This document shows positions 1-64,000 of a DNA stretch of 64,000 nt, in pieces. The notes beneath the pieces were generated by a model. It was given only the letters and a program-made list of their open reading frames with translations, did not search any database and had not been told where the DNA came from. The translations under genes and the position numbers were made by a program. The DNA comes from Paecilomyces variotii (lineage: Eukaryota), in assembly GCA_004022145.1 (NCBI GenBank), contig RCNU01000011.1. One strand, 5' to 3'. How positions within the stretch are numbered: position 1 is the first letter of the stretch; every line of letters begins with the position of its first letter.

Positions 1-584
1 GGTATGTAAGAAGCTCCTGGCTCGGGCAAACCCGACTGGTCTTCACGAACAGACGCCACATGTCGGTTATGATCTCGTGTGCCCCGAGAAGAAGAAGAAG
101 ACTATCGTATATCACCTGCTTGTGTTCATGCGGGGGTTACTTATTCTCTTGGGGATACCTTTTTATTAAGAGACTAAGGATGCGAGATGTCTAAAATAGG
201 CAGCCTTCTGCCGTAAGTAATTAGAGTACCATAGATTGTTGAGATTGAGAGATGGGCTGGAATGGATGTTGGACGATGATGCAATAGTTATCCAGACAGA
301 ACTCCTGAGGAATGCGAACCAAGTGTTAAGATCCGGAATCTGGGGATGAACCCGCATAGAGTCGAGTAGAGTTAGTTAGTTAGACAGGCTGACAGACAGA
401 CAGACAGACAGATGCAGAGGATTTAACTGCAACGGTTTCCTCCAGCATCCCCTTCCCCGCGTTGCAAAGCAAGAGGCCCTGGTCGTGTTCTCGTCTCGTC
501 TTTCTTCCGTCTTCCGACCCCCTCAAGTAGAAGAACGTACGACCAGGACTGGGATGTTCGTTTCATCGCCATCTTCATCATCGT

Positions 585-617
585 CTTCTTCTTCTTCTTC
601 TTCTTCTTCTTCTTCTT
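585..617. repeat. (CTT)11 microsatellite upstream of the SPRY gene
   Basis: Direct read of tandem CTT; it produces the poly-Lys run in the spurious ORF 423..653(-). Confidence 0.9.
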
Positions 618-957
618 TCTTTCTTTACTTCTGATTTCAGTGGCATCCATCATGCTGGCATCTACTGTCTTGTCTTCTACTGAGGTGGCCCAGAGTAGCT
701 AAGTACAATACTAGCTTGTCTGCTTCCTCTCTCTTCTGGGGTTGCTTTTTCTGCTCCCGGCCTCGACTCGCCTCCGTTTACGGAACGAGGAAGAATAGAG
801 CGGACCACGAGGGGATTCGACAAGAAAACGAAAAAAAAACCACCTGTCTGCTGCAGGCCAATTTGATCTCAGCTCTGCCACTGGGTAGAAGGGCAGTTTC
901 ATATGCTCCTCCGGGGCCGTCGGTGGTTTACTTGTTCCTATCACGGACGACGACAGC

Positions 958-3279
958 ATGACCAATGCTCCTTTGCCCCCAGGGTCCGGTGGAGCTCCTC
1001 CAACAACCTCATATTCCGGCCCAAGCATTTCATCGATGCCACGCCGTTCCTCCTACGCCTCCGTCGTGTCTGGTATCGCCGCCTCGCCACAGAATCACAG
1101 TCATAGTCCCTTCTCGCACCTGGCCAGCAACGGCATCGTCGCCAGCTCCACCCCGGCCAGCTTCTCCTCCTACCCCCCGCAATACTACCATCCCGACGGC
1201 ACCATCAGCTCCAGCAACACCGCCAGCCGCCTTGCCCGGCACGCCTCCGGCTTGGATGCAGACATGCAGATGAATAACGGCGGAGGGAGCAGCACTCCCT
1301 GGAGGAGGGCCGGTGGCTCGCTGCCCGCCTACTCCAGGCAGTTCGCCCAGCATCCCGGATACGAGAGCTTCTACAGCGGAGCGTCCATCGACGACGACTT
1401 CTTCGTCCCCTCTTACCTCCGGAATTCCCGCTATATCGCGCGTCTCGAAGCTGCCCATCGCTCAAAGCTCGCCGCTCAACGAGAGTCCGTCTCGAATCCG
1501 CCGCTCTCCGCCTCCTCCAGCCATGTGAATCTACACCGTATCGCACCCTCCCACCGCGGAATGACGTATGATATTATCGAGAAAGAGCCGTCACACGAGG
1601 TAGACAATGTGATGCCGCTACCGTCCCGATGGAGTGAATCGGACAAGTACGCTGGTCTCGAGCTGTTGAACGACGGCCTCGAGGTCCGGTACATGGGACC
1701 CCCAAACAAGCACGACCATGAGGCCGCCGCGGTGCGGGCGGACTACCCTATGCCCCCGCAGTGCGGGATATACTATTTTGAAATCACTATATTATCCAAG
1801 TCGAAGGAAGGGTAGGTTGAGATTTTGTTTGCGGGTAATGTGTACTACCGGGACAGACTTTGGCTGACTGGGATACAGGATGATTGGAATCGGGTTCTCA
1901 AGCTCAAAGGCCTCCGTCGAGAGACTGCCGGGATGGGAGCTGGAGTCGTGGGCCTATCATGGAGACGATGGCAAGTCATTCTTCGGCGAGAGCCAAGGCC
2001 AGGGTCGACCCTACGGACCGACATTTACAGTCAACGATATAATCGGCTGCGGTGTGAATTTTTCGACAGGATGCGCCTTCTTTACCAAAAATGGCGTTTT
2101 TCTAGGCAATGCTTTCCGGGAGTTGCGAAACGTAAAGCTATACCCTTCAGTTGGGATGAAGAAGCAGCCGAACGTGCATATCAGCGTCAACTTCGGACAG
2201 CGTCCGTTCATGTTTGATATTGATGGCATGGTTAAGGTATGTTGAGGTTCTCTGGCATATGTCTACGATCTACTGACTCGTTCTTAGAAAGAGAAGCTGG
2301 CGATCCAAGCGGAGATCAACGCAACCAGTGCGGCGGGTCTCCAGCCTCCGTTGGACGAAAACTCCCTACTCCAGGAGCTGCTGGCGCAGTTTCTGGCTCA
2401 TGATGGCTATGTCGAGACGGCGCGGGCTTTCGCCGAGGAGGTTAGACAAGAGTCACAAGCACTGCAGAACGGACGAACAGAGCCGCTGAAGCAGTATGCT
2501 CCGGAGGAAGACTTGGATGCGGCTAATCGGCAGAGTAGGTTCTGTCGCTTTCTTTTATTTTAGGTTCCATGCTGACTCTTTAGAAATCCGGGCGGCCATC
2601 TTGGATGGTGATATCGACAAGGCTTTGAAGCATACAAACGCGTACTATGCCAATGTCTTGCAGGACAACCCTCATATCCTGTTCAAACTCCGATGTCGGA
2701 AGTTCATCGAGATGATGCGACGATGCAACGAGCTATCCGTCTCACACTCGAAACGGTCACGATCGGCCAACGGCGCGGCCGAGGAGAGTGTCTTTGATCA
2801 ATACATGGATGTCGATGACCAGGCAGTGGATGACACTGATGGAATGGACACGGAGGAGTCAGACTCGACGGCCAAGTTCCAGGAGCTGCTGACGGAAGCG
2901 GTGCAGTACGGACAGCAGCTGCGGATGGACTACCCGACGGAAGAGCGAGGCGGCGACAGTAAATTGCTGGACGACATCTTCTCGCTGGTCGCATACTCAG
3001 ATCCGAAGTCGTCAGTGCACGGTCACTATCTCGATCCGGCGGGCCGGGTGGCCGTGGCGGAGGAGTTGAATTCGGCAATTCTTGGTAAGTTTTTTTTTAC
3101 GTCTTGTCATTCAGCTCGGGTCACACTGGATTACTGACGAGACAACAGTGTCGCTGGGCAAATCGTCATCGGCCGCGCTGGAGCGGCTATACCAGCAGAC
3201 GGAAGTGCTCGTCAACGAAATCAGTGAAGAAGGCGGCGCTGGGGCGTTTATCAATGTACGGGATGATTTCTTGCAGTGA
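958..3279 (+). CDS. RanBP9/10 (RanBPM, Gid1-like) SPRY-LisH-CTLH-CRA protein, GID/CTLH E3 ligase subunit; 5 exons
   Basis: SPRY motifs (IYYFEITI, IGIGFS, LPGWE.ESWAYHGDDG, YGPTF..NDIIGCGVNF, LYPSVGM, VNFGQRPF), LisH (LLAQFLAHDGYVETARAF), CTLH (IRAAILDGDID.ALK), CRA (FSLVAY.DP, VAEELNSAIL). GT-AG introns 1812-1878, 2237-2287, 2535-2583, 3085-3148 keep the frame. Confidence 0.92.
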
Positions 3280-4109
3280 GGCGAGGTCGGTACGGGATAT
3301 GGGAAACAGATCATTTTCTTTTACTTCATTTCACTTTCTTCTCTTGGTCACATATACCGGCGCATGTACCCGACGATGATGTCCGTCCAGGAGCCCAGAT
3401 CATGTGCATGGGATTTTCTTTTCCTTCTTTCTGCTTGAGCGGCATTCATAATTAGGTTTTTCTTTTCTCTTCACTGTGAGCTCTTCTCCGGTTTTGTCTG
3501 GTATGGTCTGGTCTGGTCTAGTCTGGTTCGGTGTTTCGTCTTGCATCCAATCTACCCATAGCCACCCATAGCCTATCCATGAGTTAGCTCTCTATTGTAT
3601 CTGTAGAGTAGCATAGGTCTGATCTTCCTTAGTGAGGATGAGATGAGAATGAGAATGAATAAGATGCATGGCGTGAAGTAATATCTTTGCTACTGAACAA
3701 TTGGATCGCGATACTAGTTCGTGGATGGGGTTACATAGGTAGTTAGCTGTATTAGCAGAAGGCTAGACGAGATCGTGTCCGGATTATCCTCGACTCGAGA
3801 ACAATTGACAGCAGAAGAGTCTCGATTGTGTAATTCATTAAGCAGATGAATGAGGAAAAGTTGCATGACTTAGATCCCTTTTTCCGCATTTCTCTCTGCG
3901 TAGGCTTATCTGAAGTTAGCTTCTGACCTGACTGGACAGTTAACCATATTGATAGTTTGCTCACGTGGACACGCACCCTTTGCAACCCCCTGGTTTAAGT
4001 CGCACGCACCTCTTCTCCCTGTGATATTCTGCGGGAAGACGAGACTCAAGCGGACCTTTTCTCTGGTAGGTATCCAGATATACAGATACCCCTCAGGTAC
4101 ATACATACA

Positions 4110-5591
4110 ATGTTGCTGTTGGGGATACCTCGGACGCGTCCGGGCCGCCTGCTGCCCAGGAAGTCCATGTCAATCTTACGCGCACGGGCAACAAACAAGT
4201 CCTACTCAACAACAAGAAGTTCATCCTCAAAGAACTCGATAAAATATATAGCAGCTACCGGAATAGCTAGCTCGTCAGGCCTATGGTGGCTGATTACTTC
4301 TTCAGCTCATGATGATGTCCCGAATCTTGAAAAAAGACCACTATCCAAGCAATCTAGCGCTGATCTTGATCTTTCCAAAAAAGAACAAGTCACGAATATA
4401 ATATCACGAGAAGCATACTCGTATCTGGTTCGAAATATCCCCGGCGTTGACCGCTACGATGGCGCTCAAGTCCCTTCCAACAGTCCCTGCGAGGACGTGT
4501 TCATCCACGGTAGCTTTCCCTCTCCATGCAATGATGGCAATCAATGGATGGCCTGGGCGGTTCTCGATGGACACGCAGGTCGACAAACGGCAGACGTACT
4601 GCAAGAGAAGCTGCTGCCTTTTGTGCGACGCAGTCTGGAGCACGTCGAGTCAAGTCCTCTTCAGAATCTAGGTCCCGAGGAGACCGTCCAGCGTGCTATT
4701 TCCCAAGGATTCCTAGATCTCGACGAGACCATTTTCAACACGGCGCTAGATGCGGCGAAGAGCAATGAACCATTATATGAGAAAGTGGACAAGTTGCTAC
4801 CTGCTTTTTCCGGGTCGTGCGCTTTGCTATCGCTATACGATCCTATCACGAGTACATTGCATGTAGCATGTACTGGCGATTCAAGAGCCGTTCTAGGCCA
4901 ACAGAGACCAGATGGAACATGGGAAGTAATGCCTTTATCGATAGATCAGACTGGTCGTAATGAAGAAGAGATCGCTAGGCTCTACAGGGAACATCCCGGT
5001 GAAGAAGACATTGTCAAAGACGGACGAGTGCTGGGTCTAATGGTCTCGCGAGCCTTTGGCGATAGTCGCTGGAAATGGCCCTTGGAAATACAGGAGGAAA
5101 TGAAACGGAATTTTTATGGTCCAGCACCGCTGACGCCAAAGTATGATGTTCGAACACCGCCATATCTCACTGCTGAGCCTGTTGTGACGACTCTGAAGAT
5201 CGATCCTAGCAGAGCTTCGTTCTTGATCATGGCCACAGATGGTATGTGGGATATGATGTCTAACCATCAGGCTGTTCATCTAATAGGGGATTGGCTGGAT
5301 ACGCAACAAGCAGCAGCGGAAGAACAGGAGAAGAAGCATAACCAACCAGAACCAGCGCACGAACCGATTATTGGTGACTTTGGTCGACTGAATGAGGTAT
5401 TCGTGGACGCGAGAAAGACAATTCAAGATGATAATGCTGCTGTGCATCTTGTGCGCAATTCCCTGGGTGGAAATTGTCATGAGTTGATAGCTGGTCGGTT
5501 GGCTTATAGTGCTCCGCATTCTCGGTATTTACGCGATGATATAACTGTGCAGGTGGTGTTTTTTAATACTCGAAATTTGAAAAGAGGATAA
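4110..5591 (+). CDS. Mitochondrial PP2C-family phosphatase (pyruvate dehydrogenase phosphatase/Ptc5-like), intronless
   Basis: 493-aa ORF with Arg/Ser-rich presequence and NSPCED, LDGHAG, ACTGDSRAVLG, VSRAFGD, PPYLTAEP, MATDGMWD, RDDITVQVVFF motifs. Confidence 0.9.
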   Translation: MLLLGIPRTRPGRLLPRKSMSILRARATNKSYSTTRSSSSKNSIKYIAATGIASSSGLWWLITSSAHDDVPNLEKRPLSKQSSADLDLSKKEQVTNIISREAYSYLVRNIPGVDRYDGAQVPSNSPCEDVFIHGSFPSPCNDGNQWMAWAVLDGHAGRQTADVLQEKLLPFVRRSLEHVESSPLQNLGPEETVQRAISQGFLDLDETIFNTALDAAKSNEPLYEKVDKLLPAFSGSCALLSLYDPITSTLHVACTGDSRAVLGQQRPDGTWEVMPLSIDQTGRNEEEIARLYREHPGEEDIVKDGRVLGLMVSRAFGDSRWKWPLEIQEEMKRNFYGPAPLTPKYDVRTPPYLTAEPVVTTLKIDPSRASFLIMATDGMWDMMSNHQAVHLIGDWLDTQQAAAEEQEKKHNQPEPAHEPIIGDFGRLNEVFVDARKTIQDDNAAVHLVRNSLGGNCHELIAGRLAYSAPHSRYLRDDITVQVVFFNTRNLKRG

Positions 5592-7631
5592 ATAGATAGA
5601 TAGATAGATAGAAAGTGTAAGAATTAGAGGATGCGCAGTGGAGTTTATTGATTTTTCATTGTTGATAATCCCGATTTCTAACTACAAGAGAAATGCGCAG
5701 TTAACTATAAATCACTTCCTAATTCCTCATTCCATAACCAGAGCCACCGTCGATTCGAATACGAAAGTAGAAATACCAGAAAATCATTACTCTTATATGC
5801 TATAATATAATACAAGACATGACATTAAGTCATCCGACTTCAAAATTAGAAAGTACAAACTTGCGGTGTAGGGCGGCAAGGTCCGGATATCTATCGGTGT
5901 GGTTTTTTTGTTCTTTTTTCTCCTTTTTCATGTTCGTCATGCGATCTGTTGGGATCTATTATTGTAGTGATTACTTCATAGAGCAGGACTTTTAACTAAG
6001 TAGAGATGTTTGAGAGCATGTGAGTCTTTTACTTTTAGCCCTAGGCTTTGCGTTTGGTTGGTTGGTTGGTTGGTTAGGTACTTGGTTGTGAGCCGAGGCT
6101 GTATGCAGGTGGTAGATGCATACGTACCGGTACGGTTAGTTGATGAGGCGAATAGGTACTTGGAAAAGGTGGGTTTTGCGGTTGGGTTTCTTCTTGTGTA
6201 CCTACTGTGTTAATTCTTGTACATTGTACGGTACTTTAGGGATTGGAATTGGTCTGATCGTACATATGAAATATATATATATATATGTTATAACCGGAGA
6301 AACAAGTTGTGTTACGCGATACTATTATCGTAGTATAGATCTCTAATATGTATTTCCACTTCAAATTGCAGTAAAACTAGTTATACTACAACTTTGCAAT
6401 TAACCAGTACTTAGAGAGATAATTAATATTAATAACTAACTAATCTCACACGCAAAATATCCGACCTGCGGAACTTCCAAAGACCTATCTTCGAAACAGT
6501 TCTCTCGAACCTGCGATAATTATAAAACCACCAACGGGGCGCACGCATGCATACGCATACGCACATACACACACGTGCATGCGTTTCGTTTCATTTTCTT
6601 TTTTTGGTCTCCATTTCCCCTCTCCCCCAGCCATCGATTAATTATAATTAAAATCTCTCAAACCTCACGCGACCAAGGCGATCCGATCGGATCTTGCACG
6701 CCCTGAGAGTGCGTCAAGCTGATTGGATAAAGAAGCGTTGAGTCATTGCTCTCTAGAGCCCTCTAACTTAGGTACCTGACTGCGTTGTACTCCGTACTGT
6801 ACCTGAGGGAGTATAGTAACCTGAGGCGAGGATGAGTTGGCAAAGGGATATTCGAATAAAAAGCAAAAGAGATAAGTTAAACTTCCTAGTGGTTAGGGAA
6901 GGATGGATGAATGGAGATGATAGGTAAGGCGGATAGGAATGGGACGGACCATGCGTTCAACTTCAGGGTTTCCGATTCTCCGCATTTTGGGACTAGGGAT
7001 CCATTTTGGTTGTGAGTGGATGGGAAAAGGATTCAACTAGAGATGATTTGAGACTAGTTATGAGCTGTAGATACTGGATAGGTACTAGGAAGAGAGAATT
7101 GTGTCCACCGCATGGATCGAAGAAGTATGGGAGCTGTCAGAGAGAACGGTATCTTACGGCGATCATACAGATGTGACGCGTGGTTGGGCCAGTAGGAGGA
7201 TCACATCCACAGGCGGTGAAATCTGCCCAGAAGCGATTCTCTGCCATTGTTTGATCAGCCGGACAGATGAATACCAGGCAATACATACCTGGTATGTCAG
7301 ATACCATCGAACTAACTAACTAACCCAAACCCCACCTGCGATCGCTCTTCTTCTCTTCTCTCTTTAGCTCCAAATCATGGACGTTGCTTGGATGACGGCA
7401 CGTCTCTCTGGCCGAACAACTCATCTTCCATACGGCATCGAACACATCAGCATCACCATCGACTTTTCTTGTTTTGAAACACTCCTCTTGAAACATCCCG
7501 ATCGTTTTCCATGGTCGACGCTTCCAGGCCCCGTTGAGAGCTCCGCCGCGGAGCTGCCGGCACGAAGAGGTGCCCAACGCAGCAGCTTCAGTAATTAACT
7601 TGACTTTGGCTTGTCCTGTCGCCAGCCAGCC

Positions 7632-10462
7632 ATGGATTGCGATCCTCCCGCCTCACATGCCGCCAACATACCAGACAAGCCTGTTCAGGCTCACGATGAG
7701 GCATCGTCTCCGCTGCGCTGCTGCTGTGGACGCAGCGATTGTGCATACCTGCTGCATAACTCGGCCGCCCTCGAAGGGCTGGAAAGGGACGTGGCTACCG
7801 CGGCCGTCTTGGGTCAGGTACGTTGACATGACTGTACAATGATGATTAAAGCCCTTTTTATCGTTTGCCCCTCTCCTTGCCTTAGAAGGCTTTTTTTTGT
7901 TCTCGTGTCTTCCAAGCATAATTGGACTGCCGTTTCCCTCTCATAGGATGGTGTGTCTGGTCGTTCCATTGCTTTTCTATATCTGTCTTGTTTTCCCTCT
8001 CATTCCTGAGTCTGAGCCGTGTTGTGTTACCTGTACATGCCGCCGGACGGTCATTGTACAGCTGCCAGACACGCTTCGCGCCCTTGTTTCTTCTTTTGGA
8101 ATCCCACCTTATTACGATCATGACCTGGTTTCCTTCTGTGGGCTCTGCCCCTCAGGAATGGTCTCCTATCCTATCGCACTGCACGCGAGTCTGTGGCCAA
8201 TTCTTCTCCATTTCTGACGCAAAGAAGAGAAGAGAGCGCCAACTCGCTCTCTTCCTCGTCCTGCGCGGCTTCAAGATCATGTCGTCGCTAACCTTTGCCC
8301 TGCAGGCCCTGCTCCACCGCCATGAGACCTACATGGCCGAGTCCGAGGAGGACCGCAACCGTCTTCTGTCCAGTGTAGAGCAGCTCGAGCGCGAGAAGAA
8401 GGAGATGCAGGCGGAGAACAACCGGATCATCGAGGAGAACCGCGGTCTGTTGGAGCAACTCGAGGGCCTCAACAAGCAAGTCGCCGAGTCCGATACCACC
8501 ATCAAGTCCTTGACCGCGACGCTCGAGACTACCCAGTCCGAGCTCAGACGGATGACAGCCCAGGCTGCGCGTGCGGAGGAGCTCGAGGCACAGCTAAGCG
8601 CGATGGAGTCGGAGCAGACTCTGCTCCAGGATCAACTGTCCCACGTCCAGGAGGACGAGCGCTGCGCGGTTCAACGCTGGAAGAAGGCCGAGTGCACGCT
8701 GCGAGACCTGCACGACCAAGTCGACCGCATCGAGAAGGAGGCCCGTGAAGAACGCGAGAAGCACATCGAACTCATGGAGCGCATGGAACGGCGGAGGGCT
8801 GTCGAGCGCGAGCTGGACGGCGCCGCCGGCCGCCTCAAGGGTGCTGCTGCCGCGTCCGGCCTGGGTCGCCCTCAAAATGCGCCCACAGTGGTTTCGAAAT
8901 TCGTGCGCGATATCCTGCAGGACAATGCCAATCTACAGATTGGAATTGTCGAGCTGCGCGAAATGCTCCAGAATTCAAACGAGGAAGTACAACACCTGCG
9001 CGAACAGATGATGCTCCATCAGCCCCTGGCCGCCGCGACGGACCAGGACCCGAGCAACGACAACAAGTTGAAGCGCATCTCCCTGAGCGAAGAATTGGAA
9101 ACGCGGTCTGCGCGCCCTTTGTCCCAGGAGTACCATGTCCATCATCACTATCACGCGCCGGCCACGCCTACCAATCCAAAGAAGGAGAAGGGTCTGTCGC
9201 GGCGCCTCAAGAAGAAGCGTCCTATGCTGCCAAATCCTACCGCGCCGCAGCCAGTTTCAGGACCGCGACGGCCTGCGCATCGCCATCAGTCGTCGTCGTC
9301 CACCTCGACTATTCTATCCCAGACATCAGTAACCGTCCCGCCGAACGCGGCGCACCGCTGGTCGGTGCAGTCGCCGGTGACGGCTGCCACCTCGTCTATC
9401 GCCAGTTCCCCAGGCTCGGGCTACCGCACATCATCCATCTTCGATCGGATGGAATATGGTGGTGTAGAAGCGTCGCTGCCGACGAGTCCGGAGAGCAATC
9501 CGTACTCGTCCCCGATTATGGCAGCACGGCGGGGAAAACGCATGTCAGACGCTTCCTTCCATTCGGTGCCAGGGCACTCTGGCGGCGAGCTGTCGCTCGA
9601 GGACGAACTGGCGGAGCTGGATGGCACTCTAGATGATATGTCTGGGGGAGAGAGCATCGCCATGCAGCCTCCTATTCCTGAAGAAACTGAAGAGTCGTCC
9701 AACGCGGACAACATGCCTACGCCGGATAGACAGCGTGGGTACGGACACCATTGTGCTCAGGATAGCTTCTCCTCGTCGGTCCCATTCAACGTCATGCATC
9801 GGTCTCTCTCGAACGACAGCCTGTTATCGGTGTCTGGAATGGATATCCATACGTTGAGGGATCGTCCTTCACAGCTGAAGGGGTTGCACTCGACCTACTT
9901 TGCTGCTCGGACACCCAGACGTATCGTCTCACCCAGTACGCTCACCTCAACACCCCCAATCATCTCCACTGCCAACATTACTGCAGACAGGGTGCCCGTC
10001 CGCAGCGCCTCGGCCATGTCGCCGCACTCGCTCCTGACGTCCGTAGCCCAGAGTCATCCACGACCAGCGACACGGCCGGCCCCGTCGTTTGTCTCCCAGG
10101 AGAGCAGCGATGGCGATACCCCATCAACGCGTCCTAAGACCAACTTCCGCCGTCGGGTGGGCAGCTGGGTTATGGGACGCTGGGGCATCGCACCGGTCAA
10201 GTCGACGGGCGACCTGCGCAACAAAGGCACCATGACCTCCGGGGCATCGACCTCGTCCGCAACGTCGGAAGTGTCTGCCACGACCGAGCCTAATCCTGCC
10301 CCTGCTGTCAAACCCCCGCTGGAGTTTGGACCGGCGATTCGACCCCCGGGTGTGAACCAGAAGGGACCTATCCCGGGACTGAGACCGCCGGTGCGAACGC
10401 CCAGTCAGGTGCATGCGAGGGGGTTGGATGAGCAGTTGCTTCGGGAGAGTCTGCAGGAGTGA
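7632..10462 (+). CDS. Fungal coiled-coil hypothetical protein with N-terminal CCCGR..C motif; 2 exons
   Basis: Exon 1 MDCDPP...LRCCCGRSDCAYL...AAVLGQ, intron 7818-8305 (gtacgt...ctaac...ctgcag) in frame to ALLHRHETYMAES; long heptad region, HHHYH motif, low-complexity C-terminus. Confidence 0.8.
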
Positions 10463-11561
10463 TGAGATTTCTTATTTTCCTTTTCTTTTCTTTTCATTTC
10501 ATTCTATCATATAAACTTACAACAGATCTCCTTTTCTCACGGTCACTGAAGAAATTACGCATTGCCAGCGCGGTTATTTCTATGTCTTCGCATTTGCACT
10601 TGATCATATCACCACTTGATACCATTCGTTGTAACTTCCAATTAACCTGTCATGTGAATCCGCGGACCTGATGTGATATTACGGTATATATTGCCCATAG
10701 CATTGGGAAGGAGTTTTCTTGCTTCTGGAGTTTGTGTGTGTTCGCACGTCTAGTTGATACTATCGACCCATTGACTCGAACCAGCGGCGTTGGGTTGAGC
10801 TTCGTGGCCTTCATTCATACACTATATGGTCGCTGTCTCAGCGATGTCCAGTCACTTGTTCATTTCCTTACCAATTACTCTGGTTTTTCATTCTCTATTT
10901 TCGGCATCATTGCGATGCGATGTCCCATCACAGATGGAGTGGCTATGGTGGATTAACTAGCTTATAATTATAATCAACACGAGAACATTGGGTAGCTCGA
11001 TTGAGTATTGACTCTGTCGTGGTAAACAATCCTTAACGAGGTCCTTGGTAACTACATAAGAGTATACCCTAGACTTTATCCAACGATGACATCATGTCCC
11101 AAACAGGCAAGTTAGGGCTGGGGCTGAGGGGTTTAGCAATCGCAGCTCTCTGATTGGCCAAGATGGAGCCAGTTGCTCTATCACTGCGACGTCACCGAGA
11201 AGAGAGAATAATAATGCGAACAGAAGATAACATTAATCATCGCGTATAAACAGGTAATATGAGACATCGGAAAAGCAGGAATGGTATCGTAATTCAGGAA
11301 TCTTAGACAGCTATTAGAATCAGTTTCTTCCCCGTCCATGTTCTCTGCGTGAGGTTGAATTGGATTCCTTTGTACTGTTCTGTATTGTCCCATCCCATCC
11401 CATCCCATCCTATCCTAATCGTCAATCACAACGTGTCTGTTCCATTGGACCTGGTTATATCCCTCGCTTGGGCGTAGTTAATTCTTCGCTGTTCTCCAAA
11501 AGAAAAAGTCGAGTGGCTGCGTCATAACTTCTCTGAACACTTGAAGTGGTCATCTAGCTAT

Positions 11562-13765
11562 ATGCCCCGGTCTCTCCCCCGCTCGTCGCTGGGTCTAGCC
11601 TCTCGATTGAGCCCGTCTTCTTCTGCGTGCTGCTCCCATCTGTCTTCAACTGGATTCTCTTCATTGACTTCTGCTCGTAACTACACGGCTCATTTCCGCT
11701 GTCGCTGTGGTTGTCGGAATAATATCGTCTGCTCCTGTGCTTGCTGCGTCCACCCAGGTACTTCTCTTACCCCGCAGAAGAGAAGCTTCGTCACTGCTCC
11801 TCGCTTGACTACGTTCCGGCCGTCTTCTTCTCCTTATCCTAGATCGCCAATCCCCAGTGGTGCCACTGCCGCGTTTCTTGATACTAGTCCGCTATTATCA
11901 TCCTCATCGAAGAACTGGACATTTACTACCCACGCCCGGCGTACCTTCTCGTCTACTCCAACAAACATGGCGAAGGAATTCAAACTGAAGGACATCAAGT
12001 CCCTGTCGGATGTCAAGGACTTTGAGAAGGTCGAGTCTGAAGTCGAGGGGGTGGAAGGAGGCAAGATCCTTGTCGTGAAGGTTGATGGAGTGGCTCATGC
12101 TCTCTCGCCGAAGTGTACTCACTATGGCGCGCCGCTGAAGAATGGTGTCCTTACGCCGGATGGAAGGTTGACGTGTCCGTGGCATGGAGGTGAGTTTTGG
12201 TCGTCAAGACCAGATTCTTAAGAGGTGGACGTGACAGACTGATGGTTGCGTAGCTTGCTTCAGTATCGGCTCGGGTGATGTTGAAGACGCACCGGCTCCG
12301 AATGCGCTGGCCAAGTTCGATGTCTACGAAAAGGATGGAGCCGTGTATATCAAGGGTGATGAGACGTCGATTAAGTTCGGTCAGAGAGATCCTGTTCTCA
12401 AGTGTCAGGCTGTGGGCGATAAGAGGGTTGTTATCATAGGAGGGTAAGTTATAGTATCATATAGTCAGCCTGACTGATGTAATGTGATGGCTGGATACTA
12501 ATGGCTTAAACAGTGGGAGCGGAACTCTAGGAGCCATTCAGGCCCTGCGAGAAGTCGACTTCAAGGGCCCCATCACCGTCATTACCAAGGAACCCAACTA
12601 TCCTATCGACCGTACCAAGCTGTCCAAGGCGCTCATCCCGGACTCGAAGAAGCTCGAATGGCGTCCGAAGGAATGGTACGATTCTGCCTCGGTCAATTTC
12701 GTCTTCGACGAAGCTACCGGTGTCGACTTCGACAAGAAGACCGTCTCAACCACGTCTGGTAAGTCGGTCTCTTACAGTAAGCTTCTTCTCGCGTCGGGAG
12801 GCACGCCTCGCAGCCTTCCTCTGCCCGGATTCAAGGAACTGGGTAACATCTTCCTGCTTCGCTTCGTGTCTGATGTCCAGAACATCCTCGAGGCTGTTGG
12901 CCAGAAGAACAAGAAGATTGTCATCATTGGCTCCTCCTTCATTGGTATGGAAGTCGGCAATGCCCTCGCGAAAGAGAACGAAGTCACCATCGTCGGCATG
13001 GAAAAGGCCCCCATGGAACGCATTATGGGAGCAGAAGTCGGCCAGATCTTCCAGAAACTGCTCGAGAAATCCGGCGTCAAATTCCACATGAACGCCAGCG
13101 TCGAGCGAGCCACTCCTTCACCCGCAAACCCAACCAACGTTGGTGCCGTTCACCTCAAAGACGGCACCGTCCTCCACGCTGACCTGGTCATCCAGGGCGT
13201 TGGCGTCCGTCCTGCCACCGACTTCCTCCAGAACAACCCGGCCATCAATCTCGAGAAAGACGGCTCTCTCCGCGTAGACGAGACCTTCGCCGTACAAGGC
13301 GTGCCCGACACCTTCGCCATCGGCGACATAGCCACCTATCCATACCACGGCCCTGGAGCTCCATCCTCTGGCTACCCCATCCGCATCGAACACTGGAATG
13401 TCGCCCAAAACTCCGGCCGCAGCGCCGCCACAACCATCGCGCACCAACTCGCCGGCAAAACACCCCCTAGACCCAAGGCCTTCATCCCCATCTTCTGGTC
13501 TGCATTGGGCCAACAGCTCCGCTATTGCGGCAACACCCAGGGCGGCTTCGACTCACTCGTCCTGAAAGGTGAGCCCGAAAACGCCAAATTCGTCGCTTAC
13601 TACTGTCAAGGCGACACGGTGGTTGCGGTAGCGAGCATGATGATGGATCCGATCATGACCAAGTGCGCGGAGTTGATGCGTAGAGAGAACATGCCGACCA
13701 AGAAGCAGATTGAGGCTGGTGTCGATCCGTTGACGTTGGATTTGCCGAGTAGTGTGAAGATGTAA
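11562..13765 (+). CDS. AIF-like oxidoreductase (Rieske 2Fe-2S plus FAD/NAD pyridine nucleotide-disulfide reductase; AIFM3/Nfrl type); 3 exons
   Basis: Rieske ligands CTHYGAPL...CPWHGACF, VIIGGGSG, IDRTKLSK, IGSSFIGME, FAIGDIA, RIEHWNVAQ, PIFWS. Introns 12190-12253 and 12444-12513. Second in-frame ATG at 11967. Confidence 0.92.
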
Positions 13766-14307
13766 CTGGATCGATTCTGAGATAGGGAGTGATTTCTAGT
13801 ATTTCTGATAATCTGGTCAGGGAATGAGTTCGATATGTTATGTATACAGATAGGTAATAATGAATGACAATGAATATGAATGGATACAAATTAGTGCAGA
13901 ACTGAGACAGACGTCTAGGCTAGTATAGTATCCTAGAATCGATTAATCTATCTGCCTATCTAGGCTGGAATTTTCAATGATTCAAAGATTGAAGCTTGAA
14001 GGAAAAGAAAATCTCTCAGAGTATTTCCTATAAATACTAACATTCTGTCAGATTAATCAAAAATTCAACCCCCTAATACTTACTGGTCCTTAGCGATCTG
14101 CCGGCGAACATCCTAACATTACTCACTATAAGATAGGATATCCAGCCGTCGCAAGAACCATACTTATACTAGGTACCAACCAAACCACATGCTACCGAGA
14201 TACAATAATACTATTCCTCACCGCTAAGATCACATGTATCTAATAAGAAAAACAAGAGATATATACACACATATCCAATGTGCAGCCAGCATAGAAGGAT
14301 AAAGTAT

Positions 14308-16234
14308 TCAAACCCCCCATACCCCCAACGGATCTAACCCAGAACTCCCCCGCATCTCCTGTAATTTCCTCACCCGCTTGACGAGGGTACCAACACAAAT
14401 CGGCCCAATAAGGGTACAGATAGATATCGCCCAAATAATAACCAAATATATATCAGATATTTCACCCGAAGACCCAGTTACAAATAAGCCTTGGCTTTGA
14501 GCGAGAGAAGCGATGAGATATCCGACTTCTCCTCTTGCGACCATTGCGAGACCGAGGATTGATGGTGGGTATAATGATTTTGGTTTTGGGGGGAATGGAA
14601 TAATTGTTGTTGTTGTTGTTGTGGAGCTTTGGTTGGGGGTTGTTTGTGTGTGAGATTCTGGTTGAGAGTTGGGTTGAGAGGAAGGATTCTGAGATTTGCG
14701 ATTGTTGATCTTTGTGTTTGCTTGGTTACCTGTGCGTTCTTCTGAGGGTTGAGTGATGGGTGTTTCGGTTGGGGTCTGTTGCTTCTTCTTCTTCTTCTCT
14801 TCTTGCAGTTTGTCGGACGTGCAGAAGAGATGGATGCGAGAAAATGGTCTTTTCAATTTATATGCGAAGCTCAACAGGGGCCGACGCAGTGAGAAACGAA
14901 CGAGCCAAATGCCAGTGATTAATTTTCCAAATATCATTAGAAGAGCGTAGATGATACCACGCCAAATTATACTTCCTTTGAACATTTCAGTGATGGGAAT
15001 TGCGAATCCAATCGATGCCTATGTATTCTTCTTGTTAATACTGTACTTATTTTATTATAAGCAGGGAGGTCAGAGGGGGATACTCACGAAGAACAGTGGT
15101 GTGAGAATTCGATTAACTGGCTGTTTGTAATATTTCTCATAGACCTTTTCACCTGTTGGTGTTTCGCCATGTTGTATATTACTTGTAGAAGATGCATTCG
15201 AGGTGTGGGATAGTACACTGAGACCAGGGGTGTCGTTGTCTTGGGCTCTGTTGTTTGAAGAAGGAGGGTCTGTTGAAGGTGTGTTCGAAGGGACAATGCC
15301 AGAAGGCATCTTCGACTCTATGACCATGCCATCAAACCACGTAACAATGACTCCTGCAAGGTAAGCTGCAAAAAGACTCGACGTGCCTGCATAAGTGGCA
15401 CCGGCAACAAGTCCTATTAGAAAGAGTGTCTGGTATAAAAACGCAAACTGCACGCTTCCTATGAAATTAGGGACTTTGAGCTTGGCTGAGAGAACTCTCT
15501 TGGAAATCGGCCCGATGAAGAATGCACACAGAAGGAAAAGACCCAGTGCAAAACCAATCGAGACGAAGACGGGCCGAATGACCGTCAGAGCATCGAAGGA
15601 TGAAGCATTCCCGCCTAGATTTGAAATGATTTGTACCATAACGAGACCAACGACATCATCTAGCATGGCAGCACTGGTCGTAACGGTACCCAGGCGCGTA
15701 GAGATCAGATTTGTCGTTGATAGGATTGTAAAGGTAGTTCCAAGGCTTGTTGCGCTTAGAGATGCACCTGCAGCAAATGCTTGTAATGAGGTTGCTCCGA
15801 CTAACTCTCTTAGAATAAAGGACAAGCCCATCGGCGTGCCAATGCCAGTGATCGCAACGCAGAGAGAAACTATTAGGTTTGCTCTCACGGATTTGATCGA
15901 TGTTGATAGACCGCCTGGTCGAGGATAAGCAATTGTTCAACTCGTACAGGTATGTACATACATAAGTACAGTACTTACCTTCATATACCAGCATAATCAG
16001 TCCAAGATAGCCCAGCTGCTGGATAACAGTTTCTGTCTCTTGATCTAGCCATTTTGCTCCAGGTGTGCCCCAAAGGATACCAATGAAGAGCTGGCCGATG
16101 AGCCCACAATATAGAATTTTGTCAAGGCAGACATTGACAAGATTCAAAACCAGGAGAAATCCAGTCTGGGTGAGTATGGTTGTTATTGGCGGTTCATGAT
16201 AAGCAAATGCTGCATCTGAGCCATCCCCGGCCAT
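14308..16234 (-). CDS. Cation/H+ exchanger (Na+/H+ exchanger family, CPA2/Kha1-like); 3 exons
   Basis: Many hydrophobic helices; YEGGL, ATSLGTTF, AAMLDDVVGLV, PLFFASIGFAIP, AMVARGEVG motifs; introns 15978-15915 and 15087-15019. Confidence 0.88.
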
Positions 16235-16889
16235 TACTTGCTTGAAAGATAACCAGGCAACAGTCACAGGCTTGAATAAAATGCTATTCTTAGAGAAGTA
16301 CCTTAGGTTTGAGGAGAAGATAAAGAAGAGGCAAACACGGATGTAATTGAGGAAGTGGCTGCGCCCGGCGGAAGTGGCAGAATCTGAGGGCGGACAAGTT
16401 CTGACGCAGGTCTTGATTGAGGAAGCTTTGTTAGGATAACCATTAGGATATCCAAGTCTATGGCCGCGTGAGAACTATACTACCTACCTAATTAGTCGAG
16501 GTATCATATTGCCATTCCTTACCGCTAAAATCATATGTATAATAACTTCTAGGTGAATAATAACATCCCATTCCACCTTTCACTTTCAACCCCCCTTTAC
16601 CCTTCATCCCCATCTAACATTCATCCCCATTCCAACATTTGCACAATGATTCCATCTCTGTCATCTTATGTAGGTGCTCGCTAGATCCTAGTCGCGAGCA
16701 TTATACCTACTTTAGACGACACACTGGTGGTAATCTAGTTCAGCTTCCTTGCACCTGCCTTCACTGAATTTCGAATCACGGTGATCGAGCCTTCCTCAGG
16801 CTGCCACTTTTGAGTTATATATCACTTAGTGAGAAGGGAGAAAATTCGATTTCTGTATATCACACTGTGCATAGGAGGGTTCTTCTCTA

Positions 16890-17940
16890 ATGGATAAGAT
16901 TCACGATGGACGACAAGAACGCAGAGGGCTGGGTCTCTCTGCTAAGGGAAGCAAATCAACTTTCCTTAAACGAATGAACGTGGTCAAATTACCTACACCA
17001 GAAGTTCCAGACCCGATCACTAGTCAGTCCGATGAGTTAGTCGATGCCATGGTTGCATCATTTATTGAGCCCGTCAATGACGCTGGTATGATCACTAGAA
17101 CAAAGGCAGCCTTATAAACCTCTATTGACGATAATCCCTTGTACATTGATAATGTACATACGAGGGAAGCCTTTTTGTCAGAAATTATCACGCCATGCGG
17201 TTTGCCGACACACGCCAGGAGAGAGTGGAGCTTATCAAAAAGATAGAGCGTCTTGACGAGGAGTTGAAGAAGTTGAGACTAGACCACGATGAAGTTCATG
17301 CGGAGCATCGAGAAGCGATAGCAGGACACCGAGAAGCGATACAGCGCATCGAAGATATAACAGGTGGCGTTGGAGAGTTACGCAATCTATTCTTCGACGT
17401 GTACAAGAAAAACCAAATGGACCAGGAGAAACGGCTGAACGCGTTACACTGGTCAGACAACCCTTGGATTCGCAAAACGGAACAAACCGTTGAACGTGAC
17501 TGCAAGAGGGACGCAGAACTTCCCTACTATAGACATATTGGTATGAAACGCTACAGGGAGTTATACGGATTTTTTTCCTAAGCAAGTACTAACTATTGGT
17601 GCGTATCTGACCCTCATAAGATTGCAAAGCTAATGCGTATATAGAATACGAACCAACAATTCGTACCCTCAACAAACATGCGTCGATTCTCAGTTCCCCG
17701 TTCATGAAAACTTCTCCGAGGTTTGATGAACTTTGGCGTCACTTTATTGATACACTTGCGGAGTCGGACTACCCCGAAAGATACTAGGCGAATCCTTATT
17801 CAAAAATCACACAAGCGTATAGGGCATTCTGGGGTTGTCTAGATTATGAGGTCGCGGAAGTGGAGAGGGTCGATATTGACGAGAAAGATCAGAGACTGTC
17901 CAACCTTAATCCGAGGCGCACATGGTATCAAATTGTCTAG
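16890..17940 (+). pseudogene. Probable pseudogene of a lineage-specific coiled-coil hypothetical protein
   Basis: Plausible GT-AG introns join MDKIHDG...; ...RELYGF is followed by a 7-T run (17570-17576) that shifts the frame; the last exon (YEPTIRTLNKHAS...ESDYPERY) has an in-frame TAG at 17785-17787 and then stays open to TAG 17938-17940. Confidence 0.5.
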
Positions 17941-18252
17941 CTGAGGGAACTGATTGCTTGCTTGCGTCCACAAATAATAATAATAATATCAATAACAACA
18001 ATGAACTGGCTATTAGCTTTTTTGACGCTATCCAAGTATTTCAGACGTCTGTCTTTTCTGGTAATACTATCCTTACATGCACGATGTACTAAATTCGAGG
18101 GTAGGACACTATATAGCACACTCCAAAGTAAACAATACAGTAGCCATTCCTTTCTCACACCAAGCAAAAAGCAAAGCTAACTACAAAGGTATCTCAAAAA
18201 TCAAAATTATCTCACACACTTCACTTCATCGTATCATTTACAATCATCCCCT

Positions 18253-21200
18253 TCATCGACCTCTCCGTCCTCGTCGTCGAGCAGGACCCCGCTGTGGACT
18301 GATGCTGCTCCCATCTAATAGTGCCGCTTCGTCTGTTGACGATCGAGTCTTTCTTCGTGTAGGTGGCACGTTTTTCTGAACCCAGCCCGGACCACGAGGA
18401 AGGCCTTGAGATCGTGCAAAGTCTTGGTCGCTGCCTTCATCGTCTGAGGCTGCGGGGCTTGTTTGCGTCAGATCTACGATTTCGGAGGCGCGGAAGGGAG
18501 CTATGTTGCGGTTCTCGTTCGTCGGTTCTGATTCTGCGCCAGGTCTGGGAGAAGGAGCACGTTGAGGAGAGGAAATCGCCTGTCGTTCTGCTGGTCGGGT
18601 TGATGGAGAGCGAGTCCTCGCTGTAGTGCGAGCTGGTGCGGTTGAGGAGATGAGCATGTCGATTGGAGGGAGATCGAACTCGGCCCAGTCGGTCTGTTGT
18701 GTCTCGTTTGGCTCTTCTGCTGCTATCCTGGGGATAGAAGAGTCTTCTTGTTGTGCGGCTAGACGTTCTTCGTGAGCGCGATCGACTTCGTAGAATGGAT
18801 TAGGCACCATCGAGCTTCCTCTGGAGGTTACTTGGCTTTCGACCTGCGAACTGAATGGCATCGATGATGGGTCGTCCGAAAGGGCCTGAGCTTGATAGGA
18901 CACTGGCACTTTGTAATCGTCGTCCGTTGGATGAGAAGAATTCTCAGCCTGGGTCGGCAGTTGGGGATGGTCTGCGGTTGACTTTTCCTGAGGCGTCGAC
19001 TGTGGCCTTTCACTGGCAGAGTTGGCCTGTGAAGACGCGCCTCCGGACGGTTCGGGATTTCGATCTGAATGCTGCCGGGCAGAAGGGGATGGGGTAGATC
19101 GTTGGGATCCTGCTCGTTTTTTGCCAGCTTCAATATCAGGAGGACTCGAAGGGAAGCCTGTAAAAGTGGGAGACTTGACGGATGAGCTCGAGGAGGCGTG
19201 GTCATCTTGGTTATCATCCTGCTTCTCGTTCTGCTCTTGTTGGGAGCTGTCATCGAAATCAGAGAAAGGCCGCAAGAAGTCAAAACTATCATCTGACGCA
19301 ACGAGATCAGAATCAATCTTCGACCGGAACCCAGCGTCGTTGATCAGCATGGAAATCTCGTTACGGGTCTGGGAGGAGACGGTAACCACGCCTGGTTCAG
19401 CTGATGTGTTCTGGCTTTCGTTGGATACGGCTTTATTGTCATCCAGGACTGCGGACTCTCTACCGATACTTGGTCGAGTAAGCTCGAGCACGGAACATAA
19501 TGGACTCGGATACTAAGGAAATTAATGTACTGACACGCTGACTCCCTGCGCATCGCCTTCGCCTGCCGGCGCGGCTTGTAGCAGCTTGGGCTCGATGAGT
19601 TCCGCGAATGACAGTTCCCGAAAGCCATCATCCTCTTCCGTCTCCTCGTCAAACCCCGGCATCTCAAACCCGCTGTATTCACGACGGCCTTCCTCGTCCT
19701 CCTCCCCGTCAGTTCGCTGCTCCCGGTCCCGTTTAGCTAGCTGGACCTTGATTGTTTTGTCCTCCAGGACGCTGTCCACCCGTGCCACGCGGTACTCTGA
19801 TATCTTAGGTTGCCAGTTCGTCGCCTTGGACATATCTAGTTGTTTAAACGCGATGATGGCACCATTCTGCACCTGTCCTTCAACCAGGTCTGGTAGAGTA
19901 CCCACGTCCGCTGGAACAGTAGGGAGGTCGCATGGTTCCTCTGTCGTCCCGTTGGCATCTGTCATTGCATGGTCCTCACCGGTATGATTGGTTTCCTCTC
20001 CTTGAAGGTAGGATTCATCGTCGTAGTTGAGAGAGACATCGCCGTTCTCGCCATCCCAGTAGCCGTTACTATATTCCTGTTCCTGTTCTTGCTCCTGCTC
20101 CTGCTCCTGCGCCTGAGCAATCTTCTGTCTCTTCCGTCGACCCTTTCTCCTACCCCATCCCTTGCGTTCCGCGATAATCTCATGGGCCTCTTCGTCCCAG
20201 CGCTGTTCGAATGGGAAGGGAGGCGCCGAAAGCTCAATATCATCAAAGACACACTCCGTCGCTTTGATAACCAACTTCTCTTGCCAGTTCTCTTCCGCAT
20301 CGCTTGCTGCTTCCTGATCCTCCTTGTCCGCGTCTTCCTTATGTGAGATGAACGTTTTAGCTTTGGCAGTCAGCTTTGCGCGCATGGCATCCGCCTCTTC
20401 CTTGGATTTCGGCGTCCTCAGTCCAAGCGACCCAAACAGCAGCCGCTTGGAGCTGGCCACGTCTAATGACCGTTTCTTCAATGGCTCATTAGCCGTCTCG
20501 TCAGGCTTCTCCTGAGGAGTCTCCGGAGCAGGCTCATCCTTTTTGGCTGTCTGTTCTGGGACCTCTCGATCTGTATAGTGAGCTGGCGGCACATTCTCTT
20601 TCTCTGACCACCCGTCAATATCCACCCCGCCAGTCTGTAGGTCTCGAAGCAGCTTCTGCCGCTTGGCTTCGAACTCGAGCTGTTCTTTGGACTGCGGTCT
20701 TGGCTCGGTCGCGCCCGTAACCTCTGTAAGAGGGAGACTGCGCCCATTCGCTTCCTCGAACGCTCTCAGTGCAGTAAAGTCCGCATCTGGAGGTAGAAGG
20801 CCGAGCTCCTTTAGTTTCACTAGCTTCCTTCGCATTTTATTGCGACGGTTTGTCTTCTTCGTCAGTACAGAACCCTTCCCCGGAGGATTAACTTTGGGCT
20901 TCTTGACAGCCTCATCCTCCGACTCAGACTCCGACTCCGATGTGGATTCTTCTGATTCCGATTCAGAAGTCGATTCTTCGTCAGACTCGGATGTCGAATC
21001 ATCTGACTCAGAAGTGGATATATCTGACTCGGAGCTTGATTCCTCATCGGAAGACGTGATAGAACTGGAATCGCTTGCTGCTGTGCCCACCTTTCTATCT
21101 ATTCCAGAAGCCTCTGATTCCGAAGAGCTGGAAACTTCCTTACTCTCCTTCTGGAATCTGACATTCTTCGTCCTCTTGGGGGATTCCGTCACACTCTCAG

Positions 21201-22253
21201 GACGACGGTCAGTGACTATGGAGGACTTGCGGACAGCAGGACTTCCAGTCGGGGTCGTCCCACTCGGTTCTGTTTGTTCAGAGCTTACACCTAACTGCGA
21301 CACTCGACGGGATGATCTTCTGGTACGTATAGCTTCCGTCGTTTCCACTTCAGGGGTTTCATCTGGCCGTAGGTCTTCTTTCAACGCATTAAGCTCCTCT
21401 GCCAGGTCCCCTTCATCAATTTCGGAAGTATCCGCATCGCTGTCAGAATCCTGCGCTCCGGCGAGCTCATCAGGTGGGTGCCGGATGACAGTGCCTTGAT
21501 CTGACGCGACATCATCCTGGATGTCGAAGAGAGACATCTCTTTCCCGGTGTGTAAATTCCGTGGCAAATCCCACCGCACATCTTCCTCAAGATCGTCACC
21601 GGCACTCCATCCGGAAAACGAGATGCGTCGACGCTTCCGAGGCGGGATATTAACCGTAGGTCTTGCAGAGAACGATCTCTTCAGATACGGTCGCCCAAAC
21701 GGGACTCCATCAATCAAGTGTCTTCCATCCATCGAGATCTGAAGTCGGCCTGATATGCGCCTCGCTCTCATATCGGAGAGTTGTAGAGCTCGAATACTGC
21801 ACGAACAAAGTAATTAGCCAACGTTACCTCTACACACGTAACAAAACTTAAATCAAATCGAGGAGTCGTGACTAACACAACCTCGTCCCCATCCCTCAAC
21901 AAACCCTCCACTTCCATGAAATGCAGACACTCGAACCCATTCACTTCAACCACATAATCCTCTAGACCCCACTGTCCGATTTCGTTCTCTTCGCCATTAT
22001 AATCGCCTCTCGCGCCAGTAATGCTTCCGCCCTTCGTCTCGAGTGGGATCACCTCGTTCACATCCTCGAGCAACTGCGCGATGGTGTAGTCATCATTTCC
22101 GTACGTCGCGTTCGGTGTTCGCGTCGATGTAAGAGCGGATGCAGACGATGCGGATCTAGGCGCTGGTACCGCCTGAGTTGATGGAGGAGAAGTCGTCCAT
22201 AGGATTCGCGTGACGGGGAGCCCGTGTCGTTGGATGATGAGATGGAGACGCAT
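18253..22253 (-). CDS. Large Ser/acidic nuclear protein with a coilin-like Tudor domain (putative fungal coilin homolog)
   Basis: N-terminus MRLHLIIQRHGLP...LEDYVVEV..FECLHF..LLRDGDEV, intron 21876-21797, Ser/Glu tract, basic NRRNKMRRK, and GAIIAFKQLDMSKATNWQPKISEYRVARV...ELIEPKLL resembling the coilin C-terminus. Whether 18253-19491 is spliced on or the protein stops at 19522 is uncertain. Confidence 0.7.
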
Positions 22254-23052
22254 GTTGTTGGTTCCCGTTTGTTGCGGGTGGATGCGTGCTTGGTTATGCG
22301 ATGGGATTCATTGACGAAAGGCCATCGAGATGCTTCGCTGATTTTCAGTACTTAGGCGCAATGAAAGAAGAATGGAGCGCTCGCGGGGCCAGCGCAGAGC
22401 TTGAAAGCGCGCGGGAGCGTAACTAATGCGAATGGAAGGAAAAGTTCAAAGGGGCGCGGAAAGGAACCCGTTGCGCGTAGTTGGCTTGAAAACAAGTCAG
22501 GCGACAATAAAAGTCAGGAGTTTCTCGTAATAAAAACTTCCCGCGAAGAGGAAAAGTATTGCGTCGAATATTATCGCGCCAGTTAGTTTCGAGCAGCGGA
22601 GGTTTTTGCGGAATGAAATGATGATGCCAAGCGGAGCGGTGATTCCACGTGGTCCGGCGCGCTTTCGGTTTAAGTAGCAGCCTATAAACTACTATCAGTA
22701 ATACTGCCTCATAGTTACCTAACTATGTTATTATCATGCACTAGATGATGATAGTTCGGTGTGCTTGCACAGCTCTTGACATCAATAGCAATTATTTCAT
22801 ACTCGTCCCTATCTACATATTACTCATCTCCCTTCGCCACGCCGACTTAATCCAAAGCGATCGCAAGGAGTCAAGAGGGGAATAATAACGGATCTCTAGA
22901 CACCGATTCCTGGAGAAAACCGGCCTTTTCTCCACATGTAACACCGAGGGGGAAATTCCAAAGGATATATGAATGATACAACTAGGATCTTGAAAGCCAT
23001 GACCAGTGACCCAACGCCAGATCATGCAACTTTGCTCAGGGAGTAGAAAAAA

Positions 23053-23100
23053 AAGAAGAAGAAGAAGAAGAAGAAGAAGAAGAAGAAGAAGAAGAAGAAG
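23053..23100. repeat. (AAG)16 microsatellite just downstream of the arrestin gene
   Basis: Direct read of 48 nt of perfect tandem AAG. Confidence 0.95.
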
Positions 23101-23165
23101 AAAATTAACGGGTCGTCGATAGTGTGTTCCTGCTCAGGGACACATCAAAGTTCTCATGATTATTA

Positions 23166-25329
23166 TTATGCTCCTGGAGTCGGAGGCTGCTTGCCGTTTG
23201 AATGGCCTGGAACGGGTTTTCGATGGGGCACACCCAAATTCATGCGTAAATTCGTGTTTGACGGCCTCCGCTGAGCAGCATTATCGGTCGCTGAGAGAGG
23301 ACTTAGCTGCGTTGGCATTGGCTGATACTCTGGTAGAGGTTCGTCGTGCCGCTGTTCAGCGGAATAGGGGCGCACATCAACCGGTGACAAGGCCGGACTC
23401 ACGTTCTCAGGGCTGGAGTGCGAATCAGTAGGCGTTGAAGGAAGCATATCAAACGATTCGACAGAGGCATTGGAATGTATCGTGCCAACACTGTCGGGGA
23501 ACAGTCTCTCCCTACCCTTCTCGTCCGGAGATCCAACACCTGTTTCTGACACTGTCCGTCTCCCGGAAATGCCATCTGGGGGGTTATAGTCACGTCGTGG
23601 ACCGTCTACTGGGCCGAGATCTTCGGCAATAGCATCTTCATAGCTTGGAGGAGCGTCTGCGTAGCCATCTTCCGGATAGGCTGGTACTGGGGGAGCGGAT
23701 GGCCTTGGGGGCATCGGAGGACGTTGACTTGGGCTTGTGGGTGTTCCTGCTGACTCGGCGGCTTTGCCATTCCTGCCAGCCATTGCGTCCAACAGAGCCT
23801 GTGGCGGAGCAACTCCCGAGTATACCTTGACTGGAATTCTCAGCGGTAGTACCGCCATAGTCAACTGCTACTGTTAGCAGAATTTCCTAAGGATAAAGAG
23901 ACGTCTGTGATCCTGCAAAGAAGAGGCAGTAGGGCCAGCGTACCTTGGGTGCTCCTTTGATTCCGTGGCTCAAGCCAACGCGTACTTCCAGCTCATAAGT
24001 TCTCCAGATATTGCATGTTTCAAAAGATGGAGCGACAGAACTTGGAAGAGGTATCCGAGACCAGATTGCGGGATCGATCTTAAATTCTTGGCCAGGAGCG
24101 TCTTCGCCTCTGATTAAAGGCTGGTTCATATTACTGTGGCTCACTAGAACCCAGCTGCCACTTTCTTTCCTTGCCAGATCATGTGCACGGATATGTGTAT
24201 ATGCTATCAACTCAATCTGAATCATCTGCAGGTATATAGTCTCCAGTGTATCTGAGATTTTCGTTACCAGAACGCGGAGAGGGATTGGTTCGTTGATTGT
24301 TAGAATCGGAGGGTTTGGCAGTCTCGCATCGACGGAGAAACGAGGGCCGTCTGCGGAGGAGAGGCCCGTTGTACCGGATATTTTCTGAAAGAGACCTCTC
24401 TTTTGTGATGGGGCTCCAGGCCTTGTAAACTGATGTTGTCGCCGCGCGTATGTCTCTTCTTTCGGATCCCCCATTTTCGGGGGTTCGATAGGGAGGAAGT
24501 TGAATTCGGATATCTAAACGAGCATGTCAGTAGCTATACCACAGCTGACCGTGAAATCATGCAGTCCTGGCTCATTTCAGAATATTCATTCTCGTTAACG
24601 TTGGGGACATCCGAGAACATACCGATCGGATATTCTCCTTGTAGAACTGCGGCCGGACAATAGTCGCTTTAACATAGTACTTAATCTCCGCTTCTCCAGG
24701 AAACCCCCTCAATGATGGAGGCAACGTCTTCTTAACATGGCGATCAGTATCCCGTGCCACTTCGAGTCTCAGTCCAGTCATGTTGAGATTCGTCAACATG
24801 CTGTTATGGGTGCTGCATGAATTATTGAACGGGAACTAGAGAGCAGTCAGCACCCAGCTTTGTACTGAAGACGTATATATATAGCCTCAATGCCTGCATG
24901 TATTCACCTTAAATTTGAATGGGTACTCATGCACTCCAGCAGGAAGGGTATAAACTGCACTGGAGCCATGCTGATAGACCTCCGGACTGGGGAAAACCGT
25001 GGAAACTTTGTAAAGCAGCTGCAGACCCAATCAGCCCACTCCGGTCGATTCGAAATGATCGATGCGCAATTGTGCTCTGCAGTCAATATACAACACGTGG
25101 ACGTGACCTGACTTACCTTATGAACCTCTAGTTCCGTCTTCTTCTTGTCCGGTCTAACATCGCCCTGATACCGCGGGCCCGCCAGCCGCGTCCGACTTTC
25201 ACCTTCCAACTTCACCTGGATAGCACTGATCGATGTATCCGTCACAAGCTGCACAATGACCTTCCCGGTGATGATGTCCAGATTCGTGAAATATGCGTGA
25301 GGCCGGTCCAGATGGATCCTCGCCGTCAT
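23166..25329 (-). CDS. Arrestin-fold protein with PY motifs (ART-like ubiquitin ligase adaptor); about 5 exons
   Basis: FTNLDIITGKV...IQVKLEGESRT, ELEVHK, LPPSL, IKYYVKATI.RP, APSFETCNI.RTYELEVRVGL; Pro-rich tail with PPSYED and LPEY. Confidence 0.85.
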
Positions 25330-26078
25330 GGTGTCTGCGCACCCCCAGTGGATTTAGGTACTGGATCAACCCAGTGATCGGCGAACGCTGGAGGCGGGCA
25401 GCCTGGACTGAGTATTACCGAGTGCGGGGAAGACAGCGCCAATGATATCACTGGAGATACTTCGGAAGCTGGGGATTATAGACGAGTTTCTATGCACTCA
25501 AGAGGGAACATCCAACTAGTGGTTTCTCTGTTGGTGTCTGGGGAAAGAAAGGCTGTTGATAGGAAGAACTGCGGGTATACACGAGAGAAAGGGAAGATGA
25601 CGTTTTCTCCGATCTTCTACTTAGAGCGCCCAACGGGGCCTAAGAATATTTTTGCGAAAAGCGCTCCGTGGGGCTGAAAACGATCGATGAACACTCCGCG
25701 GCTAGACTGAAACTTTATACCAGTCCGGGTGCTCCGGGATGAGCATTATTCTCTTCTCGTTATCGTGCTGTGCACTATTATTATTCTCTCCATCCTCTGC
25801 GCTGTCCGTGACAGCGCGAATTGCCGTATACGGGTTTTCGGATAGCTAAGCCACAGAATGAGCTGCATCAGATCCGGCACAGCCTCATTCACGCGTCTCC
25901 GCACGCTGGTGACTGGGGCCTATAAGAATTCTCAAAGCATTATACAGCAAATCAAGTTTTATTATATGATATTTATTCAGATAGAGCTATTGGGGTATAT
26001 GTCTATGGATGCCACGAGATTCTAAGCCGTTGAGATCCGGTACGGCCGAGATGCAACGGTGCTTCGAAGATTGACTGA

Positions 26079-27653
26079 CTATAGACCTTCTTTTGCAAGC
26101 ATATCTACAGAGATACTAGTCAGCAAGCTTACACGGAGAGCGCAATACGTCACTGCTTACCTGCAATATCAAGATAAAATGCAATGGCATTGAAACTGCG
26201 AGAACCATGTTAGTCAGTGGCAACAATAACGACCTTTCACCCTTAATGGATAGCTTCAGGGGGGGTTACTGACTGCCTTTTCCTCCCGACAAGCTCACTG
26301 ACCAGCCACTTGAGTCTGTTACTCCAGTTTATGAGGTCCAGGTGGCTCACGCCAACCAGAGTGCCCTTGTAGCTGCCCCATCTGCTGCTGGCGATGCTGA
26401 CCAAACCATCATTCGGTCCTTCCAACTGCTCAAGAATCCGATGCGACTGGCGGAAGACTGTCCAAAATCCGGGGTTAATCATCGCTCCGTACGAGTAGTA
26501 GCTTCAACATGTTAGCAGCAACGTTCATCCCAACCAACTCCATAACTGAACACTAACCGAACGTCCTCTACATCAGGCGTGTTGGGATTGAACGTCCCTT
26601 CCATATACTTCCGTGTAAGCTGGTCGAAAGCCCCAGTATCAATCCTCATCCGGTTAAAGGCGTAATAAATCTGGGGTAGACGATCGTCTGAAAAAAAGGA
26701 TGAGCTTGGTTTCGTCAATTTGACCATACGGACCACAAACCACCAATCCGCTCGAATATATAGTCCGCAATAGACGAACCTATATCTATCAGTTTCCGTT
26801 TTCATATTCCATCATGCGTGGACCGGCTGACCTCTATGCGGGGTTGCAATGGTCGTCAGCGACTTCACTTTGAACTCAGACGGCCTCAACCTGCTAAGCA
26901 TGTAACGAGAGTCAAGTCCTCTTTTTCAAAACGATTAGCTTCGCGACTTGCGACACCGTTGTCCAGAGTCCTCACCCCTAGAAAGCTGGTAAGCCATTCC
27001 TGTAGTCTAAATCGGGAACCCAGAAAGCCTACCATGCTATGACTTTACACCGTCCATAATTAGCATGTTATCCAACAACCGATCCCTGAGAAATGGGAAA
27101 ACCAACGCAATTATATTAACATGCTTCCCCCTCGCGCCCGCAGCAATATCCCTAGCGAGCTCTTCCGCACGCTGTTCAATCGATCCGGACGGAGGAACCT
27201 TAGCAGTAATAACTTCCACCCCTTTCATCGACAATGCATCCTTGATACCACGCCAGTATTGAATTGCCGGAAGAAGCGGCCCTGCTAGACGGAGCTCATC
27301 GAAGCCTAACAAGCCATGCGCAAGGACAATTGGATACTTCGGAGTCGCTGCGATAAGTAAAAAAACGGATCATTAGAACGTTTTCGAACAAGACAATCCA
27401 TTAGGGAATAGCCAATCCACGCACCATATTGTTCCCTAAGAACTGCATATTCATCCTTTATCAATTTTCCAAAATCTTCAAGACGCGGATCGGACTTCGG
27501 TGCTGTCTCGTCCTTTTGCGGCGCGCTTCCGCGCTGGGAGTATCCGAAGTAACGACAAGCGTTGCCGCGACATGATGGATACAGTCGGTGGGAGGAGTGG
27601 CAGATTCCAGTTAATGACTTGACAGCGTTCGGACGGATTGTAGCGTATTTCAT
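26079..27653 (-). CDS. tgl2: Tgl2-like triacylglycerol lipase (alpha/beta hydrolase), about 10 exons; start codon uncertain (27653, 27680 or 27818)
   Basis: PIVLAHGLLGFD, YWRGI, AHSMGGLDSRY (rebuilt across microexons), LTTIATPHRG, GPNDGLVS..SSRWG, HLDLINW, ends DMLAKEGL*. Confidence 0.85.
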
Positions 27654-28092
27654 CTTTTGTCTGGAGATCCGCGTTACCATGGTTGGGAATCTGCGACTCT
27701 TTAAGTGCCGCGAAACGCCCAATGACGCAACGGGTTCCGCGCCGCAGCCATGTGAAGATACCCCCTGCATAGGTACTAGAGTAGATACTACCGACAACCG
27801 CATTCGATATCGGCGCATTCCAGGTCTTCGGCTTAGATTCGTAGAACAATTGGTACATATTTAAATAACTACTAGATATGCGAAATTGCACCAACAGTCC
27901 TGGCCTACCAGCTGCTCTTGCTTACAGGGCCCATCAATGGAATCAAGAAGACGATATTGCATTTACATTTCAGACAGGGATGCTAATAGAGAGGAACATG
28001 ATGCGACCTCCCTCAAAACAAGTAACAACAAAGTGGGACGGGATATTCTCAAAGTATCCCACAAGCAATAACGAGCGCTCATCTCGCCGGAT

Positions 28093-28801
28093 CTATGCCT
28101 TGCTGGCGATCTTCTCAGGAACTTCGGTCTGGACGTTCACCACAGCGTGGAGCAGATCTTCGACAACCTTGTCGCCCTTCTCCGCTCCCAGCTTCTTGAT
28201 TTCCTCAAGCTTCGCCTCAGCTTCCTTATTAGCCTCTTCCTCGGCCTTCTTGTTTCCGCTCGAGTGCTATTTCGGGAAAGATATATCGTTAGTCCACCCT
28301 GAATACCAGTAAACTGCCAGGCCGCCCTGGTAGTTGGAAACTCTAGACATGAACAGCCAGCTCACCTCTGCCTCGAACTTCTTGAACTCTTCCTCCTTTT
28401 GCTTTCTGTAGTCCTCAATCTCCTTCTGTGCCTCTGTCTTTGCGTCCTTTACTCTCGTAGTGCGGTCTGGGTGACGAGTAGTTAGAATATGCCTCGCGAA
28501 TGCTCGATAGGTGGAAAGAGGGGTAGAAGTCTGTACATTCTCTGGCTAAACATCCTCGTCAGTATACGTTGCGCTAAATAGACAAGGGGTAACCTGGTAA
28601 CTCACCTTTCTGCACAATCTTCTGGGCTTCTCGTTCCGCCTGGAATAACCCATTAGTGAAACAGTTTCATTGTATTTCCTGAGTAGGTCGAGGGCCACTC
28701 ACGTCCAGCAACGTCTGGATACCTGCGGAGTTCTGGGCAGACTGCAAGGAAGGTTAGTAATTTCTCTGTGCACTGTGATCAAGCCACCGGAAACATACCA
28801 T
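28093..28801 (-). CDS. vma10: V-type ATPase subunit G; 6 coding exons, missed by the ORF track
   Basis: Spliced product MSAQNSAGIQTLLDAEREAQKIVQKAREYRTTRVKDAK.EAQKEIEDYR.QKEEEFKKFEAEHSSGNKKAEEEA...KIASKA*; ATG-only first coding exon and 9-nt exon 28537-28545. Confidence 0.95.
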
Positions 28802-29429
28802 CTTGGCGAATCGATCTCTATAAATATCAGTGAGACCGACGTCAAGAGGGTTATATCAGGTGGAGGTGCTGGAGATCGTGGAGCTGTGTAGTGACCGCAG
28901 CTCAGACACTCCGGGGCCGATCGAGGCCACGCCCATGCGGGCCTCGATTCTGCCGCTCCTCACCGCTATTTGAATACCTCGCAATCGCCGTGGCTTATCT
29001 CAGCAAGCTCAGACCCTCTAGCGAGATGCCCCCCCTACGGGTGGGCTTTTTGCTGTAATAGCCTATATTAGTGCATATACTAAAGACCTGGGCCAATAAT
29101 ATAATATAAAAAAACCCTCACTAATTTTTAGACTAATAGTAAGCTATATAATAAAAAATCTTATAAAAGGTCTAAAAATAATTAATTATAATTTATAAGA
29201 GATACTTAAATAATCTTATATAAAATTAAGTATTAATTTTTAATATTATATTTTATATCTTAAATTATATCTATTTAAGTTAAAAATAGGCTTAATTAAT
29301 TTATTTTAATCTTCTTTATCTCTAATATTTAATATAGAGCCCTAATCTTATATAAAAATATTTTAAAAATAATATCTAGAATTGCTATTATCTAATATAT
29401 CCTTAAATTATTTATTCTTACCTCCCGCA

Positions 29430-32093
29430 GAGATTATATTATTAAATAATCTTAAAATTAATAAGAATAAATATAAAAGGGCTTATACTAGGATAAAGAA
29501 TAATAATATTAATATTTATAATCTAGAGGGCTTAAATAAGTATCCTTTATATTAGACTTAGCAGAAACTATAGATATTTATTAATTATTTATATAATTAT
29601 TATTAGAGCTTTTAATAGTTTATATATATTTAGATTATATATTTTTTAGAGATTTAGTATTATTGCTATTATACTTATAAAATAAAATAAACTTTTTAAA
29701 AAGAGATATTAAATAAGATATTAAAGATTAATAATTAATATAATTTAGCTTCTATAGCTAAGATAAAGCTTAATAAGCTTATTAAATAATCTTATTTTAA
29801 GAAGTTTAATTATATTATTTTAATAAAGGATATTAATTTTAAAATTATTTTTAATATTATTTAAAATATTATTTTAAGATTATATAAGTTTCTCTATAAT
29901 TTATTAAGAAATTACTACACTTATTAATTAAGTTATATTAATTAATATAATAAAAAAAGTTTTTAATAGCGCCTATTTATTATTATTAATATAATCTATT
30001 ATTCTTAATATATAAAATAGTTAAACTATTTATCTTTAATATTTAATACTTATTTAATAGGCTTAAAAGTAAAATATTAAGTTATAAAAACTTTATTAGG
30101 TCTTAGGCTATATTATAATTATATATAAAGGAATTATTTAATAAAATAAATAGCAGACTATAAATAGATAGTTTAATTTCTATTCTAATATTTTATATAA
30201 GTAGTTTTAACTTTTATATACTTCTTAAATAACCTTTAAACTCCTAAATAATTAAAAGATTAATCTTAATTATAGTTATACTTATTAATTATAGAAAAGA
30301 ATCTATAAGCTATTATAATCTATAATAATATAAATTTTAAAGAAATAATATATAATAAAATCTTTAAGTATAAAGCTATAATATATGCAGTAATTATAGT
30401 AATAATTATATTATATTCTAATATCTTAGTAATAGGCCTATTATAAAATATATATAATCTAACTATTTTTTTTAATTTTTATAATATTATTAAGTCTTTA
30501 ATAATATATAGTAATAATAATAGTATTAAAAAGTAAATATCTAGCTTTCTTATATTAAATATAATTATAAAGATATATTTATCTTTTATTAAAAGAATAT
30601 TTAGATTAATTAAGTTAATAATACCTATTATATTAGAATTAGATTATCTTACTCTAAATTAAATATAATTTTAATAATTTAAAATAATCTTTAAAGATAA
30701 AAAGATTATTATTAAGACTTATAATATTTATAATAATATCTTTTTTTAATAATTATATCTCTATATTTCTTAAGAATTAGGAAAGCCTAATAATTTTAAT
30801 ATATGCCTTTAATTTATCTATAGCAATTAGCTTATAGTAGAGTATATTTAAACTATATAAACTAAGTAATTATATATTAAATTGCCTTATAATTAAAGGT
30901 AATAGCTTCTTAGAGTTCTTATATAATTTTATATTTAATTAAACCTATTAAATATAATAATATAGATATATTTTATACCTATAATATTTAGTTAAGAAGC
31001 ATATTATTATATTAAATCTAATATATCTATATAGGGATATAATTAAATAAATCTAAAGAACCCTAAATATTATTAATTAAAGCCAATTATTTTATAGAGT
31101 TTTATAATCTAAGTCTTAGCTTTATTTTATTATTTAATAAAGTATAAAAGATATCTTATAACTATTATTAATAACTCTCTTAAAAAATAATAAGAATATA
31201 ATTAAGTTATTAATATTTTAGCAGCTATAGATTACTTATAGCTTATTAAGAATATTTAATTTATAGTATTTATACTAAATATCTAGAAAGAGATTAATCC
31301 CTATATAAAAGAACTTATCTAAGATATTAGATTTTATTTTATATATCGGCTATTATAAGAAATTAAGTTATTTCTTATTATTTAATATGCTATTAAATAT
31401 AGTAATATTAGGCTTCTTTATTACTTAGTTAATCTATTAATTATTTATTTTTTTAGCATATCTTAATATAACTATAGTAATAAAATACTATATTACTAAT
31501 AATATCTATCTTTAGTTAATAATCTAGAGCTATAATATACTATTCTAATATTAGGTCTTATTAATTAGCAAGGTAAGCTTACTTATTTTAAAGTAATTAA
31601 TCTTAGCCTTAAGCATCTAAATATAAACTATAAAATTAAAATAAAAGCCTATTAAAATTCTATACATAATATAAATATTAGCTTTAACTAGGTTTATTTA
31701 ATAAATACTTAGATATAGAGTTTATAAAAAAGGATTAAGTCTATATTTAATTAATATATACTTAATTTATATATTATAGCTTCTATATTAGATAAGATAT
31801 TTTTATTAGCTTAAAATTTATTAATTAATAATCTTATTATACTAAGAGACTTTAAATATCTCTTTAATTCTTTAGCTCTATTTAACTTAGAGAATATCTT
31901 ATAGATTAGAATAAAATAACTTATTAAAAAGGTTAATTAGTCTAATAATAGCTATATCTATTATATAGAGATAATTGCTAGTATATAGTCTATTAACAAT
32001 AATAATATTAAGCATAATATTAGTAAATATACTATTATTATTAATAAATGCTATAATAGGATTTTTATTAATAATATTACCTTAAATATTTAA
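29430..32093 (+). pseudogene. RIP-destroyed Academ/DUF6589-type transposase (ends approximate)
   Basis: One frame gives, on reversing C>T/G>A: YL.GSGVKRRVIETL.GLGLC (~30050-30115), YDN.NF (30321), GDQLT (AGC AAT TAG CTT ATA, 30822-30836), WLLGVPAWFH (30903-30932), A.KHGD.GLL, LVNWQGK, and DLGLEHLN (31599-31622) followed by NSTHD. Confidence 0.8.
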
Positions 32094-32550
32094 TATTAGA
32101 TAAATATATAACCTATTTAATAATCTGTTAACTTTTTATAGGACTTACTAACTCCCTATAAGATTTAGGCTAATAAAAGAATAAGTATATAATAAAATAT
32201 ATAATATTTAATTACCTTAAACTTCTAAGCTAATATTAAGAGGGTTAATATATAGATTATATAATTCTTTACTCTCTTAAACTCCTAAATTAATAGTAAA
32301 AGATTTAATATATATTAATTAGCTAAGAAGCTCTATTATCCCTAGTAAAATAAAATAAGGTATAATATATAAAGATCTATATTAGCTATTTTAATAGACT
32401 AATTATATCTTTATTTAGCTATACTTTAAATTAGCTCTAAAATATATTGCCTAAATATTATTATATAAAGATATAGAATCTAATTTTAGTATTTTCCCCT
32501 CTCTTATTTATTAATATTAACTTAACCTAATAAATATAGTATATTAGCTA

Positions 32551-32785
32551 ATATTTATAATTAGGCCTTTTTAAGATACCTTAAAATATTTAGCTATATA
32601 GCCTACTAATTATTAAAGACTTAATTAAAGCTTACCTATAAAATAAAGTAATTAATATAAAGATTATTATATCTTTAATTAATACTTATAATTAAGCCCT
32701 TTTAAGATACCTTAAAATATTTAGCTATATAGCCTATTAATTATTAAAGATTTAATTAAAGTTTACTTATAAAATAAAGCAATTA
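32551..32785. repeat. Two 104-bp direct repeats (period 131) inside the transposon
   Basis: 32551-32654 versus 32682-32785: 8 mismatches, all transitions. Confidence 0.9.
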
Positions 32786-34499
32786 GAAGATAAAGCTTAC
32801 TTAATATAAATTAAATATTAGTATTTATTAAACTATAATAGCACTGCTATTAATTTTAAAAAAAAGAACCCCTTTTTAGTAATAAATATTAAGGAGAGAA
32901 TAGCAGTAGCAAGAGAGCCTATTTATATTATTTATTTAAGTTATAGCCTTTAATATAAGCAGCTAAGTAATAATAAATATAAATATCTCTTAATTTATAT
33001 ATCTATTAAGTATTCTTTATAAAATAGACCTAATATTCCTTATTATAAAACTAATAAGCTATATATTTATTTGTCTTAAAGAGTTATTTACTTAATTTAA
33101 TCTTTATAATATAGCTAATATAGCTAATATTATATTATTTATTAAGATTAAGATATTTCTAGTCCTTTTATTTAAAGGACTATTATTTTTTAATAGTTAT
33201 AGAGATATATATCTCTATTATTTTGCCTTTAAAGGTCTATATTTAAAATAAATATAGCTAATTAGCTATTTAAGACTAATTATATTATTCTTATATAAAA
33301 CTAAGAGTAAGTATAATAATATTTATTAAAGGCAGATTTATAATAATAAGAGTTATAGATATTAAAGATAAAGTTCTATTATAATAATATTAATATCTAT
33401 TCTCTTTTAATAATACTATTACTTATAAAAATATTTCTAAATCTTTACTTAAAATAGGCCTAATAAAATTATTATTATTATTATTATTATTATAATCTAT
33501 TTTAGCTATAAAAAATAGATTAAAAACTTATAGCAGACTCTTTAACAATAATAAGAAGGGTATAGATAGTAATAGACTTAAAGATAAAGAAGAGCTAAAT
33601 TATATATTTAGTTATTTTAATTTAATTTTGCTAATCTACTATTATTTTTACTAATTAATAAAAATAAAATAATAGGGAAAGGCTAGAGATTAGATATATT
33701 AATCTTATTTAATAATACTTAGAGCTAGTATATTATATAGAGAAGGGCGAGGCTCTACTTTAAATTAAAGAATTTCTCTTAAAATTATTATAATAATAAT
33801 AAATATTTCTATTTTATTAAAAAATATTATAATAAGATAGCTAAATATCTAGATTATAAGAGAATAGGCTATCTTAATATTTATTATTTTAAAAAAAAAA
33901 GAAAGAGTTAAAAATTTATAAGTATATTTATTTCTACTTAAATAAAGCTAATATCTAATAAATCTATTATATTATATTATATAAATATATATTATTATTA
34001 GCTAAAAAGAACTTAATACTTCTTAAAATTATCTAGAACTATTTAAAAATTATTAAGATAATTTAGAAGTCTATAAGATAATTTAGGAGCTAAGAAAATT
34101 TAGATATATCTATATAAGACTTCTATCTTAATATCTTTAATATTACTTTTTTAATATAAAAAAATTCTCTTTCTTAATTATTATTAAAGTTTTAATCTTT
34201 TTATTTTTTATTATAGGCATCTATATAAGCCTTTTATTAAAATTTTACTCTTATAAAGATTATTGCTTAATTAATATTTTTAATATTTAAGTAATCTATT
34301 TTTTTTAAAAAGATATTCTTAGAGAAAATAATAGCTTAACTAATATATTTATTACCTTTTTATTTAATCTATTTAATAAATTATCTAAGCTATTTAGTCT
34401 ATAGAGCTTTAAAAAAGTCTCCTATAATAATATTATTAGTATTTAAACTAATAAATAAGAGATTAAATACTTTATTTATAATTTTTTAATTATAATTTA

Positions 34500-36720
34500 T
34501 CTTATTAACTATATAATAAGAGAATTATCCTTTTATTAAATAAACTTAGCATATTCTTTTTTTATATTAAAGGAGATATCTAACTAATAAGTATTCTCTT
34601 ATTACTAGCTTTAGTCTAAACTCTAAGCTAATCTCTTAATTATATATAAATTAGCAACTTCTTAAGCTATATACTATAATTATTAGATTAAATTATTATT
34701 ATATAATTCTTTATACTGCTATTTTTAAACTAATAGAGCTTATATAATTAGCTTATTAAACTTTATATTAAAAGTTATTTTCTTTAAGCTATATAAAGCA
34801 GAAATTTATTATTAATAATCTTAGCTTATAAATATAGTAGATATTATAGGGAAATATTAATTTTAATATAGATATATTAACTCTACTTATAAAATAGCTT
34901 ATTAATTAAGTAATTCTAGAGTAATATTAATATAACTCCTATTATATAATTTTTTTATAAATTTCTTCTTTAATAGAGATATAGTAGAGGTTAAGATTTA
35001 AAATAGATTATATTTATTATAACAATCTTATACTAATAAAAAAGATATTTTAATATATAGTAATATTCTATTCTTATTTAAATAAGATAAAAATACTTTT
35101 TAATAATAAGGCTTATTAATAATTTACTTCTAATAAATAGAGAGTTTAAATTAATATTTTATTTCTTTTTAATTCTAATATCTCTTTTAAGATATAGATT
35201 CTTAGCTTTATATAGAGACTAATAATAAGATACTTTTAATCTTACTAATATTCCCTAATATAATTAACTTAAATAATTAACTATTTTAAGATTATAGCTT
35301 TAAGCTTTAAGTAACTATAAAAGCTAATGCTTATTTTATAAGTCTATTAATACTCTTTAAGTTAAAGGCCTAATATAGAAGTATAATATAGCCTTTATTT
35401 ATTTAACCCTTTTTATAGCTATTATATTCTATCTATTATTAGATATTATAGATATTTAAACTAATTAAGAACTTCTAGTTAATAATATACTTAATATTAG
35501 ATATATTAATTCTTATCTTAAGAGTAATTATTATTATTATAATATATATTTTAAATAAAATAGATTTAAATTTATTAAAGCGGATCCCCTAGTTATATAA
35601 TAAAATATATAATATAAAGGTTTAGATTATTATATTAACTAAATAAGAGCTATCTTTTATTCTAGAATACTAATAATTTAATAATAATAATATAGACTTT
35701 ATTAAAAGCATTTAATAAAGATATTTTACTACTATCTTAATCTTCTAAATATTATCTATAAAAATAATTATTTTTAGTATATATTTAAGTATTACTTTAT
35801 TATTTTTAATAGCAGTATTTAAAAGGAAATATAATATTTTAAAAGAAGATAACTTCCTATATAGAATAAATAAGATATAGATAAATATATCTATTTAGTT
35901 AATAGAGATCTAAATAATTTTAATTTAATAGGATTAATCTCTAATAGCTTTAAAGCCAGCTCTTTAAATAATTTCTTTCTTATTATTTTTAATAAATATT
36001 ATAAAATAATTAAACTAAATAATATCTTATTTTAAGATTAACTATAATTTACCTAATATAATAAATTTAAGCTAGAATATTTCTTATTATATAATTAAAT
36101 AGTATTTATTAATTATTATAAGACTAATCTTAGCTTATATCTTTAGCCTTAATAATATATCTAGAAAAAGCTTTAATATAGCCTATTTAAGGCTTAAAAG
36201 TATATATATATATACTAGCTTAGATATCTTAAATAAGATTATATTATTATTATTTAGTCTTATTATTAATAATATATAGCTTTATTTTTTAAAGCTTTTT
36301 AATATCTTATATTTACTCTTTAATAAGCTTATTTAAAGATATTATTTAAAGAATTATCCTTTTTATTATAATTAAAAATAAATAAAAGATAAGACTTTTC
36401 TTAAATCCTATTTATATAATAAGAAGAATATTATTATAGCTATATATTATTTATTAAAGATATTAAATCTACTCTAAATATAGGGAATATTTAGATCCTA
36501 GATTTATTACTTAAAATATATACTTTAAATAAGCTTTAATTATATAATATTAATAAGAAATACTCTCTTTATTAATAAATATATTAATTATTAATAATAA
36601 GTCTTTTAGCTTTATTTTTAATATCTTAGCTAATATTAAAGAGATAGTATCCCCTGCTAATATATTATAAGGTATAATATTCTTATAAAGTCTATATTAT
36701 TAACTTTATTTATTTAAATC
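34500..36720 (-). pseudogene. RIP-destroyed RecQ-like superfamily 2 helicase of the transposon (ends approximate)
   Basis: De-RIP reading gives RPEQ...D.LL.ARTGFGKSLIF (Walker A 36417-36394), P L.KL.EEQ, LLGPEQA, VAIDECH (DECH 36110-36099), ATVALGMG.D.PD (35534-35496), WQR.GRGGR (35441-35415), CRR and CC..CNP (35024-35004). One 2-nt slip in a (TA)n run near 36205. Confidence 0.82.
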
Positions 36721-37395
36721 CTTTAATCTTATTATTTTTACTCTATAGCTTAAGAGTTTATTAATATTTAAATATATTTTTATTAATTAGTCTAAGAGTT
36801 TATAAAAGATTAAATATAAGATAAAATATTATATTTAAGTAATATTAAGGCTATAAAATAATATTAAGATTTAAATATACTGCTTAGTAAAATTAAATAT
36901 AGCAACTTTAATATTATAATTATATATTAATAAAATATCTTAATATATTAAAATATATATAAATTAAAATAGAAATAATAACTAAATCTATAATATTTAA
37001 CTCTAACTAATTTAATTTAAAGTTAGTAGAGTTATTTATTATTAAAGTTAAATAAAGCCTTAAAAAAATAATTAAATTAATATTATTTACTAATAAACTA
37101 TAACTATTTATTCTTAAACCCTTATTAAAAAAATTTTTATTATTATTATATTAGGTTTAGTATAGCTGCCCTAATATTATTAGCTTAAATTTTTAAGCTA
37201 GTTTGTACTAGTTTCTAAATAGTATAGTTGAAGCACTAATTCTTTGGCGAGGGTCTGAGCTTGCTGAGATAAGCCGTGGCCGGGGTCTGAAATGTCCGCT
37301 CCGATTATAAAAACCAGAAATTCGCTGTATTTCTCGTATTGCAGTCTTACGAGAGCTCTGGTCATCATCGGAGGAGCCAATTGCTAATATCAGAG

Positions 37396-37746
37396 ATGTC
37401 GCGAGCTTCGAAAGTGACCTTGGCGCTCACAACGGCTGCAACCGCGGGCATAGTCTACTTTGTCCACTGGTCCCAGGAAGCCGACAGAGCAGTAAGTGAT
37501 GACGCCAACTCTTTAGCCCTTACTTATAGTAATCTATTCTATACATATTGTGCTGACTTTTATATCCCGTAGGCAATGCATGCTGGTGTGGAACGAGACG
37601 TCGAGCGGCAGCGCATAAAACAAGAACGGCAGGCCGAATTTGAGATGCAGAGAAGACTAGAAGAGGAGTACCGAAAGATTCAGACGGTATCTGATAGTGT
37701 CAATGATAGCTCAGAAGGAGGAAAGAACATAGGCCAGAGAACGTGA
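37396..37746 (+). CDS. pet117: Cytochrome c oxidase assembly factor Pet117; 2 exons
   Basis: MSRASKVTLA...IVYFVHWSQEADRA / intron 37492-37572 / AMHAGVERDVERQRIKQERQAEFEMQRRLEEEYRKIQTV. Confidence 0.92.
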
Positions 37747-38204
37747 CCAGGGGTAGCCGTGCAAAGTCCTGGCCCTTAGGTCGGTACCAAACAATATGGT
37801 TAGGATCTTAAAGCTGGCATAATGTCCGTGAGGTTTCAAATTGAAAAGGGTAAAACGGTTCAACTAATATCTTAATGAAGGCTGCTGACTCGTCAGTGAC
37901 AGGATATATGCCTCAAATTGCACGGGCACCCGAAGTACCCGAATATCTTATATTCGAGATATACCCACATGTACAATATAACGAACGAATGGAGTCTTCT
38001 CTCTGCAATGACCAAGCTCAATCACACCATGGGTCTCAACTTGAAAATATCCCTGATATGTCAAATGGCGCATGTCTAGCGCCAATTCCATATCAATATC
38101 CGTCGGAGTAACTGATGGAAGGAACTGCCTGCTGCTCACCGCCTGCCCCTTGACCGGAGTTCTCCCATATAATTCCCTAACATTATCACCCAGCAACGAA
38201 CCCA

Positions 38205-38555
38205 GGGCACTTAGCTCAGTCGGTTAGTACAACTTGGCTGTTCTGAGGCCTCTGGGTTCGAATCCTGGAGCTGGATGGGCCTCGCCAAAAAAAGCGAGGT
38301 CTCCCTCCAGGATATATAGTAAAATCCTGACCGCCTACAGAGTAGAGCTTGGGCGGGGTTTTCGTAGCATCCTTCCTCTACAGGGTGTGAGCTTTTTTGC
38401 TCTTTGTTCAGTATTTTCCTTTTTTAAATGAATCTATTGTATGGTGGTGGTTAGTTTGTACAGCTAAGCTGGGCAGTTTTGTCATCACTGAGCACGCTCT
38501 ACAGGATAACTATGCTTACTACCTATAACAATATATAAACAACTAATTGAATACC
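38205..38555 (+). mobile_element. Putative tRNA-derived SINE (or tRNA pseudogene); 3' end approximate
   Basis: GGGCACT, box A TAGCTCAGTCGG (38212-38223) at tRNA position 8, box B GGTTCGAATCC (38255-38265); no 3' acceptor strand or proper anticodon arm; followed by a hairpin and an A-rich tail. Confidence 0.55.
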
Positions 38556-38809
38556 AGCCTTACTCGTGCCCTGTATAAAGATTTTTCATCTACTGGTGTT
38601 GTATTGCTTGGGCAGCGTCGCTGCTTAAACAGGTTGTATAATATGTAGAGACTTGATAATCTACGAACACTAACCCAGGTGGCAGGGAATTAGATAAGTG
38701 ACATCCAAGCACCTCTAGAATACGGCACCAGGCGCGTCTTTTAGTGTTACGCAGTAACAAAAGGATAATAGCCAGTCAGAAAATTGATGTTTAGCTTGCA
38801 GAAATCTCA

Positions 38810-40476
38810 CGGGTTTACGCGATTAACAAAGACATCTGATTCTCCAAGATGCTCTCTGATCTTATCAAATCCAAAGTCAAGTGTAGAGAGCTTGACTAGA
38901 GCAAGAAGCAGGAAAGTAAATTAAATCCAGATTACTGACAATGGCGGATCATGTTTCTCAAATAGTTGTATCAACAGGAGCATCAATATGTGCTGGTATA
39001 TCCTTTTCCTTGTGGCTTTCTATAATTAGCAACTGCAACCCAGCCCGACTTGCCTTGCCCAGGCTGTAGTGGGACGAGCTACCGGCTCAGATTCGCGGTT
39101 CTTGACTATCAGATATCCCACTCTACCATCCAACAAGGGGGCGGAGGCTAATGCGCTGAAAAGCCTCACGTCGTGATTGCCTTGATACGATGGACAGCGT
39201 ATACACTGATAGCAAACCAGACACAGAATGCTCAACTGACATATAGCCAAGGAAGAGTCAAAGTCGGGGATTATATATGATCAGTTAATCATAGCGAAGC
39301 AGAAGATCCGTGGTTAGACCTCTTAGCGAGTAGGGAAGACCATTTATAATCTGGTCAGTTAGGAGACAAATGGTCAGGAGCCATCGACTAGATTGATAAA
39401 TCCGCGCTTCTTCATGGAAGCGCTTGGGTGAGGGTTCTCCTACCCAACTGGACTCGAACATGTTCCTGAGCAGCAAGAATTGCCCTTCTGCGTAGGGCCT
39501 CAGCTGTCTGAGAGCGTATACCTCCGATCCTTCAGGTACAATCGTCCCTTCAAGGCTTTTGAACCACCGTAGATGTAAATGCTATCCGGCACAGAGGCAA
39601 GCACCGCCTTCGAACGTTGCTGATCATCTGTAAGGCTGCTAGAATAGAGCACTTCCGGCTCTATTACGCCACCAAGTGCGGCTAGGATGCCTCATGCCTG
39701 GATCCATATGAAGCCCACTTGACCGACTGGCCACATCATCGGGTGAAGGGATATCGACCGTGATCGGGATATCGGCAATTTCTCGTAGCCAAATCGCCTC
39801 CAAGAAGAGGTCCCCAGTGTTGGTCACTTCATCTCGCAAAGCAAGACGCAAAGCAAGAATCTTCAGTGATATCTCAGGCCGTAGACAGAGAAAGCTAGGA
39901 GAGATGAATTCGGGACTCCACGAGTGTACATCACCGCTTCGTCCGTCCTGCTGCTAGTCCCGGTGTCCTACTAGAGTACACCGACTCTCCTTTGCTTATC
40001 CTTCTGCGTGCGATGGTGTATCGCAGAGTATAGTTCCCTCTTTTATAGATCGAGTCATCGCCCGTTTTAAAACGCGCGGAAGGGGGTGTAGTCGATTTTT
40101 CTCGATTGCTCCGGGATGCATCGACGGGAAGAGATTCTTGTTTTCTGAAATCTATGTCACAGATGAGCTGGATTACATGGAGAACTATACTACTACTACT
40201 ACCTTTGGATGTGGCCAGGCCCGAATTCCCATGTCTTCGTCTCGCACCACGGCTGACCTTTCTCCCAATGTTCGGGGAAGATCTTGTTCGCTGCCTCTTG
40301 TTGGATACGGTGATATGAAATGGCTCTGGCTGCTCGGGAGAAGAGGAGGGCTCCCTATATTCGGGCTGGAAATCACGATGAGCGACGAAGTAAGGCAGGA
40401 GTTGGCTCTTTCTTTTGCTGCTGTTCCTTCGGAAGGCTGCTTCGAAGATATCGTGATCATTCATGGTATTTTGCAC
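38810..40476 (-). pseudogene. Degenerate multi-exon hypothetical gene
   Basis: Protein-like segments (40476-39931, 39851-39639, 39476-39285, further pieces to ~38810) with intron-like gaps, several in-frame stops and apparent frameshifts; family not recognised. Confidence 0.35.
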
Positions 40477-40860
40477 ATAGCTATACCCACGACCCTTAGA
40501 TTTGGGTACTGTTGAGAGCTGACCAGATAACGCAGGATATGAGGTCGCAAATGTACGTGTTAGGAGTCTGTGAAGGGGGAATGGAAGGCTAGCATCTACA
40601 GTAGCGTCCGCGTTGCTTACCTAGTGCCAAGCCATACTTAAGCACATGGACAACACAGCCTTACACTGAACGAGATTGGCGATTCGTCAGAGCATTGCTG
40701 ATGCGCATCCTTCAGCAGTCAGATGAGGTTTCAGAAATCTTTCAGTCATCGGTTCTGATTGGCTTTACTGAGGAAGCGTATCTGAATATTCGTTATAAGG
40801 AGATAAGTAACCCGCTATGATGATTTTCCGTAATCGAAGACGATCGGGCTTTAGGGGAAG

Positions 40861-42502
40861 ATGTCAACAACTCAGGTGTTGTCGTCCCCACCTGCTTCTC
40901 CAACTATACGAGGTGCAACGACGGAGCCAAACAGCCCGGCAGAAGCCTCTATCAATGACCTTGGCCGCTTTGCGATACTGATACCGGACAATGGACAAGC
41001 TCGATTGGCGGTCGATGCGACAGTGCGTCTCGGCAGCGTCTATCATCAGCAGTTCATCAAGGAAGTACAGCGCGACGGCAAATGGGTTAACGCTTTCGAG
41101 TTTTCTCTCAGCAACCTGCCGCAATTCGCACATATCGGATGGCGAATAGGCCGAGGTCGCACGTCGCTCGAGAACCGGGGAGTGGACCTACTTCTGCACG
41201 TGGAAGATGATGCCAATATCGAGGAAGAGGATGCTGTTGCTGGCATCCATGCTCGCTTCAACTGGGTCAAGGGTGCTGGAGGGTTCTTCCTCATTGCTTC
41301 CAACAAGAAGGGCAAGAGAGTCATGTTGAATGGCGACGTGTTCAGACATGACCAACGACTCATACCCCACCAAAATGCCATCATGATCGGTGGATGTGTT
41401 TTCACTCTTAGGTATGAGCTGCGGAATGCCGAAGAGGAAGAACAGTTCCAAGTGGAACTGACTCAGTTCTTTCGTCAGTTCCATCGTGATGAGAATCCTT
41501 TTGTTCTTCCCACGCCAAGTGAGAACGACTCCCGATTCCAGGACTGGATTTTCTCACGGCCAATATCAAGGGGGAGTTATGGAGTGGTGTATACAGTCGT
41601 GAACGCTCGAAGCGGACAAGTAGGAGCAGCGAAACGTATTTTGAAATCCAGGCGAAATGCAAGACATGTGAATTGTGAGATCGCAATGACCAGGCGCATT
41701 TCTGGCCTCGTACATGTCAGCGCCCCCTCTAAAAGCCAACTGTGGTCTTCACTCTAATGGGCCTGAGCAGGAACGGATTGCAACCGCGCTCGAAATCCAC
41801 CATATCAAAGGAGGCCCATCCAGGGTCGAAGTTGTAAGGCAGTTCGGTTCTTCGACTAAGCGAGCTATACTCATTTCTCTCCAGGAAAGAATCCGAAGCA
41901 ATCTAGACGAAAAATGGCAGCCAACTCCTTACGATGTCACAGACGAATATCTCATCATCTCACCTCTTCTCAATGCCACATTTCGTTCCCTTTATGAATC
42001 TAACGTAAATACAGACGGCCGTGCAATATTCTTTGCCCAGCTGTTAGATGCAGTCGCCTTCCTTCATGAAAATGGTATCTGCCATCGCGACATAAAACCA
42101 GACAATATCTTGGTGAAGAGTTACGATCCACCTGCAGCTATGCTGACTGATTTCGGGTGCGCTTCGGACAAGCCAGTTATACTGTATGATTTTCCAGGAA
42201 CTATTCCCTACCTTGCGCCCGAGCAAGTCGAGAAGAGGACACACGATCGTTCTGTGGATTACTGGAGTTGTGGGTTAGTTGGGCTCGAATTGACGCTGCG
42301 CAGAACATACGGACGGAGAATCATGTCGTCCGATGATCTATCTGAGTGCCAAAAACATCTTGAAGGTTCAGACTCGCCTACGGCGATATGCGCTGGCAGA
42401 ATGCTTCAGTTAGAACCAAGTGCAAGACTGACAGCGGAGGAAGGCTTCAAACTACTTGAAGACCTGCGTAACAAAAACTCGGGAAAACGGAAAAGGTGCT
42501 AA
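40861..42502 (+). CDS. FHA-like domain plus Ser/Thr protein kinase; 2-3 exons
   Basis: FHA-like WRIGRG...GIHARF...VMLNG; kinase SRGSYGVV, AAK, HRDIKPDN, DFG, GTIPYLAPE, DYWS, R.TAEE. Intron 41716-41770 and a probable 51-nt in-frame intron from 41834. Confidence 0.82.
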
Positions 42503-43404
42503 CGGTCGGCTGGAACGGCAAGATGTCGTATTACTTGTCATGGATCCCTAAGTGCAGTATCGGTTATAGCAACGCCAAGCAGACACAATATTGCTCATAG
42601 GAGTAACGAAGGGCACACACAACTATGAACAATACACTGAAGATTCCCTCAACAATGCAATCATGAGGAGTATTCATGTGTCAAATCGGCTTTGAGCCAT
42701 AAGAAAGCAACTTGCCATTTGGCAAGGCTTGCTAGTCCTTTATTAGTCACAGGTGGTTCTGATAATCGCCAGAGGTCCTCTTCGTCAAATCTCATATATT
42801 AGGTAGTGAGATACCGAGCGAGCAGCCTATCTAGAAGGGCCGTTGACTGATATTACTTCATGCTCCCTTCTGAATATATTACCCTTCTTTCCTGAGAGGC
42901 AGCTATTACAGTAACCTTCTATTGGAAAGCTATTCTCTGTGGTTCAGTTCCATGATCCAGTGTCTCCATAAGATCCAGTGAAAGCGAAAACCATGCCCTC
43001 TGTTCGAGGGTTCAGCAAGTTGAAGAAACTGTTAAAACTGTTCCTAAAACGGTACCTCTCCGCCATCAATCTATCCTAATCAAGCCTTCTGTTGCCTTAG
43101 CCAAGGAGAATTATGCATTTCGAACTTACGAAGATTCTCTAAATTAATGCTTCTTTAATTAATAACGGAATAAATTACTATCTTATATTATTGTAGTCCT
43201 CGCGATAGTATCACTCCACTTATATCCAACTACGTTGTCAATGTACAAGAGTCCAGGAAGTTGGAACTAACTTACATCGACATCCGATAGTATATGCGAC
43301 TACTTCTAGTTCCTTCTTTTATTGAATCGAAAAGACGGTGAACCTGGAACTAGTAGGTAGTTCGTATGATGCTCGGCGGACGAGCCGACAAACCGCGGAT
43401 ATCG

Positions 43405-43954
43405 TCGGAGGCCGGCCAAATTCCGGCCTCCGATAACTAACGAAGGTAATTTCATGGCTGGTGGAGTAAACGCTCGTCTTGTCGGCCAATCATGCCTGCT
43501 GCGTTTATAGATCGCGAGATATTCGAAGTACCAACTTACGGTAAACAGCTCCTCTTCCACCATAGTTTGAAAGAACTACCATCTAGAATACATATGGCGA
43601 TCTTAAAAAAGCTCCCAGGAAGTATTACATTCCTTTTTAGCCCACCAAATTGATGTTGAACTGCGAAGATAAGCTATTCAGATCAGATCGGGACCAAGCC
43701 GTATTGGGTTTAGCTTGCATCTTCAAACCAGCTCCGTCCTCGATCTATATGGCTTCACTCCTCGATACTGCAGTTACTGTTCTGCTCCAAATTATCTATT
43801 GGAAGTCGATATAAGGGAGTAATATGTCGTATAAAGACCAATACTATAAGTAAAAGACAGATACGACAGTACTTCTGACTTGGATGACGGATCCACATGA
43901 TACCATGATCGTTTGGGTAATGGCGTCTCTGAGGCCGGAATTGATACCGGCCTC
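43405..43954. promoter_or_regulatory. Two GAGGCCGG-N7/8-CCGGCCTC palindromes upstream of the IDO gene (candidate Zn2Cys6 sites)
   Basis: TCGGAGGCCGG-ccaaatt-CCGGCCTCCGA at 43405-43433 and GAGGCCGG-aattgata-CCGGCCTC at 43931-43954. Confidence 0.5.
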
Positions 43955-44193
43955 TTTGAATATATAAGCTTGCTCAAATTCCCGGTCGGAATCGCTTGCT
44001 CCTGCGTCCTTTTCTAATCTCATATGTTCATAGAGAGTTCCACGCAACTTCTTTACTCCTTTTTACCCATACTTTTTCCGGTCCCTTGACCTAGACTGAC
44101 GCTTTCCCTTTTCGTCTATCGTACTATACCCCTACCAAACATCAACGTCGCCTCCCATAGACTCTTGCAAGGATATATATAGACCTTTACAAC

Positions 44194-46001
44194 ATGACTG
44201 TCCCACAGCTACCCAAGTCTTCTACCTTGAAGACCTTCCCTCATATCAAGCATGACCCTTCCACCTTGCCATCCTCCCTTGACCCCTTTACTATCACGAC
44301 ATCCACTGGCTTCCTGCCTTACAAGATAGCACCTACAACTCTTCCTGAGGTCTTTAAGCCACTTGTGTCTCTTCTTGATCGTATGCCCGTTGTCAAGGCT
44401 GACGGTGCCCCTGGTCTTCTGGCGACATACGATCTGGGTGATGCTGTGAAGGAACTTCCCGACCTGACTGGAGAGGTTGATAAGCTCATCGCCCCTGATG
44501 GATCTCCTGACCTCTACACTATCACTGCTATTTTCAGGGACTATTCCTTCCTTGCTTCAGCATATATACTTGAGCCATGCTGGGAGAGATGGACCAAGAA
44601 CCCTGACGATGGGTATGGATTGGGTAGGGACGTCTTGCCCAGGGCTATTGCTGGACCAATGTGGCGTTGCGCGAAACTGTACGTCGTCGTATATTACCTA
44701 TAGCAAGTTGTCCTTCCTTCAAGCATAACTAACGTATCTCTATAGGCTTGATCTCCCACCCTTCATGTCCTATGCTGCTGCATATTCTTTGTTCAATTAC
44801 ACCTTGGACAACCCAGCAGAGGGACTCAAGTACGACAACTTGCGTCTCATCCGCGCATTTGAGCGTGGACTAGACCCCAAGAGTTCTGAAGCAGGCTTCA
44901 TCTTGACCCATGTGGACATGGTTAAAGAGTCGTCATCCTTGATCAGTGGTGCTGTCAGGGTCCTTGATACTATCGAGCAGGGTGGCCGTAGGTCCGAGGT
45001 CAATGATGGATTTCGCGAGATACTCCAAGCTATGGAGAAGATTGAAGAGTGTATGGAAGGTGAGATGATGATCAACTTATTCTTGCCATGGTGCCTACTA
45101 ACATGAACCTTTATCAAGAAATGTGGGCCAAGTCCAAGCCCGCTGACTATCTATCCTTCCGAGTCTTCATCTTCGGCATCACGTCGCAATCCATGTTTCC
45201 CAATGGTGTTATCTATGAAGGATGCGATGATAACAGACCCCAGTTCTACCGTGGTGAGAGTGGAGCAAATGACAGCATGGTAAGAGCACCTACGTTCCAC
45301 TCAATTCTTTTTTTTTCTCTCTTTCAACACCGACTAACCTACAACCAGATCCCCCTCCTCGACCACCTCCTCCAGATCCCCATGCCCTCTACACCGCTAA
45401 CCAAGATCCTGCACGAATTCCGCGACTACCGACCTCTGCCGCACCGTAAATTCCTGAAACATGTCTGTGAAAAGGCCGAGGAACTCTCTGTTCGCGACTT
45501 CGCTATGCAAGACAAGGAAACAGTAGTCTTGTTCCTCAAGGCGCTTGACCACGTGCGCAGCTTCCGCTGGAGACATTGGTTGTTCGCGAGGGAGTATATC
45601 ATCAGGAGGACTCCCCACCCAACTGCCACAGGAGGCAGCCCGATCGTTACGGTATGTTCTTCATTCCAACCAGTCTTAGCCTTTGTCTGCCCTCCCCAGA
45701 TATATGTTAATGAATCGAAATCCTTGCCCTGGGTATACGCATTCACTAACTCAAATTAAAACGGAAGTGGCTCCCCAACCAACTCTCTGCGGTGATGGAC
45801 TTCATGATTTCCATCTACGAAACTTACCTTGCCCCAGGGGTTGTCACGCCCGTGACTGAGCACAGGAAATCCCAGAACGGCCATCAGGAGGCTCCATACC
45901 AGTACCACAAGCAGGTTGAGTCCATGATGGAGCGTGTTCGCGACCAAAGGGAGAAGTTGGCCAAAGAGGTCGAGAAATGGTGTCAGGAAAGAGGCGTGTA
46001 A
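44194..46001 (+). CDS. Indoleamine 2,3-dioxygenase family protein (IDO-gamma/IdoC-like); 5 exons
   Basis: TGFLP, FRDYSFLASAY.LEP, PFMSYA..Y.L.NY, SEAGFIL.HV.M, FRVFIFGI, YRGESGANDS, FR.YRP, FRWRHW.FAREYI, ATGGSPIVTWLPNQL. Confidence 0.9.
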
Positions 46002-46364
46002 ATACCGCACACTACATTGACTGGGAGCGTCTTCGTAGAGTGTGTTCATGGATAGGTCTCATTCTATTTATATTTGCGAGAATGGAAAGTCAAGCGTTTC
46101 CTATAAATTACAGGATTGGTTACTCAAATTCAAGCCGCTGTAAATTCCACGATCAGACATAGCTCGCACAATATCCATTTCGTCAGACCTTCGAATCGAA
46201 CAGAATAGAAGTCACGCTATTATGCAAAACGCTGAATATGCAACCCTATCTCTCATAGCCATGTCTGGAACTAGGAAAATACAAGGAGGAAAATGATTCG
46301 TAACATCGTAAATGCCATCTAGCGCGAAGGCTGGGAATAGTTGAAAGGGAAGAAAAAGATTAAG

Positions 46365-48423
46365 TTAGGTAAATATCTCGATCCCCCGCGCCCGTGCATA
46401 TGCAATTGCATCCGAAGCCACGCCGTCGCAGCCTCTGATGTACAGATGCTGGATCTTAACCAGTTTGTTCTCAGATGTGATCACCGCCCCTCCTGCTTCT
46501 GCTTTTGCTTGCTCTACTCGTGCATCGGATAGAACTTTAAGTGTAAGTCCGCTGATGGGGGTGTATGAAAGATGTAGGCTTTTGACTTCTTTCAGGTTAT
46601 AAACGAGTTTTGCCACGGCCTTATCGTCCATGTTGCATAGATGGGAGACATTCAGTTCTTCCAACTCGAGGGATTGGCAACAGGCTGCGATAAGCTCGTC
46701 TGTATTTCCGGTTAGACGCTGGCATCTGTCGACGTGGAGGATGCGCAGGGTCGGTTTGACGAGTATGCCGATCGTTGCGGGTGTTACCCAGTTGTTGTCT
46801 GTCAGGATGAGGGTTTTTAGGTTCGGTACTTGTTCTTGGGTGACTTCCGCGAAGGGGAGGTGACCGATGGGACGGCAGGCGTGAAGGCGTAGGTCTTCTA
46901 GACTCGAGGGTAGATCTGAGAATGGGGGTAGATCGACTCCGCTGAGGTCTAGTTTTCGAAGACGAGGAAATCCCTGATGATTGAAGTCGAACAGATAAGG
47001 GCTTCGGACGATGCGTGGGTTCCAACGCACACGGAGCTCTTCGAGATTGGGGATTGAGTCTGCGATTGTGCCCTGGATCTATAGGTCAGTTTTTGCTTTG
47101 TATGAGAAGGGGAGGTAGGTTGCAACATACATCTTCGATGCCAGGTAAATGAAGGGCTTGGAGATATTCGAAGACGCGCTTCACGCTATTGGCGCCCAGA
47201 GCTATGGCTCGTAAATTCGGCAACTTTTCTGGCCATGAGACCTCGGAAAATGGAGACGCATTGTTCGCATGGCATTCGATCCTCTCCAGGAGAGGCAGAC
47301 TGGACAGAAACATCCCGACGCGTTTGTGATCGATGTTGATCTCATCCGACATGATAAGGGTTTTTAAGTTCTTGCATTCCTTGAACAAAGCATAGAACTT
47401 GTCCCCGCGGTACGCGACACGAGCTTCGAGGTATTCCAGACGAGGACACCGACTCACGAACTCCAGTGTCTTTTCCACAGAGGGAAGAGAGATGTTATCC
47501 AGGACAACGTGAGTGAGCATTCCCCTTGATCGACGCATGTAAGACCGGACTGCATTGCTGGTCACTTTTTTCCGCGCACGGGACAGGTCTATACACATCC
47601 ATAACTCTTGTAATGAGGAAAGAAACCGTTCCCATTTCTTCGAAACGCGCAAGATTGCCCTGGAAGCTCCGTCAATATGGGTGAACAAATGTTGTTTGTC
47701 TTTTTGCGTTCTTGTGAGATCCAACGTACACAATTTGTCGGAAATCAAACTGCTTCAATACCATGACCGCCAATTCCAGTGGCAGATGGTCAAAAGGATC
47801 TCGAAACTGCGAGGCCATCTTCCCTCCCAGCTTGTCATGGAGTTGCTGTAGGAGCTGTCTTGAAGTTAGGGGGTCGTCTAAAAATAGGTTAAGAAGATGT
47901 GGACAGTGTACTAACGTGACGACGGGGATGATCCGAGACTAATGTTCTCAATCCATAAGCGTACATCTCCAGTGCCCTATCGGGTTTCTGATTCAAGATC
48001 AGTATTTTGCCGGCACGCAAGTATCCCTGGATATTGTTAGCACTGGATGTGTGAATCTCAGAGTAAGTACTAACCCGTTCATCGGATCTATCTGTCTTAA
48101 TCATCTGCTTGGCGTCTCGTAGAGCGAGATCAAAATTTCCCAGTTTACAGTAGGTTGCTGCTCTGTTATCAAGAATCCCAACGGCATCTGGAAGCTTCAT
48201 CCTCAGAGCCTGTATGAAATCAGACTATAAAATACACGTTGTGTTGTGAAGCTCTCGAATATTACCTGACTGAACACCTCGATGGCTTTTACATGGTCAC
48301 CATGCTGGTAAAGTTTCTGGCCATACTGGTGGAAGCCAGCTGGGTCACCCCGTGCTAACGCTGCAAGAGAAAAGTTAGGCATGATTATATCTTTTGATCT
48401 GTGAGGGACGTACATGTGGGCAT
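46365..48423 (-). CDS. pof3: TPR + F-box + LRR protein (Pof3/Dia2-like SCF substrate receptor); multi-exon
   Basis: TPR (ILDNRAATYCKL..FDLALRDAKQMIK...GYLRAGKIL), F-box (DPFDHLPLELAVMVL...ILRVSKKW..FL...LW..IDLS), LRR-like C-terminus; start ATG CCC ACA T then a gtacgt intron. Confidence 0.8.
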
Positions 48424-48698
48424 TATTGTGGCCTTGACCACAGGCATTATCTAGCGCCCCCTCTAGTTTGGCGATAGTTAATTGTTACACGACCTGCGAA
48501 AGCTCCCGTAACACGTCGGGCGACGCGAACGGCACGTGCCCAGCAACTAGAATGCGCACTTGGCGTCTTCGGCTCCCCACAGCCAACGGGTGTTTACTTT
48601 CTTCCTCTTTTGGTGAGTGAAGCCGACCGACCGGGATCAAGCTGGGCTGCGACAACCAACTCTCTCGCGGACAGAGAGGATACATACTTACCACAACA

Positions 48699-50553
48699 AT
48701 GGAGCCCCAAAGTCTCGAGGCCGCGTCGACTTATATTAATAACCTCCTTCTCGCAAGGGGTCTCCTGAAAAATGGGAAACCAATCGATTTCGCGCGCCCT
48801 GAGGAGGGACCTGGTGGAACGGATGGCACGATGGCTAGGATCATCAATCTTGTCAACGACCTCGTGGTGAGGAGAGATGTGCGTGTAACTCGATGAAAAC
48901 ATACGAGCATCAATTGACGCCAGATCCACAGAGAGAAGCAGAGCACAGAGAGAACCTGGCCACCACTATTCGAATGTTGCGAGCCAACGAGTCGCAACAG
49001 ACCGTCGAGATTGTATGTTGACATCCTCAACTGCGAGGGCTCCTCACTTACCATAGGCTTTTGCATGATATAGGAGAAGCTCAAGACGAAGAACTCTGAC
49101 CTGAAACGATCCCTAGCTCTGGCGGAGGGCCAGGAGCGAACGTTCAAAACAAACATGCGCAGCGCCGAGTCGACTATTCGAGGCCTGAAGGAAAATGTAC
49201 AGCGCATGAAGACCACGATTCAACAGATACGGGCACAGTGTGCGAATGACGTCCGCAAGAGGGATATTGAATTGCAGAGGTTGAAGTCGCATTTGACTGA
49301 CAGGCAACGAGGGAAGCGGGAAGGCTTAGGAGTTACGACTATCAACATAAATCCAGCATCTGACAGGAGCTTGAGATCAAAGACGGTATCAAGTGATGAC
49401 AGCGTCAACAACCCAGGATATAGCCTGAAACAAGAGACGACAGAATTCTTAACGGAGCTTTGCCAGAATTTGAGTGACGAGAACGATACCCTGATTTCAC
49501 TCTCCAGGAACACGATACGTACATTGAAGGAACTGCAGGGACTCTCTGGCGTTGAGGAAGGAAATGGCGATGCGCCTGAGGTTTCGATCATGACTTCTCA
49601 CAGTGCTAACACTGGTCCTGTTACCGCGCTTCCAACATCCTACGAAGAATTATCCTCAGAGATGGAAGTCGTTCTCGACCATCTCCGGAACCTGCTGACC
49701 AATCCTTCATTCGTGCCTCTTGAGGAGGTCGAGATACGCGACGAGGAGATTCAGCGCCTGCGGGAAGACTGGGAAAGAATGGAGATCAAATGGAAGCAGG
49801 CAGTGAGGATGATGGATGGCTGGCATAAACGGCTGTCTGACGGAGGAGATTCCTTTCAGGCTGCTGAGTTGAAAATCGAACTGGGAATAGGATCTGATAT
49901 GAATTCAGTCAAGCGTTCAGTGAACGAAGGACTCCAGACAAATTCGACGCCCCCTATATATGAGGAAGAACAAGAAAGCGAAGGGGAAGAAGAAAAAGAC
50001 GAAGAAGAAGCAGTGCCTGAATCGATATCGAGAGATGATACCCCTTCTACCAATGATAGTGCTTTACCCGTGAGAAAACCGAGCCTACAGCCTAGCCGGG
50101 CTCTGGGTGAGCGGAACAGAAATATCAGCTCCAAGTCTCCACGCAAGGTCTCTTTTCACGCAGATCTCATCGAGTCATCGCAGGATCAGGGAAAGGAAGA
50201 AGATGAAACTATACCAGTGAAAGCACATAAATCTGGAAGTGTCACTCAGAGACCAACCCGAAGACGGGTAGAACCGAAATCGCGACACGTAAGTAACCAA
50301 ATCAAAGACATATCGGTGTATGTGAGTCTGACAGTGATATACACAGGGAACAAATCCTCGCCATATGAGCGTGTCAGAGAAACTTGCCGCTGTGGAAGCT
50401 GAGGCTCACGAGGCACTCGAGGCCAGAAAACAAGAAGAGAGCCGCAAGAGAAGTCGTGCGTTGAAGGACTCGAGCAAGCGACGACGCGAACGGCGGAGAA
50501 GTACGCTGACGAGCGACGAGCTTGACGAGCTGATGGGAGTGCCTTCCTTATAA
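48699..50553 (+). CDS. tinA: NIMA-interacting TinA/Msd1 (SSX2IP/ADIP family) spindle-pole coiled-coil protein; 4 exons
   Basis: ASTYINNLLLARGLL..G..IDFA, RIINLVNDLVVRRD, IRAQCANDVRKRD.E.QRLK.HL, LLTNPSFVPLEEV, C-terminal RRRSTL..DEL..LM. Confidence 0.8.
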
Positions 50554-51298
50554 CCGATTTAGCGGGATTTGGTCTCTGAATTTGCTTGATACCCATCCTT
50601 GTGAGCGAGCAATCCAGCGTGAATGTATGACTATGTGTATTCGAAAAGTTCGCGTCGTCGTTTTGCATAGGCCAGATACAGCATTTAGTTAGACTTCGAA
50701 GACGTGGAAGTCTGTACCATCAACTAGTAGTTGAACTGACCAATCCAATCACCGGGATCGCGAGAGTAAATATGTTGGCATGCTCTTCTCATGATTTGCT
50801 CAGTGTTGATGGTGATGCTACCTGTCAACTCCACGTTCGTAGCGCAACCTCGGCAATTCTCCCTTTAACATGACTAGCGCGGAGTCCTGTGTTCCATATT
50901 AGACGACAGGCTCACCTCGTCAAGAAGGTATTCAACCAAGGCCGGAATCATTGAGTGCCAGCATTACATATACAAGTATCTTGACTCTTACTGGATACCA
51001 CCTGAGCCCTAGGAACTTCCGGAATCCTGATAGAGTTGCTACTTTTAGTCCGCGCTCAATAGAGTCGGCCTCGGAAGTCGATTTTTGGCCAGCGTCACTT
51101 GCTATACCCCTGTGTCTATATACAAAGGAAGGCCTCCGGACTAATACATAATTATCCGTGTATGGTGTGTTTGCGAAACCTCGAGAAATCAACTCTCCAA
51201 GGCGGAAAAAGAAGGACCAAACAGCTGTTCCTCTCGGAGTCACTTTGGAATTCTTCTTGCAGACTAACTGTCGACCTCATTGATCTGAAGAAGTGACC

Positions 51299-52414
51299 AT
51301 GTCTGCTCAAGCTACCAATTTCCACGGCTGGGTTGCTCACTCCGCAACCGGTCCTCTCACCTTCACCACATTTAAACCCAAACCCTTCACAAACATTGAC
51401 ATCGAGATCAAAATCACGCACTGTGGGGTCTGCGGCTCAGACATCCATACCCTCCGCTCAGGCTGGGGTCCAACAGATTATCCATGTGTCGTCGGCCATG
51501 AGATTATCGGGATAGCCACACGAGTCGGTTCTGGAGTGGCAACGCTGGCTTCTTCTCCCGCTTCAAGAGCCATCAAAGTTGGTGACCGCGTTGGCGTTGG
51601 TCCGCAGAGCATGTCATGCCTCAAGCCCGATTGTGAGGCCTGCTCGACCAAAAGGGAGAACTACTGTCCTCGTATTACGGGAACATATGCCTCGCGGTAC
51701 GCTGATGGAAGCAAATCCTACGGCGGATACGCGACGTATTGGCGTGGACCAGCGCATTTTGTATTCAAAATTCCCGACGCATTGCCATCTGCAGAAGCTG
51801 CGCCATTGCTTTGCGCGGGAATTACTGTCTTCTCGCCCTTAGTTCAGTGCGGCGTCGGCCCGGGGAAATCAGTTGGTATCATCGGAATCGGCGGGTTAGG
51901 GCATTTAGGTATCCAATTCGCGAAAGCGCTGAATTGTGATCGCGTGGTGGCTGTCTCTCGGACATCCAGCAAGCGCGACGATGCAATCAAGGGCCTTGGA
52001 GCAGATGCATTCATCGCTACAGACGAAGATAAGAATTGGGCGAAGAAAAACTCTAGCACACTCGATATCATTCTCTGCACGGTCTCCTCACCGAAAATGC
52101 CACTGTCCCAGTACCTCCGTTTGCTCAAATTAAATGGATCATTCGTCCAGCTTGGTGCACCGGAGGATCCCTTACCACCTATCAGGGCGGGGAGTTTGAT
52201 TATGAAAGGTGTCAAGCTCACAGGATCTAATATTGGGTCTCCGGAAGAGATTAGGCGGATGCTTGAATTGGCAGCTGAGAAGAAAGTTTTGCCGTGGGTT
52301 CAAACGAGACCGATGAAAGAGGTCAATGAGGCGTTAGTGGATATGCATGAGGGGAAGGCGAGGTATAGATATGTTCTTACTAATGAGGCAGATGGTGAGA
52401 AGGCGAGGTTGTAA
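51299..52414 (+). CDS. Zn-dependent NADP(H) alcohol dehydrogenase (CAD/Adh6-like MDR), intronless
   Basis: CGVCGSDIH, GHEIIG, GDRVGVG, four structural-Zn cysteines, APLLCAGIT, GIGGLGH, GKARYRYVL. Confidence 0.93.
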   Translation: MSAQATNFHGWVAHSATGPLTFTTFKPKPFTNIDIEIKITHCGVCGSDIHTLRSGWGPTDYPCVVGHEIIGIATRVGSGVATLASSPASRAIKVGDRVGVGPQSMSCLKPDCEACSTKRENYCPRITGTYASRYADGSKSYGGYATYWRGPAHFVFKIPDALPSAEAAPLLCAGITVFSPLVQCGVGPGKSVGIIGIGGLGHLGIQFAKALNCDRVVAVSRTSSKRDDAIKGLGADAFIATDEDKNWAKKNSSTLDIILCTVSSPKMPLSQYLRLLKLNGSFVQLGAPEDPLPPIRAGSLIMKGVKLTGSNIGSPEEIRRMLELAAEKKVLPWVQTRPMKEVNEALVDMHEGKARYRYVLTNEADGEKARL

Positions 52415-52708
52415 TTATAGCATTGTGAATAACAATACTTCGGACATACCGCTTCATATCTTAGCGTGCGAATATCAGTATATCAAGAGGCCACATTCCA
52501 ATTTTCCCATTCTCATAGAGCTGGATGAGGAATGAACTCATACAGCTGGAAGATATGCCATCATTGCTCACACAACCTGGTACATAGCACATTGTCCATA
52601 GAGCACTTTCTTGCCTCAGTATCTCTCAATAAAATATATTGCCTATTATAGGCTCTATGTAGGAGATGGCTCACTGCAGCTTAATCTCGCGTCGCATTTT
52701 GGGCAAAT

Positions 52709-52957
52709 CTACCCTGCAAACTCGTACTTTGGCTGTCCGCGCGCATCTGTAGGCTTAAATTTGAACATATGCCCCTCTCATCATCCGTACTGGCACTCGG
52801 CCGTCGATCCTTCCCACTCGCAACGAAAAGAATATCATAATACTTTCCACCCCAGGTTGGACAGGTTGGATTCTTGGTAGTAAAAAATGATATCTTTCAA
52901 GTGTCGCCCTTCGGAATTGAATACCATTACACGATTAGCATCGTACATGGCTATCCA
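52709..52957 (-). pseudogene. C-terminal fragment of an SMP-30/regucalcin/gluconolactonase gene with two frameshifts
   Basis: WIAMYDANRVMVFNSEGRHLKDIIFTTKNPTCPTWGGKYYDIL /-1/ FVASGKDRRPSASTDDE /-1/ GHMFKFKPTDARGQPKYEFAG*; no recognisable N-terminal part upstream. Confidence 0.7.
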
Positions 52958-54298
52958 ACCTTGGTCTAAGGGTGCCTTTAGATTGTTCTACTACGACGAT
53001 GAGCAAAGTTTACAGAGCTCTTAGGCAATGTGGTTACCAGTTGTTCATCATACTTGTAATACGCTCCATCCTTGTCCAAACAGGCAAGCTGGGTTACTGT
53101 AGCTGTTATTAGGCCGTGGATGCTACAGTGGATAAAAATGTTCACGAGGTAAAAAGCGTTGGGAAGGGTAAAATGTGCAGCTGAATCCACCGAAAGTTAG
53201 GATATGCAGGGTTTAGTTACACATATTAAGCGGTTGCAATTGATCGATATTGTTAACAAGGCTATACTTACCTTATTAATGTGAGGCAGCAAACTATGCT
53301 AAGTGAGATCCTGGGAGCACAGTACATGCCGTCAGATAACGCTATGGGACTCCACAATACTACGATGGTCATGTTTTATAAGATAGGTGGGGGTTGGGGG
53401 CTGTTACTCCAGGACTCAGGTATCTAGAGCAAGGATATTATTGGAGAGCTTGCTACGTGCTGAGCGCTTAGGCACTGACGCTATTTTGGCTATTATGCCT
53501 GATATTACAAGGTCTCAGTTTTAGAATTTCATTGGTAAATGATAAGAAAGCTATTTCGCGGAAGCACCGTGATAGCGCTATAAATAATAACAGGCTGTGC
53601 ATGGGTGCTCATATTTCACGCAGTTTTAGCGATAATATAATTAATGGCATTGATATTTGTCATCTAAGCAATCTAACCAGTTGGATAACGCTCATACAAA
53701 ATAGATCCTAATTATTAGTTACTATATACATGTGCCACTTGATAGGAAAAGTTACTATTTACTCTAATTAGAAATTTAACTCTGTGCAATTATGGCGGCT
53801 ACAGAAACTATAGAACACTTTTACGCTTGCTATTCTGACTAGATGCCGTATTTAGTGACATGGATACCTGGACTCTTCATTGCCGCCCATAATATACCCT
53901 TGCATGTGCTTAAAAGCAGCCGTTGCACTGTGGCTGGATTGATTGGACCCTGCAACGCTGGATTCCATACTAGTTGTATATGCGCAGATAAATCGCCAGA
54001 TACCCTGTTTCTCATTAGGCTATAAAGGGCCGCTACGGTCTCATGGGAATCCAAATTCTTAATACTCACGAAATATCAGAGATCAGCCCTTTCTTCCTTT
54101 TGACGCTCACAAAGTTACAAACTATGACAGAGTGTTAAATAATACGATCAAACTTCCATTCTCTTTGGCCATCTCCCACATACTGCTATTTCCAAGTATC
54201 AGAGGAGAACTTTTCCACTTTCAACTGAGCGAATGGAAATCTGACTGGTAAGGGAAGATTAAGCAAATATATATGCTGCAACTAACCATTACAAGAAA

Positions 54299-54832
54299 AT
54301 GTCCCTCATTATTGACGACGTCCTTATGGCGCTTTGGACGAGAGCCCAGGAGCAACCCTCAGATGAATGGGCCTCTGCCACACTCTGGACTCATTTATGG
54401 AACAAACACTTCTTTTCGGAGAAAGACTGGGTCGTTTCTCAGGAGACTCCTCCAGAGGGAAGTGGCCGTCGACGAGTAGATATTACCATCGAATATCTGG
54501 GTTCAGATTATAAGCTGGCTGTTCTTGCGTTCCATGAAGCAAAAGCGTTGGATGCAGGACCTCAAGATGTCGAAGAGGCCGAACATCAAGCATTTGATGC
54601 TTGTATGAGATACCTTGGAGAACATTCCGAGTTAAATTTTGTGTATGCGTTCACCTCATTTGGCACGAGAGGTAGAGCATGGAGCTGTGGACCGAGTGAT
54701 GATTACCTGATGCCGCTATTCGGCTCAGGCCAATTAGCTGAGCGTAGCGAGTACATTGAGGTACACAGCCCAGAGGCTCGGCTAATCACACAGGCTGTTA
54801 GAACGATGAAAAGTGTCCCACCATCTATGTAG
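54299..54832 (+). CDS. Small orphan protein with a PD-(D/E)xK restriction-endonuclease-like motif pattern
   Basis: 177 aa: QE.PP...RVDITI...LAFHEAK...EAEHQA....RY...VYAFTSFGT...W; intron-like segment 54248-54295 in the 5' UTR suggests an expressed gene. Confidence 0.65.
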   Translation: MSLIIDDVLMALWTRAQEQPSDEWASATLWTHLWNKHFFSEKDWVVSQETPPEGSGRRRVDITIEYLGSDYKLAVLAFHEAKALDAGPQDVEEAEHQAFDACMRYLGEHSELNFVYAFTSFGTRGRAWSCGPSDDYLMPLFGSGQLAERSEYIEVHSPEARLITQAVRTMKSVPPSM

Positions 54833-54936
54833 GGCAATGGAAGTGCAGCGGCATTGCTTCCCGCCTTGAATATCTCGTTCTAGTGAACCTAAGAATGAAC
54901 GTCTGCCTTTTGTATTTCTCATGCGCTGTATATATC

Positions 54937-56875
54937 CTAGTCATCATATGTGATGATTCTATCTCCAAACCGGCCAAACCACCAGACAATGGTGCCATGA
55001 TTAGGCAGCCTCTGCCATTCGCCAGTCTGGAGGACGAGCTCAGGGTCATCCAAGCCACTCCGAATGTTTCTAATGTAGCCTCGTTCATCAATGTAGCCAA
55101 TCTCGACGTACATCGGTTTTAAGATCTCTTCAGTCAGACCATGCTGCCAGCAGATCTGCCCAATGGATTCAATATGTCGGTCGCCATAGAATAACAACAT
55201 ACCCAGGCATGGATTGTGCGGTTTGGTTTTGTCTCTACAGACTTTTACCTTGACAAGGTTGCTCAGTGAGGCCTTCGTCATGTACCAGGCACTGCTTCTT
55301 GAGCCTCGACCGGAAGGGACTGGTGGAGGTTCGAAATGAGCACCCGTAGGCATCGGTCCTGCCTCGGCACAGTCTTGGCCACTGCAGGTAACCCCGAGCG
55401 CTGAGATGGATGTAGAGGTTGGATCCAGCCCATCATGGAAAATTCCGGAAATAGCACTGTCGCCATTGGTCACCAATGGATGATACTCGTATTGGTCGGC
55501 GATTTGTCCTGGATATTGCGGTCCGAATGTAACGGTCCTTCCTGTGGAGGTTTGGAGCTTATTGGTGAGTCATGGCAAGAAAAGAAAAAGGAATCATGGA
55601 CCTACAAGTAGGATAGGATTGGAAGCCAGTCCACTGATAAATTTGAACTTCCGGACCCAAGCTGCTCTGATGTATTCATTTTCATTGAACGGGAAGTAGA
55701 TCCATTGTCTATGGCTCTTACTTGTGCGTTGATGCATCAGATCGACGAAATCCCTGAAGGCTTTCGACGTACCCGAAAAACCGTGGATTCCCACAGTTTT
55801 GCCATCGGCACAACATACGAGAAGGCCTTGAACTAGAGCACTGAATTTCACATAGGTTAACCGCAGATTATCTCGGACGTGAAAGAAATTCCACGGATGA
55901 AATTTAGGTGGCGAAGGGGAACTCCAGATTCTGAATATAGGAGACGAATCGTCAGAAACGAGTCGCACGCCTCTCACGAAGAGACCCTAGCCATGTTAGT
56001 CACCGAATAGCTGCTAACCCAAGGAAGCCATACGTTGAATTCCACATTAGCCTCCAGACAGGAGCGTCCAGCTTCGAGAATCTCGTACCACGGGGATCCG
56101 TCTGGCGAGGGAACCGAATCATGGTCCATGAATTGTATCCCGCGCAAGCCAATGCAATCGACTGCCATAACAATCCGTTTGATATTACTAGTCGGTTTTA
56201 TGCAATACTGACCGGACACCCCATTTGACCCGAGCGGCTTGTTGCTAAGTCTTGCTAGGTAAGAAATACCCCGGTAGCGTATTCGAGACATCCAGATTTC
56301 CCGTGTCAAGCTCAGTTGCGTACACTGGGATTCAGAAGAGGTTCGCAAGAGGCGGATCAGTCGATTGGTCTCTCCAAGCACGGTTAAGTACCAGCATGGA
56401 CCAATGAACTCGGAAATGATGATTTGCACTTCCACTGGTAATTTCTTAAGCAAATCTTGACTAAAACTTTCTTGGATAATGCCTCTTGCGTATTTACTAA
56501 ACAGCCCTTCTAATGCTGTGAGGCTTTCTTTGGATTCTTCACGCTGAGGTTTATAGAATGGACTGGTTGCGTTTGCAAACCTTTCCAACTCATCCGAAGT
56601 AGGCTTCTCAGAAGGCTCGAAGCTATCCAGCAGGACGTCGTAGCAGGTTGCATGGAACCAGATCCGCGGGTAGGGTGAATAAGAGCAGCCTGCGCACGGA
56701 CTTTTGCACTCAGGGACTGTGAGCAGGTTGTTCCTTAAGTCTGTGAATCGTATATTAGCCTGGCATGAGCTATGAGCAGGGAGAACCCACCAAGGATATA
56801 TGATCCGGCACTCGAAACTTGTCTACACAGCAGGCATGACGACCGACCAACGTGAACCTTCTCTGAACATATCAT
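54937..56875 (-). CDS. Fungal hypothetical protein with Cys-rich N-terminus and F-box-like segment; about 4 exons
   Basis: MICSEKV..CLLC / intron 56790-56741 / C..C..C...WFHATCY, F-box-like LLKKLPVEVQIIISEFI, then ORFs 55974-56588, 55594-55977 and 54937-55476 linked by GT-AG gaps. Confidence 0.65.
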
Positions 56876-56986
56876 TGCGGACAGATTTCCTGTGGATGTC
56901 GGTACAAGGCCACGCGCCGGAACGAAAGCTGTGATGAAATAAGGGTTGTCTGCACTTTTATGATCGGCAGCTGCAGCGGGAGTGGT

Positions 56987-57088
56987 TGGATGGCCCGGTC
57001 GTCGGGTTACAAATTACCAATACTTACCAGTTGTTTCATTGAAAATTACTACTATTGGTAATTTATAACCCGACGACCCGGCCATCCA
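56987..57088. repeat. 102-bp foldback: 36-bp inverted arms (34/36) with a 30-nt spacer
   Basis: TGGATGGCCCGGTCGTCGGGTTACAAATTACCAATA (56987-57022) versus the reverse complement of 57053-57088. Confidence 0.9.
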
Positions 57089-59591
57089 TACAACAGCTGA
57101 GAAACGAGTCACGAGGTCTATAAAAAGTTCAAGGGGCATCGTAACCGTCCCTGGAGAATCTCTAACACAAGGAGCAAAAGTATCGTCCCAATGGTGACTG
57201 GTTGAACATATTGCCGAGATGCAGATGGCCTTGTCGGATGAAGAAGTAGTCTACAATTATGATGCCCGCAACCGGTCCTTGGAATACCGAATATCCGTCC
57301 AGAAAGCTGAGGAATCCATTGGCAGTCGATACATTCTCCTACATGCTTGTTTCAGGTCACTCCTACGACCTGACCGAGAGCATGACAATCGGTAGGAACA
57401 GAGTTACCAGGGCACAATGGCAAATGCAATGATTAGGCAGATAAACTGACCGTGCGATATTTACGTAGCGCAGAGCGAGGCAGGTGACATCCGCAGTAAA
57501 GGGGATAATGTTGCGTGCAATCAATGTGCCGGTGAATTAATTTTGTCGTCAAGACCCTTGATAGGCTTATAGGAGTGAGAGAGTCGAATTAACAATATAT
57601 CTAGTATTGGATAAAACGTATGGCCGGGCAAAATTCGTAGTAAACTTAGAAATTACAAGTACATACAATACAACCAGTCTTATCTAACTGCCAGAACACC
57701 GCCTTTCCGCTAAAAACCTCTTACTCTGCTACAATTAATCTGTGAAATAAACTAATTGTCCTTTTAACTCTGCAATCTTCATCTCCTCGATATATGCGAG
57801 CAAGTTTGCACAGGCTCGCATCATCGAAATGATCGAAGAGCAGCACGAACAGAATGCGTTGTTCGTGACGAACATACACCCAGGCGGGCTTTGAAGTGAT
57901 TTCAGTAGGACTATGCCAGAGAAGTATCAACGTTATGAGACTTGTCTATGTGTGTGCCTTCATTTATTTTCCAGATGAATCAGAGACTAATTGACTGAAA
58001 AAAGCACCGCGTAGTGCTTATAGATCCACGAGATCTGGCTAGTGCATTTGTATTTGGCTACTATCTCGGAACCAAGATCTAGTACATAGGTACAGGGCTT
58101 GAATGGAAGGCTTTCATCTTCGAAGTGGGACGTGAATGAATGGCTTGGAAAGATGGACGAGATTGTGGAGAGAGTGTCGAATCCTAAACAGCACGGAAGC
58201 AGGATTTGAATTGCTTGCTTGACTCTAGATCTAGGGGGGATTTGACCCCTTATTTATCTCTAGCATACAGGATCCAGTAGGTTCGATCCAATTCCATACG
58301 GGAACGTTGTGTAACAGATGATTGCAGATCACCTGGCGTTTGCTTTGTACGCCGACAGAGAGACTTCCACGAAACAAGGTTCGAAATGTTCGGCACCGTA
58401 AGTCATAAACCGGTGGTTTTAAGCCATAGCAAGGATCAATATATGTATATGTATTGCTCCGAGATGCTACTGTCGCAATGCTAAATACCTAGATAGATTA
58501 TGGTCCATTAGAATATCCCTCTATTAATGATCTCGTGGGAGGAATTCGAATGAGGTACTAGCGTGATATTTAACGAAGATCTTTTACGAAATTCGGCATT
58601 TTGAAGAAAAATTGCATCTGTTGGAGCTCTCTTTTTCAATAAAAAGAGAAGAGTAGAGTTCGTGGAGTGGACGTTTAAACTACGAAATGTACTCCGTAGT
58701 GTGGGATGAGTGGGGAGTCGTGGGGACATGGGACATGTTATTTGTCCCCACAGATGTTGTTTACTGCAGTAAGTTAAGTTAGTAGTAGTTACAGTACTCC
58801 TTTTTCTTTGCGATCTCTTACCATTGCTGATTTCGATTGAATCGGTTTGTTTCAATACCATTCTCTATCAGACCTGTCTGCTAGGTGATGCAGTTCTATG
58901 CGAACCTTAACGGAGTAGATCGACACTTGAGCCAGCGGGACAGATCTGGAAACTGTTTACGACTGCCCTTAGTCAAGCCCCTATTATTCTTTTGACACTG
59001 CTCAGAATCTCAACTCAGGAACAGGTGATAGTTCTCCCTTGTTAAATTAGCCATCTCGGGCTAGACAAACTCCTGTACCTTGTCTTCTATTCCGTTTTAT
59101 AACTAGATAACTAACTCAATCAATCACAGAGCTTTCTATATCTCCACATGTCGATCTTTCCAGTAGAACCTCGGTCTCCCCACTCATAAGACGTTGTCCT
59201 ATAATAATTTATCCCAGTTGTCTTCGCTCTTCGGCTCAATGCCCGACAGACCTGTCGCTTTATTTGTCTATTAGTCTCGATCCCAAAAGTGCAGATTTTA
59301 GCCGGATCGTGCCGGGTCTGTTCCTGAATGAGGCCATGCGCCACTTTCGCGGCCATGTAACTACCTGCTCACTACTAACATGACCGCGGGTATTAATTAG
59401 ATCCTGGATACGTGCAGACCACAGACCTTACTCTATGAGAAAGACTAAGCAGGGGTAGTTATAGCTGGCAATTCTTCTGAAAACCGACTGTACGGTGTGG
59501 GCTTATATAGAGATGGCGTCCCCACCCCCCGTTGAAGCAGTTCGCTCTCTATCCTCACCACCACACCCACATTCGTTTGAAATATCTCAAG

Positions 59592-61334
59592 ATGCGGCCA
59601 GCATCCTGGATTGCTGCTGCTGCGGTATCAGCGGGCATTGCTCATGCTGCGACCCTCGATGAAGTCTGCACGACCTCGTATGCTCAAGAGGCGTTGCCCG
59701 CGGATGGCTTCTATCAGGGCGTCACCATCGACCCATCTTCTGTCGTCGTTGCACCCGTCAAGAACGCCTCAGTGAGCGATGATGTTTGGTATCCGGATTC
59801 GGTGTTCGACTATTGCGATATCACCTTCGCCTACTCGCACACCGCACGAAACGATCGAGTTCTTGTGAGATATTGGCTACCAGCACCAAACAAGTTCCAG
59901 AATCGGTACCTCTCCACGGGAGGTGGAGGATATGCCATCAACTCGGGCAACAGTTCACTTCCTGGAGGGATCATATATGGCGCTGTGGCGGGCGCCACGG
60001 ACGGTGGTTTCGGGAGCTTCGATACTCAATTCGATACAGTCTGGCTACTTGCGAATGGTACTGCGAATTGGGAATCGCTGTTCATGTTTGGATATGAAGC
60101 AATCCACGAGCTGAGCGTGTTGGGGAAGCAGTTCACAAAGCAATTCTTCAACATGACCGAGAACGACAAGCTATACTCGTACTACCAGGGATGCTCTGAG
60201 GGTGGTCGAGAAGGATGGAGTCAAGTTCAACGCTTCGCCGATGAATGGGATGGTGCCGTTACCGGCGCGCCCGCTTTCCGCTACGCTTTCCAGCAAATCC
60301 AGCATCTTTACTCTAACGTGGTGACGCAGACTCTTGGTTACTACCCACCTCAGTGCGAGCTTAAGAAGATCGTGAACGAGACAATTGCTGCTTGCGACCC
60401 GTTGGATGGAAAGACTGATGGCGTTGTGGCTCGCTCTGATCTGTGCAAGCTACATTTCAACATCACCTCCCTTGTCGGCAAGCCCTATCATTGTCCCGCA
60501 TCCGCAGCTTCTTCTACTCCTTTCCCGACCCCTGCCACGCCAGCGCAGAATGGCACGGTGACTGCTGAGGGCGTGAATGTTGCTAGAGAGATCATTAAGG
60601 GTCTGCGCGACAGCAAGGGTCGTCAAGTATATTTCTCTTACCAGCCTGCTGCTTCCTTCTCCGATGCTCTAACGCAGTACAACTCCACTACTGGTTCCTG
60701 GGAGCTGTATGTGAACAGCTTTGGTGCAGGGTTTGTGACGCGTTATCTGGAACTGGTGAACGCCTCGACGCTGGCGAACCTTGACGGAGTCACGTATGAT
60801 ACCCTCAAAGAGTGGATCTACGAAAGCTGGCAGAGATACGAGGATACGCTGCAGACGACCTGGCCAGATCTGACTGCTTTCCAGGAAGCGGGTGGCAAGG
60901 TCCTGCATCTGCATGGTGAATCCGATAGCAGTATTCCACCGGCCTCGTCGATCCGATACCACGAGTCCGTCCGCAGCGTCATGTACCCGAAGCTGTCTTT
61001 CAACGACAGCAGCATTGCGCTCGCAGACTGGTATCGTCTCTTCCTTGTCCCGGGAGCTGAACACTGCGCAACCAACTCTCTGCAACCGAATGGACCCTGG
61101 CCGCAGACAACGCTGCAGACTCTCATTGATTGGGTTGAGAAGGACATCGCGCCGGAGACTCTTAATGGAACTATCCTTCAAGGCGAGCACGTTGGTGAAA
61201 GCCAGCCGATCTGTGCTTGGCCTCTGAGGCCATATTGGAGCGAAAATGGAACGAAGATGGAATGTCAATACGACCAGGCCTCGATTGATTCGTGGATTTA
61301 CGACCTTGATGCGTTCAAACTGCCTGTTTACTAA
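59592..61334 (+). CDS. Secreted tannase/feruloyl esterase family enzyme, intronless
   Basis: Signal peptide MRPASWIAAAAVSAGIAHA; TGGGG, GATDGG, YQGCSEGGREG, ACDPLDG.TDG, HGESDSSI, VPGAEHC, CAWP. Confidence 0.93.
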   Translation: MRPASWIAAAAVSAGIAHAATLDEVCTTSYAQEALPADGFYQGVTIDPSSVVVAPVKNASVSDDVWYPDSVFDYCDITFAYSHTARNDRVLVRYWLPAPNKFQNRYLSTGGGGYAINSGNSSLPGGIIYGAVAGATDGGFGSFDTQFDTVWLLANGTANWESLFMFGYEAIHELSVLGKQFTKQFFNMTENDKLYSYYQGCSEGGREGWSQVQRFADEWDGAVTGAPAFRYAFQQIQHLYSNVVTQTLGYYPPQCELKKIVNETIAACDPLDGKTDGVVARSDLCKLHFNITSLVGKPYHCPASAASSTPFPTPATPAQNGTVTAEGVNVAREIIKGLRDSKGRQVYFSYQPAASFSDALTQYNSTTGSWELYVNSFGAGFVTRYLELVNASTLANLDGVTYDTLKEWIYESWQRYEDTLQTTWPDLTAFQEAGGKVLHLHGESDSSIPPASSIRYHESVRSVMYPKLSFNDSSIALADWYRLFLVPGAEHCATNSLQPNGPWPQTTLQTLIDWVEKDIAPETLNGTILQGEHVGESQPICAWPLRPYWSENGTKMECQYDQASIDSWIYDLDAFKLPVY

Positions 61335-62361
61335 GACCAAAGAGAATCGAGGTAGTATTCATCGATCAATGTGGATCTCTGTTGAGGGGATTCATCAGTC
61401 GAACAGTAGAAGGTGGGATAGAATGAGGAAATCGATTCCTTCGGGCACATTTGCTTCGTTCGATCTTGCGTGGTGATGTATGTCATGCAGGACCTTTTTT
61501 CTTGAACCACTGTCACTATTTGTATATATATAAGCGTATTCCTTTTGAGATAATAGCATGACCGTGCTGTCAGGGGAATCCCCAGGCGTGCATTCATAGC
61601 GCGTCATCTTTATATGTAGGAACCTGTAGACGGACAGCTACAACATTCCGTGGAACACCAAAGCGCAAAGAAAACCCCAATATAAAGACGGACATGATTG
61701 GCGACAACTCTGCTCCAGTCACAGGCCGTTACACACATAAACGCCGATGTCTTAGCTTCGAATGGATCTCCGAGAAGATCTCCATGGGGGCTTGATGGTG
61801 AATTAGACTGGCGATGATCATTGGCAGATGCCAGCGCAAGTCCTCCGTAGAATCAGATAAAGGCGATCAGGTGTATCTCACAAGCCCCATTATGGGCCTG
61901 CACGCATGACTGACTGCTCTCGACAGGCATAGGCAAGAGGACAAGCTGCGGTGGACGATGATACCCGCCAGCCTTGTTGGACTGGAGATGCGATGAATGG
62001 GATGGCTGAGTTGGAGTGATACATGGCCAGTACTTGCTTGCTTGACCAGGCAGCCAAAACCCCGCCAGAGCGGCCCAACACGTGTTCTCCGCCGCTCGTT
62101 GGCCCAGCGAAACTTGACCAGCGCAGGTCAAGTTGGCATCGACAAAGCCTCAGATCGGGGATTTATCTACGTGCCGTGCGTTCCTGGTTGCGTGGAGTCT
62201 GTCTGGGAGACGCTGTCACCATGGTTCAATTGCTCCCAGAGCTTCCTCCGCTTGCTGCTGTCACTTATTGACCTACCTGATAGCTAGGTTCTGATCACCA
62301 GATACAACAATACAGAGATAATCAACGATCAAAGGAAGCCCCAAGGGCATCCAGCGCAGCA

Positions 62362-64000
62362 ATGGAGTCTGCGCACAACCTGGGTGCCAACTACTGGGGC
62401 GACCTCATCAATCCGGATAAGAGCCCTGCGCCTCTGCTTGAGCAACTATGTCTAGGAATTGCACAGATCATGGTAAGCATTGGCGCTTTCTGCCACAGTA
62501 CATAGATCTGGTGAGGTGGGCAACAAGTTAACGATTTCGTGTATAGCCCTCTCTCGAACCGTCGTCTGGGAACCAGGATCTGACACCAGAGAAACTGGCT
62601 GCTTTCTATCGGGAAGTGGGAGGTAACTGGGATATGCTCTTCCTCGAAACCAGTGGCCCGGCATTATCATTCATCTATCAGTCCTTAGGCTGTTTTCATT
62701 CCCTCCGTCCAACTCGAAATCCCTTCGAGGCGCCATCTATCCCCGCTCTATTGCCCCATGGCTTCGTGCGATGGCAGACCATTCAGATCCTGCTGAGCCC
62801 TGACGAGCACTCTCGTTATCTACAGAATGCGGTGATGCAATGGGATATTCCGCACCCCAACGGGGGGTTCTTCCCCAAAATGATACCCCGGGAAGCCTTT
62901 CCTGCCCATCCAGACCCTGATATGGTCGCATGGCACGAGTCGGTCGGCAGACGACTAGAGGACGATTACCAGAAGAGCAAGTCATCACGTCAGCCTTCAC
63001 CGGAAGCCTCAGCGCGCAATTTCTATCCCAGCTGCAAAGATGCAAAGGCTGCTGAAGAGGACTACTTCTCCTATAGCCATGGTCGATTTCCTCCTTGCCG
63101 TGGACGATCCAAGACGGAGTCCTACGGAAACTCGTCCGGTCATACACCTATCCCGAGACGGAGAAGTGAAGAGACTCTCAGCCCCGGGAGTACCCTGTTC
63201 GATTCAGAGATAGATAGCCCGATAGTAGGGAAATCAAATACCAGAGGACCACCTCTTCGGCTTCCAACACCGCCCCCACGCGTTGCGCGCTCGATGCTGG
63301 CGAAAGCGAAGGAGCAGGCAGCCGTGCCCGGTCGTCCGTACGGTTCGAGGCTACAGTCAGAATCATCCGCCTCCGAGGCATCATCTGAAGACTCCATCAT
63401 GGAGGCCCGGCGCGGCTCCGCGGATGACCGTCGATATGGTCGGCGACATGATCTCTCTCCGCCGCGCTCCTCACATACGCGGTCTCGCTCTCACGATGCT
63501 GCTGTTCCAGATAAGCACCGGCGAGATCCATCCCCACATTACTCTGGCCGTGCCAAGGATCGCTTTACGTATTATCCTAATCCGCAGAAAGAACCCGATG
63601 TCTACAAACCGCCGCGACACGGGGTAAAATCGCACAGTGACGGACAGGTACTCCCGCGAGCGACCAAAGCTCCTGAGCCCAAGTTTCGCAAATACGTCTT
63701 CGAAGAACCGAGGAATGGCTACCGCATCACCACCATTGAGCCCCCTGGGCGTCCTCGTCCAATGCCGCGATATGTTGATATGAGCGATTACTACACTCCG
63801 CGCTACCCCGTTGAGCCCTCTCCCGCAGAGGAGAAACGAAGGGGAAGCTACAGCGGTAGCAGCTCGAAAGATCGGAGTAGTAGCAGTAGCGGCAACGAAC
63901 GCACCAAATCATACAGCAAAAATGGCTCATCTTCCCGGAAATGGGCAGGTTCATCTCGCAATATACCCGAAAAACGGTTTATCCCAGTAAGTGTAGCGGA
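62362..64000 (+). CDS. Fungal hypothetical protein (DUF7514-like N-terminal domain, Arg/Ser/Pro-rich tail), truncated by the window end
   Basis: MESAHNLGANYWGDLINPDKSPAPLLEQLCLGIAQIM / intron ~62472-62547 / LTPEKLAAFYREVGGNWD.LFL...SFIYQSLGCFHSL.P...F..PSIPAL.P.GFVRWQTIQILL.PDEH. Confidence 0.8.

What the first reader, a model, noticed from the sequence alone, without database searches (positions are those of the whole stretch)
28995..37272. The empty 8.3-kb AT-rich block is a complete helicase-carrying (AcademH-type) transposon hidden by RIP
Seen: no ORF of 60 aa or more lies within the element, yet it has perfect 24-bp TIRs and an 8-bp direct repeat. Allowing only C>T and G>A reversal, one + frame gives an ordered motif series (YDN 30321, GDQLT 30822, WFH 30924, DLGLEHLN 31599). 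The - strand gives SF2 motifs in the right order (ARTGFGKS 36417, DECH 36110, ALGMG.D.PD 35525, QR.GRGGR 35438, CC..CNP 35024). Known: AcademH elements pair an Academ transposase with a RecQ-like helicase between TIRs, and the role of the helicase is unresolved. Inference: this is an end-to-end copy of such a family in a Eurotiomycete, invisible to gene callers and possibly undescribed at family level.
Basis: partly seen in the sequence, partly recalled or inferred. Interest (0 to 1): 0.85.

Follow-up and report, generated by a model that had tools for sequence, protein, structure and literature searches.

The report
RIP-killed helicase-carrying DNA transposon
The gene-free AT-rich block is a dead but structurally complete jumping gene of an ascomycete fungus that once encoded a cut-and-paste enzyme and a RecQ-like DNA helicase; this is a known kind of element, so it is a tidy annotation result and not a surprise.

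Summary
Window 28995-37272 is an 8278-bp block at 15.8% GC. It has perfect 24-bp inverted ends, an 8-bp target duplication (GCCGTGGC) and strong RIP indices confined to the block.

The + strand (29445-32085, one frame, no frameshift) is the ruin of a DUF6589 (PF20231) protein. Read through with X at stops, it found 193 proteins at E<=1e-3, best 3.9e-59. A RIP-aware profile raised this to 547 bits.

The - strand (36435-35415) holds a RecQ-like SF2 helicase core, visible only with a RIP model. It scored 48.1 bits, against 19.6 +/- 1.7 (max 24.0) in 120 simulated strands and about 20 on the + strand. RecQ was best of 23 E. coli helicase-type frames.

The architecture therefore works like AcademH. 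Membership is not established. The 8-bp duplication differs from the published 9-10 bp. The link between DUF6589 and Academ could not be tested here and rests on recall and on taxon distribution. The claim that the host is a Eurotiomycete is also unproven: the host is an ascomycete, and the closest named relative comes from Histoplasma.

Interest is modest.

The parts
28987..28994 (.). left target-site duplication GCCGTGGC (8 bp)
   Evidence: Read directly. It is identical to 37273-37280 and forms part of inverted pair I25.
28995..29018 (+). left terminal inverted repeat, 24 bp, not RIP-mutated
   Evidence: exact match, 2 matches in the window, 0 expected. The same 24-mer occurs exactly in 3 metagenome contigs.
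29166..29176 (-). possible subterminal inverted copy of the TIR core (RIP-degenerate match TTTAGACCTTT)
   Evidence: The pattern count in the window is 8 against 7.9 expected, so this is suggestive only. An un-RIPed relative, L002, has an exact inverted TIR core in a similar position.
29445..32085 (+). remnant of ORF1, a DUF6589 (PF20231) putative DDE transposase, in a single frame (frame of 28995). Candidate catalytic residues: D of YDN (30324), D of GDQ (30825), E of LEHLN (31611).
   Evidence: It aligns to residues 66-853 of the 915-aa P0212 and 135-937 of the 989-aa P0208 without a frame change. The family profile scores 499.9 bits and ends at 32085.
32544..32785 (+). internal direct repeat, two copies of 111 nt, period 131, 91% alike
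   Evidence: family D1. Its role is unknown.
35415..36435 (-). remnant of the RecQ-like SF2 helicase core. Motif I at 36420-36388; DExH plus QWG at 36110-36081; motif V at about 35540-35493; motif VI (QxxGRxGR-compatible) at 35438-35415. One frame change near 36201-36192.
   Evidence: 279 codons are colinear with RecQ profile columns 81-360, scoring 48.1 bits against a null maximum of 24.0.
37113..37123 (+). possible subterminal inverted copy of the TIR core (CTTAAACCCTT)
   Evidence: Symmetric to 29166-29176. Not significant on its own.
37249..37272 (-). right terminal inverted repeat, 24 bp, perfect
37273..37280 (.). right target-site duplication GCCGTGGC

Best explanation
This is a fossil autonomous cut-and-paste DNA transposon of an ascomycete. 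It is structurally full length but killed by repeat-induced point mutation (RIP).

When alive it carried two convergent genes between 24-bp inverted ends. One encoded a protein of about 900 aa or more of the DUF6589 family, most likely a DDE transposase with an RNase H-like core split by a large helical insertion; the candidate triad is D of YDN, D of GDQ and E of LEHLN. The other encoded a RecQ-like SF2 helicase.

Inferred mechanism: the transposase binds the ends, excises the element and inserts it with cuts staggered by 8 bp, which gives the GCCGTGGC duplication. The helicase helps to unwind or repair DNA at the ends or the target, as proposed for AcademH elements.

After the element reached at least two copies, RIP converted about 95-100% of C at CpA and CpG to T on both strands. 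That created about 300 stops per frame and dropped GC to 16%.

It works like an AcademH element. I do not file it as a proven member.
For: Shown:
- Perfect TIRs and an 8-bp duplication.
- A RIP signature confined to the element. Fitted C-to-T rates are 0.95 at CpA, about 1.0 at CpG, 0.51 at CpC and 0.31 at CpT.
- ORF1. The X-read-through frame found 193 proteins at E<=1e-3, 84 at <=1e-10 and 15 at <=1e-30 in 1.84 billion representatives; the best was 3.9e-59. Of 10 top hits scanned, 9 carry PF20231 at E 1e-55 to 4e-66. All 115 relatives of P0001 carry PF20231.
- The RIP-aware profile of + frame 0 hit 247 of 247 stored family proteins (best P0177, 547 bits). The other five frames hit 0 of 247.
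- ORF1 is colinear in a single frame over residues 66-853 of the 915-aa P0212.
- Helicase. A RIP-aware chain alignment to a profile of 31 proteobacterial RecQ proteins scored 48.1 bits on the - strand and 20.1 on the + strand. The null of 120 simulated strands had mean 19.6, sd 1.7 and max 24.0.
- Further helicase controls: reversed profile 21.2 and 24.6; 20 column-permuted profiles reached at most 24.9; three other gap settings gave 38.4-56.4 against 20.1-20.7.
- RecQ scored 43.4, with the next best at 29.7, among 23 E. coli PF00270-type frames. The motif sites rank 2nd to 64th of about 16,500.

Inferred:
- The DDE fold. AF2 models have pLDDT 76 and 88. The only Foldseek hits with probability above 0.5 are the P element and Hermes transposases, at E 0.036-0.06.
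- The link to Academ. DUF6589 clusters are commonest in Mollusca, Basidiomycota and Mucoromycota. Papers report Academ in the same groups (passages).
Against: - The target duplication is 8 bp, not the 9-10 bp reported for AcademH, and I have only this one copy.
- No call shows that DUF6589 is the Academ transposase. Kojima 2020 and Yuan & Wessler 2011 are not held.
- With plain translation there is no Pfam helicase hit in any - frame at E<=1, no PDB hit at E<=10, and the same alignment scores only 19.4 bits. The helicase therefore rests on my own RIP model and scoring.
- HMMER with RIP-aware profiles gave only E 0.045-0.06 to E. coli RecQ.
- No RecQ C-terminal (Zn/RQC/HRDC) signal was found.
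- No Foldseek hit reached E<=1e-3.
- No intact relative with both genes inside these TIRs was seen. The scans of viral and prokaryote collections found none, and no fused form was found.
- About 3.3 kb (32100-35400) is unexplained.
Confidence: 0.7

Rival explanations
1. It is a DUF6589 transposon that is not Academ-related, or belongs to an unnamed superfamily, and that picked up a RecQ-like gene. Alternatively, two unrelated repeats are nested: a helicase-bearing element (for example a telomere-linked-helicase-type repeat) sits inside or beside a DUF6589 element, and both were RIPed together.
For: - The 8-bp duplication does not fit AcademH.
- The DUF6589-Academ link is untested.
- 3.3 kb between the two remnants is unexplained.
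- The interiors of the three metagenome contigs that share the TIR are not colinear with this one, so the same ends frame different contents.
Against: - The RIP block coincides exactly with one TIR pair, as expected if the whole 8.3 kb was the repeated unit.
- No second TIR or duplication was seen inside.
- Published AcademH elements carry exactly such DEAD + Helicase_C helicases in fungi (passage).
- The taxon distribution of DUF6589 mirrors that of Academ.
Confidence: 0.17
2. The helicase signal is an artefact of the permissive RIP-aware reading. The element then encodes only the DUF6589 protein plus degraded non-coding or unknown sequence.
For: - All standard tools on the plain translation are silent.
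- HMMER with RIP-aware profiles is barely above noise.
- The alignment needs a frame change, and motif VI is outside the scored path.
Against: - The same scoring gives 19-25 bits for the + strand, for simulated strands (n=120), for the reversed profile and for permuted profiles (n=20), against 48.1 observed.
- Three profile pieces hit independently in colinear order with matching spacing: 36297 at column 127, 36047 at column 208, 35450 at column 360.
- The signal is specific to RecQ among 23 helicase-type frames.
- The RecQ-specific DExHxxxxWG site ranks 3rd of about 16,500.
Confidence: 0.08
3. It is not a mobile element but an AT-rich isochore or a horizontally acquired AT-rich segment.
For: AT-rich gene-free blocks exist in fungal genomes (general knowledge).
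Against: - It has perfect 24-bp inverted ends with an 8-bp direct duplication.
- The same ends sit in different flanks in 3 metagenome contigs.
- It holds a transposase-family remnant at E 3.9e-59.
- The dinucleotide pattern is specific to RIP.
Confidence: 0.01

Closest known systems
AcademH lineage of the Academ DNA transposon superfamily (Kojima 2020, Mob DNA 11:15; seen only as citations and passages in PMC10045372 and PMC10799480; the paper itself is not held)
   Same: - A large TIR-bounded class II element.
- It carries a transposase plus a separate SF2 helicase of the DEAD/Helicase_C type.
- It is reported at low copy in Ascomycota, Basidiomycota and Mucoromycota.
- The role of the helicase is unknown.
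   Different: - The target duplication is 8 bp here, against 9 or 10 bp.
- Whether its transposase (DUF6589) is the Academ transposase was not testable.
- This copy is wholly inactivated by RIP.
Pfam PF20231 (DUF6589) proteins of Pezizomycotina, e.g. P0212 (Histoplasma capsulatum I7I50_04623), P0007 (Microthyrium microscopicum KAF2669316.1), and P0177 and P0167 (unnamed)
   Same: ORF1 is colinear with them over about 790 codons in one frame. It shares the YDN, GDQ, WFH and DLxLEHLN motifs. Up to 75% of aligned codons are RIP-compatible with P0177.
   Different: - These database proteins are annotated only as hypothetical or DUF6589.
- No source calls them transposases.
- Their genomic neighbours and ends could not be seen.
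RecQ-family helicases (E. coli RecQ, b3822; a profile of 31 proteobacterial RecQ proteins)
   Same: Motifs I to V are colinear, with a QxxGRxGR-compatible motif VI. A RecQ-type DExH....WG is present. RecQ is the best match among 23 E. coli helicase-type frames.
   Different: - The score is only 48 bits, so the relation is distant.
- No Zn-binding, RQC or HRDC signal was found.
- It is carried by a transposon rather than being a host repair gene.
hAT (Hermes) and P element transposases
   Same: hAT and P elements have an 8-bp target duplication (recalled). They give the best, though weak, structural matches to the DUF6589 model: 6dwz_A at E 0.036 and 6pe2_A at E 0.051, probability 0.57-0.72. 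They share the layout of a DDE core with a helical insertion domain (layout recalled; inferred from the model).
   Different: - No sequence-family match: only PF20231 was found in 9 of 10 relatives scanned.
- TM-scores are 0.2-0.37.
- hAT and P elements carry no helicase.

Membership tests
AcademH (Academ superfamily) | Academ-type DDE transposase | not testable with these tools
   No Repbase or Academ profile is on hand, and Kojima 2020 and Yuan & Wessler 2011 are not held. ORF1 is a DUF6589 protein. That DUF6589 equals the Academ core is recalled or assumed. The only support is a matching taxon distribution. In 2017 the Academ core had no Pfam model.
AcademH (Academ superfamily) | a separate SF2 helicase gene (DEAD + Helicase_C) inside the element | tested here: met
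   A RecQ-like core lies on the - strand at 36435-35415. It scores 48.1 bits against a null maximum of 24.0 (n=120) and is best among 23 E. coli frames. It is seen only with the RIP model. Plain Pfam finds nothing.
AcademH (Academ superfamily) | target-site duplication of 9 or 10 bp (passage in PMC10045372) | tested here: not met
   The duplication is exactly 8 bp (GCCGTGGC) and cannot be extended. It is one copy only.
AcademH (Academ superfamily) | terminal inverted repeats | tested here: met
   The ends match at 24 of 24 bp.
Pfam PF20231 DUF6589 | match to the family model above its gathering score, or clear homology to members | tested here: met
   The plain read-through scores only 16 bits, below the cut-off of 27. 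phmmer against members gives E 3.9e-59, and the RIP-aware profile gives 440-547 bits. The conserved motifs are in place.
RecQ-family SF2 helicase | helicase motifs I, II (DExH), V and VI in order, plus the RecQ-type WG after motif II | tested here: met
   All are RIP-compatible, colinear and high-ranking. There is one frame change between motifs I and II.
RecQ-family SF2 helicase | RecQ C-terminal Zn-binding/RQC (and HRDC) region | tested here: not met
Profile columns 421-773 score at most 21.0 bits, at an unrelated place (31916), which is the noise level.
RIP-mutated repeat | TpA/ApT high and (CpA+TpG)/(ApC+GpT) low relative to the flanks (usual thresholds of about 0.89 and 1.03 are recalled) | tested here: met
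   The values are 1.27 and 0.23 inside, against 0.71-0.80 and 1.19-1.21 outside. The boundaries are sharp.
RIP-mutated repeat | a second copy in the genome, now or in the past | not testable with these tools
   No whole genome is held.
hAT superfamily | hAT transposase family domains | tested here: not met
   Nine of the 10 relatives scanned gave only PF20231, and the tenth gave no family. Structural likeness to Hermes is weak, at E 0.036 or worse. Only the 8-bp duplication fits.

The most novel reading that the evidence does not exclude
The element represents a distinct Pezizomycotina clade of helicase-carrying DUF6589 (Academ-like) transposons. The clade would be defined by:
- an 8-bp rather than a 9-10-bp target duplication;
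- a 24-bp end conserved to the base in at least three environmental fungal contigs whose interiors differ;
- an inverted copy of the TIR core about 100-170 nt inside each end.

Its living relatives (the loci of P0177, P0167 and P0212) would then be a tractable system for asking what a RecQ-like helicase does in cut-and-paste transposition, and whether it sets the spacing of the target cuts.
Probability: 0.3. Interest if true: 0.45.

Novelty: new variant of a known kind. Interest (0 to 1): 0.3.

Why it matters
It turns an 'empty' 8.3-kb AT-rich block into an annotated, end-to-end mobile element. It also shows that two genes with about 300 stops per frame can still be recognised: one by plain read-through, the other only with an explicit RIP model.

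For transposon biology it adds an ascomycete example of a helicase-carrying, Academ-like element, with precise ends and an 8-bp duplication. That bears on the idea, stated in PMC10045372, that the accessory enzyme is tied to duplication length.

This copy is dead, so it cannot resolve the role of the helicase. Its value lies in pointing to intact relatives.

Tried and rejected
- Word-indexed protein search with the RIPed + frame: nothing at E<=10 among 8000 candidates. Low-complexity words crowd out the relatives.
- Search for fused transposase-helicase proteins (P0015, 'longer'): none.
- Pfam on all six read-through frames: only a sub-threshold DUF6589 hit and no helicase family.
- PDB phmmer with the - frame: 0 hits at E<=10.
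- Purine/pyrimidine-collapsed blastn of the metagenome interiors against the element: no better than a reversed control.
- RIP-aware profiles against six-frame translations of L001-L003: nothing.
- HMMER of RIP-aware - frames against 41 E. coli open frames: none at default filters. With --max, RecQ came first or second at only E 0.045-0.06. I therefore wrote a frame-aware chain alignment.
- Scans for DUF6589 loci with flanks: viral contigs gave 23 pattern hits and 0 relatives; genome contigs gave 13 pattern hits and 0 relatives.
- A RecQ scan of genome contigs gave only Enterobacterales at 77-100% identity and was not used.
- The TIR-core pattern is not enriched overall: 8 matches against 7.9 expected.
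- Sequencing runs: 5 runs of one coded species hold 93-98% of the sampled words and 2 of the same label hold 3-5%; several metagenomes hold 15-46%.
- Earlier findings of this scan: nothing relevant.
- Papers: searches for 'AcademH', 'AcademX', 'DUF6589' and 'Academ' with other terms found no paper that links DUF6589 to Academ. Supplements were not consulted.

Full report
**Observation**

The block 28995-37272 (8278 bp) is real and sharply bounded.
- The 24-mer TTATCTCAGCAAGCTCAGACCCTC occurs at 28995-29018 (+) and 37249-37272 (-) and nowhere else in the window, even allowing 3 mismatches. None of 100 shuffles gave a match.
- GCCGTGGC abuts both ends (inverted pair I25). The neighbouring bases differ, so the duplication is 8 bp and not 9 or 10.
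- GC is 12.6-22.2% in every 500-bp window inside, against 44-53% outside.
- TpA/ApT is 1.27 and (CpA+TpG)/(ApC+GpT) is 0.23 inside. The flanks give 0.71 and 0.80, and 1.19 and 1.21.
- The indices return to normal within 100 bp of each end, and the outermost ~100 bp on the left are unmutated.
- Only one ORF of 50 aa or more lies wholly inside (57 aa). The longest internal stop-free run is 60 codons.
- No open frame of 110 aa or more lies between 28312 and 39931, so the insertion is intergenic.

**The + strand**

Pfam on the six frames, read through with X at stops, gave one sub-threshold hit: PF20231 (DUF6589), E 0.005, 16 bits against a cut-off of 27, at nt 31320-31643 of the frame of 28995. 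The word-indexed protein search found nothing.

The exhaustive phmmer search of 1.84 billion representatives, using 29595-32594 read with X, found 193 proteins at E<=1e-3, 84 at <=1e-10 and 15 at <=1e-30. The best was P0001 at 3.9e-59. These are proteins of ordinary composition. Nine of the 10 scanned carry PF20231 at E 1e-55 to 4e-66; the tenth is an N-terminal fragment. They show YDNMNF, HGDQLS, WFH and DLGLEHLN.

**A RIP model**

I fitted a 64-state model of ancestral triplets to the element. The prior came from the window's flanks. The free parameters were the C-to-T rates by the following base. The fit gave 0.95 (CpA), 0.51 (CpC), about 1.0 (CpG) and 0.31 (CpT). From its posteriors I derived, for each codon of each frame, a distribution over ancestral residues.

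Profiles built from these distributions behaved as follows.
- + frame 0 hit 150 of 150 stored family proteins (P0001 at 440 bits, twice the plain score). The other five frames hit 0 of 150 at E<=10.
- After adding the 97 further relatives of P0001 (115 listed, 18 of them already stored; all 115 carry PF20231), frame 0 hit 247 of 247 and the others 0 of 247. The best was P0177 at 547 bits.
- With my own frame-aware alignment, ORF1 is colinear in one frame, without frameshift, with residues 66-853 of the 915-aa P0212 (window 29460-31958), 135-937 of P0208 (from 29445) and 155-889 of P0015. The family profile ends at 32085.
- Up to 75% of aligned codons are RIP-compatible with the residue of P0177.

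**What the protein is**

AF2 models of P0015 and P0001, each made with 50-row alignments, are confident: pLDDT 76 and 88, pTM 0.77 and 0.88. The layout is as follows.
- YDN lies on the first long strand.
- GDQ lies at the end of a later strand.
- A large helical region follows.
- LEHLN lies at the start of a helix.

This is the layout of DDE transposases with an insertion domain; that reading is an inference from the model.

Foldseek found no PDB match at E<=1e-3. The only matches with probability above 0.5 were Hermes (6dwz_A, E 0.036) and the P element transposase (6p5a_A, 6pe2_A, E 0.05-0.13). RAG1 and Transib ranked lower, among unrelated helical proteins. The fold assignment is therefore suggestive, not shown.

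**The - strand**

Plain translation gave nothing in Pfam or in the PDB.

As references I took E. coli recQ, 23 E. coli loci matching PF00270 and 30 further proteobacterial RecQ loci. Together these gave a 31-sequence RecQ profile.

HMMER with the RIP-aware - frames was feeble. RecQ was the first hit in one frame and the second in another, at E 0.045 and 0.063 with Z=41 and filters off.

A chain alignment that scores the posterior of each codon against the profile columns, and that allows frame changes, gave these results.
- Columns 1-420 scored 48.1 bits on the - strand and 20.1 on the + strand.
- 120 simulated strands with the element's own dinucleotide statistics gave mean 19.6, sd 1.7 and max 24.0.
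- The reversed profile gave 21.2 and 24.6. Twenty column-permuted profiles gave at most 24.9. Three other gap settings gave 38.4-56.4 against 20.1-20.7.
- The same alignment on the plain translation gave 19.4.

Three profile pieces hit independently in colinear order: ending at 36297 (column 127), 36047 (column 208) and 35450 (column 360). The fourth, C-terminal piece scored at noise level elsewhere.

The traceback aligns 279 codons, 36435-35448, to columns 81-360, with one frame change at about 36201-36192. As single-sequence profiles, RecQ scored 43.4, the next best 29.7 and 27.9, and the + strand controls 16-24.

The motif sites rank as follows among about 16,500 sites.

| Motif | Rank |
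|---|---|
| GxGKS/T | 2nd |
| DExH | 14th |
| RecQ-type DExHxxxxWG | 3rd |
| GxGxD | 64th |
| QxxGRxGR | 4th |

I take the helicase as real and RecQ-like. The evidence comes from my own scoring, and no close relative was seen.

**Relatives of the ends**

The 24-mer occurs exactly in three metagenome contigs.
- L001 and L003 share a RIPed subterminal sequence with each other but lie in different flanks.
- L002 is not RIPed and repeats the inner 11 bp of the end, inverted, about 100 nt inward.
- RIP-degenerate copies of that core lie inverted 148-171 nt inside both ends of the window element. The pattern is not enriched overall: 8 matches against 7.9 expected.
- Beyond the ends, the interiors are not detectably colinear with the window.

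**Comparison with what is known**

From passages in held papers:
- AcademH makes 9-10 bp duplications and AcademX 3-4 bp. The difference is thought to relate to the helicase or nuclease each encodes (PMC10045372).
- AcademH helicases are of the DEAD + Helicase_C type. AcademH is low-copy in Basidiomycota, Ascomycota and Mucoromycota (PMC10799480).
- In 2017 the Academ core matched no Pfam family, and Academ was most abundant in Pucciniomycotina (PMC5751038).
- Academ is expanded in bivalves and is among the longest DNA transposons (PMC10294476).

DUF6589 clusters in the ESM Atlas are commonest in Mollusca, Basidiomycota and Mucoromycota. That fits the Academ distribution, but it is circumstantial.

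Kojima 2020 itself is not held. The only paper found for 'DUF6589' does not mention transposons.

The element therefore works like AcademH: TIRs, a large transposase and a separate SF2 helicase. It fails the one published trait I could test, the duplication length, and its transposase family link is untested. I do not file it as a proven member.

**Host**

The flanks encode an FHA/protein-kinase gene whose Atlas neighbours are mostly Ascomycota. Named relatives of ORF1 come from Histoplasma, Coniosporium, Clathrospora, Verruconis, Setomelanomma, Cadophora, Ilyonectria and Microthyrium. The best-scoring named one is from Histoplasma, which I recall to be a Eurotiomycete. This does not prove the host's class.

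**Verdict**

The family label, the host class and the novelty claim are unproven, and the interest was overrated. This is a dead copy of a kind of element already described in fungi. Its modest points of interest are the 8-bp duplication and the strikingly conserved 24-bp end.

Noticed in passing
L002:1-1642 (metagenome contig): It carries the exact 24-bp end (1543-1566, - strand) with an un-RIPed interior. The inner 11 bp of the end are repeated, inverted, about 100 nt inward. At the far end (45-392, -) a 115-aa open frame looks like a fragment of a bacterial Mur ligase; that name is recalled and was not tested. It could be a chimeric contig or a captured fragment, and it remains unexplained.
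   Followed up: partly
L001:7698-7946 and L003:1421-2859: Two environmental contigs carry the same 24-bp end followed by a shared, RIP-mutated subterminal sequence. That sequence differs from both ends of the window element, and the two contigs have different flanks. A second family, also RIPed, therefore uses identical ends.
   Followed up: partly
window 32544-32785: A direct repeat of 111 nt (two copies, period 131, 91% alike) lies just downstream of the ORF1 remnant. It sits inside about 3.3 kb (32100-35400) for which no coding signal was found.
   Followed up: no
window 36192-36201: The helicase remnant needs a shift of one frame here. This could be an indel acquired after inactivation or an assembly error in AT-rich sequence. 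ORF1, by contrast, has no frameshift over about 880 codons.
   Followed up: partly
window 28995-29094 and 37173-37272: The terminal ~100 bp (left) and the last ~25-100 bp (right) escaped RIP: GC is 50% and 31%, with CpA sites intact in the TIRs. The flanking host DNA shows no RIP leakage.
   Followed up: yes
window 28500-37800 (sequencing runs): Five runs of one coded species hold 93-98% of the sampled words of this stretch, and two other runs with the same species label hold 3-5%. Several food-fermentation, plant and soil metagenomes hold 15-46%. None could be laid, so no conclusion is drawn.
   Followed up: no
window 40855-42502 (+) and 21768-22307 (-): The neighbouring host genes are an FHA/protein-kinase gene (Pkinase E 1.2e-25 on the second exon-like frame) and a DUF7357 protein (E 2.4e-28). 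An Arrestin_C-like frame at 23887-24513 is below the family cut-off.
   Followed up: no
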